Of a DNA stretch of 4,285 nucleotides, positions 1 through 4,285 are shown piece after piece. Both the position numbers and the translations under genes were made by a program. Below the pieces are notes generated by a model. The model did not search any database, was not told the origin of the DNA, and saw nothing but the letters and a program-made list of their open reading frames with translations. Positions within the stretch are counted from its first letter, which is position 1. Every line of letters begins with the position of its first letter. Source of the stretch: a plasmid. The stretch lies in NCBI RefSeq assembly GCF_057098645.1, contig NZ_JBXSPU010000005.1. One strand, written 5' to 3'.

Positions 1-915
1 ATGAGCGCCGCGCTTCAATACTTCGAAGAAAATTTACCTCATCGTCCCTATCACACGGATGATCTCGCTTTCGGCCTTCGCATCTCCGGCAAAGGGCGCG
101 CTCTTCTTGCGCGGTACATCCAGCAGAACCAGCCTCATGCGCAGTTCTGGCTGGTTTTTGACGTTGACCGCGAGGGGGCAGCGATTGACTGGAGTGACCG
201 GAACGCTCCCGCGCCGAACATCACCGTAAAAAATCCTGTGAACGGTCATGCTCACCTGCTCTACGCGCTCAATATCGCCGTGAGAACCGCGCCGGACAGC
301 TCGGTTAAGGCGCTGAAATACGCCGCTGCGATTGAACGTTCGCTGTGTGAGAAACTTTGTGCTGATGTGAACTACAGCGGACTGATTTGTAAAAATCCGT
401 TCCACCTGGAATGGCAGGTGATGGAGTGGCGAGAGGAAGCCTATACCCTCGGTGAACTGGCTGATTATCTCGATTTGAGTGCCTCAGCGCGCCGTAGCAT
501 CGATAAACGTTACGGGATGGGGCGAAACTGCCACCTGTTCGAAATGACGCGCAAATGGGCTTACAGGGCGATTCGTCAGGGCTGGCCAGCATTCTCACAG
601 TGGCTTGATGCCGTGATTCAGCGTGTCGAAATGTACAACGCATCGCTTCCCGTTCCGCTTTCTCCGGCTGAATGTCGGGCTATTGGCAAGAGTATTGCGA
701 AATACACGCACAGGAACTTCACGCCGGAAACTTTCGCACAGTATGTGGCTGATACGCACACGCCAGAAATTCAGGCTACACGCGGTCGCAAGGGCGGTTC
801 TAAGTCTAAGCGCGGCACAGTAGCTACATCAGCACGCACGCTGAAACCTTGGGAGAAATTAGGGATCAGTCGCGCCTGGTATTACCAACTGAAAAAACGA
901 GGTCTCGTAGAGTAG
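1..915 (+). CDS. rep: ColE2-family plasmid replication initiator Rep (origin-specific, primase-type initiator)
   Basis: Uninterrupted 304-codon ORF from ATG at 1 to TAG at 913-915. The translation resembles, from memory, Rep of ColE2/ColE3-type plasmids (about 300 aa), for example WSDRNAPAPNITVKNPVNGHAHLLYAL, NYSGLICKNP and RQGWPAFSQWLDAVIQRVEMYNASLPVPLSPAECRAIGKSIAKYTHR. A ColE2-like origin sequence follows the stop directly, as in that family. The start coincides with the window edge, so upstream signals cannot be checked here. Not verified by search. Confidence 0.88.
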   Translation: MSAALQYFEENLPHRPYHTDDLAFGLRISGKGRALLARYIQQNQPHAQFWLVFDVDREGAAIDWSDRNAPAPNITVKNPVNGHAHLLYALNIAVRTAPDSSVKALKYAAAIERSLCEKLCADVNYSGLICKNPFHLEWQVMEWREEAYTLGELADYLDLSASARRSIDKRYGMGRNCHLFEMTRKWAYRAIRQGWPAFSQWLDAVIQRVEMYNASLPVPLSPAECRAIGKSIAKYTHRNFTPETFAQYVADTHTPEIQATRGRKGGSKSKRGTVATSARTLKPWEKLGISRAWYYQLKKRGLVE

Positions 916-966
916 ACCAAATAAGCCTATATCAGATAACAGCGCCTTTTTGGCGTCTTTTTAAGC
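916..966 (+). other. ColE2-type origin of vegetative replication (Rep binding and priming site)
   Basis: ACCAAATAAGCCTATATCAGATAACAGCGCCTTTTTGGCGTCTTTTTAAGCAG lies immediately 3' of rep. It closely matches the ColE2-P9 origin region as I recall it (...AGATAAGCCTTATCAGATAACAGCGCCCTTTTGGCGTCTTTTTGAG...). It contains a small hairpin CGCC(TTTTT)GGCG followed by a T-run, which could also act as the rep terminator. Exact minimal-origin boundaries are not determinable by eye. Confidence 0.6.
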
Positions 967-1030
967 AGCTTGGTTTGTTGCTATTTCCCTCGTTGAATCC
1001 CGCAATGGCGCGGCTTTCCGTATGATTGAG

Positions 1031-1130
1031 GTGGTAGCGCTCGCCGCAGTCTCATGACCGAGCGTAGCGAGCGAATGAGCGAGGAAGCGCAACGGTGTCC
1101 GGTGGTGCATGTGGCACTTACGCGCCGGGG
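1031..1130. other. Segment resembling the ColE1/pMB1 ori-downstream region (candidate single-strand initiation / primosome assembly site)
   Basis: GCGCTCGCCGCAGTCTCATGACCGAGCGTAGCGAGCGAATGAGCGAGGAAGCG (1037-1089) is roughly 80% identical by eye to the pBR322/pUC segment GCTCGCCGCAGCCGAACGACCGAGCGCAGCGAGTCAGTGAGCGAGGAAGCGGAAGAGCGCC, which lies about 100-200 bp downstream of the pMB1 ori. Weaker similarity (GGTTTCTCC...) continues to about 1160. The reference sequence is recalled from memory. The functional assignment as a PriA-type pas is inference. Confidence 0.45.
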
Positions 1131-1140
1131 TTTCTCCGTT

Positions 1141-1407
1141 CTACGGTTTCGCAGGTGGTTTGGGTAGCTTCTCCAGCTCGTTAATCAGCGGTTGTATCCG
1201 GTTCACATCGGCCTGTCTTGTGACTTCCTTTCGCAGGAACTGGAGCAGGAACGCACGCAGTTGCGCCTCTTCCGGCCTCCGTACCCTCGCCAGCATGGCA
1301 GCCCCCACAATGACTTTTTGCGCCGTGTCCAGGCTCCGGCTCTTCGCCTTCAGGCGCTGCAATCTGGCCTCAGTTTCGGCAATCTTCTGTTCGAGTGTTC
1401 TGCTCAT
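1141..1407 (-). CDS. mobC: Mobilization accessory protein MobC (RSF1010 MobC-like)
   Basis: 88-codon ORF on the minus strand with ATG at complement of 1405-1407 and stop at complement of 1141-1143. GGAG Shine-Dalgarno at complement of 1415-1418 with a 7-nt spacer. An N-terminal coiled-coil-like segment (LEQKIAETEARLQRLKAKSR) is followed by DTAQKVIVGAAMLARV, matching the conserved core of RSF1010 MobC as I recall it (ETRRKVLVGAMILAKV). It is divergent from mobA with an oriT-like sequence between them, as in RSF1010. Confidence 0.8.
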   Translation of the reverse strand: MSRTLEQKIAETEARLQRLKAKSRSLDTAQKVIVGAAMLARVRRPEEAQLRAFLLQFLRKEVTRQADVNRIQPLINELEKLPKPPAKP

Positions 1408-1431
1408 TTTGTGACTCCGTGCGCGGTGAAA

Positions 1432-1487
1432 AATCGCATTTTAGCGCGTCACTGGTAGTTTAAAAACTGAGCTGGCATAATGCACGG
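1432..1487. promoter_or_regulatory. Candidate divergent promoters for mobC (minus strand) and mobA (plus strand)
   Basis: Plus strand: extended -10-like TGgCATAAT (1473-1481), about 100 nt upstream of the mobA ATG and just before the oriT-like inverted repeat. Minus strand: TAAAAT (complement of 1438-1443), about 30 nt upstream of the mobC ATG. The -35 elements are weak on both strands. By-eye match to sigma70 consensus only. Confidence 0.3.
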
Positions 1488-1491
1488 CATA

Positions 1492-1546
1492 TCACGAAGT
1501 GCGCACTTATACAATCTTCACTTCGTTTCGATTGTGTGCGCCCTGC
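1492..1546 (+). other. Candidate origin of transfer (oriT) with MOBQ/RSF1010-like nic region
   Basis: Inverted repeat ACGAAGTG (1494-1501) / CACTTCGT (1521-1528), which includes the 12-bp palindrome AAGTGCGCACTT (1496-1507). It is followed 7 nt later by GTGCGCCCT (1536-1544), matching the RSF1010/R1162 nic sequence TAAGTGCG|CCCT as I recall it. Predicted nick between 1540 and 1541 on the plus strand. The position between divergent mobC and mobA fits IncQ-type mob modules. Confidence 0.5.
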
Positions 1547-1585
1547 GGGGCTGAAAGAAAACGGCAAAAAGGCATTACGGCAGAA

Positions 1586-3805
1586 ATGGCGATTTATCAT
1601 CTCAGCATGAAAATCATTTCGCGAAAAAACGGCTACAGTGCCGTTGCTTCTGCTGCCTACCGTTCCGGCTCTGTCATACCCGATGACCGTACCGGATTAA
1701 TCCACGATTACACCCGTAAACGCGGCGTTGATGATGCGGTCATTCTCACCCCTGCGAATGCACCGTCCTGGTGTGGTGACCGTTCCGTTCTCTGGAATGC
1801 GGTCGAGAAAGCCGAACAGCGCCGGAACTCCCAGCTGGCAAGGGAGATTGAACTCGCCATTCCCCGTGAGATTTCCCGCGAGGCCGCACGGGAGGCCGTT
1901 CTCGCTTTTGTCCGGGAAAACTTTGTCAGTCGGGGCATGATTGCCGATGTGGCGTTCCATCATATGGACCGGACCAACCCCCATGCACACATCATGCTGA
2001 CCACGAGAGCTGTCGGGGAAACGGGATTCGCAGGAAAGGTCAGGGACTGGAACGACCGGGCACTCGCCGAGACGTGGCGCGCATCATGGGCTGACCATGC
2101 GAACAGAGCGCTTGCGAACGCCGGCTACCAGGAAGAGATAGACCATCGTTCATACGAGCGTCAGGGACTGGAGAAAGCGCCGGGCCTTCACCTCGGAAAG
2201 GCTGCCTGTGCGATGGAAAAACGGGGCATGGAAACAGAACGCGGTGAGCAGAACCGCCTGATTAACAGCCTTAACCTGGAAATACAGGTTTCCCGCACAA
2301 GGCTGGCAGTCATCCAGGTACAGGAGAACGTGCGGAAACGGGAACTCAGCGATGCCGCACGTCGTGCAGCGGAAGCCCTTAATCTGACCATTCCCGCCGC
2401 GAATGCCTCAGCGGATACCCTGCGGGAATTCATTGCCACACTGCCGCAGGAATGCGGGAACGCATGGGAGATGACACCGGAGTTCGTGGCGATGAACGGG
2501 AAGGCAAACGACATCAAACGTGAGGGGAATGCGCTGGTGAAAGAGCGGGATATTCTCGAAAAAGAGATGACCGGACTCAGAAAAGCCCGTCCGGTAGCGT
2601 CCATCCTGTCAGAGCTTCCCCTGATGACATGGGCTGAACCGGAATACCGCAAAAGACAACTCCGCTTCTGGAAACTCGAGAAACAGATTGAATCTCTTCT
2701 CCGCACCTACAGGGCCGTGAAAGAACGGGACATTCCCGTCCGTCGTCAGGCCTTTGAAACGCAGTGGAATACGTGGATTTCGCCGGGAATGGCAGAGCTG
2801 AAAGAAAAACTGTCAGCACGGGAAGCGGAGCGGCGCAGGGAGGAAGCCGAAGCGGAAGCGCGCCGGAAGGAACAGGAATATGACGCACGGCTGAAACACC
2901 ATGATAACCATCGCCTGAGCCGAGAAACGGCATTAGCCGGGGTTATTACGGAGCTGGGGCGTGCCAGAGAGCCGGGAACGGGCAGGATAACCCGCTACAT
3001 GATGCTGAGTAACAGAGCCGGAGAATTCACGGTATGGGGTGATGAGCTGGCGCATTACCCCCAGAGTGTTCATGACCCGGTGAATGTTTACCTGTCGCCA
3101 GGCGGGGCTGTGATGGTCTCGGATATACGTGAGGGAATGCCAGAATCTCATGAGACGATGGCGCGGCCTGAGCGTGTGAGAATGTATTCCGGTGCGACGG
3201 TCCGGCATGTACTGGAACAGATGCGCCAGGGGTGGCCCTCTTACGGTTTTCCGGCGCTGCCGCATCACTGGCCGGATAATTTTTATTTCAGCGACGACCG
3301 CAGGCCCGCAGCCTCTCCGCTGCCGTCAGCGCACCGGGTGGACGTCACCGCTTATGCGGCACCGGAGCAACTCATGCCCGTTGTCTTTTCGACAGAGCGA
3401 AACAGCAGGACGCTGAATCTGCTGTTGTGCGAAGGGCCGGAGGAAATGCTTGTCGGTTTTGTGCGCCTGGAGGACGAGCTGCGTCCCGTTCTTGCGCTTC
3501 CGTCGCCGGATTACAGTCATCTGATGGTAAGCATCATCACAGAGAACGGGATACACCTGGCAGGCTACGGTGAGGCCATAAACCGTGATGCTGATACTCC
3601 GTACCCACCGGAACCGAAGCTGATGCAGTTCAGGCTTAAGGGCTGTCAGGACACGCTTTTTGCTGCCATCAACAAACCGGAAGAGATGCCGGATTATCTC
3701 TTCCGTCAACTCGGATTTAATCAGACCTGGCATGAATGGAAGCGGGACGAACAGCACAGGCAACAACAACGACGCCCCGGACATTACCGGGGCATGAGTA
3801 TGTGA
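1586..3805 (+). CDS. mobA: Mobilization relaxase MobA (MobA/MobL family, MOBQ), with a long C-terminal region of unrecognised function
   Basis: Frame is open from GTG 1499 to TGA 3803-3805. I place the start at ATG 1586 because the product then begins MAIYHLSMKIISR, the canonical N-terminus of MOBQ relaxases (RSF1010 MobA begins MAIYHLTAKTGSR). Catalytic Tyr25 is at codon 1658-1660 and the histidine-triad motif HHMDRTNPHAHIM at residues 125-137 (about 1958-1996). WADHANRALANAGYQEEIDHRSYERQG also matches RSF1010 MobA (WADHANRALERAGHDARIDHRTLEAQG). No strong Shine-Dalgarno precedes 1586, so the start is not exact. Residues from about 240 to 740 have no motif I recognise. Confidence 0.9.
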   Translation: MAIYHLSMKIISRKNGYSAVASAAYRSGSVIPDDRTGLIHDYTRKRGVDDAVILTPANAPSWCGDRSVLWNAVEKAEQRRNSQLAREIELAIPREISREAAREAVLAFVRENFVSRGMIADVAFHHMDRTNPHAHIMLTTRAVGETGFAGKVRDWNDRALAETWRASWADHANRALANAGYQEEIDHRSYERQGLEKAPGLHLGKAACAMEKRGMETERGEQNRLINSLNLEIQVSRTRLAVIQVQENVRKRELSDAARRAAEALNLTIPAANASADTLREFIATLPQECGNAWEMTPEFVAMNGKANDIKREGNALVKERDILEKEMTGLRKARPVASILSELPLMTWAEPEYRKRQLRFWKLEKQIESLLRTYRAVKERDIPVRRQAFETQWNTWISPGMAELKEKLSAREAERRREEAEAEARRKEQEYDARLKHHDNHRLSRETALAGVITELGRAREPGTGRITRYMMLSNRAGEFTVWGDELAHYPQSVHDPVNVYLSPGGAVMVSDIREGMPESHETMARPERVRMYSGATVRHVLEQMRQGWPSYGFPALPHHWPDNFYFSDDRRPAASPLPSAHRVDVTAYAAPEQLMPVVFSTERNSRTLNLLLCEGPEEMLVGFVRLEDELRPVLALPSPDYSHLMVSIITENGIHLAGYGEAINRDADTPYPPEPKLMQFRLKGCQDTLFAAINKPEEMPDYLFRQLGFNQTWHEWKRDEQHRQQQRRPGHYRGMSM

Positions 3806-3837
3806 TATCCGGGGCTGCACCCCGAACCCCGCCAACG

Positions 3838-3880
3838 TCTCACGGGACACGAAAAAATTCCGCGTCCCGTGAGGCGTTTT
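3838..3880 (+). terminator. Candidate intrinsic terminator of mobA
   Basis: Inverted repeat CTCACGGGAC (3839-3848) / GTCCCGTGAG (3864-3873) with a 15-nt loop, followed by GCGTTTT (3874-3880), 34 nt after the mobA stop. The long loop is atypical. A smaller hairpin CGGGG(CTGCA)CCCCG sits at 3810-3824. Confidence 0.5.
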
Positions 3881-3951
3881 CTGGATGAGAAAGTTTGCCG
3901 TTTTGACCCGTTCGCGCTTCTGAACGGTCGAAACCGATCGCGCATCGCTTT

Positions 3952-3969
3952 CGTGAATAGTTATGCAGA
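3952..3969. promoter_or_regulatory. ARG-box-like element (candidate ArgR accessory site of the cer-like site)
   Basis: cgTGAATagttATGCAga compared with the ARG box consensus tnTGAATwwwwATTCAnw: TGAAT is exact and ATGCA differs from ATTCA at one position. Its centre lies about 120 bp upstream of the Xer core centre, similar to the ArgR site spacing in cer-type sites. Confidence 0.4.
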
Positions 3970-4068
3970 CCCCTGAAAACGATTCTGACGCGTTTTTCTG
4001 GTTTGGCCTGGTGTTTTCTTGTCTTTTTGTGTTTTTTGCGTCAGAACGCGTCTGAGAGCGTTTTAAGG

Positions 4069-4096
4069 GGTACGTACAACAGGAGTTATGGTAAAT
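4069..4096 (+). other. cer-like Xer site-specific recombination core (XerC arm, 6-bp central region, XerD arm) for plasmid multimer resolution
   Basis: GGTACGTACAA (4069-4079), CAGGAG (4080-4085), TTATGGTAAAT (4086-4096). The right arm is identical, and the left arm has one mismatch, to the ColE1 cer arms as I recall them (GGTGCGTACAA / TTATGGTAAAT). The central region is 6 bp (cer has 8; psi and dif have 6). About 170 bp of upstream sequence is available as accessory region. Confidence 0.7.
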
Positions 4097-4268
4097 GGAT
4101 CGGGTTTTGGGGAATAATCGACAGGGTTTGCCGTTGGGTGTAGTGTAAGCGACTGAAAAACAAACGCCCCGTAAATCGTGCTCTCACCGCCAAGATTGAT
4201 CACGAAATTACAGGGCGCCGGGTTCCGCGTCTCCCGATGGGAAAGCGCGGTTAGTTAAACTGTGTACC

Positions 4269-4285
4269 GAGAGGAATCGTAACAC
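4269..4285 (+). promoter_or_regulatory. Shine-Dalgarno-like element positioned for rep if the window is a circular replicon
   Basis: GAGAGGAA at 4269-4276 lies 9 nt before the end of the window, and the rep ATG is window position 1. If 4285 joins 1, this is a ribosome-binding site with a spacer of about 9-10 nt. The window length is also plasmid-sized. Circularity is not provable from the sequence alone. Confidence 0.3.

Follow-up and report, generated by a model that had tools for sequence, protein, structure and literature searches.

The window, by which we mean the whole 4,285-bp stretch of DNA analysed here, contains only three credible genes, rep, mobC (88 aa), and mobA (739 aa), which are listed with their associated sites in Table 1. 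The first-pass annotation had described a backbone of rep, ori, a pas-like site, mobC, oriT, mobA, and a cer-like site, and every one of these elements was recovered by homology. Its statement that every long ORF was accounted for was slightly generous, as Pfam recognizes nothing in MobA residues 221 to 739 (~70% of the protein), even with the cutoff relaxed to E ≤ 10.

Table 1. Features of the 4,285-bp window
Feature	Position	Strand	Description
rep	1-915	+	ColE2-type initiator, plasmid-specific primase by homology, 304 aa
ori	914-946	+	ColE2-type minimal origin, overlaps rep stop codon
Terminator-like hairpin and T-run after rep/ori	942-962	+	GCGCCTTTTTGGCGT then CTTTTT, from terminator scan
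pas/ssi-like sequence	1034-1123	+	Similar to ColE1 primosome assembly site
mobC	1141-1407	-	Relaxase accessory protein, 88 aa, as in MOBQ4 plasmids; divergent from mobA
oriT	1408-1585		178-bp mobC-mobA gap; inverted repeat 1494-1501/1519-1526; GTGCGCCCT at 1536-1544
mobA	1586-3805	+	MOBQ4 relaxase, 739 aa; relaxase domain in residues 1-213
Likely mobA terminator	3834-3882	+	Long hairpin (21-nt arms) and TTTTCT; left edge of cargo slot
Empty cargo slot	3883-3886		4 bp (GGAT)
cer-like multimer resolution site	3887-4096	+	Accessory sequence, ArgR-box-like CGTGAATAGTTATGCAGA (3952-3969), and core
Xer core	4069-4096	+	GGTACGTACAA (4069-4079)/CAGGAG (4080-4085)/TTATGGTAAAT (4086-4096)
Candidate RNAI	4156-4272	-	Antisense RNA to rep mRNA leader; ends inferred
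rep translation-initiation region	4266-4285	+	GAGAGGAA at 4269-4276
Putative RNAI promoter	-10, 4281 to 4276; -35, 18 to 13	-	TACGAT (-10) and TTGAAG (-35), read from sequence; straddles the 4285/1 junction

Circular closure and replication region

The window is almost certainly a single, complete, circular cryptic plasmid of the ColE2-like (PlasmidFinder Col156)/MOBQ42 family that has been linearized at the rep start codon. It begins with the ATG of the 304-aa Rep ORF and its 3' end reads ...ACCGAGAGGAATCGTAACAC, and the published ColE2-P9 repA leader and start (61 nt) align without gaps over 4266-4285 followed by 1-41. These features agree with the earlier proposal of a circle rotated to rep, with a Shine-Dalgarno-like sequence at its end. 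When the circularized window was compared with a 4,412-bp public contig (L027; GCA_052949155.1, JBQYDA010000056.1), the two were 100.000% identical over the full length of the contig, which runs continuously from 4285 into 1 and has ends that overlap exactly by 127 bp; once this overlap is subtracted, exactly 4,285 unique bases remain. The 4285/1 junction is likewise unbroken in three circular records, namely, pColE8 (4325 to 4326), pDETEC85 (239 to 240), and AP019765. Matches to the window were found in 1,582 plasmid records, 97 of which cover at least 80% of it.

Rep carries the Replicase (PF03090, 7.7e-44) and PriCT_1 (PF08708, 6.2e-05) domains, both above their gathering scores, and it therefore fits the MOBQ42 Rep signature, which combines these two families (PMC6856555). 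Its residues 174 to 297 match the DNA-binding domain of ColE2-P9 Rep (PDB 3VW4; E = 9.3e-57), and 303 of its 304 residues are identical in pColE8 Rep. The exact protein occurs in 144 blocks of public contigs, with 90 blocks on 2- to 5-kb contigs and 42 on 5- to 10-kb contigs. The origin lies directly downstream of rep in ColE2-like plasmids (PMC6856555, PMC2831885), and the ori of the window shares 31/32 identities with the ColE2-P9 minimal origin (reference sequence from Additional file 1 of PMC3163176) plus one inserted base (A929). The terminator-like hairpin that follows was also picked out by a tandem repeat finder and a repeat finder. Further downstream, the pas-like sequence matches positions 1306-1395 of ColE1 (NC_001371.1) at 70 of 90 positions (78%; E = 2e-15, blastn), a segment that we take to be the n'/PriA pas site of ColE1; by this similarity, the site may prime the lagging strand.

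Although the earlier account of replication stood as far as rep, ori, and the pas-like site are concerned, it overlooked a candidate antisense RNAI upstream of rep. The minus strand from 4272 to 4156 folds into two hairpins followed by a U-run (-44.1 kcal/mol, z = -2.87), and its loop CTTGGCGG, terminator, and putative promoter are kept across leader types whose stems differ. The adjoining translation-initiation region is identical to the ColE2-P9 "rbs.repA" leader at 18 of 20 positions, with ATGAGCGCC immediately after it. A consensus promoter scan of the linear window, which cannot span the junction where the putative RNAI promoter sits, returned no promoter at its threshold, and an Rfam search of the window, RNAI region included, returned no family above threshold. 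Antisense RNAI has been described for ColE2-like plasmids (PMC6856555), and ColE2-P9 replicates unidirectionally by a theta mechanism that depends on a Rep-made primer and DNA polymerase I (PMC4538821). Judging from this literature on close homologues, Rep would bind the ~32-bp origin that immediately follows the rep gene and make a short primer, DNA polymerase I would extend that primer, and RNAI (~4272 to 4156) would pair with the rep mRNA leader and thereby set the copy number.

Mobilization region

MobC is identical to ColE9-J MobC at 85 of 88 residues and to pColE8 MobC at 87 of 88, while searches of Pfam and NCBIfam gave no match for it. The oriT region is identical to that of ColE9-J at 169 of 176 positions, including 100% identity over 1491-1580, and its GTGCGCCCT motif appears to resemble the RSF1010/R1162 nick region. 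A survey of these plasmids enters the pColE8 homologue of MobC under the name mobC (Table S2) and reports a 0.6-log drop in MOBQ42 mobilization when mobC is deleted (PMC6856555). The same study gives the MOBQ4 oriT as 178 bp and reports oriT activity for the 178-bp region of a ColE9-J-like plasmid. In MOBQ4 modules, this oriT separates mobA from a divergent mobC of fewer than 100 aa, an arrangement that the window shares.

MobA matches PF03389 (2.3e-70) and the MobQ model NF041496 (260.9 bits against a cutoff of 200), and its structural matches are PDB 4HT4 (8.5e-30) and 2NS6 (1.6e-09). All six motif residues (Y25, E87, E89, H125, H133, and H135) are present. Of its 739 residues, 733 (99.2%) are shared with the MobA of pColE8, a relaxase classified as MOBQ42 (PMC6856555). 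Among public contigs, 34 blocks contain exactly this MobA sequence, and 32 of them lie on contigs of 2 to 5 kb.

By analogy with these homologues, the plasmid would be incapable of self-transfer but mobilizable: MobA, assisted by MobC, would nick oriT in the 178-bp gap and then rely on mating machinery supplied by a conjugative helper. A ColE9-J-like construct was mobilized by helpers, best by those of the MPF_I (IncI-type) class, and its relaxase acted in cis (PMC6856555). The functions ascribed here to oriT and MobC in the window plasmid are predictions from that literature.

MobA residues 443 to 715 (nucleotides 2912-3730) resemble the C terminus of SogL. The MobA C terminus shares 40% identity with the terminal part of E. 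coli primase/LPD7 proteins (E = 9e-56) and 34 to 37% identity with genes annotated as sogL on large conjugative plasmids. This similarity provides a testable explanation of why the family is mobilized best by IncI-type helpers.

An empty colicin slot and a mosaic history

The likely mobA terminator contains an inverted repeat (3834-3854/3858-3878) that is 86% complementary, and a different hairpin occupies its place in the colicin-bearing relatives. At the next 4 bp, the 6.7- to 6.8-kb relatives carry ~2.47 kb comprising the colicin promoter and the colicin, immunity, and lysis genes. By blastn, window positions 1-3882 correspond to pColE8 positions 4326 through 1455 and positions 3887-4285 correspond to 3927-4325, with the pColE8 operon (1456-3926) absent at 3883-3886. 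The same break recurs in comparisons with the relatives L003, L008, L014, and L015 to L021. Near-identical small plasmids, for which the first-pass annotation had suggested looking, do exist: the 155 bp spanning the empty slot recur with 100% identity in 19 PLSDB records, of which 16 are 4.2 to 4.7 kb in length; the host species include E. coli, Salmonella, and Shigella.

The window is free of resistance, defence, and toxin-antitoxin genes and of genes for a colicin, its immunity protein, or lysis; the absence of defence, resistance, colicin, and toxin-antitoxin genes had already been claimed from the letters. No colicin, immunity, or lysis ORF was found in it; for the ten leftover ORFs, Pfam yielded no credible match and PADLOC yielded none, and a tRNA search of the window returned none. 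That cargo is nonetheless hidden in the window, either as a small protein or RNA in the noncoding 480 bp (3806-4285) or as a nontransfer function in the 520-aa remainder of MobA, is highly unlikely. In its favour are the MobA segment that Pfam leaves unmatched and the small ORFs at 4003-4143 (+), 4063-4203 (-), and 3784-3945 (-); a transcript embedded in cer is also conceivable, as the Rcd RNA of ColE1 is specified within cer (PMC2831885). However, the small ORFs overlap cer and the RNAI/leader region and have no family match beyond one at chance level (E = 0.079), the MobA C terminus is homologous to that of SogL from IncI1-type plasmids, itself a conjugation protein, and 3806-4285 is fully covered by the terminator, cer, and the rep leader/RNAI. 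The plasmid is thus of an ordinary, known ColE2/MOBQ4 kind, with functions limited to replication, mobilization, and dimer resolution, and since it is of a known kind, it can leave any list of candidate new systems.

Sites of the cer type consist of 11-bp XerC and XerD arms with 6 to 8 bp between them, preceded by ~180 bp of accessory sequence that includes an ArgR box and binds PepA. The cer-like site that borders the slot on the right is 62% identical to ColE1 cer in a global alignment (score of 137, versus 78.8 ± 7.3 for shuffled sequences). Its XerC and XerD arms match those of ColE1 at 10 of 11 and 11 of 11 positions, respectively, around a spacer of 6 bp rather than 8 bp, and the ArgR-box-like sequence, a 15/18 match, aligns with the position of the ColE1 box. 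ColE2-like plasmids carry cer-like XerCD sites (PMC6856555, PMC2831885), and by extension from these close homologues, host XerCD, together with ArgR and PepA, would resolve dimers of the window plasmid at this site. Separately, the 4.7-kb relatives dock a 429-bp module at the cer core, where it is bracketed by two cores.

Although the bare-backbone view was borne out in that no cargo is present, the plasmid is better viewed as the sibling of a DNase-colicin plasmid, one that has recombined and lacks the colicin. Relative to a Logan contig of a 6,779-bp DNase-colicin plasmid (L017), the window differs at 2 positions within 1-3735 and at no position within 4031-4285, whereas the intervening 3736-4030 has 43 mismatches and the operon indel. 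In turn, window positions 1447-4103 differ by a single mismatch from a 4,234-bp colicin-less plasmid (L005). Since the window is nearly identical to the colicin plasmid except at 3736-4030 and nearly identical to the 4,234-bp family over 1447-4103, it is a recombinant with a mosaic structure. The replicon and most of the mob region are virtually identical to those of the 6.8-kb DNase-colicin plasmids. The segment between the last part of mobA and the cer core, which in those plasmids holds the colicin operon, is the short colicin-less version known from the widespread 4,234-bp family.

These data also bear on whether the window is an assembly artefact, either because the assembler lost or collapsed the operon of a 6.8-kb colicin plasmid or because the window is part of something larger. 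Its closest overall relatives are indeed colicin plasmids of 6.75 to 6.8 kb, and the exact Rep is also found on plasmids of that kind. Against this, the same empty junction is present in the 19 independently assembled PLSDB records, the 4,412-bp contig closes on itself at exactly 4,285 bp, and the exact MobA is found almost only on 2- to 5-kb contigs. Moreover, the slot flanks at 3736-4030 are of the colicin-less-family version rather than the colicin-plasmid version, so a simple assembly collapse would not have produced the window. We regard an artefact as extremely improbable.

How the recombinant arose is a matter on which we can offer only a tentative proposal. The ColE2-type colicin operon may be a swappable module that is bounded on one side by the 3' terminus of mobA and on the other by the cer core, with XerCD acting at cer to supply one of the two crossovers and the window being the product of a very recent exchange. 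The right crossover falls within 4031-4103, an interval that contains the Xer core, and sequences to the left and right of the core reassort among relatives. Given that the crossover can be placed only to this interval, ordinary homologous recombination is also compatible with the data. Boundary alignments at the slot edges revealed neither target duplication nor microhomology.

The history may instead have run in reverse, the colicin-less arrangement of mobA terminator followed by cer being ancestral and the colicin segment having been inserted or imported later, in which case the window would not be a recent colicin-loss derivative. Two ColE2-type plasmids with unrelated mob modules (L011, 3,904 bp; L013, 3,897 bp) have a contiguous hairpin, cer, and leader at 89 to 91% identity without a colicin, and the exact Rep is found on more 2- to 5-kb than 5- to 10-kb contigs. 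We nevertheless consider this history rather unlikely, as outside 3736-4030 only 2 mismatches in ~4 kb separate the window from the colicin plasmid, albeit nothing in the sequences polarizes loss versus gain of the colicin. This small number of mismatches implies that the exchange was very recent in either direction.

If the proposal of a swappable colicin module is true, the plasmid shed its colicin, immunity, and lysis genes while keeping Rep, ori, and RNAI. Because the Rep, ori, and RNAI region is unchanged, with no mismatches to the 6,779-bp colicin plasmid, the window plasmid would presumably still be incompatible with co-circulating DNase-colicin plasmids. Its near-identity to a colicin plasmid save for one segment ending at cer makes it a clean natural example of module exchange between small plasmids, albeit one of small overall significance, as an ordinary cryptic ColE2/MOBQ4 plasmid.

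Comparison with known plasmids

The window resembles ColE1 in cer and pas; the replicons are unrelated, with a Rep primase in the window and RNAII/RNAI in ColE1. The ColE2-P9 replicon shares with it the Rep domains, the origin (31/32), the leader (18/20), and the first codons of rep, but the window Rep has 9 additional residues (~244 to 252) in its DNA-binding domain and the window ori has one additional base (A929). The pairing of extra Rep residues with an extra ori base appears to resemble the ColE3-type specificity determinants.

Among whole plasmids, pColE8 (NC_012882.1) and near-identical 6.78-kb DNase-colicin plasmids have the same ori, pas, oriT, RNAI region, and gene order as the window. 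They differ in having a ~2.47-kb segment with the colicin, immunity, and lysis genes in place of the 4 bp, and in the flanks at 3736-4030 (43 differences). The 4,234-bp colicin-less family (pHNAH212872-5, NZ_CP104635.1) has the same architecture and an equally empty slot, with a MobA identical at 738 of 739 residues; in contrast, its Rep/ori/RNAI specificity region differs from that of the window, and in L005 Rep is 79% identical and the leader lacks one hairpin. Similarly, pDETEC85 (NZ_CP116174.1; 4,296 bp, circular) has an empty slot and is collinear with the window throughout, but it too differs in the specificity region, and its Rep is 87% identical with a different C terminus (window 799-918 unaligned).

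The MOBQ42 prototype, ColE9-J, shares with the window a ColE2-like Rep, divergent mobC and mobA, a 178-bp oriT, the catalytic residues, and a cer-like site (Garcillan-Barcia et al. 2019, PMC6856555). That survey describes a colicin operon, consisting of a group A nuclease colicin with its immunity and lysis genes, in all MOBQ42 plasmids. Since the window has none, it departs from the 2019 description, although the operon is a descriptive rather than a defining feature of the group. Colicin-less MOBQ42 plasmids thus exist and are common: at least 19 database records have the same empty slot base for base, and this exact MobA was counted in 34 blocks.

Completeness and circularity of the plasmid

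The first-pass annotation had interpreted the start of the window exactly at the rep ATG and its Shine-Dalgarno-like end as the mark of a circular molecule rotated to begin at rep. Both features were read directly at the window ends: the 3' end is ACCGAGAGGAATCGTAACAC, with the Shine-Dalgarno-like GAGAGGAA within it at 4269-4276. The record is 4,285 bases long, which is the whole window. When the circularized window was compared with L027, a 4,412-bp public NCBI contig (GCA_052949155.1, JBQYDA010000056.1), the two were 100.000% identical over the full length of the contig, with L027 bases 250→251 spanning the 4285→1 junction. The terminal 127 bases of L027 are identical at both ends, leaving exactly 4,285 unique bases; since such an overlap is a typical assembler trace of a circular molecule, it supports circularity. 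The junction is also unbroken in the circular plasmids pColE8 (4325→4326), pDETEC85 (239→240), and pO111-110512_4. The 61-nt ColE2-P9 sequence "rbs.repA," which consists of the natural leader followed by the repA start (PMC3163176), aligns gap-free over window positions 4266-4285 and then 1-41. Finally, circular pDETEC85 (4,296 bp) is collinear with the window from end to end, the 11-bp length difference falling in the variable C terminus of Rep. Taken together, these four independent lines of evidence establish that the window is a complete circular plasmid, so that the observation made at its ends and the reading of it as a complete small mobilizable plasmid are both supported. Other family records likewise begin at the rep ATG (e.g., NZ_AP027220.1), and rotation to this codon is a common convention.

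The only three credible genes in the window are rep, mobC, and mobA, and the claim that it carries no cargo also held. None of the ten leftover open reading frames (ORFs), including the long antisense ones, had a PADLOC match, and their sole Pfam match was a chance-level hit to DUF7305 (E = 0.079). No tRNAs and no Rfam families above threshold were detected in the window, where G+C content is even (50-60%). The mobA-rep interval of 480 bp consists entirely of three elements: a terminator hairpin, cer, and the leader of rep with the candidate RNAI.

Replication and mobilization elements

All of the replication (rep, ori, pas-like), mobilization (mobC, oriT, mobA), and cer-like elements listed in the first-pass annotation were recovered by domain or sequence matches, and a candidate RNAI absent from that list was added.

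Features of the plasmid and the matches that identify them
Feature	Position	Strand	Details
rep	1-915	+	304 aa
ori	914-946		31/32 positions match the published ColE2-P9 minimal origin, plus one inserted base
Hairpin and T-run	942-962		After ori
pas-like site	1034-1123		78% identity over 90 nt to ColE1 1306-1395, E = 2e-15
mobC	1141-1407	-	88 aa; 85/88 identical to ColE9-J MobC
oriT	mobC-mobA gap		Exactly 178 bp; 169/176 identical to ColE9-J
mobA	1586-3805	+	739 aa
cer-like core	4069-4096		GGTACGTACAA-CAGGAG-TTATGGTAAAT
Candidate RNAI	~4272 to 4156	-	Two hairpins, then a U-run; -44.1 kcal/mol, z = -2.87
Putative RNAI promoter	-10, 4281→4276; -35, 18→13	-	-10 TACGAT, preceded by TGT; -35 TTGAAG

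Rep contains the Pfam domains Replicase (PF03090, 7.7e-44) and PriCT_1 (PF08708), a pair that is the signature of ColE2-like initiators of PlasmidFinder class Col156 (PMC6856555). The origin, compared with the ColE2-P9 sequence printed in PMC3163176, lies directly 3' of rep, as in descriptions of the family. Residues 174-297 of Rep match the structure of the ColE2-P9 Rep DNA-binding domain (3VW4, E = 9.3e-57). Relative to ColE2-P9, Rep has nine additional residues in this domain (approximately 244-252; window 730-760), and the origin has one additional base (window 929). The longer domain and the extra base presumably resemble the determinants of ColE3-type Rep/ori specificity. The ColE1 segment aligned with the pas-like site is what we take to be the primosome assembly (n') site.

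The minus-strand hairpin element upstream of rep fits a ColE2-like RNAI, the RNA that controls Rep translation in these plasmids (PMC6856555). In related plasmids, the leader types have different stems but retain the CTTGGCGG loop, the terminator, and, upstream, a TTGAAG-16 nt-TACGAT motif. This putative RNAI promoter overlaps the rep start codon and is kept in all leader variants examined. Since its -10 and -35 sequences lie on either side of the 4285/1 junction, the control element would straddle the linearization point. A sigma-70 consensus scan returned no promoters, but the scan stops at the junction, and its threshold excludes the candidate RNAI promoter (8/12). Even at permissive thresholds, Rfam returned only a chance-level match to the archaeal snoRNA sR28 (E = 0.51, inside mobA); ColE2 RNAI has no covering model in this database.

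MobA scores 260.9 bits against the NCBIfam MobQ equivalog (cutoff, 200), matches the relaxase structures of NES and R1162 MobA, and has all six of the catalytic residues named in PMC6856555. Relative to ColE9-J, the oriT region is 100% conserved through both the inverted repeat (1494-1501/1519-1526) and GTGCGCCCT (1536-1544), the latter presumably resembling the RSF1010/R1162 nick region. Judged by sequence, mobC, oriT, and mobA are the MOBQ4 module of that study, in which the 178-bp region of a ColE9-J-like backbone was shown experimentally to act as oriT, deletion of mobC lowered transfer by 0.6 log, and mobilization was highest with IncI-type (MPF_I) helpers (PMC6856555).

Other assignments for these two proteins were considered and rejected. 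Because a 3.9-kb relative has a TraD-family gene at the position equivalent to mobC, MobC was compared with TraD-like accessory proteins; the BLASTP E value was 33, and no Pfam TraD match appeared even at E ≤ 10. A PADLOC match of MobC to the defense protein PglZ (E = 0.0045) was treated as a cross-hit. The match of MobA to the PADLOC defense model DpdH (PDLC02877, E = 7.4e-11; window 1586-2011) is confined to residues 46-142. Since these belong to the relaxase domain and MobA as a whole exceeds the curated MobQ cutoff, the match was likewise read as a cross-hit, one that could mislead automated defense annotation.

No Pfam domain was assigned to the C-terminal part of MobA (residues 221-739), even when matches up to E ≤ 10 were admitted; searching residues 221-739 and 432-739 against PDB sequences likewise gave nothing meaningful. 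Homologue searches alone revealed that residues 443-715 (window 2912-3730) share 40% identity (E = 9e-56) with the very C terminus of E. coli primase/LPD7 proteins and 34 to 37% identity with the products of genes that large conjugative plasmids carry under the annotation sogL or "DNA primase TraC." In tblastn, about 2,300 matches to this region fall below 60% identity. Given that SogL is a substrate exported by the IncI1 transfer system in hundreds of copies (PMC8406263) and that IncI helpers mobilize the family best, the SogL-like domain may recruit MobA to the IncI1 system as a recruitment or translocation module. The 2019 description notes the SogL homology without linking it to the IncI helper preference (PMC6856555).

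The colicin slot and the cer region

Most close relatives are 6.7 to 6.8 kb long and carry a colicin/immunity/lysis operon between mobA and cer. This operon spans 2,471 bp in pColE8 (1456-3926) versus 4 bp in the window (3883-3886). The exact window Rep protein is also found on DNase-colicin plasmids. One of the colicin plasmids, L017, has 6,779 unique bp and aligns to the window with 2 mismatches over 1-3735 and none over 4031-4285, versus 43 differences plus the operon indel within 3736-4030. The 4,234-bp colicin-less family, represented by L005, in contrast has a single mismatch over 1447-4103, with strong divergence confined to the other side of the comparison: rep, ori, and the leader. 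These identity patterns show the window to be a recombinant, in which the replicon and mob region of a colicin plasmid are joined to a short colicin-less segment running from the mobA 3' end to cer. The sequences fit either direction of change, colicin loss or gain. Searches for LexA boxes and for microhomology at the slot edges gave nothing informative.

The left crossover falls inside mobA, between 3566 and 3735. The right crossover maps to 4031-4103, where the 28-bp Xer core is also located; homologous recombination could have made this crossover instead of Xer-site exchange. The segments on either side of the core reassort among relatives, a pattern that Xer-site exchange would be expected to produce.

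The core matches ColE1 cer at 10/11 positions of the XerC arm and 11/11 of the XerD arm; its spacer is 6 bp, against 8 bp in ColE1. The upstream 200 bp are 62% identical to ColE1 cer (score, 137 versus 78.8 ± 7.3 for shuffled sequences), and an ArgR-box-like sequence at 3952-3969 (15/18 to consensus) lies opposite the ColE1 box in the alignment.

Two further differences among relatives were observed in this region. After mobA (window 3834-3882), colicin-less plasmids have the hairpin terminator CTCACGGGAC...GTCCCGTGAG, whereas the colicin-bearing pColE8, L003, and L008 have GGGCCACAAAA...TTTTGTGGCCC; both types are followed by a common GCGTTTTCT, beyond which the two groups diverge. In the 4.7-kb relatives L006 (4069-4553) and L007 (4058-4542; rotated coordinates), a 429-bp insert with its own partial accessory sequence occupies the equivalent of the window cer core, flanked by two Xer core copies. 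The insert encodes a 91-aa ORF (WP_052977602.1) with no Pfam family and resembles a module that Xer recombination docked there or left in place.

Distribution and relation to known plasmids

The empty-slot arrangement is common. The 155 bp across the slot recur at 100% identity in 19 PLSDB entries, which come from E. coli, Salmonella, and Shigella and include 16 of 4.2 to 4.7 kb, and ColE2-type plasmids with unrelated mob genes have the same contiguous region at 89 to 91% identity. The exact window MobA occurs almost exclusively on 2- to 5-kb contigs, and the exact Rep is present in 90 blocks of contigs of this size.

Two further records share parts of this backbone. The 1,541-bp circular plasmid pLAO79 (NZ_OP242288.1) lacks a rep gene and has copies, at ~82 to 84% identity, of the window oriT core (1493-1573), the pas-like site (1038-1092), and the terminator and cer accessory region (3812-4013). 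An 11,009-bp metagenomic scaffold (ENA ERZ28599095 scaffold_1283) has the gene order mobA-rep-mobC-mobA-rep-TraD-mobA, with contributions from at least two or three distinct small plasmids of ColE2 type. The scaffold represents either a genuine cointegrate or a chimeric assembly through segments that these plasmids share.

Near-identical small plasmids exist, a point that the first-pass annotation had proposed to check. No identical record was found in PLSDB or the RefSeq complete E. coli genomes (best match, 98.6%), and all window segments are present at ~100% identity in other plasmids. In every feature tested, the window is a member of the ColE2-like/MOBQ42 family, an ordinary plasmid rather than a novel system. 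It differs from the MOBQ42 plasmids of the 2019 survey in that all members examined there carried a colicin operon (PMC6856555), which the window lacks.

What the first reader, a model, noticed from the sequence alone, without database searches (positions are those of the whole stretch)
916..1160. Mosaic replication region: ColE2-type ori followed by a pMB1/ColE1-like segment
A ColE2-type origin at 916-966 is followed about 70 bp later by a block (1037-1089) that strongly resembles the region just downstream of the pMB1/ColE1 ori, where lagging-strand priming signals reside. The plus-strand orientation here equals the direction of leading-strand travel in pBR322, which predicts that replication proceeds rightwards, away from rep. 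Together with an IncQ-like mob module and a cer-like site, the backbone appears assembled from modules of at least three plasmid lineages.
Basis: partly seen in the sequence, partly recalled or inferred. Interest (0 to 1): 0.45.

Follow-up and report, generated by a model that had tools for sequence, protein, structure and literature searches.

The report
ColE2 origin with ssiA priming hairpin
This is the ordinary, long-known replication region of a colicin-E2-type plasmid: a tiny origin where the plasmid's own primase starts one DNA strand, followed about 100 bases later by a conserved hairpin, shared with ColE1/pBR322-type plasmids, that most likely lets the host load its helicase and primase to copy the other strand.

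Summary
Window 913-946 is a ColE2-type origin. It is identical to pColE8 and to a colicin-E2 plasmid, and its core is invariant in 9 ColE2-type loci. Window 1023-1132 is the only stretch of the window with DNA similarity to ColE1 (70/90 identical, E 1e-16; alignment score 75-80 against 22±2 for shuffles).

In ColE1-type plasmids the matching segment lies roughly 100 nt or more downstream of the origin, in RNA II sense. That is the position of ssiA, the PriA-dependent primosome assembly site for lagging-strand synthesis.

Seventy-six distinct homologues support a 54-nt hairpin (window 1037-1090). It is 99.7% paired, and five pairs carry compensatory changes. Orientation relative to the origin is constant: 10/10 ColE2-type loci and 14/14 ColE1-type loci.

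The "mosaic" reading holds. Eight more distant ColE2-family replicons keep the origin motif or the rep gene but lack this element. The same hairpin also occurs in Rep_3 and repBA-type replicons.

None of this is peculiar to this plasmid. It is the standard backbone of ColE2-ColE9 plasmids, and an ssi in ColE2 was reported in 1991.

Verdict: correct reading, already known, low interest.

The parts
1..915 (+). rep gene: ColE2-type initiator-primase (304 aa)
   Evidence: ORF. Pfam Replicase PF03090 (E 7.7e-44) + PriCT_1 PF08708. 99.7% identical to pColE8 Rep.
913..946 (+). ColE2-type minimal origin (Rep binding and priming site). The presumed primer template AGA is at 934-936, inside the conserved ATCAGATAAC.
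   Evidence: Identical in pColE8 and a colicin-E2 plasmid. Core AGCCTATATCAGATAACAGCG invariant in 9 ColE2-type loci. TATCAGATAACAGC-like motif found downstream of rep in 7 of 9 further ColE2-family replicons sampled, with Rep identities 32-77%. The AGA primer and the 32-bp origin come from the literature (PMC5304414, PMC6856555, PMC9743546). The exact borders are my inference.
942..962 (+). Hairpin GCGCC-TTTTT-GGCGT plus T run: terminator-like element for rep transcription, overlapping the right end of the origin
   Evidence: Terminator scan. Compensatory GCGGC/GCCGT in L006. Function inferred.
963..1022 (.). Spacer between origin and ssiA; less conserved, partly deleted in L006
   Evidence: Alignment A3.
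1023..1132 (+). ssiA-family module (phiX174-type primosome assembly site, homologous to ColE1/pMB1 ssiA); single copy in the window
   Evidence: blastn versus ColE1 70/90, E 1e-16. pBR322-type 57/70. Shuffle control. Covariance model hit 1020-1140 +, 109 bits, with no other hit on either strand with filters off.
1037..1090 (+). Conserved hairpin of the ssiA module. Pairs: 1037-1041/1086-1090, 1044/1083, 1045-1047/1079-1081, 1054-1055/1075-1076, 1059/1071, 1062-1063/1067-1068.
   Evidence: RNAalifold on 76 distinct homologues. 99.7% of cells paired, 5 pairs with compensatory changes, covariation 0.235 versus 0.100 in shuffles (0/500) and at most 0.053 in slid controls. Coordinates.
1117..1123 (+). 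CTTACGC motif about 27 nt 3' of the hairpin, conserved at the same offset in many homologues; role unknown
   Evidence: YTKACGC present at the same offset in 41 of 76 distinct homologues (alignments).
1141..1407 (-). mobC (88 aa relaxase accessory protein of the MOBQ4 module); marks the right boundary of the replication region
   Evidence: ORF. Annotated MobC in related records. PMC6856555. No Pfam hit.
1408..1585 (.). 178-bp oriT between mobC and mobA (context for the mosaic claim)
   Evidence: The length and position match the 178-bp MOBQ4 oriT defined experimentally in PMC6856555. RSF1010-like GTGCGCCCT motif at 1536-1544.
1586..3805 (+). mobA, MOBQ-family relaxase (context for the mosaic claim)
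   Evidence: Pfam MobA_MobL PF03389, E 2.3e-70. Annotated MobQ relaxase in related records.
4069..4096 (+). cer-like XerC/XerD core GGTACGTACAA-CAGGAG-TTATGGTAAAT (context for the mosaic claim)
   Evidence: Pattern match to a cer-type consensus that I wrote from memory. No blastn similarity to ColE1 cer at E<=0.01.

Best explanation
The region is the complete cis-acting replication apparatus of a ColE2-type plasmid.

Step 1 (known from the ColE2 literature). Rep (1-915) binds the roughly 32-bp origin (913-946) and makes the 3-nt primer ppApGpA. The likely site is the AGA at 934-936.

Step 2 (known). DNA polymerase I extends the primer. The rightward direction is inferred from the primer's strand. 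Extension peels off the + strand.

Step 3 (inferred by homology, position, strand and covariation). After about 100 nt the displaced + strand contains the ssiA module (1023-1132). Its 54-nt hairpin (1037-1090) folds in single-stranded DNA and is recognised by host PriA. PriA nucleates the PriA-PriB-DnaT-DnaC-DnaB-DnaG primosome.

Step 4 (inferred). DnaB then moves 5'->3' on the + strand, rightwards with the fork. DnaG primes lagging-strand synthesis back towards the origin, and Pol III takes over.

The ssiA module is a portable cassette homologous to ColE1/pMB1 ssiA. The ColE2-E9 subgroup carries it downstream of an origin of unrelated ancestry, which makes the region a mosaic. That mosaic is old, fixed and already described.
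For: - Homology to the ColE1 ssiA region: 70/90 identical, E 1e-16. Alignment score is more than 20 sd above shuffles.
- Position in ColE1: roughly 110 nt downstream of the origin, estimated from RNAI at 645-749 minus. In the window, 103 nt separate AGA (934) from the hairpin start (1037).
- ssiA is the PriA primosome site for the lagging strand of ColE1-type origins (PMC3167613).
- Constant strand and order: the ColE2 origin lies upstream on the same strand, 97-126 nt from origin start to core, in 9/9 loci, plus L094. RNAI lies upstream on the opposite strand in 5/5 and 9/9 ColE1-type loci.
- Folded-strand constraint: 5 compensatory pairs, 99.7% pairing, controls far lower. The covarying columns were unconstrained in the search pattern.
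- Conservation: the hairpin core is invariant among ColE2-type loci while the spacer varies. It is retained in a non-mobilizable plasmid (L006) and alongside a different mob module (L003-L005).
- The region is 99% identical in a colicin-E2 plasmid. An ssi in ColE2 was reported by Nomura et al. 1991 (title cited).
- No DnaA box nearby.
Against:
- Thermodynamic folding gives no significant z-score on either strand (+ strand -0.11, - strand -1.51).
- Covariation cannot tell DNA from RNA. It separates the two strands only weakly: 4 G-T wobble cells favour the + strand and 1 cell favours the - strand.
- The direction of ColE2 replication, and the identification of this block with the 1991 ColE2 ssi, rest on my memory of papers that were not retrievable.
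- Eight more distant ColE2-family replicons lack the element. It is therefore not essential to the ColE2 mechanism as such.
Confidence: 0.85

Rival explanations
1. The block is an inert scar of a past recombination with a ColE1-type plasmid and has no function in this backbone.
For: It is the only ColE1-similar DNA in the window. More distant ColE2-family replicons do without it.
Against: - The hairpin core is invariant while the adjacent spacer and 3' flank diverge.
- Five base pairs are maintained by compensatory changes, including changes between ColE2-type variants (GCGCT/AGCGC versus GTGCT/AGCAC versus GTGCC/GGCGC).
- Strand and distance from the origin are fixed in 10/10 ColE2-type loci.
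- No near-identical donor exists; the best non-ColE2 core identity is 91% over 57 nt.
Confidence: 0.03
2. The conserved hairpin acts as RNA, for example as a 3'-UTR or terminator structure of mobC (minus strand) or of rep read-through (plus strand), rather than as single-stranded DNA.
For: Covariation supports a folded strand but does not say whether it is DNA or RNA. The block lies directly 3' of the mobC stop on the minus strand. In the Rep_3 plasmid L092 a copy also abuts the mobC stop.
Against: - The element keeps its structure in contexts with no mobC: ColE1-type plasmids, L006, repBA-type replicons and a MobV plasmid.
- In L092 it is inverted relative to mobC, so it cannot be the same mobC 3' element.
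- No T run follows the hairpin on either strand.
- A terminator-like hairpin already ends rep at 942-962.
- The common denominator of all contexts is a nearby replication origin with fixed polarity.
Confidence: 0.05
3. Its main or additional role is in conjugation: it lies on the transferred strand and primes complementary-strand synthesis in the recipient. This is not exclusive of the replication role.
For: An RSF1010-like nick motif GTGCGCCCT, preceded by an inverted repeat, lies on the + strand of oriT (1494-1544). If that strand is the one nicked, the + strand is transferred 5'->3'. ssiA would then sit about 450 nt from its 3' end, which is ideal for one priming event to copy nearly the whole strand.
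Against: - The nick strand is ambiguous: the palindrome AAGTGCGCACTT gives an even better match on the minus strand.
- The Rep_3 plasmid L092 has the same oriT module but the ssi inverted.
- The non-mobilizable L006 keeps the element.
- Orientation tracks the origin, not oriT.
Confidence: 0.15
4. It is a priming signal of another class: G4-type (DnaG alone) or ABC-type (DnaA-box hairpin), not PriA-dependent.
For: The class cannot be read from sequence with certainty. Several ssi classes exist in plasmids (title of Nomura et al. 1991).
Against: There is direct homology to ColE1 ssiA, which is described as PriA-dependent (PMC3167613). No DnaA-box-like sequence lies between 740 and 1425.
Confidence: 0.03

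Closest known systems
ColE1 / pMB1 (pBR322, pUC) ssiA, also called rriA, n' site or PAS-BL: PriA-dependent primosome assembly site for lagging-strand synthesis
   Same: - Homologous sequence: 78% over 90 nt with ColE1, 81% over 70 nt with a pBR322-type contig, and 84-86% in the 57-nt hairpin core.
- Same hairpin with compensatory changes.
- Same strand relative to leading-strand travel.
- Same distance, about 100-110 nt, from the leading-strand start.
   Different: - It sits behind a Rep-primase origin instead of an RNA II/RNase H origin.
- It carries the 'type B' allele (TCTCATGAC...GCGAATGAGCG) rather than the ColE1/pMB1 'type A' allele (CCGAACGAC...GTCAGTGAGCG).
- The closing stem reads GCGCT/AGCGC instead of CCGCT/AGCGG.
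ssi of plasmid ColE2 (Nomura et al. 1991, Gene 108:15-22) and the ColE2-P9 origin (Yasueda 1989; Yagura 2006)
   Same: The window's origin-plus-block is 99% identical to that of a colicin-E2-encoding plasmid. It is also conserved in a ColE9 plasmid whose origin reads AGACCAGATAAGCCTTATCAGATAACAGCGCC. From memory, the ColE2 ssi lies about 100 bp downstream of the origin and resembles the ColE1-type PAS.
   Different: Nothing substantive. The window is a pColE8-like backbone without the colicin operon. I could not read the 1991 paper to confirm its coordinates.
phiX174 n' (PriA) recognition site
   Same: The proposed mechanism is the same: a hairpin in SSB-coated single-stranded DNA that activates PriA and nucleates the primosome (PMC3167613).
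   Different: No sequence comparison was made here. The phage site primes complementary-strand synthesis of a viral single strand, not the lagging strand of a theta replicon.
RSF1010 ssiA/ssiB and R6K ssiA (plasmid-primase-specific and DnaA-box 'ABC' priming signals)
   Same: These are also single-strand initiation hairpins placed next to plasmid origins (PMC4538821).
   Different: They are recognised by RepB' primase or by DnaA respectively. There is no homology with the window's block, no DnaA box is present, and the ColE2 Rep primase acts at the origin, not at this hairpin.

Membership tests
ColE1-type ssiA (phiX174-type, PriA-dependent primosome assembly site) | Sequence homology to the experimentally defined ColE1/pBR322 ssiA segment | tested here: met
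   70/90 identical to ColE1 1306-1395, E 1e-16. 57/70 identical to a pBR322-type contig. Score 75-80 versus shuffles 22+/-2. Covariance model built on 76 homologues scores 109 bits.
ColE1-type ssiA (phiX174-type, PriA-dependent primosome assembly site) | Lies on the strand displaced by leading-strand synthesis (the lagging-strand template), a short distance downstream of the leading-strand start | tested here: met
   Same strand as the origin's AGA and 103 nt downstream of it. Same order and strand in 10/10 ColE2-type loci. RNA II sense in 14/14 ColE1-type loci. The direction of ColE2 replication itself is taken from the literature and memory.
ColE1-type ssiA (phiX174-type, PriA-dependent primosome assembly site) | Forms a defined hairpin as a single strand | tested here: met
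   14-pair consensus structure, 99.7% paired, 5 pairs with compensatory changes, controls much lower. Thermodynamic z-scores alone are not significant.
ColE1-type ssiA (phiX174-type, PriA-dependent primosome assembly site) | Supports PriA/PriB/DnaT/DnaC/DnaB/DnaG-dependent, rifampicin-resistant priming on single-stranded DNA (M13 ori-defective assay; factor Y ATPase effector) | not testable with these tools
   Requires experiment. Reported for an ssi of ColE2 in Nomura et al. 1991 (title only seen).
ColE1-type ssiA (phiX174-type, PriA-dependent primosome assembly site) | Absence of the marks of other ssi classes (a DnaA box in the hairpin for the ABC type) | tested here: met
   No TTWTNCACA-like site (up to 1 mismatch) between 740 and 1425.
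ColE2-type (class C theta) replication origin | Small origin immediately downstream of a rep gene that encodes a primase-type initiator (PF03090 + PriCT) | tested here: met
   Rep Pfam domains. The origin starts at the rep stop codon. PMC6856555 gives the same Pfam pair for ColE2-like initiators.
ColE2-type (class C theta) replication origin | Conserved origin core that includes the primer sequence AGA | tested here: met
   ATCAGATAACAGCG is invariant in 9 close loci. It is found with 0-2 mismatches downstream of rep in 7 of 9 further ColE2-family replicons sampled, with Rep identities 32-77%. The AGA primer is stated in PMC5304414.
ColE2-type (class C theta) replication origin | Two direct repeats within the 32-bp origin | tested here: inconclusive
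   CAAATAA (918-924) and CAGATAA (933-939) are an imperfect pair. The ColE9-type origin in L094 has a perfect CAGATAA twice. The repeat statement comes from PMC6856555.
ColE2-type (class C theta) replication origin | Specific Rep binding, ppApGpA synthesis and Pol I dependence | not testable with these tools
   Experimental properties (PMC9743546, PMC4538821).
   MobA_MobL domain, E 2.3e-70, and a GTGCGCCCT nick-like motif. However, the module corresponds to the MOBQ4 family with a non-homologous MobC and a 178-bp oriT (PMC6856555). It is not IncQ/MOBQ1 proper.

The most novel reading that the evidence does not exclude
The ssiA hairpin may be a free-standing, horizontally exchanged helicase-loading cassette. 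On this reading it has been plugged into at least five unrelated kinds of replicon:
- ColE1 RNA II origins;
- ColE2-E9 Rep-primase origins;
- a Rep_3 iteron plasmid, where it is inverted next to the same mobC;
- repBA-pseudoknot replicons;
- a 2-kb MobV plasmid.

Its orientation alone would then predict fork direction in uncharacterised plasmids.

A corollary concerns the AAGCGG string usually quoted (from my memory) as the n'-site consensus. In this family it forms one arm of a covarying closing stem (AGCGG, AGCGC, AGCAC, GGCGT). That would mean PriA reads the shape of the hairpin rather than that sequence.
Probability: 0.35. Interest if true: 0.35.

Novelty: already known. Interest (0 to 1): 0.15.

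Why it matters
For this window it matters little. The finding correctly re-derives textbook plasmid biology: the ColE2 origin plus its single-strand initiation site.

It has three practical uses.
- It annotates a feature that database records leave blank. The block is "none" or "hypothetical protein" in every record seen.
- It fixes the predicted direction of replication of this backbone.
- It shows that the ssiA hairpin is a recognisable structural element, supported by covariation, that Rfam does not model.

The covariance model built here (R1) could be used to annotate lagging-strand priming sites, and hence fork polarity, across thousands of small enterobacterial plasmids.

Tried and rejected
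- **Thermodynamic folding.** I folded both strands of the block and of the ColE1 counterpart. No z-score was significant, so stability alone neither supports nor assigns a strand. Covariation was used instead.
- **Rfam.** No family covers the block; only RNAI, PK-repBA and unrelated sRNAs were found in the comparison loci.
- **Primary literature.** Hiraga 1994, Yagura 2006, Takechi & Itoh 1995, Lilly & Camps 2015 and Kim 2020 are not held. Searches for a text placing the ColE2 ssi also failed. The equation with the 1991 ssi therefore rests on its title and on my memory.
- **DnaA-box search for an ABC-type signal.** Nothing near the block.
- **Second copy (an ssiB analogue).** A covariance model run with filters off found none on either strand of the window or of ColE1.
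- **Transferred strand from oriT.** This was ambiguous because the nick-like motif is partly palindromic. The supplements of PMC6856555 do not give nic.
- **Recent recombination with a ColE1 plasmid.** Rejected: no donor exceeds 91% identity in the 57-nt core, and the flanks have diverged.
- **Vector contamination.** Many genome-contig hits in non-enterobacterial genomes appear to be cloning-vector contamination. They add no diversity beyond what de-duplication kept.
Full report
**What the window is.** The 4285-base window is the backbone of a small ColE2-type plasmid.
- It starts at the ATG of rep (1-915).
- It runs through a non-coding stretch (916-1140), mobC on the minus strand (1141-1407), a 178-bp intergenic oriT (1408-1585), mobA (1586-3805) and a non-coding tail.
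- A megablast against 72,556 plasmid records finds 1582 matching records. The best is pColE8 (98.6% identity over 99% of the window). Colicin E2, E8 and E9 plasmids and colicin-less 4.2-4.3-kb relatives are among the top hits.
- Rep carries Pfam Replicase (PF03090) and PriCT_1 (PF08708). MobA carries MobA_MobL (PF03389).
- This is the domain pair and the MOBQ4-type mobilisation module that PMC6856555 describes for ColE9-J-like plasmids, including the 178-bp oriT.

**Check of the observation: the origin.**
- The sequence ACCAAATAAGCCTATATCAGATAACAGCGCC (916-946) follows the rep stop codon directly.
- It is identical in pColE8 and in a plasmid that encodes colicin E2.
- In an alignment of nine ColE2-type loci, the core AGCCTATATCAGATAACAGCG is invariant while the sequence to its left varies.
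- A ColE9 plasmid whose Rep is 77% identical has AGACCAGATAAGCCTTATCAGATAACAGCGCC at the same place.
- Six more distant ColE2-family plasmids have a TATCAGATAACAGC-like motif downstream of rep. They come from Edwardsiella, Enterobacter, Klebsiella, Psychrobacter, Aeromonas and Proteus, with Rep identities of 32-69%.
- The literature held here states that the ColE2 origin is a 32-bp element downstream of rep with two direct repeats (PMC6856555). It also states that Rep synthesises the primer ppApGpA there, which Pol I extends (PMC9743546, PMC4538821), and that AGA is the primer sequence (PMC5304414).
- I place the AGA at 934-936. That placement is an inference.
One homologue shows a compensatory change in that hairpin.

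**Check of the observation: the ColE1-like block.**
- blastn of 900-1200 against ColE1 (NC_001371) aligns window 1034-1123 with ColE1 1306-1395: 70 of 90 identical, same strand, E 1e-16.
- A Smith-Waterman comparison gives scores of 80 (ColE1) and 75 (a contig with a pBR322-type origin, L033: window 1023-1092, 57/70 identical). For 300 dinucleotide-preserving shuffles the scores are 22-23 ± 2, with a maximum of 32.
- A whole-window comparison with ColE1 finds no other similarity.
- In the plasmid collection more than 5000 records match the block, mostly at 80-93% identity over 55-100 nt.

**What the block corresponds to in ColE1-type plasmids.**
- In the ColE1 record, Rfam places RNAI on the minus strand at 645-749. 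RNA II and leading-strand synthesis therefore run on the plus strand.
- Using the textbook distance from the RNAI start to the origin (from memory), the origin falls near 1197-1213. The homologous hairpin then begins about 100-110 nt downstream of it.
- That is the position of ssiA, the n' primosome assembly site. PMC3167613 describes it as the PriA-dependent site for lagging-strand synthesis, exposed when Pol I extends the primer.
- The same geometry holds in four further ColE1-type plasmids and in nine more from Pectobacterium, Pantoea, Cedecea, Mixta and relatives. In all of them RNAI lies upstream on the opposite strand and the block is in RNA II sense. That makes 14 of 14.

**Geometry in ColE2-type plasmids.**
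- In the window, pColE8, three other E. coli plasmids, an E. marmotae plasmid and three contigs from the species-level genome collection, the ColE2 origin lies upstream of the block on the same strand. The distance from origin start to the conserved core is 97-126 nt.
- The ColE9 plasmid L094 adds a tenth case.
- From AGA (934) to the first paired base of the hairpin (1037) is 103 nt, almost the same spacing as in ColE1.
- The element persists in a non-mobilizable plasmid (L006) and in plasmids with a different mobC/mobA pair (L003-L005). It therefore goes with the replicon rather than with the mob genes.

**Evidence that the element works as a folded single strand.**
- A degenerate pattern scan of one genome per species returned 78 loci. 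Together with the plasmid loci these gave 76 distinct 121-nt versions.
- RNAalifold predicts a 14-pair hairpin.
- On this structure, 99.7% of 1061 cells are standard pairs. Five pairs carry compensatory double changes, totalling 80 cells.
- The covariation score is 0.235. Column shuffles give 0.100 (0 of 500 reach the observed value), and sliding the partners by 1-3 columns gives at most 0.053.
- The closing stem is the clearest case. It reads CCGCT/AGCGG in ColE1 and pMB1, ACGCC/GGCGT in Cedecea, Pantoea and Mixta plasmids, GTGCT/AGCAC in several ColE2-type plasmids, GCGCT/AGCGC in the window and pColE8, and GTGCC/GGCGC in E. marmotae.
- All covarying columns were N or lay outside the search pattern, so the pattern did not impose them.
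- In window coordinates the pairs are 1037-1041/1086-1090, 1044/1083, 1045-1047/1079-1081, 1054-1055/1075-1076, 1059/1071 and 1062-1063/1067-1068.
- Thermodynamic folding alone is uninformative (z = -0.11 on the plus strand and -1.51 on the minus strand).
- Wobble pairs favour the plus strand only weakly. The strand assignment therefore rests mainly on the constant polarity relative to origins.

**Mechanism.**
- Shown or documented elsewhere: Rep primes at the origin and Pol I extends. ssiA of ColE1-type origins recruits PriA and hence DnaB and DnaG for the lagging strand.
- Shown here: homology, position, strand, conservation and a covariation-supported hairpin.
- Inferred: rightward Pol I synthesis from 934 displaces the plus strand. 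Once about 100-170 nt are displaced, the hairpin folds and PriA assembles the primosome on it. DnaB then travels 5'->3' on the plus strand, with the fork and away from rep, and DnaG primes the lagging strand.
- No DnaA box lies near the block, which argues against an ABC-type signal.
- A covariance model built from the 76 sequences finds exactly one copy in the window, with filters off, and none on the minus strand.

**The mosaic claim.** It is supported, with three qualifications.
- *The element is restricted to one subgroup.* Among ten further ColE2-family plasmids, chosen by decreasing Rep identity, the two with Rep above 75% identity (a colicin-E2 plasmid and the ColE9 plasmid L094, 77%) carry the element. 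The eight with Rep at or below 69% gave no hit on either strand with the covariance model, filters off. Seven of those eight keep the origin motif. The search covered at most 1.5 kb downstream of rep, and less where a record ended. The ssiA cassette is therefore confined to the ColE2-E9 subgroup and is shared with ColE1-family plasmids, which fits acquisition of a foreign module.
- *It is old and fixed.* The best non-ColE2 match to the 57-nt core is 91%. ColE1 is 86% and pMB1-type 84%. The flanks have diverged.
- *There are two allele groups.* The window's allele belongs to a type B group (TCTCATGAC...GCGAATGAGCG). ColE1-family plasmids of plant-associated and other Enterobacterales also carry it. 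ColE1 and pMB1 carry type A.

- The mob module is shared at about 84-87% identity with a 4064-bp plasmid whose Rep is a Rep_3 iteron initiator. This is as PMC6856555 reports for MOBQ41 versus MOBQ42.
- A XerC/XerD-type core is present at 4069-4096.

**Comparison with what is known, and novelty.**
- The closest known entities are ColE1/pBR322 ssiA and the ssi of ColE2 itself.
- The ColE2 ssi is named in the title of Nomura et al. 1991 (Gene 108:15), which is cited in PMC6856555 and PMC6854812.
- From memory, that ssi lies about 100 bp downstream of the ColE2-P9 origin and resembles ColE1-type primosome assembly sites. I could not open the paper to confirm the coordinates.
- The window's origin-plus-block is 99% identical to that of a colicin-E2 plasmid. 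I therefore regard the finding as already known.
- The parts not in the texts I could read are the covariation-supported structure, the two allele groups, and the spread of the same cassette into Rep_3, repBA-type and MobV plasmids. These are modest extensions, not a new kind of system.

**Verdict.** The feature is the standard ColE2-type origin followed by its ssiA-family lagging-strand priming hairpin. Confidence in this explanation is about 0.85. Novelty: already known. Interest: low (0.15).

Noticed in passing
L092 (NZ_CP141203.1) 1008-1130 minus strand; compare window 1023-1132 plus strand: A 4064-bp Rep_3 iteron plasmid has iterons at 686-773, an AT-rich repeat region from 826, and rep on the minus strand from about 591. 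It shares mobC-oriT-mobA with the window from window 1163 onwards. It also has an ssiA-family hairpin abutting the mobC stop, but inverted relative to mobC. DnaB loaded there would travel towards the iterons and rep. The orientation therefore tracks the replicon, not the mob module.
   Followed up: partly
L037 5121-5241 and L042 3316-3436: The same ssiA-family hairpin (94-105 bits with model R1) lies about 1.1 kb downstream, on the same strand, of a PK-repBA pseudoknot (Rfam RF01089). It is therefore placed behind an IncB/K/Z/FII-like repA and origin, a further replicon type using this cassette.
   Followed up: no
L010 (NZ_CP047458.1, 2028-bp plasmid) 1483-1604: A 2-kb plasmid encodes only a MobV relaxase and a MarR-like protein. 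It has no RNAI and no recognised rep, yet carries a strong ssiA-family hairpin (104 bits; 91% identical to the window's core). Its mode of replication is unclear.
   Followed up: no
window 1117-1123 (CTTACGC): A YTKACGC motif sits at a fixed offset, about 27 nt 3' of the hairpin, in 41 of 76 distinct homologues from both ColE1-type and ColE2-type plasmids. The sequence between it and the hairpin is variable. No pairing partner or role was found.
   Followed up: partly
window 942-962: The hairpin GCGCC-TTTTT-GGCGT followed by a T run overlaps the right end of the ColE2 origin and looks like the rep terminator. The E. marmotae homologue has the compensatory GCGGC/GCCGT. The origin's right arm may thus serve both as a DNA site and as an RNA terminator.
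   Followed up: partly
window 901-918: The inverted repeat GGTCTCGTAGAGTAGACC spans the rep stop codon and the left edge of the origin. The scan scored it as a minus-strand terminator-like site followed by T-rich sequence. It is present only in the pColE8-like subgroup; the L004-type rep 3' ends differ.
   Followed up: no
window 1494-1544 (oriT): Inverted repeat ACGAAGTG/CACTTCGT (1494-1501/1519-1526) is followed by GTGCGCCCT (1536-1544), which resembles the RSF1010 nick region. The perfect palindrome AAGTGCGCACTT (1497-1508) gives an equally good nick-like match on the minus strand. The nicked strand cannot be called from sequence.
   Followed up: partly
window 4069-4096: GGTACGTACAA-CAGGAG-TTATGGTAAAT matches a XerC box, 6-nt spacer and XerD box (cer-like multimer resolution core). 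No blastn-level similarity to ColE1 cer was detected.
   Followed up: partly
L014-L091 (genome-contig hits), e.g. L017 7792-7912, L028 5436-5556: Many hits to the ssiA pattern come from genomes of Streptomyces, Cutibacterium, Paracoccus, Hymenobacter, various MAGs and others. They sit on short contigs whose flanks read like pUC/pBR322 vector sequence. This is most likely cloning-vector contamination of the assemblies.
   Followed up: no
L098 (Klebsiella OXA-232 ColKP3-type plasmid), about 190 nt downstream of its ColE2-like origin: This distant ColE2-family replicon lacks the ssiA-family hairpin. It has a DnaA-box-like TTATCCACG inside a GC-rich stretch at roughly the position where ssiA sits in the window. 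That raises the possibility of a different class of priming signal.
   Followed up: no
alignment A2, columns 31-36 and 54-57 (window 1050-1055 and 1072-1075): The ssiA hairpin comes in two allele groups: type A (CCGAACGAC...GTCAGTG) and type B (TCTCATGAC...GCGAATG). There is one apparent recombinant (L073). Linked G-C to A-T changes occur at columns 43/50, and C-G to T-A changes at 36/57.
   Followed up: partly

Follow-up and report, generated by a model that had tools for sequence, protein, structure and literature searches.

The analysed stretch of plasmid DNA (4,285 nucleotides, hereafter the window) contains three genes, namely rep, mobC and the mobA relaxase gene, and is the backbone of a ColE2-type (Col156) MOBQ42 mobilizable plasmid (Table 1). 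It combines the domain pair of a ColE2-type Rep with divergent mobC and mobA genes and a 178-bp spacer between the latter two. Among the 1582 plasmid records matched by the window, pColE8 (NC_012882.1) was the best (98.6% identity). The best matches also included the cryptic plasmid pDETEC85 (4296 bp, typed Col156 / MOBQ), which resembles the window in its ~4.3-kb backbone and in the apparent absence of a colicin operon. Table S2 of Garcillán-Barcia et al. 2019 (PMC6856555) assigns both pColE8 and ColE9-J to MOBQ42. The relaxase domain of MobA was recognised by Pfam MobA_MobL (PF03389; E = 2.3e-70, 237 bits against a cutoff of 26.7) and by the NCBIfam MobQ equivalog (260.9 bits, cutoff 200). 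MobC had no Pfam or NCBIfam match in the profile search; the counterparts of its ORF in relatives are annotated as mobilization protein or MobC. The element is present in 533 of 5426 complete E. coli genomes (~10%), nearly always on a plasmid, and because of this prevalence a correct annotation of its oriT and nic site aids the prediction of which small plasmids are mobilisable.

Table 1. Genes and sequence features of the window. Positions refer to the + strand; a slash within a sequence marks a nick.
Feature	Position	Strand	Remarks
rep, ColE2-type	1-915		Pfam Replicase (PF03090) and PriCT_1 (PF08708)
mobC, relaxase accessory protein, 88 aa	1141-1407	-	Divergent from mobA; taken from the ORF list
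mobC-mobA intergenic region, published oriT of MOBQ4 plasmids	1408-1585		Exactly 178 bp
Conserved oriT core	1483-1559		Sole part common to relaxase-less ~2-kb ColpVC plasmids
Invariant block CACGAAGTGCGCACTTATACAA	1493-1514		Most conserved stretch of the BLAST-derived alignment
Inverted repeat of the preliminary description, ACGAAGTG and CACTTCGT	1494-1501 and 1519-1526		Real in the window, structurally unconserved
Perfect palindrome AAGTGCGCACTT	1497-1508		Within the invariant block
Predicted nic core TAAGTGCG/CACT	1498-1509	-	Predicted nick between + coordinates 1502 and 1501
29-codon extension of the mechanical ORF	1499-1585	+	Non-coding
IR2, left arm ACAATC	1511-1516		Nic-proximal arm on the minus strand, ending 9 nt 5' of the predicted nick
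IR2, hypervariable loop	1517-1529		Length and sequence vary freely among relatives
IR2, right arm GATTGT	1530-1535
Nic-like motif of the preliminary description, GTGCGCCCT	1536-1544	+
Small covarying hairpin	1538-1551		G1538-C1539, bulged G1540, C1541-C1543, loop TGC, G1547-G1549, G1550-C1551
mobA, MOBQ4 relaxase, 739 aa	1586-3805	+	Y25, E87, E89, H125, H133, H135

Judged by sequence identity, the mobC-mobA spacer is the origin of transfer (oriT) of this plasmid, as a preliminary description of the region had proposed. Its 178 bp are 96% identical to those of ColE9-J and 94% identical to those of pIGWZ12, and overall identity to pColE8, ColE9-J, pIGWZ12 and others is 94-98%. The same region, originating from a ColE9-J-like MOBQ42 plasmid (pRC2) and from the MOBQ41 plasmid pE2022_4 (from which pRC1 is derived), was transferred after cloning in a non-mobilizable vector with the parental plasmid and R64drd11 provided (PMC6856555). 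The window copy is the same element, without functional difference, and its mobilisation is known from these 94-96% identical plasmids. MobA was needed for transfer and MobC helped, deletion of mobC causing only a moderate drop (PMC6856555). The best helpers were MPF_I plasmids, e.g. R64, and the MOBQ4 relaxase preferred an oriT in cis, transfer of the cloned 178 bp in trans being 500-1000-fold lower than in cis (PMC6856555). Neither of the two pieces into which the 178 bp were split (1-70 and 71-178) was transferred, the nick was left unmapped and inverted repeats are absent from the text of that study (PMC6856555). The narrower proposal that 1492-1546 constitutes oriT comes near the conserved core described below (~1483-1559), but since both published subfragments failed, the functional region extends further or at least has no defined limits. 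When the published split is numbered from mobA, the cut falls at 1515/1516, inside the inverted repeat here called IR2; when it is numbered from mobC, the cut falls at 1477/1478 and the failing 71-178 piece would hold the whole core. An Rfam search of the window returned no family, and a promoter and terminator scan of 1300-1700 gave no result. The location of oriT between mobC and mobA, as well as the ATG start of mobA, are already documented in published work and RefSeq gene models. The system is an ordinary one that has been characterised before; the new elements here are a specific predicted position for the unmapped nick (1502/1501 on the minus strand), a predicted recognition hairpin (IR2) and a side observation on orphan copies of the core.

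Conservation of the region was assessed in two sequence sets. A sensitive BLAST search with the 178 bp yielded MOBQ4 plasmids and a set of ~2-kb ColpVC plasmids, which were aligned without selection on the invariant block. Metagenomes were scanned with the invariant 18-mer, resulting in 120 loci with 51 distinct contexts; these include relaxase-linked relatives with a MobA identity of only 35-51%, and the exact 18-mer is found as well in contexts that have nothing else in common. In this metagenome set the 18-mer is conserved by ascertainment, and the plasmid BLAST set alone is unbiased. Base pairs were counted on 28 distinct sequences (alignment A1). On the mobA-sense strand, the conserved architecture reads (C)ACGAAGTGCGCAC-TTAT-ACAA(A/T)C-(2-27 nt loop)-G(T/A)TTGT-GTGCG-(small hairpin, free in sequence). 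The relaxase gene is located 3' of this architecture in six of seven distant relatives, with the core oriented as in the window, and one relative (L115) has a relaxase-like ORF on the opposite side of the core.

The covariation is concentrated in IR2 and the small hairpin. IR2 was paired in 99.4% of cells, the compensatory change T1515A + A1531T being present in 9 of the 28 distinct sequences, and its stem is retained with the above range of loop lengths (2-27 nt) in distant relaxase-linked relatives. IR2 and the small hairpin (1538-1539, 1541-1543 / 1547-1549, 1550-1551) together were 98.7% paired with three pairs changed on both sides (31 cells), and their covariation score of 0.251, against 0.085 in shuffles, was reached by none of 500 shuffles; controls in which the pairing was slid were 33-56% paired. 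The pairs 1541:1549 and 1542:1548 were found as CG/CG, GC/UA and AU/UA, and the small hairpin of distant relatives shows further variants (TC/GA, TT/AA and longer stems). The IR2 stem is extended by the pairing of GTGCG (1536-1540) with CGCAC (1502-1506). IR2 with this extension is also the minimum free energy fold of both single strands; its z-scores (-1.9 and -1.3) are unexceptional, and for this reason covariation rather than folding energy was relied on.

For comparison, an RSF1010-like IncQ1 plasmid (L014) was used as a stand-in for RSF1010. On the relaxase-sense strand, this plasmid reads GCGCACTTA-CCGGTTTCTC-TTC-GAGAAACTGG (112 nt to the relaxase ATG), the pSK41-type oriT reads GCGCACTTAT-GCGAACG-TTC-CGTTCGC-GTGC (108 nt) and the window reads GCGCACTTAT-ACAATC-N13-GATTGT-GTGCG (85 nt). 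All three thus display GCGCACTTA(T) followed by an inverted repeat, and the complementary strand of each has the canonical MOBQ layout of a hairpin, 8-9 nt ((A)TAAGTGCG) and the nick. The window resembles RSF1010/R1162 (MOBQ1) in the position of oriT between divergent mobC and mobA, in its predicted nic core TAAGTGCG/C, in the inverted repeat on the 5' side of nic (8 nt away in RSF1010, 9 nt in the window) and in the placement of GCGCACTTA plus repeat ~100 nt upstream of the relaxase ATG. In both, the nick falls on the mobC-sense strand, as a prediction in the window: it is situated 88 nt upstream of mobC in the RSF1010-like plasmid, and the predicted minus-strand nick of the window 94 nt upstream of mobC. 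The two differ in the stem (10 bp with a 3-nt loop in RSF1010, 6 bp with a 13-nt loop in the window) and in position +2 (C in RSF1010, A in the window), and the window additionally has an extended stem (GCGCAC/GTGCGC) and, downstream, a hairpin that covaries. R1162 MobA works well in trans, whereas MOBQ4 relaxases prefer cis (PMC6856555), and the relaxase domains of the RSF1010 type and the window are only distantly related (E = 8e-11). The nearest solved relative of the MobA relaxase domain is NES of pSK41/pLW1043 (PDB 4HT4; E = 1.6e-30). The pSK41 oriT has GTGC after the repeat, as in the window, and there GTGC is not the nick core; the pSK41/pLW1043 oriT matches the Gram-positive consensus NcgtNtaAgtGCGCcCTta. 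It differs from the window in stem sequence and loop length, in its Gram-positive host and in belonging to a conjugative plasmid. The position at which NES nicks the pSK41-type oriT is one that we presume.

Since the MOBQ4 nick is unmapped in the accessible literature, its strand and position in the window were predicted by homology. The comparison argues for a nick that probably separates + coordinates 1502 and 1501 on the minus strand. The experimentally cleaved RSF1010 substrate has the core TAAGTGCG/CCCT (PMC4814116), and the best match to the RSF1010 12-mer TAAGTGCGCCCT in the window is TAAGTGCGCACT on the minus strand at 1498-1509 (11/12, one mismatch), compared with two mismatches at the + strand motif that the preliminary description had favoured. 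Read on the minus strand, the region consists of a hairpin followed by ATAAGTGCG/CACT, and its layout, spacing and orientation to the relaxase gene match those of RSF1010 and pSK41: a predicted nic core resembling TAAGTGCG/CCCT is located upstream of the relaxase gene, on the relaxase-antisense strand, and an inverted repeat (IR2) is found 9 nt 5' of the predicted nick on that strand. A nic core antisense to the relaxase gene is common to the RSF1010-like plasmid (L014), the pSK41-type plasmid (L136), the window and six of the seven distant relatives, and the 9-mer ATAAGTGCG also occurs in the pSK41-type oriT. Because the core is a perfect palindrome, AAGTGCG/C can be read on the + strand too. 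When the three candidate nic sites were scored against longer published consensus sequences (NWACCNNTAAGTGCGCCCTYNN for MOBQ, NcgtNtaAgtGCGCcCTta for Gram-positive systems), each had 12-14 matches and the scores did not separate them. The minus strand is preferred because of the position and spacing of the conserved, covarying repeat, because of sequence conservation and because of the orientation to the genes in the two reference systems. A boundary at 1501/1502 is possible for three different indels, namely a 9-bp tandem duplication (boundary 1501/1502 or 1502/1503) seen on four distinct sequence backgrounds, an insertion of 2 bp (L012) and a deletion of exactly 1502-1504 (3 bp; L013). They resemble traces of faulty nick religation, which is only suggestive because the metagenome set was selected on an intact 18-mer.

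By homology, MobA would act as a single-tyrosine HUH relaxase (Y25), aided by MobC, which would not be strictly required. It would recognise the GATTGT/ACAATC hairpin (1535-1530 / 1516-1511) and the next 9 nt, ATAAGTGCG, on the minus (mobC-sense) strand, cleave G/C between + coordinates 1502 and 1501 via Tyr25 and stay attached to the 5' C. MobA would then pilot the minus strand 5' to 3' into the recipient through the helper conjugative system, with mobC and rep entering first and mobA last, as in RSF1010. The extended stem, of which GTGCG at 1536-1540 would be the other half, and the downstream CCC...GGG hairpin, which appears free in sequence, may present or sequester the nick site, or bind MobC. 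Of the single-stranded DNAs 5'-CGCACACAATCGAAACGAAGTGAAGATTGTATAAGTGCGCACTTCGTG-3' (minus strand) and 5'-ACAATCTTCACTTCGTTTCGATTGTGTGCGCCCTGCGGGGC-3' (+ strand), MobA would be expected to form a covalent complex with the first alone.

The preliminary description had instead pointed to an inverted repeat at 1494-1528 and to the nic-like motif GTGCG/CCCT. On that reading the relaxase would bind the repeat 1494-1501/1519-1526 on the + strand and cleave at 1540/1541, with mobA entering first; this is an unlikely course of events. Both of the elements on which it was built exist in the window. The inverted repeat is perfect over 8 bp with 17 nt between its arms (the rough chance expectation of an 8-bp repeat with a loop of <40 nt in 178 nt is ~0.1), but it ends at 1526, 2 nt earlier than was described. 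The motif GTGCGCCCT is present once in the window, on the + strand; it agrees with the RSF1010 core at all nine of its positions and is rare by chance (0.06 expected per window; 12 of 200 shuffles matched). On that strand its 5' side is also flanked by an inverted repeat, IR2, which ends at 1535. GTGCG after IR2 is largely kept in relatives, and some distant relatives have GTGCG-CCCCCTAC, RSF1010-like on the 3' side, and + strand sequence 3' of GTGCG (CCCCCTACGGGGG) that recalls the sequence 3' of the RSF1010 nick.

What speaks against this reading is how its two elements vary. Across the 28 sequences the repeat 1494-1501/1519-1526 was paired in 88.8% of cells, with zero compensatory changes, covariation equal to that of shuffles and variation that only breaks pairs; its right arm falls within the hypervariable loop of IR2 and is missing from distant relatives. 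It is thus not retained as the recognition hairpin. At the proposed nick, 15 of 27 distinct close variants have GT or AT in place of CC at positions +1/+2, and these changes are compensated at 1548-1549, therefore the two positions behave like stem bases rather than a nick site. In pDETEC85, pRHB23 and all ColpVC copies, the CC is GT or AT. The CCC of the motif is the 5' arm of the next hairpin, and since this hairpin covaries, CCCT represents that arm plus one loop base and is unconserved as a nick context. The spacing from repeat to nick would be 5-6 nt, compared with the 8-9 nt of RSF1010 and pSK41, an insertion of 1 nt between repeat and GTGCG is tolerated, and GTGCG itself is replaced by GTGCT, GTACG, GCGCG or ATTTG in some relatives. 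The site is moreover on the relaxase-sense strand, opposite to the strand of the nick core in RSF1010 and pSK41. The RSF1010-like 9-mer that catches the eye on the + strand is probably a decoy that arises from the stem extension and the covarying hairpin.

Still less probable is a nick on the + strand within the palindrome, GAAGTGCG/CACT between 1503 and 1504. This site lies in the invariant block, agrees with the RSF1010 12-mer at 10 of 12 positions and has the top score (14/17) against the MOBQ consensus NWACCNNTAAGTGCGCCCTYNN, but it is without a conserved inverted repeat on its 5' side, the conserved repeat being 3' instead, and homology with the orphan copies begins just ~10 nt upstream of it. 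Its orientation is opposite to that of RSF1010 and pSK41. The position 1503/1504 also falls outside the boundaries of the 9-bp duplication (1501/1502 or 1502/1503) and of the 3-bp deletion (left boundary 1501/1502).

Compared with its relatives and with solved relaxases, mobA begins at the ATG at 1586, and the preliminary description was right both on this start and in finding the protein recognisable as MobA only from there. The mechanical ORF runs from GTG 1499 to 3805 (768 aa), and the 87 nt from GTG 1499 to ATG 1586 account for 29 codons. Position 1 of the NCBIfam MobQ, TraA_Ti and two PRK profiles aligns with the Met at 1586 (residue 30 in the extended ORF), and the crystal chains of NES (4HT4) and MobA (2NS6) start at the residue aligned with Ala2 of the product from ATG 1586. 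The catalytic residues of MOBQ4 relaxases have been numbered Y25, E87, E89, H125, H133 and H135 in publication, and all six are at these positions solely with a start at 1586. Every relative has an ATG at, or at most two codons from, the aligned start position; the GTG of the core is out of frame in L132, L058 and L063, and an in-frame stop separates core and start in L063, L083, L090 and L101. Hence the 768-aa ORF is an artefact, produced when a frame is opened at the first start codon that follows a stop. A real 29-codon extension, with MobA translated from GTG 1499 and oriT inside the coding sequence, is highly improbable: the frame is open from 1499, also in the close MOBQ4 relatives examined, and by eye a strong Shine-Dalgarno sequence precedes neither GTG 1499 nor ATG 1586, but the profiles, both crystal-structure N-termini, the published numbering and the interrupted or shifted frames of relatives all point to the ATG, and variation in the extension obeys base-pairing rules instead of a coding pattern. 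The concern that automated annotation would over-extend the gene is unfounded because PGAP/RefSeq and GenBank records already begin mobQ at the ATG corresponding to 1586. An oriT feature is absent from the one full RefSeq record inspected.

A separate observation concerns the ~2-kb ColpVC plasmids, whose only encoded product is a Rep_1 rolling-circle initiator; they lack a relaxase, yet share the core. In BLAST, the ColpVC copies share only window positions 1483-1559 (query positions 76-156), with 78-90% identity. A pC194-type double-strand origin (CTTGATA) was sought in the ColpVC plasmids to exclude that the shared element is their replication origin, and a convincing site was not found. The ~75-bp core (1483-1559) might be a portable oriT module, functional by itself in nature, by which ColpVC plasmids are mobilised by co-resident MOBQ4 relaxases, a tentative suggestion that we regard as somewhat doubtful; the 500-1000-fold cis preference and the failure of the laboratory subfragments speak against it. 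More speculatively, the near-symmetric arrangement GCGCAC-hairpin-GTGCGC could offer a cleavable GTGCG/C on both strands.

ColpVC plasmids of about 2 kb, whose sole coding content is a Rep_1 rolling-circle initiator, carry the oriT core as an orphan copy that is 78–90% identical to that of the window. They lack a relaxase and are typed as ‘mobilizable’ in PLSDB/MOB-suite. A 500–1000-fold cis preference has been published for MOBQ4 relaxases (PMC6856555), with which the presence of orphan cores on relaxase-less plasmids sits oddly. The core may serve some other role in the ColpVC plasmids, since a pC194-type dso was looked for in these plasmids and no convincing one was found. The coordinates of the features discussed here are collected in the table below.

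Coordinates of features in the window and at loci carrying a copy of the oriT core
Feature	Position	Strand	Remarks
Region following rep, AGACCAAATAAGCCTATATCAGATAACAGCGCC	window, about 913-955		directly past rep stop
MobC, 88 aa	window 1141-1407	-	
mobC-proximal part of intergenic region	window 1408-1482		
Short palindrome AAAAT-CGC-ATTTT	window 1430-1442		by eye on sequence
oriT core found as orphan copy	window 1483-1559		L006-L011, L013; example L006 837-918
Indel hot spot	window 1493-1504		L033, L062, L066, L099, L108, L111, L130, L012, L013
Relaxase-like ORF	L115 2212-2907		
Core copy on IncF plasmid	L012 4001-4064		

Within the core, an indel hot spot adjoins the predicted nick. The 9-bp tandem duplication CACGAAGTG is seen on four different sequence backgrounds, the core copy of the IncF plasmid (L012) has a 2-bp insertion near the predicted nick, and one ColpVC copy (L013) has lost exactly positions 1502-1504. 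The junction 1501|1502 is a possible boundary for the duplication, the insertion and the deletion alike.

Among MOBQ4 plasmids the mobC side of the intergenic region is conserved, and the orphan copies lack it. Besides the palindrome, GC-rich flanks were noted there by eye. This part may contain a putative mobC promoter/operator or MobC binding site; a consensus promoter scan covering it found nothing. MobC itself had no match in Pfam or NCBIfam. Its name varies by record (hypothetical protein, mobilization protein or MobC), and its start codon also differs between records, giving a gene of 267 or 276 nt.

The sequence that follows rep is presumably similar to the ColE2 ori sequence. The 32-bp replication origin of ColE2-type plasmids is located just downstream of rep (PMC6856555).

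In L115, a distant relative, the relaxase-like ORF sits on the upstream side of the core and is directed towards it; of the seven relatives, this is the sole one to depart from the conserved relaxase-downstream orientation. The L012 core copy is flanked by IS26 and ISKpn26 elements on a 144-kb IncF conjugative plasmid of Shigella flexneri (NZ_CP055071.1), and is presumably what remains of a small plasmid that was captured.

Follow-up and report, generated by a model that had tools for sequence, protein, structure and literature searches.

Plasmids of the MOBQ4 type, which carry nuclease colicins, rank among the commonest small plasmids of E. coli, Shigella and Salmonella, clinical and commensal alike. 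Helper choice for small plasmids is poorly understood, above all for IncI-type (Dot/Icm-like) systems. The closest described relatives of the relaxase analyzed here are the MOBQ4 (MOBQ42) relaxases of ColE2-like/Col156 plasmids, e.g., ColE9-J, which belong to the same gene family and have essentially the same sequence. Garcillan-Barcia et al. (2019) reported that the C-terminal part of these relaxases has ‘low homology to SogL primases’; the matched part of Sog was not stated there, and the structure, distribution and function of the tail were not given (PMC6856555). According to the same study, the most efficient MOBQ4 helpers are the MPF_I plasmids R64drd11 and pCTX-M3, MOBQ4 and MPF_I plasmids co-reside in isolates, and IncP helpers also mobilize MOBQ4 plasmids: RP4 and, less well, R751 (PMC6856555), the latter being 100-1000-fold poorer as a helper than an RP4 derivative. 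The present analysis adds the matched part of Sog, the anatomy of the tail, its distribution and its swapping between lineages.

Sog is exported to recipients in hundreds of copies by IncI-type (MPF_I, Dot/Icm-like) conjugation systems, and binding or coating of single-stranded DNA (ssDNA) is a long-standing speculation for it. A MOBQ head followed by a large C-terminal extension is likewise present in MobA-RepB' of RSF1010/R1162 (MOBQ1), and Parker and Meyer, in 2007, reportedly located type IV transport signals in the R1162 extension. In F/R1 TraI (TSA and TSB) and in TrwC, translocation signals are also a non-catalytic part of the relaxase that mediates its recruitment to the coupling protein (background in PMC8406263); for the MobA tail such a role is a proposal.

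The window (the whole stretch of plasmid DNA analyzed, 4,285 nucleotides; contig NZ_JBXSPU010000005.1 of RefSeq assembly GCF_057098645.1) was 94-99% identical over its full length to pColE8, ColE9, ColE2-type and pDETEC85 plasmids. It comes from a small colicin-type plasmid of E. coli; its backbone is of the Col156/ColE2-type MOBQ42 kind, and the near-identical pDETEC85 is typed Col156/MOBQ in PLSDB. The plasmid's Rep matched Pfam Replicase (PF03090) and PriCT_1 (PF08708) and is a ColE2-type Rep. A colicin operon is absent from the window. The gene layout was divergent mobC-oriT-mobA, as in MOBQ42 plasmids such as ColE9-J, whose relaxase motifs are also identical to those found here. The mobC-like accessory gene (88 aa; 1141-1407, minus strand; ‘mobilization protein’ in the pDETEC85 annotation) diverges from mobA, and the 178-bp gap between them (1408-1585) contains the oriT by its published location (PMC6856555). 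The mobA gene (1586-3805, plus strand; stop codon 3803-3805) encodes a MOBQ42-type relaxase of 739 aa. In the list of open reading frames (ORFs) its frame begins at 1499 (GTG) or 1586 (ATG) and is uninterrupted to 3805; the ATG at 1586 gives the conserved MAIYHLSMK start, the same start as in the RefSeq annotation of pDETEC85. Codon 239 of the 739 starts at position 2300, and the 501 aa from there were 96% identical to a database cluster with 3771 member sequences.

The head of MobA (aa 1-237; 1586-2296, plus strand) is an HUH relaxase. It matched Pfam MobA_MobL (PF03389) over aa 18-213 (E = 2e-70, 237 bits; cut-off 26.7 bits) and NCBIfam MobQ (NF041496) over aa 1-193 (E = 7e-78, 261 bits; cut-off 200 bits). 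TraA-type models extended to aa 245-260, and PDB sequence matches to NES (4ht4) and MobA of RSF1010/R1162 (2ns6; aa 2-181) were limited to aa 2-190. The motif I catalytic Tyr (Y25) and the motif III HxDx3PHxH triad (HMDRTNPHAH, aa 126-135) were both present, and these are the residues given for MOBQ4 relaxases (PMC6856555). By family match and by motifs MobA is a MOBQ (MobA/MobL) relaxase. A sequence-only reading of this DNA had confined the relaxase motifs to roughly the first 240 residues, and the Pfam, NCBIfam and PDB matches indeed stopped at aa 190-260.

The same reading had described the rest of MobA as real protein lacking primase motifs or any known domain, and this description held. 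The 501 residues from 2300 gave no Pfam or NCBIfam match, nor did any of the 21 homologues of the C-terminal module defined below, and PDB sequence searches, whether run with MobA itself or with a profile of either sub-region, returned nothing past the relaxase head. The large C-terminal region without a curated domain is confirmed, and none of the Pfam, NCBIfam or PDB searches placed it confidently in a well-characterized family. The continuous ORF is GC-rich (0.54-0.61 over 2300-3805). The tail is a real protein because its amino-acid sequence is homologous to other MOBQ4 relaxases and to Sog, its dN/dS is 0.23-0.33 with substitutions in excess at third positions, and the mobA frame is the only one that relatives keep open across it.

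The tail had also been left without an assignable function; no curated model covers it, but it has relatives. MobA aa 449-733 aligned with aa 946-1246 of SogL, its extreme C-terminus (BLASTP, 34% identity, E = 8e-49). More broadly, the last ~300 aa of SogL/SogS of IncI1 (R64, ColIb-P9) and of other MPF_I Sog-type primases were homologous to the window's MobA at 34-40% identity, and identity between Sog and MOBQ4-type relaxases reached 78% (another relaxase against an IncK2/Z Sog). Local HMMs found in MobA both a barrel (4.5e-17) and a large domain (2e-72). To judge by these matches, MobA carries the Sog C-terminal module, i.e., a W-G barrel and a QG/AGYG/LGF domain at the extreme C-terminus. 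Barrel, large domain and terminal tail are common to Sog and MobA and are always C-terminal; upstream, MobA has the relaxase head and a helical stalk where Sog has DUF5710, a Toprim primase, LPD7 and a long low-complexity linker.

When 1.84 billion representative proteins were searched exhaustively, the module gave only 66 hits. The long ones among them were without exception MobA_MobL relaxases or Sog-type proteins with DUF5710/Toprim/LPD7, and the profile search revealed no third architecture. In all the plasmids covered (IncI-gamma/K1, IncL/M and IncK2/Z plasmids and those of Klebsiella and Pseudomonas), the Sog-type gene lies in an MPF_I operon, flanked by icmT/traK on one side and traL-traM(DotI)-traN(DotH) on the other. 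The IncL/M primase has the module (hhalign probability 99.5%). Within a 78-kb IncI-gamma/K1 plasmid, HMMs found the module in no protein but Sog, which removed NikB and the other IncI transfer proteins as carriers. IncP TraC was discarded as a carrier on the R751 protein (RP4 lay outside the collection), which gave no hhalign or HMM match. In these searches the full module occurred only in Sog-type primases within MPF_I tra operons and in MOBQ4-type relaxases. Pfam has no model for the barrel or for the large beta domain, and no relative of either has been solved; if the tail is the helper-matching element, these two uncharacterized domain families would deserve a Pfam entry and a structure.

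The position of this homology bears on the primase reading of the tail, in which it would contain either a RepB'-like domain (RSF1010) or a Toprim-like one (Sog/TraC) and might also be produced separately from an internal start. All that speaks for a primase is the parallel to MobA-RepB' of RSF1010 and the phrase ‘low homology to SogL primases’ in the earlier study (PMC6856555). In SogL, DUF5710 (aa 8-59), Toprim (aa 266-365) and LPD7 (aa 776-861) all precede the part matched by MobA; because the homology starts downstream of Toprim and LPD7, the module is not a primase. MobA had no Toprim, DUF5710 or LPD7 match in Pfam, a direct check found neither an EGYATA-like primase motif nor a Walker A or CxxC one, and the protein is not a primase of the Sog/TraC type. 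No RepB'-type primase domain or detectable RepB' similarity was found in its C-terminal part, which contradicts the suggested equivalence with RSF1010. An internal in-frame start with a ribosome-binding site, also suggested from RSF1010, found no convincing candidate: internal ATG/GTG codons at aa 210, 303, 318, 472, 597 and 621 were preceded by only weak 4-nt Shine-Dalgarno (SD)-like matches, none stood at a domain boundary, and between codons 318 and 472, where a Sog-C-only product would begin, there was no internal start with an SD-like match. An overlapping gene in the manner of RSF1010 repB' or mobB was likewise not supported, there being no convincing SD and start and the alternative-frame ORFs varying in length among relatives. 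Motifs, domains and alignment position together rule out the primase reading, for which the remaining probability is slight in the extreme.

A helper-matching adaptor or export module is proposed instead because MPF_I plasmids are the best MOBQ4 helpers. With a probability of roughly 45%, the C-terminal module is such an adaptor, accepted by the MPF_I coupling/secretion apparatus, and not a primase; of the options named in the sequence-only reading, a coupling-protein interaction domain is the one tentatively favored. In this reading the C-terminal 500 residues are a non-catalytic extension of the MOBQ relaxase, in which a helical stalk ending in an ER/K-rich long helix extends a ~290-aa module (aa 449-733). 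The module, a homologue of Sog's extreme C-terminus, has an OB-like barrel followed by an acidic beta-rich domain and a short basic tail. The relaxase, covalently bound to the transferred strand, would use this module to enter the MPF_I (Dot/Icm-like) apparatus along the path that the helper's own Sog takes. Beyond the demonstrated homology, domain anatomy, restricted distribution and tail swapping between Sog lineages, we infer that the helper's secretion system may recognize the module. The MobA tail has a different fold from TraI TSA/TSB and TrwC and no sequence relation to them; unlike the relaxase-specific signals of TraI and TrwC, the candidate module recurs in an exported protein that the helper encodes. 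If the Sog-like tail is the helper-matching element, it would provide a simple testable rule predicting helper range from sequence, and a handle on the recognition of Sog itself for export.

An AlphaFold2 model of MobA aa 214-739 divided the tail into three parts: the stalk (aa 238-436), the barrel (aa 449-515) and the acidic beta-rich domain (aa 528-712). The stalk (2297-2893, plus strand; pLDDT about 50-83) was predicted to be all-helical, with helices at aa 218-252 and 298-333, a low-confidence loop at 334-351 and one 85-residue helix at 352-436. It was family-specific, its profile finding relatives only among MOBQ4 relaxases and none elsewhere. The short motif PLMTWAEPEY (aa 345-354; 2618-2647, plus strand) runs from the last residues of the loop into the long helix; across three relaxases only 41-42% identical over the stalk, eight of the ten motif positions were invariant, and its loop portion had low pLDDT and is predicted to be disordered. 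The end of the long helix (aa 404-436; 2795-2893, plus strand) was ER/K-rich, with E, R, K or A making up 79% of residues. The relative P0081 lacks most of the stalk, retaining just an equivalent ER/K-rich linker, and P0046 has a 60-aa in-frame deletion within it.

Such a tail might serve relaxosome assembly or the strong cis-preference of MOBQ4 relaxases (through oligomerization, plasmid tethering or contact with MobC), with no helper-specific role. Consistent with this, MOBQ4 relaxases are at least 500-fold more effective when acting in cis (PMC6856555), dimerization is often mediated by long helices, and PLMTWAEPEY is strongly conserved and lies partly in a disordered loop. A role of this kind would account for the stalk but not for the Sog-like module, which P0081 retains without most of the stalk, and the sharing with Sog and the lineage tracking would be left without explanation; it is judged quite improbable.

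The barrel (aa 449-515; 2930-3130, plus strand) was predicted to be small, closed and five-stranded with an OB-like topology, b1-b2-b3-helix-b4-b5, the helix falling between strands 3 and 4 as in an OB fold; it carries the conserved W-G motif (W484, G485). The predicted beta-rich domain (aa 528-712; 3167-3721, plus strand) contained the conserved QG, AGYG and LGF motifs and was acidic (net -7), as it is in most module members. The last segment (aa 713-739; 3722-3802, plus strand; net +3) comprises a C-terminal helix, TWHEWKRDEQHRQQQ, modeled at aa 715-729, and a short basic tail of low pLDDT, and it aligned with Sog C-terminal tails. The closest folds to the predicted barrel are ssDNA-binding OB folds, which counts against an adaptor and for a module that binds or coats ssDNA, in which the barrel, perhaps aided by the second domain, would keep hold of the transferred strand or shield it, in donor or recipient. 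Pseudomonas-type Sog barrels are basic by composition, while the barrel of the window's MobA is acidic (net -2, pI 5.5). The acidity of the large domain and of the MobA barrel fits protein-protein contact better than DNA coating, and the coating role is considered rather unlikely; as merely an accessory DNA-binding domain, the tail would be an ordinary finding.

Among four diverged relatives the heads were 68-83% identical, and the tails fell in two Sog clades only 22-25% identical to each other. The tail of P0081 clustered with an IncK2/Z-lineage Sog, at 76-78% identity and with bootstrap 100, and left another relaxase tail outside; synonymous divergence was 4-5 times greater in the tail than in the head. 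Relaxase tails have been swapped between deeply separated Sog lineages. It is conceivable, if somewhat doubtful, that MOBQ4-type plasmids match their helper by a relaxase-end copy of its Sog export/docking module and re-tune specificity by tail swaps. The module would then be the first domain for substrate recognition to be defined in Dot/Icm-like (MPF_I) conjugation systems, and would decide, in portable form, which small plasmid a given conjugative plasmid can move. The tail-Sog similarity could in part come from recombination opportunity between co-resident plasmids and not from selection for matching. The window's own tail was only 34-40% identical to any Sog, which counts against the adaptor.

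Narahara et al. are reported to have mapped, in 1997, the required segment of sog. In IncI1 TnSeq the SogS part (C-terminal 844 aa) scored 1.00 ‘required for transfer’ and the primase-specific N-terminus of Sog was dispensable (PMC4288162). The I1 system exports SogL independently of DNA, according to PMC8406263, which cites Wilkins and Thomas (2000). IncP helpers work though R751 TraC lacks the module; therefore other signals must exist. The cognate IncI relaxase NikB had neither barrel nor large domain by HMM, and therefore entry to MPF_I does not generally depend on the module.

The module might alternatively act in establishment in the recipient, docking on the co-transferred helper Sog (homotypically) or on host replication proteins for priming. 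Relaxases travel into the recipient with the DNA, and Sog is co-exported in bulk (PMC8406263) and has the module beside a primase. The plasmid's own ColE2-type Rep primase works at the vegetative origin (PMC6856555), and an earlier study placed Sog-type proteins among the ‘polyvalent’ proteins, which are delivered for early action in a new host (PMC5512222). Priming via docking would stand in for the primase fused to the relaxase in RSF1010. This role is purely inferential, however; tail matching to the helper's Sog is equally predicted by the adaptor, and the primase part of Sog is the part dispensable for transfer in IncI1 TnSeq (PMC4288162). It is regarded as unlikely.

Two compositional features noted earlier stood in part. 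The C-terminus had been called Trp/Pro-rich; Pro reached 8.9% in aa 449-739, but Trp was 1.7% against 2.1% in the head. A charged, repeat-like stretch had been placed at about 2821-2880; EAERRREEAEAEARRKEQE (aa 413-431; 2822-2878) is charged and helical in the model, but the sole repeat at the DNA level was a 19-nt GGAAGC array (3.2 copies, 2842-2860), and the stretch belongs more plausibly to an ER/K-type helix than to a tandem repeat.

Relaxase signatures of the 739-residue MobA (mobA, 1586-3805, plus strand) stopped near residue 240, as the sequence-only reading had proposed: Pfam MobA_MobL covered residues 18-213, NCBIfam MobQ 1-193, TraA-type models extended to 245-260, and solved relaxases spanned 2-190. 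Four diverged relatives aligned without gaps up to residue 237. The following 501 residues (the tail, from position 2300) had no Pfam or NCBIfam match, either alone or together with all 21 homologues of their C-terminal module, and had no sequence relative among PDB chains. That the tail is genuine protein was borne out by protein-level homologues, a dN/dS of 0.23-0.33 against related plasmids, and the fact that this is the sole frame kept open in relatives. The highly charged stretch was located at residues 413-431 (nt 2822-2878). The C-terminus, described earlier as Trp/Pro-rich, is rich in Pro (8.9%) and not in Trp (1.7%); the description of the tail was otherwise accurate.

A word-indexed search returned chiefly near-identical relaxases. 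Further matches, covering roughly half of the query at 37-40% identity, were E. coli proteins annotated as LPD7 domain-containing / DNA primase. Using tblastn, the last 271 residues matched ~2300 plasmid records at <60% identity, and these were either MOBQ41 relaxases (~41%) or sogL of IncI-type conjugative plasmids (34-37%). MobA residues 449-733 paired with residues 946-1246 of the 1255-residue SogL of an IncI-gamma/K1 plasmid (34% identity, E 8e-49). Since the recognized SogL domains (DUF5710, 8-59; Toprim, 266-365; LPD7, 776-861) all lie before residue 946, the shared part is the extreme, non-primase C-terminus of SogL, and the resemblance should not be taken as "primase-like". A primase function of the tail is effectively excluded: MobA contains no EGYATA-like, zinc-finger, or Walker motif and no Toprim, DUF5710, or LPD7 domain, in agreement with the earlier failure to recognize primase motifs.

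An alignment of 21 module sequences (A1) was the basis of a confident AlphaFold2 model (pLDDT 87.3, pTM 0.69) consisting of three parts: a barrel (residues 449-515) of five strands, the third and fourth separated by a short helix, i.e., OB-fold topology; a large beta-rich domain (528-712), most blocks of which exceeded pLDDT 90; and a terminal helix that leads into a short basic tail (713-739). The net charge of the large domain is -7 in this MobA and the domain is acidic in most members; the MobA barrel is acidic as well. A second model, of residues 214-739 (pLDDT 75.9), was wholly helical between relaxase and module. This stalk terminates in a single predicted 85-residue helix (352-436), and the charged stretch lies in its ER/K-rich last third (79% E, R, K, or A).

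No relatives of the stalk were found outside MOBQ4 relaxases, and among them it varies. In the relaxase P0081 (NCBI HBA7909065.1, E. coli) just an ER/K-rich linker separates relaxase from module, and in the MOBQ4-type relaxase P0059 the barrel is doubled in tandem ahead of the large domain. The source of P0059 (L010:838-3312) is a 7.4-kb Rep_3 plasmid contig with glycosyl hydrolase 28 and MFS transporter genes. The hexapeptide VKERDI is encoded twice in the MobA stalk, 180 nt apart (2537-2554 and 2717-2734). A third relative, P0046 (679 residues), carries a 60-residue in-frame stalk deletion of exactly the codons between the two copies, as expected of slippage or recombination between the repeats. 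The segment PLMTWAEPEY (residues 345-354; 2618-2647) is near-invariant across relaxases that are 41-42% identical over the stalk. It falls mostly in a predicted disordered loop, with the remainder opening the long helix, is missing from P0081, and is a candidate short linear motif for docking. A rival reading, in which the tail serves relaxosome assembly or the pronounced cis-preference of MOBQ4 relaxases, would account for the stalk and this segment more readily than for the Sog-like module.

Searched exhaustively with phmmer, 1.84 billion representatives yielded just 66 matches to the module. All long matches joined it to either a MobA_MobL relaxase or a DUF5710/Toprim/LPD7 protein, and a profile search found no third architecture. 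Every Sog-type gene inspected (on IncI-gamma/K1, IncL/M, and IncK2/Z plasmids, one Klebsiella and one Pseudomonas plasmid, and one further assembly) belonged to an MPF_I transfer operon, with icmT/traK on one side and traL-traM(DotI)-traN(DotH) on the other. Local HMMs made for each domain limited the large domain to module relaxases and Sog-type proteins, together with the IncL/M primase, which matched this HMM in part and the whole module with an hhalign probability of 99.5%. The barrel by itself occurred C-terminally in the IncX3 relaxase MobP1; tblastn also placed it in "ddp2" and in IncA/C Toprim proteins. In the IncX3 protein (MobP1/TaxC, L007:2266-3426), an unrelated MOBP relaxase, a lone W-G barrel occupies residues ~246-334. 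There is no Pfam model for the W-G barrel, which is apparently a widespread but so far undescribed domain of proteins that process DNA in conjugation. The OB-like fold and early speculation on Sog lend support to ssDNA binding by the module, a rival reading that the charge pattern and the lineage-specific distribution weaken; given the acidic large domain and barrel, a protein-protein role fits better than DNA coating.

Four diverged relaxases had heads (residues 1-237) that were 68-83% identical and tails that split into two Sog clades, with 22-25% identity between clades. Tails of the present MobA and MOBQ41 relaxases clustered (bootstrap 98) and then joined IncI-type Sogs (bootstrap 100); those of P0059 and P0081 clustered with another Sog lineage (bootstrap 100). 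Within that lineage the partner of the P0081 tail was the Sog-type protein P0093, not the other relaxase (bootstrap 100), and 22 IncK2/Z-type plasmids of E. coli and Salmonella encode a Sog that shares 77-78% identity with this tail. Synonymous divergence within MOBQ42 was 0.04 for the head (1586-2296) and 0.15-0.22 for stalk and tail (2297-3802), which points to separate histories. Together, the similar heads with tails from two Sog clades and the divergence gap indicate that tails moved between Sog and relaxase genes at least two times; mobA is a mosaic gene. The low head divergence reflects either head and oriT region recombining as a unit or constraint on the 5' part at the nucleotide level.

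In the best-supported reading, the tail would be an adaptor that matches the relaxase to its helper. The stalk and ER/K helix would serve as a spacer, and the module would open the helper's own Sog export route to the relaxase-DNA complex. Recognition of the module by that export route is given a probability of about 0.45, a little short of even. The adaptor reading draws on literature on helpers, SogL export, and TnSeq, and on the restricted distribution and lineage tracking of the module. In IncI1 plasmid TnSeq, the SogS portion (C-terminal 844 residues, module included) scored 1.00 "required for transfer", whereas the primase-specific end, roughly one quarter of sogL, was dispensable (PMC4288162). 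Narahara et al. 1997 bears a title in keeping with this result. The best MOBQ4 helpers are the MPF_I plasmids R64drd11 and pCTX-M3, MPF_I plasmids are often co-resident with MOBQ4 plasmids, and F, R27, R388, and pKM101 give no help (PMC6856555). The I1 system sends hundreds of SogL copies into recipients independently of DNA (PMC8406263). A rival role in recipient-side establishment would have the module dock, e.g., on co-transferred Sog or on host replication proteins, replacing a fused primase. Neither module domain was found in IncI-gamma/K1 NikB, TrbA-C, or TraT-Y, or in R751 TraC, TraI, or TraG. Two of these results speak against the adaptor reading: IncP helpers work although R751 TraC lacks the module, and NikB lacks it too, so the module is not the sole way into these systems.

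Prior work already covers the sequence, its family, and the fact that it resembles Sog (PMC6856555); among the papers searched, none published later takes the tail further. What appears to be new is the placement of the homology in the non-primase end of Sog, the division of the module into two domains, neither of which has a Pfam model or a solved relative, the restriction of the module to MPF_I Sogs and MOBQ4-type relaxases, and the evidence of repeated tail exchange. The unassigned region now corresponds to a specific, testable hypothesis on helper specificity, computational throughout.

P0052 (WP_265210645.1, 621 residues), a curious natural relaxase-toxin fusion, joins MobA residues 1 to ~393 in frame to the C-terminal DNase (HNH) of an E2/E9-type colicin (PF21431 and PF03389; 17 Enterobacteriaceae entries in UniRef). 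The junction is at ~2760-2770, and the fusion presumably arose by a deletion joining mobA and the downstream col gene. In the pColE3-like L013 (CP157139.1), mobA begins at locus position 1599, is cut short by a stop at codon 258, and carries no annotation; mobQ annotation is also absent from several other whole-plasmid matches. Some lineages thus seem to tolerate losing the tail entirely.

The window is a 4285-bp small ColE2-like backbone from E. coli (PlasmidFinder Col156), with near-full-length matches (94-99% identity) to pColE8, ColE9- and ColE2-type colicin plasmids, and the 4.3-kb cryptic pDETEC85. It contains rep (1-915; Pfam Replicase and PriCT_1), a divergent mobC-like gene (1141-1407, minus strand), and mobA. 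This group corresponds to MOBQ42 of Garcillan-Barcia et al. 2019, whose plasmids have a cer-like site (PMC6856555). Unlike most close relatives (6.7 kb), the window lacks genes for colicin, immunity, and lysis and ends ~480 bp past mobA (3806-4285), fitting 4.2-4.4-kb colicin-less derivatives, e.g., pDETEC85. RefSeq starts mobA at ATG 1586, which is supported by the conserved N-terminus; a GTG start at 1499 (768 residues), given by mechanical ORF calling and some JGI gene calls, falls inside the 178-bp mobC-mobA intergenic oriT region. Other-frame ORFs of 74-174 residues overlie mobA at 2188-2706, 2577-2933, 2933-3268, and 3326-3850 (minus) and 3192-3416 (plus). Their maximal lengths vary among relatives, one antisense frame being only 70 residues in MOBQ41, and they probably arise as a side effect of the GC-rich coding strand.

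Follow-up and report, generated by a model that had tools for sequence, protein, structure and literature searches.

Rare in-frame deletions between short direct repeats in a probable charged linker of MobA, the relaxase of a small ColE2-like plasmid

The 4285 bases of DNA analysed here, called the window throughout, make up the backbone of a small enterobacterial plasmid of the ColE2-like kind, in which ORF and Pfam analyses identify three genes (Table 1). Colicin E2/E9-type plasmids and cryptic plasmids from E. coli, Shigella and Salmonella share 94-99% identity with it. One RefSeq plasmid, with 98% identity to the window sequence, carries annotations for these three genes only, its relaxase being annotated as mobQ. 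Both this annotation and the Pfam MobA_MobL match bear out the assignment to mobA of the gene containing the sequence stretch under study, as proposed in the initial annotation.

The N-terminal relaxase domain of MobA (residues 18-213) scores well above the curated cutoff of the Pfam family MobA_MobL (PF03389, E=2.3e-70, 237 bits versus 26.7). MobA similarly exceeds the cutoff of the NCBIfam MobQ equivalog NF041496 (260.9 bits versus 200), and matches the PDB entries 4HT4 (NES, E=8.5e-30) and 2NS6 (MobA, E=1.6e-9). The C-terminal half has no named family in Pfam or NCBIfam. The catalytic residues given for the MOBQ4 relaxase family (Y25, E87, E89, H125, H133 and H135; PMC6856555) are all invariant columns in the alignment of MobA homologues. 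The association of rep, mobC and mobA is that of ColE2-like colicin plasmids, and is shared with the MOBQ4 relaxases of the ColE9-J type (MOBQ42; Garcillan-Barcia et al. 2019, PMC6856555). Unlike ColE9-J type plasmids, the window has no colicin operon, being a cryptic derivative of 4.3 kb.

Table 1. Genes, sequence features and deletion junctions in the window. For the deletions, positions are those of the two direct repeats at the endpoints.
Feature	Position	Strand	Description
rep	1-915		Pfam Replicase and PriCT_1
Small divergent mobilisation gene	1141-1407	minus	
mobA	1586-3805	+	MobQ/MOBQ4 relaxase, 739 aa; ORF with ATG at 1586; contains the stretch
Longest T-free, purine-rich run of the window	2814-2878	+	65 nt
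Coding stretch for the charged linker	2822-2878	+	EAERRREEAEAEARRKEQE, MobA residues 413-431; translation in the mobA frame
Copy 1 of the imperfect direct repeat	2822-2848	+	27 nt (9 codons), EAERRREEA; removed by the type A deletion, absent from L002, L006 and L005
Copy 2 of the imperfect direct repeat	2849-2875	+	27 nt, EAEARRKEQ; 70% identical to copy 1
Deletion type A	2822-2829 and 2849-2856	+	27 nt, removes copy 1; repeat GAAGCGGA (8 nt); L002, L006, L005
Deletion type B	2841-2845 and 2868-2872	+	27 nt, same register, different crossover; repeat AGGAA (5 nt); L001, L004
Deletion type C	2821-2827 and 2854-2860	+	33 nt; repeat GGAAGCG (7 nt); L003

Attention had been drawn to a low-complexity, purine-rich stretch inside mobA, said to encode a charged peptide. 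The string quoted then is located at 2821-2878, and both statements are correct. The 58-nt segment starting at 2821 is 79% purine versus a mean of 52%, the highest value for segments of this size in the 4285 bases. It has also the lowest 3-mer entropy, and lies within the longest T-free run. The encoded residues are listed in Table 1. An antisense ORF (2577-2933) is open across the stretch, because the T-free plus strand provides no stop codons on the minus strand.

The stretch had been described as built from GAAGCGGA-like units. This is loosely right as a description of its short motifs, but does not hold in the sense of a tandem array. Tandem Repeats Finder (TRF) detected only a weak GGAAGC repeat (3.2 copies at 2842-2860, 84% matches, score 31), and the exact 8-nt repeats are no more than chance yields for a codon set specifying E, A and R (P=0.48, codon-order shuffles). 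In contrast, identity in the 27-nt register (22/30) exceeds that of shuffles of the order of the 19 codons (P=0.006). The real repeat is therefore an imperfect 27-nt duplication, and there is no true short tandem array; the units that matter are this duplication and microhomologies 5-8 nt long.

The stretch had also been noted to echo a segment at 1077-1089, with the comment that the similarity was probably coincidental. This is the case. The common part is one 7-mer, GGAAGCG, which occurs six times in the window versus 1.06 expected. The 13-mer, searched with up to three mismatches, has four matches against 1.9 expected, a number reached by 16 of 200 shuffled sequences.

The stretch had been further proposed as a hotspot for slipped-strand length variation, to be recognized by in-frame polymorphism among related plasmids and dismissed if its length were invariant. 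Forty-eight close relatives of MobA (at least 85% identity) were retrieved from a large protein collection. In five of them (P0038-P0042, 730 aa) 9 residues are missing from the stretch, and in one (P0043, 728 aa) 11 are. Of eight indel alleles in the set, six thus map inside the 19 residues of the linker, and only two elsewhere in MobA. The length of the stretch is not invariant, and the hotspot proposal is supported, with the qualification that changes are rare and are deletions only. No expansion was found among the 48 protein relatives, database plasmid records or metagenome matches.

The DNA of all six deletion alleles, coming from six different runs or assemblies (L001 to L006 in Table 1), has been aligned for comparison. 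Three types of junction were found, each lying exactly between short direct repeats, of which one copy is retained, as in slippage or microhomology-mediated events. Deletions introduced in silico in the sequence of the window reproduce the L002/L006, L001 and L003 alleles exactly over about 75 nt, which is the whole simulated allele. L004 has the type B junction of L001 plus one SNP.

The number of nucleotide differences across mobA outside of the stretch was used to monitor recurrence. L006 (type A) is 1 nt away from the full-length L007, and 6 nt away from L002, which has the same deletion. L002 and L004, which carry type A and type B deletions, respectively, are 1 nt apart, while the two type B alleles L001 and L004 are separated by 46 nt. 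The background distances are those of a site hit repeatedly. On the simplest account, deletions would have occurred independently five times or more, though recombination between co-resident plasmids could explain part of the spread. Taken to its limit, recombination would have each junction type arising once and then moving between backgrounds, at a site that is no mutational hotspot. mobA modules are indeed mosaic, as substitutions like those flanking the stretch in P0044 adjoin the type A junction in L005, and the same mobA is present on different replicons. Even so, a segment of 40 nt would have given rise to three different junctions, against two other indel alleles in the 2.2 kb that make up the rest of the gene, and two different deletions are found on what is, but for 1 nt, a single background (L002 and L004). 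A single origin for each junction is accordingly regarded as unlikely.

The length of the stretch was next surveyed in finished plasmids, by using as BLAST query a 241-nt segment spanning it. Matches were found in 109 records of PLSDB and in 128 E. coli plasmid records of RefSeq. In both sets all the full-coverage matches sampled, some with identity as low as 76%, have a span of exactly 241 nt. Of the records with full coverage, 107 in PLSDB and 125 in RefSeq E. coli, none gave a gap-free full-length match to a deletion allele used as query. In metagenome contigs, scanned by a gapped pattern tolerating changes from -33 to +27 nt, all the 17 matches have the reference length. The six deletion alleles all come from draft short-read or Logan assemblies, and belong to one plasmid type, marked by aminotransferase/MFS cargo. 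Finished plasmids alone would wrongly point to invariance, because deletion alleles are absent there. Length variation of the stretch is real but rare.

Additional variation is found in a sister lineage, about 55% identical, which can be assigned to MOBQ41 by likeness to the small cryptic plasmids of PMC6856555. Among the matches listed, the linker of this lineage is 26 residues long in 27 proteins, and 30 residues long in 43. The two classes differ by a 12-nt indel (RRAE) located in the homologous charged stretch. The charged peptide is kept in the lineage; the T-free repetitive DNA is not.

It could be argued that the deletion alleles are artefacts of assembly, PCR or sequencing, and that the stretch is truly invariant in length, given that the reference length is the only one found in the finished plasmids and metagenome contigs examined, and that the shortened alleles are found in draft or Logan assemblies. 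Repeats of 5-8 nt are far shorter than assembler k-mers, and repeat collapse should not occur. Artefacts would moreover have to arise in six different runs or assemblies, and to be all in frame and precisely at direct repeats; P0038 and P0039 are present in both NCBI and Logan sources, and the common 12-nt indel of the sister lineage tells that linker length does vary. We consider this explanation very improbable.

Distant homologues help to place the stretch in the protein. By an exhaustive HMMER search with residues 240-739, the region from about 440 to 733 was found to be homologous to the C-terminal end of proteins of 1000-1400 aa. They presumably correspond to the Sog-like primases of PMC6856555, which describes low homology to SogL primases for the C-terminal part of MOBQ4 relaxases; MobA resembles in this respect the relaxases discussed there. 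Homology of the C-terminal domain begins just past the stretch. In the 1000-1400-aa proteins the shared domain is preceded by long linkers rich in P, A, T and S, and in P0143, a MobA relative of 615 aa, by a run rich in E, R and Q. The charged linker and its length polymorphism are not described in the passages of PMC6856555 on deletions, helices and the C-terminal part.

The stretch is the most charged 20-residue segment of MobA (75%), and residues 410-431 are the longest run of the protein free of hydrophobic residues (22 positions). Residues of opposite charge are found at i+3/i+4 spacing in 14 pairs, versus 8.9 expected from shuffles (P about 0.02). In the AlphaFold model, residues 352-437 form one continuous helix of 86 residues, with the stretch at its end, and a beta-rich domain starts at 450. 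The model is mediocre (mean pLDDT 63, pTM 0.35, from a 30-sequence alignment), with pLDDT of about 71-73 over the stretch. Taking composition and model together, the stretch is best read as a putative interdomain spacer, predicted in this lineage to be a charged helix, separating the preceding region from the Sog-like C-terminal domain.

ER/K-type single alpha-helix (SAH) linkers are a known class of charged helical linker. The MobA stretch is like them in being rich in E, R, K and A, in lacking hydrophobic core positions, in the excess of i+3/i+4 pairs, and in that a continuous helix is predicted to join two regions. It differs from classical ER/K SAHs because the charged run is short, about 22 residues, and rich in alanine and arginine. 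One could imagine linker length to work as a ruler, measuring from the relaxase/helical part to the Sog-like domain. The recurrent deletions of 9 and 11 residues, like the 4-residue indel found in MOBQ41 plasmids, would then be selected variants, retuning mobilisation efficiency, cis-acting behaviour or specificity for the helper plasmid (coupling protein). There is very little likelihood, in our opinion, that this is so.

A related explanation would have the repeat itself kept by selection, as a contingency or tuning locus, allowing the linker to change in length and mobilisation efficiency or helper specificity to change along with it. In-frame changes do recur, and two length classes are common in the sister lineage. 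Yet just two imperfect copies are present and no expansions are seen, exact repeats do not exceed the length predicted from the codon set, and variants are well under a few percent and near to full-length relatives, hence young. Such a role is hard to credit. The stretch does not qualify either as a phase-variable simple-sequence contingency locus. A near-perfect tandem array is missing, as indicated by the TRF score of 31 and by the presence of two copies only 70% identical, and frequent gain or loss of units is not observed, variants being 0/107 in PLSDB, 0/125 in RefSeq E. coli and 0/17 in metagenomes. The likeness to contingency loci is confined to a coding repeat that changes length by slippage; in mobA changes are in frame, rare and exclusively deletions, and no on/off switching is involved.

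The purine tract might alternatively act as DNA or RNA, in the form of a protein-binding site, a triplex-forming tract, an internal Shine-Dalgarno-like pause site or a structured element, the peptide being secondary. A GGAGG motif (2839-2843) falls within the tract, and the over-representation of the GGAAGCG 7-mer fits the same notion. Against it, GGAGG is followed by the T-free run, with no in-frame start codon; the tract folds no better than shuffled sequences (z=+0.75); at 79% purine it is no pure mirror repeat; and alleles missing half of the tract exist. The sister lineage, moreover, retains the peptide and dispenses with the repetitive T-free DNA. A function of this sort seems to us most improbable. 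Translation starting internally after GGAGG, considered as a separate candidate, is ruled out by the lack of T in the run; the nearest ATG, at 2880, lies in another frame and starts an ORF of 4 codons.

Very probably, therefore, we are dealing with a charged helical spacer that, due to a restricted codon set and an old duplication, is a minor and recurrent site of in-frame deletion. The peptide is drawn from a tiny set of codons (GAA/GAG, GCG/GCC, CGN/AGG and AAG), on which an old imperfect duplication of 9 codons is superimposed. Small codon set and duplication make the DNA purine-rich, T-free, and dense in direct repeats of 5-8 nt, set 27 or 33 nt apart. These repeats may occasionally misalign in the course of plasmid replication, by slipped-strand or microhomology-mediated deletion, with the loss of 27 or 33 nt in frame and the formation of MobA proteins 9 or 11 residues shorter. 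Slippage is inferred here from natural deletion alleles. No hairpin that could assist it was found, as the strand folds no better than shuffles (z value above).

Deletion alleles are young, because they differ by few nucleotides from full-length relatives. Their rarity and youth suggest a weak to moderate constraint on spacer length, and shortened alleles are probably removed through weak purifying selection on linker length.

The lacI deletion hotspots between short direct repeats, reportedly described by Farabaugh and by Albertini and colleagues, are the classic parallel. As in lacI, endpoints in mobA are at repeats of 5-8 nt located tens of nucleotides apart, one copy is retained, and junctions recur. 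Unlike the lacI hotspots, the mobA site is deduced from natural alleles rather than from measured mutation rates, and there is no intervening hairpin.

The phenomenon is ordinary: within a relaxase gene that is well known, a charged linker of low complexity acts as a minor hotspot for deletions. Its practical import is limited, and no new biological question is opened. These small enterobacterial plasmids are very common, and typing and annotation pipelines should expect MobA proteins of 739, 730 and 728 aa, and, for the sister lineage, of 715 and 719 aa. All these length classes are natural alleles, and not errors. The linker can lose 9-11 residues without breaking the reading frame. Because of this tolerance, and of the domain boundary observed in homologues, residues from about 410 to 437 suggest themselves as a site for splitting or engineering the relaxase and its Sog-like C-terminal domain.

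An 18-nt sequence of mobA is directly repeated upstream of the purine-rich stretch (see table), and codes twice for VKERDI, at MobA residues 318-323 and 378-383. In the protein alignment, a 60-residue gap in the MobA protein P0045 (679 aa) coincides exactly with the interval between the two VKERDI copies, and would thus represent a second slippage-type deletion in mobA. Apart from the deletions in the purine-rich stretch, the sole small indel among close relatives is that of P0037 (738 aa), in which one of the two histidine codons found at 2897-2902 (HH, MobA residues 438-439) is missing, seven residues downstream of the stretch.

An antisense ORF overlaps the stretch, and is open across it because a T-free plus strand cannot give stop codons on the minus strand. 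Short repeats are also found elsewhere in the window. The 7-mer GGAAGCG occurs 6 times versus 1.06 expected, a number reached in none of 200 shuffles, but the excess is probably meaningless, as the 7-mer was picked after seeing the data and two of its copies sit within the stretch. Two weak tandem repeats are located directly after the rep stop codon and within the small mobilisation gene, respectively.

Repeats and other features located in the window
Feature	Position	Strand	Remarks
Direct repeat GTGAAAGARCGGGAYATT, 18 nt	2537-2554, 2717-2734		copies 180 nt apart
Beta-rich C-terminal domain of MobA	about 2900-3800		residues about 440-733
Antisense ORF	2577-2933	-	118 aa
GGAAGCG	1083-1089, 2821-2827, 2854-2860, 3738-3744
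GGAAGCG	644-650, 3495-3501	-
Tandem repeat GCGCCTTTTTG	942-962		x1.9
Tandem repeat, 12-nt unit	1232-1260		x2.4

The C-terminal domain of MobA has no family match in Pfam or NCBIfam. Homologous domains are found at the C-terminal ends of five proteins of 1000-1400 aa (P0122, P0128, P0129, P0155 and P0161), where they are preceded by long linkers rich in P, A, T and S. This homology is consistent with the similarity of the MobA C-terminal part to SogL, as mentioned in PMC6856555. In the MobA relative P0121 (824 aa), residues 1-521 align with residues 8-532 of the window MobA, and residues 508-822 give a second alignment, with residues 414-733 of the window MobA. The two alignments suggest that a segment following the linker has been duplicated or rearranged.

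The mobA region is found twice, 4120 nt apart (3682-3794 and 7802-7914), in the 11.4-kb metagenome contig L016. This contig probably represents a plasmid multimer, or else a circular contig whose assembly ran beyond its end. A MobA protein 95% identical to that of the window is encoded by a plasmid of about 6.65 kb, represented by the full-length allele locus L007 (1-5220) and by the deletion allele loci L001-L006. This plasmid type is the source of all six deletion alleles, and carries an aminotransferase gene, found also in locus L008; L001-L006 host in addition an MFS transporter gene. The replication gene is of the Rep3 type in L007 and L008, and of the ColE2 type in the window. Since similar mobA genes are found beside different replication genes, the mob module has moved between replicons.

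Follow-up and report, generated by a model that had tools for sequence, protein, structure and literature searches.

A probable multimer-resolution site of the ColE2/ColE3 lineage, with cer-type arms and a 6-bp central region, on a small colicin-less plasmid

Does a plasmid site that joins the recombinase-binding arms of cer to a central region of 6 bp, in place of the 8 bp of cer itself, resolve multimers in the manner of cer or in that of psi? The question is raised by a locus near the right end of a 4285-bp stretch of DNA (the window), which is the whole of a small plasmid numbered from the ATG of rep. Here, the original prediction had placed a cer-like multimer-resolution site and proposed, on account of the short central region, that it may behave more like psi than like cer.

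The window is 98.6% identical to pColE8 (NC_012882.1) over 99% of its length and 98.3% identical to pDETEC85, a colicin-less plasmid of 4296 bp typed Col156/MOBQ. Judged by its sequence, it is a complete colicin-less ColE2-type (Col156/MOBQ4) plasmid, and the identity to pColE8 and pDETEC85 places it among the ColE2-like 'MOBQ42' plasmids, of which Garcillan-Barcia et al. 2019 (PMC6856555) give a description. Alignment with most of its colicin-bearing relatives (ColE2 and ColE9 types) ends at about 4213-4215, and the final ~70 bp ahead of the rep ATG (4214-4285) differ in most relatives of these types. It is at this place that ColE2-type plasmids carry their antisense-RNA (IncA) control region, which is known to be variable. 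Between the stop codon of the relaxase gene (3805) and the accessory sequences of the site is a hairpin (3834-3878, with arms of 21 nt, then UUUUCUGG), the minimum free energy of which (-41.4 kcal/mol, z = -5.2) was equalled by 0 of 200 shuffles, although a simple terminator scan missed it; the hairpin probably serves mobA, the relaxase gene, as its terminator and, as such, would protect the Xer site against read-through transcription. The genes of the plasmid and the parts of the site are as follows.

1-915: ColE2-type Rep
1141-1407, minus strand: small mobilization protein
1499-3805 (ORF): MobQ relaxase
about 3885-4068 (~185 bp), plus strand: accessory sequences on the XerC side of the core, presumed by homology to be the PepA/ArgR wrapping region
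3954-3967, plus strand: ARG box (predicted ArgR site), TGAATAGTTATGCA, matching TGAATWWWWATTCA at 12 of 14 positions
4069-4079, plus strand: XerC-binding arm (by homology), GGTACGTACAA, matching the cer arm GGTGCGTACAA at 10 of 11 positions
4080-4085, plus strand: central region, CAGGAG, 6 bp, read directly; predicted place of strand exchange
4086-4096, plus strand: XerD-binding arm (by homology), TTATGGTAAAT, identical to cer at 11 of 11 positions

To locate the core, the whole window was searched for the cer arms separated by a 6-nt spacer (GGTGCGTACAA-N6-TTATGGTAAAT), with 200 dinucleotide-preserving shuffles as control. The pattern was matched once, with a single mismatch, at 4069-4096 on the plus strand, and in none of the shuffles (0/200). 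The 28-bp core reads GGTACGTACAA / CAGGAG / TTATGGTAAAT, as compared with GGTGCGTACAA / TTAAGGGA / TTATGGTAAAT in ColE1 cer (NC_001371), where the central region is 8 bp, and these readings agree with the original prediction that the arms are nearly identical to those of cer and that the central region is shorter by two. The one difference from cer in the XerC arm, G4 to A, could lower the affinity for XerC; the same arm, GGTACGTACAA, is common to the experimentally tested site of pRS218 and to 8 of 11 relatives described below. The XerD arm, which also has a single match in the window, is the same in 15 of 15 related loci and in the reference plasmid sites other than psi (TTATGTTAAAC), and the G at its position 6 is of the cer type, not of the psi/dif type.

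Homology among the 11 related plasmids starts at about 3885-3901 and continues to the core, with unrelated flanks upstream. The predicted span of 3900-4100 was therefore nearly right, the core ending at 4096 and the conserved block calling for a small extension to the left. An ARG-box-like sequence had been placed about 120 bp upstream of the core, and the box that we find there starts 115 bp from the XerC arm, vs. 113 bp in ColE1 and 112-116 bp in 19 published sites. Nothing else in the window matches TGAATWWWWATTCA with up to 2 mismatches allowed. The box lines up with those indicated for ColE1, ColA, ColE3, CloDF13 and NTP16, and its fit to the consensus exceeds that of cer's own ARG box (11/14). 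The left half of the box (3954-3958) is TGAAT, the consensus, in the window and in ColE3-CA38, and TGCAT in 11 of 11 close relatives and in most other cer-like sites. For the ArcA-P site (consensus GTTAATTAAATGTTA), the window had no match at up to 3 mismatches, the equivalent position being occupied by the ARG box. Five T-tracts of at least 4 nt were found on one strand between 3993 and 4064, their ~10-11 bp periodicity being matched by 150 of 2000 shuffles; the phasing that would point to an intrinsic bend between ARG box and core is weak and falls short of significance. We also considered the idea that a shorter central region is offset by a longer spacing between ARG box and XerC arm, keeping the distance from ARG box to XerD arm constant. 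It seemed true in 16 sequences and was dropped once the 19 literature sites gave ranges of 112-116 bp (ARG-XerC) and 129-133 bp (ARG-XerD) with no clear trend.

At the junction of XerC arm and central region (4075-4080), the window reads TACAAC where ColE1 cer has TACAAT, a -10-like hexamer. Pcer is located centrally within cer. Its spacer is given as 15 bp in one open literature source. A promoter/terminator consensus scan detected neither element in 3780-4285, nor in ColE1 cer itself, and therefore has no bearing on a Pcer equivalent; an Rfam scan with a permissive cutoff, covering the entire window, returned no Rcd-like family, the only hit being a chance snoRNA match at 3324-3379.

To place the site among known Xer sites, as the original prediction had proposed, we took the reference cores and accessory sequences from Supplementary File 1 of Fournes et al. 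2025 (NAR, PMC11724359) and aligned them with window 3943-4096. Over 154-156 columns, ColE3-CA38 was the closest (92% identity), followed by NTP16 nmr (66%), ColA and mwr (61% each), ColE1 cer (55%) and CloDF13 parB, the lowest at 52%. With ColE3-CA38, which is counted among the 'xrs previously characterized' in that work, the window shares an accessory sequence 92% identical over 154 positions, the ARG box (TGAATAGTTATGCAG), an identical XerD arm, a G-rich central region of 6 bp and the same place upstream of a ColE2-type rep gene; ColE3-CA38 differs in its XerC arm (GGTGCGTACAA vs. GGTACGTACAA) and in its central region (CGGGAG vs. CAGGAG). ColE1 cer resembles the window in its arms (10/11 for XerC, 11/11 for XerD), in its ARG-box distance (113 vs. 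115) and in overall architecture, but has the 8-bp TTAAGGGA as its central region and an accessory sequence that is only ~55% identical. Like the window, mwr (pJHCMW1), ColA and CloDF13 parB are of the ArgR/PepA type and carry the XerD arm TTATGGTAAAT next to purine-rich central regions of 6 bp (CAGATG, CGGATG and GGGATG, respectively), whereas their XerC arms are more degenerate (GGTGCACGCAA, GGTGCCGACAA and GGTACCGATAA) and their accessory sequences are 52-61% identical; the XerC arm of CloDF13 parB, like that of the window, has A at position 4. With pSC101 psi, the window shares a central region of 6 bp, but psi has ArcA instead of ArgR, the XerD arm TTATGTTAAAC and GATCCA as its central region.

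Of the features that define each type, three of those of cer-like ArgR/PepA sites are found in the window: the core arms, ~180 bp of homologous accessory sequence and the ARG-box distance. The 8-bp TTAAGGGA that marks ColE1 cer in the strict sense is replaced by CAGGAG; the 6-bp centre of psi-type sites is present, while the dif/psi-type XerD arm (TTATGTTAAAY) and an ArcA box are absent; and the core has an ArgR-type accessory flank, which a 28-bp site of the dif type would lack. Given the arms, the ARG box and the 92% identity to ColE3-CA38, the assignment to a cer-like multimer-resolution site holds, the site being of the ArgR/PepA type. We put at roughly 0.9 the probability that it serves a small multicopy ColE2-type plasmid as its multimer-resolution site and belongs to the ColE2/ColE3 lineage of cer-like sites.

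The original prediction also implied that a 6-bp centre is unusual, a point that the literature does not bear out. Six of the eight reference sites in PMC11724359 have 6 bp (dif, ColA, ColE3, mwr, CloDF13 and psi), against 7 bp in NTP16 and 8 bp in ColE1 alone; in the catalogue of unique sites of the same study, there are 13 30-mers (8-bp centre) and about 27 29-mers, the others among the entries listed being 28-mers, and the window's exact 28-bp core is already included. A central region of 6 bp is the commonest state of plasmid Xer sites, with the 8 bp of cer as the outlier, and it was the comparison to cer alone that made an ordinary centre seem special. According to Fournes et al. 2025 (PMC11724359), accessory sequences can govern recombination at sites of 28, 29 and 30 bp alike. 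Reports of a cer-like site on ColE2-type plasmids go back to 1994, as relayed in PMC6856555, and XerCD-type resolution sites are described as frequent among ColE2-like plasmids in PMC2831885, where the same 1994 paper is cited. The ColE3 match, the catalogued core and the 1994 report together indicate that the class has been known for three decades and that the allele of the window is already catalogued. As an observation on the centres themselves, the listed central regions of 7 and 8 bp start with T, though the catalogue has a 7-bp variant, ACAGGAG, and those of 6 bp that follow cer-type arms start with C or G.

In PLSDB, 1844 records have a region similar to the 231-bp region of the window, 420 of them typed as conjugative, and 34 records match the 41-mer surrounding the core at 99% identity or more. 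Among 5426 complete E. coli genomes, 85 contain a close copy of 3940-4100, with best matches mostly of at least 90% identity; all 98 places in these E. coli genomes are on plasmids (0 on the chromosome), and the listed matches are without annotation. An identical 41-mer occurs in NZ_CP046340.1 (PLSDB, H114), a record of 3898 bp attributed to Burkholderia multivorans. Such a host is surprising for a Col156 plasmid of enterobacteria and may reflect contamination or mislabelling.

Conservation was followed in 11 relatives (L002-L012) in which the 231-bp region is 85-92% identical to the window. As the original prediction had required, the arms are conserved among these plasmids: the XerD arm is invariant and the XerC arm nearly so, being GGTACGTACAA, GGGGCGTACAA or GGGGCGCACAA. 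In every one of them the centre spans 6 bp (CAGGAG, CGGGAG or GAGGAG), and the ARG box, with TGCAT as its left half, and its distance to the core are kept. The combination of an invariant XerD arm, a near-invariant XerC arm, a variable centre and unrelated upstream flanks fits function, and is what one expects of a functional Xer site that forms one module with the downstream rep control region. The central region is CGGGAA in pColE8, and it is polymorphic inside modules that are otherwise very similar (the window, L002-L012 and L016); mismatched central regions would impede recombination between co-resident relatives. In small plasmids of E. albertii, E. coli and E. fergusonii (L013, L014 and L015), the region is 73-77% identical to the window while the core reproduces that of ColE1 cer exactly, including its 8-bp TTAAGGGA, and in at least one of them a ColE1-type exc2 gene is located to the right. 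These three look like natural hybrid sites, as might be expected from Xer recombination between differing cer-like sites.

The closest relative with a recombination phenotype is the site of pRS218, which reads GGTACGTACAA CGGGAG TTATGGTAAAT and has an ArgR-type accessory sequence (PMC11724359). Its recombination, as scored in Table 1 of that study, was + in the wild type, - in the xerC mutant, + in the ftsK mutant and +/- in the pepA mutant; in the same pepA background, pSC101 psi was intermediate like pRS218, whereas ColE1 cer and pIGRW12, the latter with a 6-bp centre, gave no product. For sequence comparison we used pUTI89 in place of pRS218 (CP007150), a substitution justified by the nearly equal position of the site in Fournes et al. 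(19970 vs. 19971) and plasmid length (114230 vs. 114231 bp). The pUTI89 site is 88% identical to window 3880-4110 (231 bp), with both arms identical. The pRS218 site thus resembles that of the window in its arms and in the type of accessory sequence; it differs by one base in the central region (CGGGAG), in the ARG box (TGCAT vs. TGAAT) and in its host, a 114-kb IncF plasmid. From these published experiments with so similar a site, the window site would likewise be expected to depend on XerC, to be independent of FtsK and to depend in part on PepA, and by the same analogy with the pepA result its need for accessory factors may be looser than that of cer. The ColE2-type Xer module is embedded in 114-kb IncF virulence plasmids of the pUTI89/pRS218 type, as seen in pUTI89 (17500-22500, L018) and NZ_CP070042.1 (L019). 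It has an immunity gene of the colicin E1 family on one side and, on the other, a truncated rep pseudogene of ColE2 type, beyond which come genes for ChaN, TonB and a TonB-dependent receptor. There it looks like the captured remnant of a small colicin plasmid.

The anatomy of the sequence, its homology to characterized sites, the pattern of conservation and the restriction to plasmids are established by the comparisons above. Recombination at cer-like sites requires XerC, XerD, PepA and ArgR and is confined to direct repeats on a single molecule. In the cer-like mechanism, as outlined in a preprint (Provan et al. 2026), PepA and ArgR interwrap the accessory sequences about three times on a negatively supercoiled dimer. 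For the window site, we infer from this an ArgR requirement, a wrapping geometry, an order of strand exchange and a junction fate of the following kind. On a plasmid dimer, the directly repeated accessory sequences (~3885-4068) would wrap around PepA hexamers and around an ArgR hexamer seated on the ARG box at 3954-3967, trapping three negative supercoil crossings. This wrapping would align the two 28-bp cores, with host XerC bound at 4069-4079 and XerD at 4086-4096. At the border of CAGGAG, XerC would then carry out the first strand exchange and so yield a Holliday junction. The junction would be converted to two monomers by one of two routes, processing without Xer, as at cer and mwr, or a second exchange catalysed by XerD, as at psi. 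Xer-independent processing seems somewhat more likely than an exchange completed by XerD.

How far, then, does the site resemble psi? Under a psi-like chemistry, the 6-bp centre would allow XerC and then XerD to exchange strands, Xer alone would generate catenated monomers and the dependence on accessory factors would be looser than at cer. The length of the centre, shared with psi and dif, speaks for it. Widening of the spacer from 6 to 8 bp is said to have imposed a need for accessory factors (Blakely and Sherratt, 1996), and a cer/parB hybrid in which cer arms flank a centre of 6 bp was reportedly no longer dependent on ArgR and PepA (Summers, 1989); since the core of the window has the same combination of cer-type arms and 6-bp centre, we count the hybrid in favor of psi-like behavior. 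The intermediate pepA phenotype of the near-identical pRS218 site, which follows the pattern of pSC101 psi rather than that of ColE1 cer or pIGRW12, lends it further support. However, at mwr, with 6 bp (CAGATG), the same XerD arm and ArgR/PepA control, the reaction in vitro goes no further than Holliday junctions, as at cer (PMC2699498), and pIGRW12, also with 6 bp, is fully PepA-dependent (PMC11724359). Moreover, the XerD arm of the window is TTATGGTAAAT, the cer type, and not the TTATGTTAAAC of psi, and the window has an ARG box where psi-type control would call for an ArcA box. The cer-type G at position 6 of the XerD arm is viewed as weakening synapsis (Miele et al. 2022, PMC9226527). As mwr and pIGRW12, both with 6 bp, behave like cer, we conclude that spacer length alone predicts neither the requirement for accessory factors nor the fate of the junction. 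The evidence on a site more like psi than cer is mixed: the partial PepA dependence of pRS218 is on its side, length by itself does not decide the matter, and the ARG box and the XerD arm point to cer; we consider psi-like chemistry possible but on the unlikely side.

The ColE2/ColE3-lineage assignment also has to be weighed against two explanations that would take away either the role of the accessory sequences or the activity of the site. If the core were a dif-like 28-bp site activated by FtsK, the similarity of its flank would be irrelevant, but the XerC arm is flanked by conserved accessory sequence that contains an ARG box, the plasmid is multicopy and only 4.3 kb in size whereas sites without accessory sequences are almost confined to large replicons (PMC11724359), and the pRS218 homologue recombines normally in an ftsK mutant; together, these three points lead us to exclude a dif-like site for practical purposes. 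A decayed, non-functional relic, kept only by linkage to the rep control region immediately downstream, has a precedent in some Yersinia pPCP-family plasmids, where an ArgR-type accessory sequence is located beside a seemingly inactive site (PMC11724359), and the stretch downstream of the core (4097-4160) is indeed conserved too. Both arms, however, are equal to or one base from those of functional sites, the XerD arm is invariant even though the accessory sequences of relatives differ by up to 28% from that of the window, and the homologue differing by one core base (pRS218) is active. Near-consensus arms, conservation and an active one-base variant make decay highly improbable. We thus return to a multimer-resolution site of the ColE2/ColE3 lineage, which by its sequence appears to be real and functional, and is already known.

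A more speculative thought concerns the family as a whole. Near-optimal cer-type arms joined to a 6-bp centre are the combination that relaxes accessory dependence in engineered cer derivatives, and for this reason ColE2-family sites might be naturally 'leaky', that is, partly independent of PepA and ArgR, with exchange completed by XerD and with intermolecular recombination. We regard this as doubtful. If true, such leakiness could contribute to the mosaicism of ColE2-type plasmids, to hybrid sites of the p1303_5 type and to the capture of a ColE2 module by the IncF plasmids pUTI89 and pRS218.

The finding itself has little importance beyond annotation. The PLSDB and RefSeq matches listed do not have the site annotated, and plasmid annotation would thus gain from a label for it. 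For the plasmid, the site would account for the escape of a 4.3-kb multicopy replicon from the 'dimer catastrophe', and the pairing of cer-type arms with a 6-bp centre would make it a handy natural substrate for finding out which factors other than spacer length determine Xer selectivity.

Follow-up and report, generated by a model that had tools for sequence, protein, structure and literature searches.

We conclude, with a probability of about 0.93, that positions 4097-4285 of the window (the whole 4,285-nt stretch of plasmid DNA that was analysed), continuing across the junction to about position 18, are a ColE2-family replication-control module (incA/RNAI) that comprises the rep promoter and leader together with the antisense RNA, RNAI. 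What this analysis itself contributes is evidence from homology, from position and structure, from covariation and strand bias, and from the conservation of promoter elements; the existence of RNAI and its repression of Rep translation would carry over from the literature on nearly identical plasmids. Of the two readings that the original prediction had offered for this region, ColE2-type antisense control stands, and an Rcd-like transcript from the neighbouring Xer site does not. The control region is already known from work of 1989-1994, and this copy, which matches described plasmids at 96-100% identity, holds no new biology.

Plasmid context and homology

The 4285 bp of the window are a complete small plasmid backbone of the pColE8 type. 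Except for the colicin operon, which is absent here, the whole window is 98.6% identical to pColE8, and other near-identical 4.3-kb plasmids, likewise without colicin genes, exist. By its domains, Rep belongs to the ColE2/ColE3-type initiator families, and positions 4097-4285 lie directly upstream of rep (Table 1). Since the finding depends on position 4285 joining position 1, we verified the circularity that had initially been assumed: in three reference plasmids, pColE8, pColE3-CA38 and the ColE2-type pIGMS5, the homologs of positions 3950-4285 stop exactly one base before the annotated rep start.

Three further observations concern the backbone. Positions 916-950, directly after the rep stop (ACCAAATAAGCCTATATCAGATAACAGCGCC), lie where the 32-bp origin is located in ColE2-type plasmids and presumably have its form. 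At 3834-3878, ~30 nt past the stop codon of mobA, a nearly perfect inverted repeat runs into a stretch of T residues; it is terminator-like, and an Rfam 'rox1' match to this repeat is spurious. On the minus strand, positions 1141-1407 hold an 88-aa ORF without a Pfam match, which related plasmids label as 'mobilization protein' or 'hypothetical protein'.

Table 1 Coordinates of features in the window. Positions written with two dots belong to minus-strand elements
Feature	Position	Strand	Description
rep	1-915		304 aa; profile matches to Replicase PF03090 (7.7e-44) and PriCT_1 PF08708
Candidate antisense (RNAI) promoter, -35 TTGAAG	13..18	-	inside rep codons 5-6; 16 nt from the -10
MobA/MobL relaxase	1586-3805
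ORF	4003-4143	+	≤46 aa
ORF	4063-4203	-	≤46 aa
ORF	4086-4193	-	≤46 aa
Spacer, XerD half-site to candidate rep promoter	4097-4117		no specific feature assigned
Candidate rep promoter (Prep)	4118-4146	+	-35 TCGACA 4118-4123, 17-nt spacer, -10 TAGTGT 4141-4146
Predicted rep mRNA 5′ untranslated leader, ~130 nt	4153-4285	+	predicted RNAI target; immediately upstream of rep in all relatives
U-tract UUUGUUUUU	4156..4164	-	directly after stem-loop II; predicted intrinsic terminator and RNAI 3′ end
RNAI stem-loop II	4165..4218	-	foot helix CGCCC(U)..GGGGCG; inner helix 4205-4201 with 4180-4176; 20-nt apical loop 4200..4181
ORF	4178-4258	+	26 aa; GTG 4178 to TAA 4258
RNAI stem-loop I	4225..4250	-	11 bp with one bulge; loop AUC
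SD-like purine-rich element GAGAGGAA	4269-4276	+	11 nt upstream of the rep ATG (position 1)
Candidate antisense (RNAI) promoter, extended -10	4276..4284	-	TG 4284..4283, TACGAT 4281..4276

Alignment with the incA/RNAI region, which the original prediction had proposed as a check, gave 95.8% identity to pColE3-CA38 (NZ_KM287568) over all 189 nt of positions 4097-4285. The same stretch is 100% identical in several E. coli plasmids, and identity to pIGMS5 is 92% over 336 nt. The definition of incA/RNAI goes back to two plasmids, of which pColE3-CA38 is one. A published ColE2-P9 repA primer confirmed that, in the loci taken here to represent the ColE2/E3 type, rep starts as it does in authentic ColE2-P9. 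More than 1,100 plasmids in PLSDB carry homologs, and these fall into three classes: 49 records that match over the full length (pColE3-CA38 at 95.8%, several at 100%), several hundred Col156-type small plasmids that match positions 4097-4215 only, and ~400 large IncF plasmids that match positions 4097-4180 only.

In the large IncF plasmids (~400 PLSDB records), the matching sequence is part of a dead ColE2-type replicon fragment, exemplified by positions 2291-3233 of the pUTI89-like NZ_CP069891. A cer-like site that continues through window-equivalent 4180, in the middle of stem-loop II, is there fused to rep nt 118-761; missing from the fragment are the candidate RNAI promoter, half of stem-loop II, the start and 3′ end of rep, and the ori. 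This fragment probably explains the Col156/rep_cluster_2131 replicon-typing matches on such plasmids.

Post-transcriptional control of rep in ColE2-like plasmids is exerted by RNAI, whose attachment to the 5′ UTR of the mRNA prevents translation (PMC6856555, PMC5304414). Because a single substitution (position 4231) separates the RNAI predicted for the window from that of the ColE2/E3 type, we would expect positions 4097-4285 to share the ColE2/E3 mechanism and, probably, its IncA specificity.

Candidate promoters, leader and the predicted antisense transcript

Stock consensus promoter and terminator scans of the window, and of pColE8 across the junction, reported nothing in this region. The candidate antisense promoter was missed because it straddles the window junction, and the predicted terminator because the loop of stem-loop II exceeds the 8-nt limit of the stock scan. 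We replaced these scans with a relaxed, junction-aware scan, for which ColE1 served as the positive control. The best plus-strand candidate was the rep promoter listed in Table 1, a weak match to the consensus (8/12). Both of its hexamers are invariant among 56 distinct upstream variants, and positions around them vary in the same set (4108-4109, 4115-4117, 4126, 4131-4132 and 4139). The spacer to the left of the promoter holds the most variable positions of the upstream block (4104, 4108-4109 and 4115-4117). An alternative rep promoter that uses AATAAT (4113-4118) was rejected, since relatives have AATGGT there. A start from the preferred candidate would place the 5′ end of the rep mRNA at ~4153-4156.

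The leader downstream of this start holds the mirror images of both stem-loops of the predicted RNAI, with the target loop CCGCCAAGA at 4187-4195. The region had been noted to end in a Shine-Dalgarno-like element; this corresponds to GAGAGGAA, and a purine-rich block is kept at the S-D position in 22 of 22 leader variants. In the fold of the free leader, the GAGGAA of this element is presented in the loop of a small hairpin with a probability of being unpaired of ~1.0, and in the thermodynamic model one arm of this hairpin falls inside the RNAI target. We also tested a switch in which binding of RNAI causes the SD-like element to pair with a CCUC in rep (nt 37-40). The modelled accessibility of the element fell from 0.75 to 0.19, but we did not adopt the switch, given that CCUC is CCGC in ColE2/E3, that the SD-like element of ColE2/E3 differs, and that the pairing is consequently not conserved.

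On the minus strand, the relaxed scan gave a sole candidate, TTGAAG-16-TGnTACGAT, which is also a weak match to the consensus. The -10 is TACGAT or TAGGAT in 19 of 19 junction variants, so that TAnnAT is preserved throughout. The complement of the -35, CTTCAA, is invariant in all junction variants while the flanking codons vary, although the -35 lies within the rep coding sequence and its conservation is for that reason not independent evidence. A transcript from this candidate promoter is predicted to have its 5′ end at ~4268-4270 and a length of ~113 nt, in agreement with the ~115 nt that we take to be the length of ColE2 RNAI.

Secondary structure of the two strands

Fold prediction of both strands, suggested at the outset as a check, favoured the minus strand. 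The minus strand of the 189 nt formed two stem-loops and a U-tract with z = -2.42, versus z = +0.34 for the plus strand; for the predicted RNAI (4270..4154), the minus strand reached -44.1 kcal/mol with z = -3.15, compared with z = -1.73 on the plus strand.

The GC-rich hairpin that had been noticed by eye at about 4225-4250 exceeds chance. Its minus-strand form, stem-loop I, has a predicted energy of -16.5 kcal/mol (z = -4.58), and none of 200 shuffles was as good; the plus-strand form has -14.6 kcal/mol (z = -2.84). The G.U pair 4231/4243 of the window is an A-U pair in ColE2/E3, and hence the pair is kept on the minus strand. The evidence for stem-loop I thus consists of thermodynamic support and this one G.U to A-U change, with no true compensatory changes. 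Among the control regions compared, stem-loop I was found only in the ColE2/ColE3/ColE8-type module; in other ColE2-related plasmids, short modules unrelated to it take its place.

Stem-loop II is larger than stem-loop I and had not been singled out in the original prediction. Its apical loop carries UCUUGGCGG (4195..4187), and the stem-loop is presumed to provide both the target-recognition loop and the terminator stem. The layout on the minus strand is that of a terminator, with the GC-rich foot helix followed by UUUGUUUUU; this U-tract shows no variation among those plasmid relatives whose retrieval did not depend on the motif. On the plus strand, the U-tract becomes an A-run before the stem, without terminator function.

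Covariation and strand bias

We compared 22 distinct leaders, taken from plasmid loci and metagenome stretches, and all of them end in a stem-loop II of one kind. To obtain the metagenome stretches, we scanned for an 18-mer of the terminator foot; of the 120 stretches found, about two thirds were true homologs, and ~35 matches were discarded as chance matches without rep context. Retrieval by the 18-mer forced the invariance of positions 4153-4170 in the metagenome set. RNAalifold on a MAFFT alignment recovered only the invariant foot, with the inner helix out of register, and realignment with a covariance model solved this.

Across the leaders, the foot is CGCCCC..GGGGCG followed by UUUGUUUUU, and the inner helix varies by substitutions that come in pairs, as in UCGUGA/UCACGA versus CAUGUU/GACAUG. 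The loop is UCUUGGCGG in the window type and in most others, and two types have the one-base variants UCUUGCCGG or UCUGGCCGG. In an alignment that was fitted to the structure and that represents only about five or six independent lineages, standard pairs occupied 90.9% of the cells of stem-loop II in the 22 distinct sequences, as against at most 51% in all slid controls; compensatory change affected 7 of 14 pairs, including 5 of the 6 inner-helix pairs, and the covariation score was reached by 0 of 500 shuffles. A covariance model of stem-loop II and the U-tract matched the window once (4153-4218, minus strand, 70 bits) and ColE1-type controls not at all, and it separates true copies both from these controls and from truncated remnants.

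Since covariation of a helix is mirrored on the mRNA strand, we sought strand-specific signals, namely G.U bias and the U-tract. A G.U pair on the minus strand corresponds to an A.C mismatch in the mRNA, and G.U pairs favoured the minus strand by 10:2. These signals bear on an explanation that reduces the region to the rep promoter plus a structured, cis-acting 5′ UTR with an effect on, for instance, mRNA stability or ribosome loading, the helices belonging to the mRNA and no functional antisense RNA being made. Such an explanation fits the covariation equally well with plus-strand pairing, both hairpins still form in their plus-strand versions, and the GAGGAA element is presented in a loop; moreover, ColE2 leader sequences are reported to be needed for efficient Rep translation. 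However, not only the G.U bias but also the folding energies favour the minus strand, on which alone the fold significantly beats shuffles. The U-run follows the stem on the minus strand only, the conserved candidate promoter with the extended -10 points in the antisense direction, and RNAI has been established experimentally for plasmids that are 92-96% identical here (PMC6856555, PMC5304414). We therefore regard a purely cis-acting leader as very improbable. The antisense and cis roles are not mutually exclusive, and the leader may also act in cis. Together with homology, position, candidate promoter, stem-loops and U-tract, the covariation strongly supports the proposal that rep is under ColE2-type control by an antisense RNA against its leader.

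Short open reading frames

The ORFs that overlap the region encode at most 46 aa and are not conserved across variants, as anticipated by the initial judgement that no plausible ORF lies here. Start, frame, stop and length shift from one variant to another, and substitutions are mostly non-synonymous. A small leader peptide or protein encoded in positions 4097-4285, which would couple rep translation as in IncB, IncI-alpha and R1, is suggested by the presence of short ORFs on both strands and by the 'hypothetical protein' that some database records annotate over the homologous stretch. Every such ORF, however, varies in the ways just described, none is preceded by an S-D sequence, and the 26-aa ORF spans a 34-nt segment that is missing from Col156-type relatives. 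We dropped the leader-peptide idea because the ORFs are not conserved, and we give it practically no credence.

The adjacent Xer site

A cer-like site with an Xer core (4069-4096) adjoins the region on its left, and Rcd is encoded within the resolution site cer (PMC4393325) and is transcribed towards the XerCD core in ColE1 (an argument from orientation; PMC2831885). This arrangement invites the reading that an Rcd-like checkpoint RNA starts at a promoter in the Xer site and runs rightwards across the core into positions 4097-4285, and a transcript starting near 4040-4065 had indeed been considered. We found no rightward promoter there; the one rightward candidate associated with positions 4040-4096 uses the AATAAT at 4113-4118, which is not conserved. 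Positions 4097-4285 are outside the resolution site, on its XerD side. Similarity to ColE1 ends at the Xer core, beyond which identity is 31%. The expected end of such a transcript is just ahead of the core, where both plasmids have a small hairpin and a T-run. In ColE1, for which the coordinates of Pcer and Rcd are those we infer from the scan, TTGCAT-15-TAAAAT was found ~90 bp upstream of the core. The stretch of ColE1 that lies between its Pcer-like promoter and Xer core (3828-3912) folds with -40.9 kcal/mol (z = -5.3), as Rcd would lead one to expect, whereas the position-equivalent segment of the window (3985-4070) folds with -19.7 kcal/mol (z = -0.5). An Rcd-like RNA running into this region is thus scarcely credible.

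Other features of the Xer site also differ from those of ColE1. The hexamers of the window that are equivalent to Pcer are degenerate, and ColE2-type cer-like sites may lack the Rcd checkpoint RNA. The Xer core of the window, GGTACGTACAA-CAGGAG-TTATGGTAAAT, has a 6-bp central region, and that of ColE1 cer is 8 bp (TTAAGGGA). Among relatives, the central region varies (CGGGAG, CAGGAG or CGGGAA).

Proposed mechanism

In the antisense control by RNAI that we propose, a weak plus-strand promoter at ~4118-4146 would start the rep mRNA near 4153-4156, and a minus-strand promoter overlapping the rep start codon would make RNAI, the incA product, constitutively. RNAI would form stem-loops I and II, end at the U-tract (4164..4156) and be perfectly complementary to almost the whole rep leader. 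The exposed loop UCUUGGCGG of RNAI would most likely make the first contact with the leader loop CCGCCAAGA, and pairing would then spread to a full duplex at ~4156-4268, ending 1-3 nt upstream of the ribosome-binding element. This duplex would block the loading of ribosomes on rep, and would thereby keep Rep limiting. Where exactly the transcripts end, that kissing loops make the first step and that translation is blocked sterically are points we infer. The concentration of RNAI would track plasmid copy number, providing negative feedback on Rep synthesis and on the initiation of replication, and plasmids with the same RNAI would be incompatible (IncA). For ColE2-like plasmids, it is known that RNAI acts in trans against Rep translation and causes IncA incompatibility (PMC6856555).

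Mosaic control regions

Several relatives carry recombinant control regions. In one (V11), stem-loop II of the window type is joined to a Col156-type 5′ module, and in another (V12) the type with the UCUUGCCGG loop is joined to a different 5′ module. In recombinant regions of this kind (L118, positions 1695-1795; L059; L115), the exchange lies near window-equivalent 4171 and 4215-4224. In addition, five metagenome contigs (L013, L038, L049, L058 and L063) each carry two ColE2-type control regions that differ in RNAI type, such as V17 and V21 in L049; either cointegration of compatible plasmids or joining during assembly may account for these contigs.

Recombination at junctions near 4171 and 4215-4224 could create new incompatibility types. 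That stem-loop I is a separately exchangeable element with a role of its own, such as a second determinant of RNAI recognition or stability, or a tuner of rep translation, we consider possible but unlikely. If it were true, only the distinct function of stem-loop I would be new, as the mosaicism of the replicons was already reported in 1994. The 1994 report is said to describe a mosaic structure of ColE2-type replicons, and work by Hiraga in the same year reportedly described a stem-loop with a conserved loop, five IncA types being distinguished and nine loop nucleotides being identical in four of them.

Annotation of the control region

An Rfam search of the whole window with E values up to 10 found nothing in positions 3950-4285 and only chance matches elsewhere. 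Rfam 15 has no family for the control region, which is also left unannotated in the RefSeq records inspected; as a result, genome scans keep flagging the region as 'unassigned'. Homologs are present in 904 of 5,426 complete E. coli genomes. The covariance model of stem-loop II and the U-tract could seed an Rfam family, and the type of RNAI loop and stem predicts IncA groups among the common Col156/ColE2-like small plasmids. Copy-number control of this kind is textbook material and the region adds nothing to the mechanism; the practical point is the annotation gap.

Comparison with known systems

The antisense RNAs of the Inc RNA/CopA type (IncI-alpha, IncB and IncFII R1) share several features with the module predicted here: a cis-encoded antisense RNA of ~60-115 nt against the leader of the rep mRNA, recognition through an exposed loop, repression of the initiator at the level of translation, feedback on copy number, and incompatibility. 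The loop UCUUGGCGG of the window contains UUGGCG, the hexanucleotide that is named for the ColIb-P9 Inc RNA loop (Asano 1998). As regards sequence, the UUGGCG loop motif alone is common to the two, and Inc RNA/CopA has neither a sequence match nor an Rfam match (E up to 10) in this region. The leader peptide and the activation step by coupling and pseudoknot formation are without visible counterpart in the window, and the window Rep is a primase-type initiator of a family other than those of the Inc RNA/CopA replicons.

RNAI of ColE1 (RF00106) is likewise a constitutive antisense regulator of copy number, and its pairing is also begun by loop contacts. Unlike the RNAI predicted here, ColE1 RNAI acts not on an mRNA but on RNAII, the precursor of the primer; it has no Rfam match in this region of the window, and the window replicon is of the Rep-dependent ColE2 type, which sets it apart from the RNAI/RNAII system. 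ColE1 Rcd is also a small plasmid-encoded regulatory RNA, but it lies inside cer, targets tryptophanase and is without counterpart in positions 4097-4285.

The Col156-type relatives, which represent other IncA specificity types, share the rep family, the upstream block (4097-4170), the architecture of stem-loop II, the U-tract, the candidate antisense promoter and the junction region. Their stem-loop II loop is the same as that of the window, or nearly so; some types have loop changes (UCUUGCCGG, UCUGGCCGG), and the inner helix of stem-loop II shows compensatory differences. In contrast to the window, they are without stem-loop I, being 34 nt shorter, and have different 5′ modules.

With incA of ColE2-P9 and ColE3-CA38, the subject of work by the Itoh laboratory from 1989 to 2009, the window has in common the position directly upstream of a ColE2-type rep, the stem-loops, the loop, the U-tract and the candidate antisense promoter. 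Over positions 4154-4285, only three substitutions separate the window from ColE2/E3. The one at 4231, which gives G.U in the window and A-U in ColE2/E3 in stem-loop I, is the sole change within the predicted RNAI, also in comparison with pIGMS5. At 4274, the window has GAGAGGAA where ColE2/E3 has GAGAGAAA, and the window sequence is the better match to an S-D element; the substitution at 4282 falls on the 'n' of the TGn of the extended -10. Over the same positions, 4154-4285, pColE8 is identical to the window.
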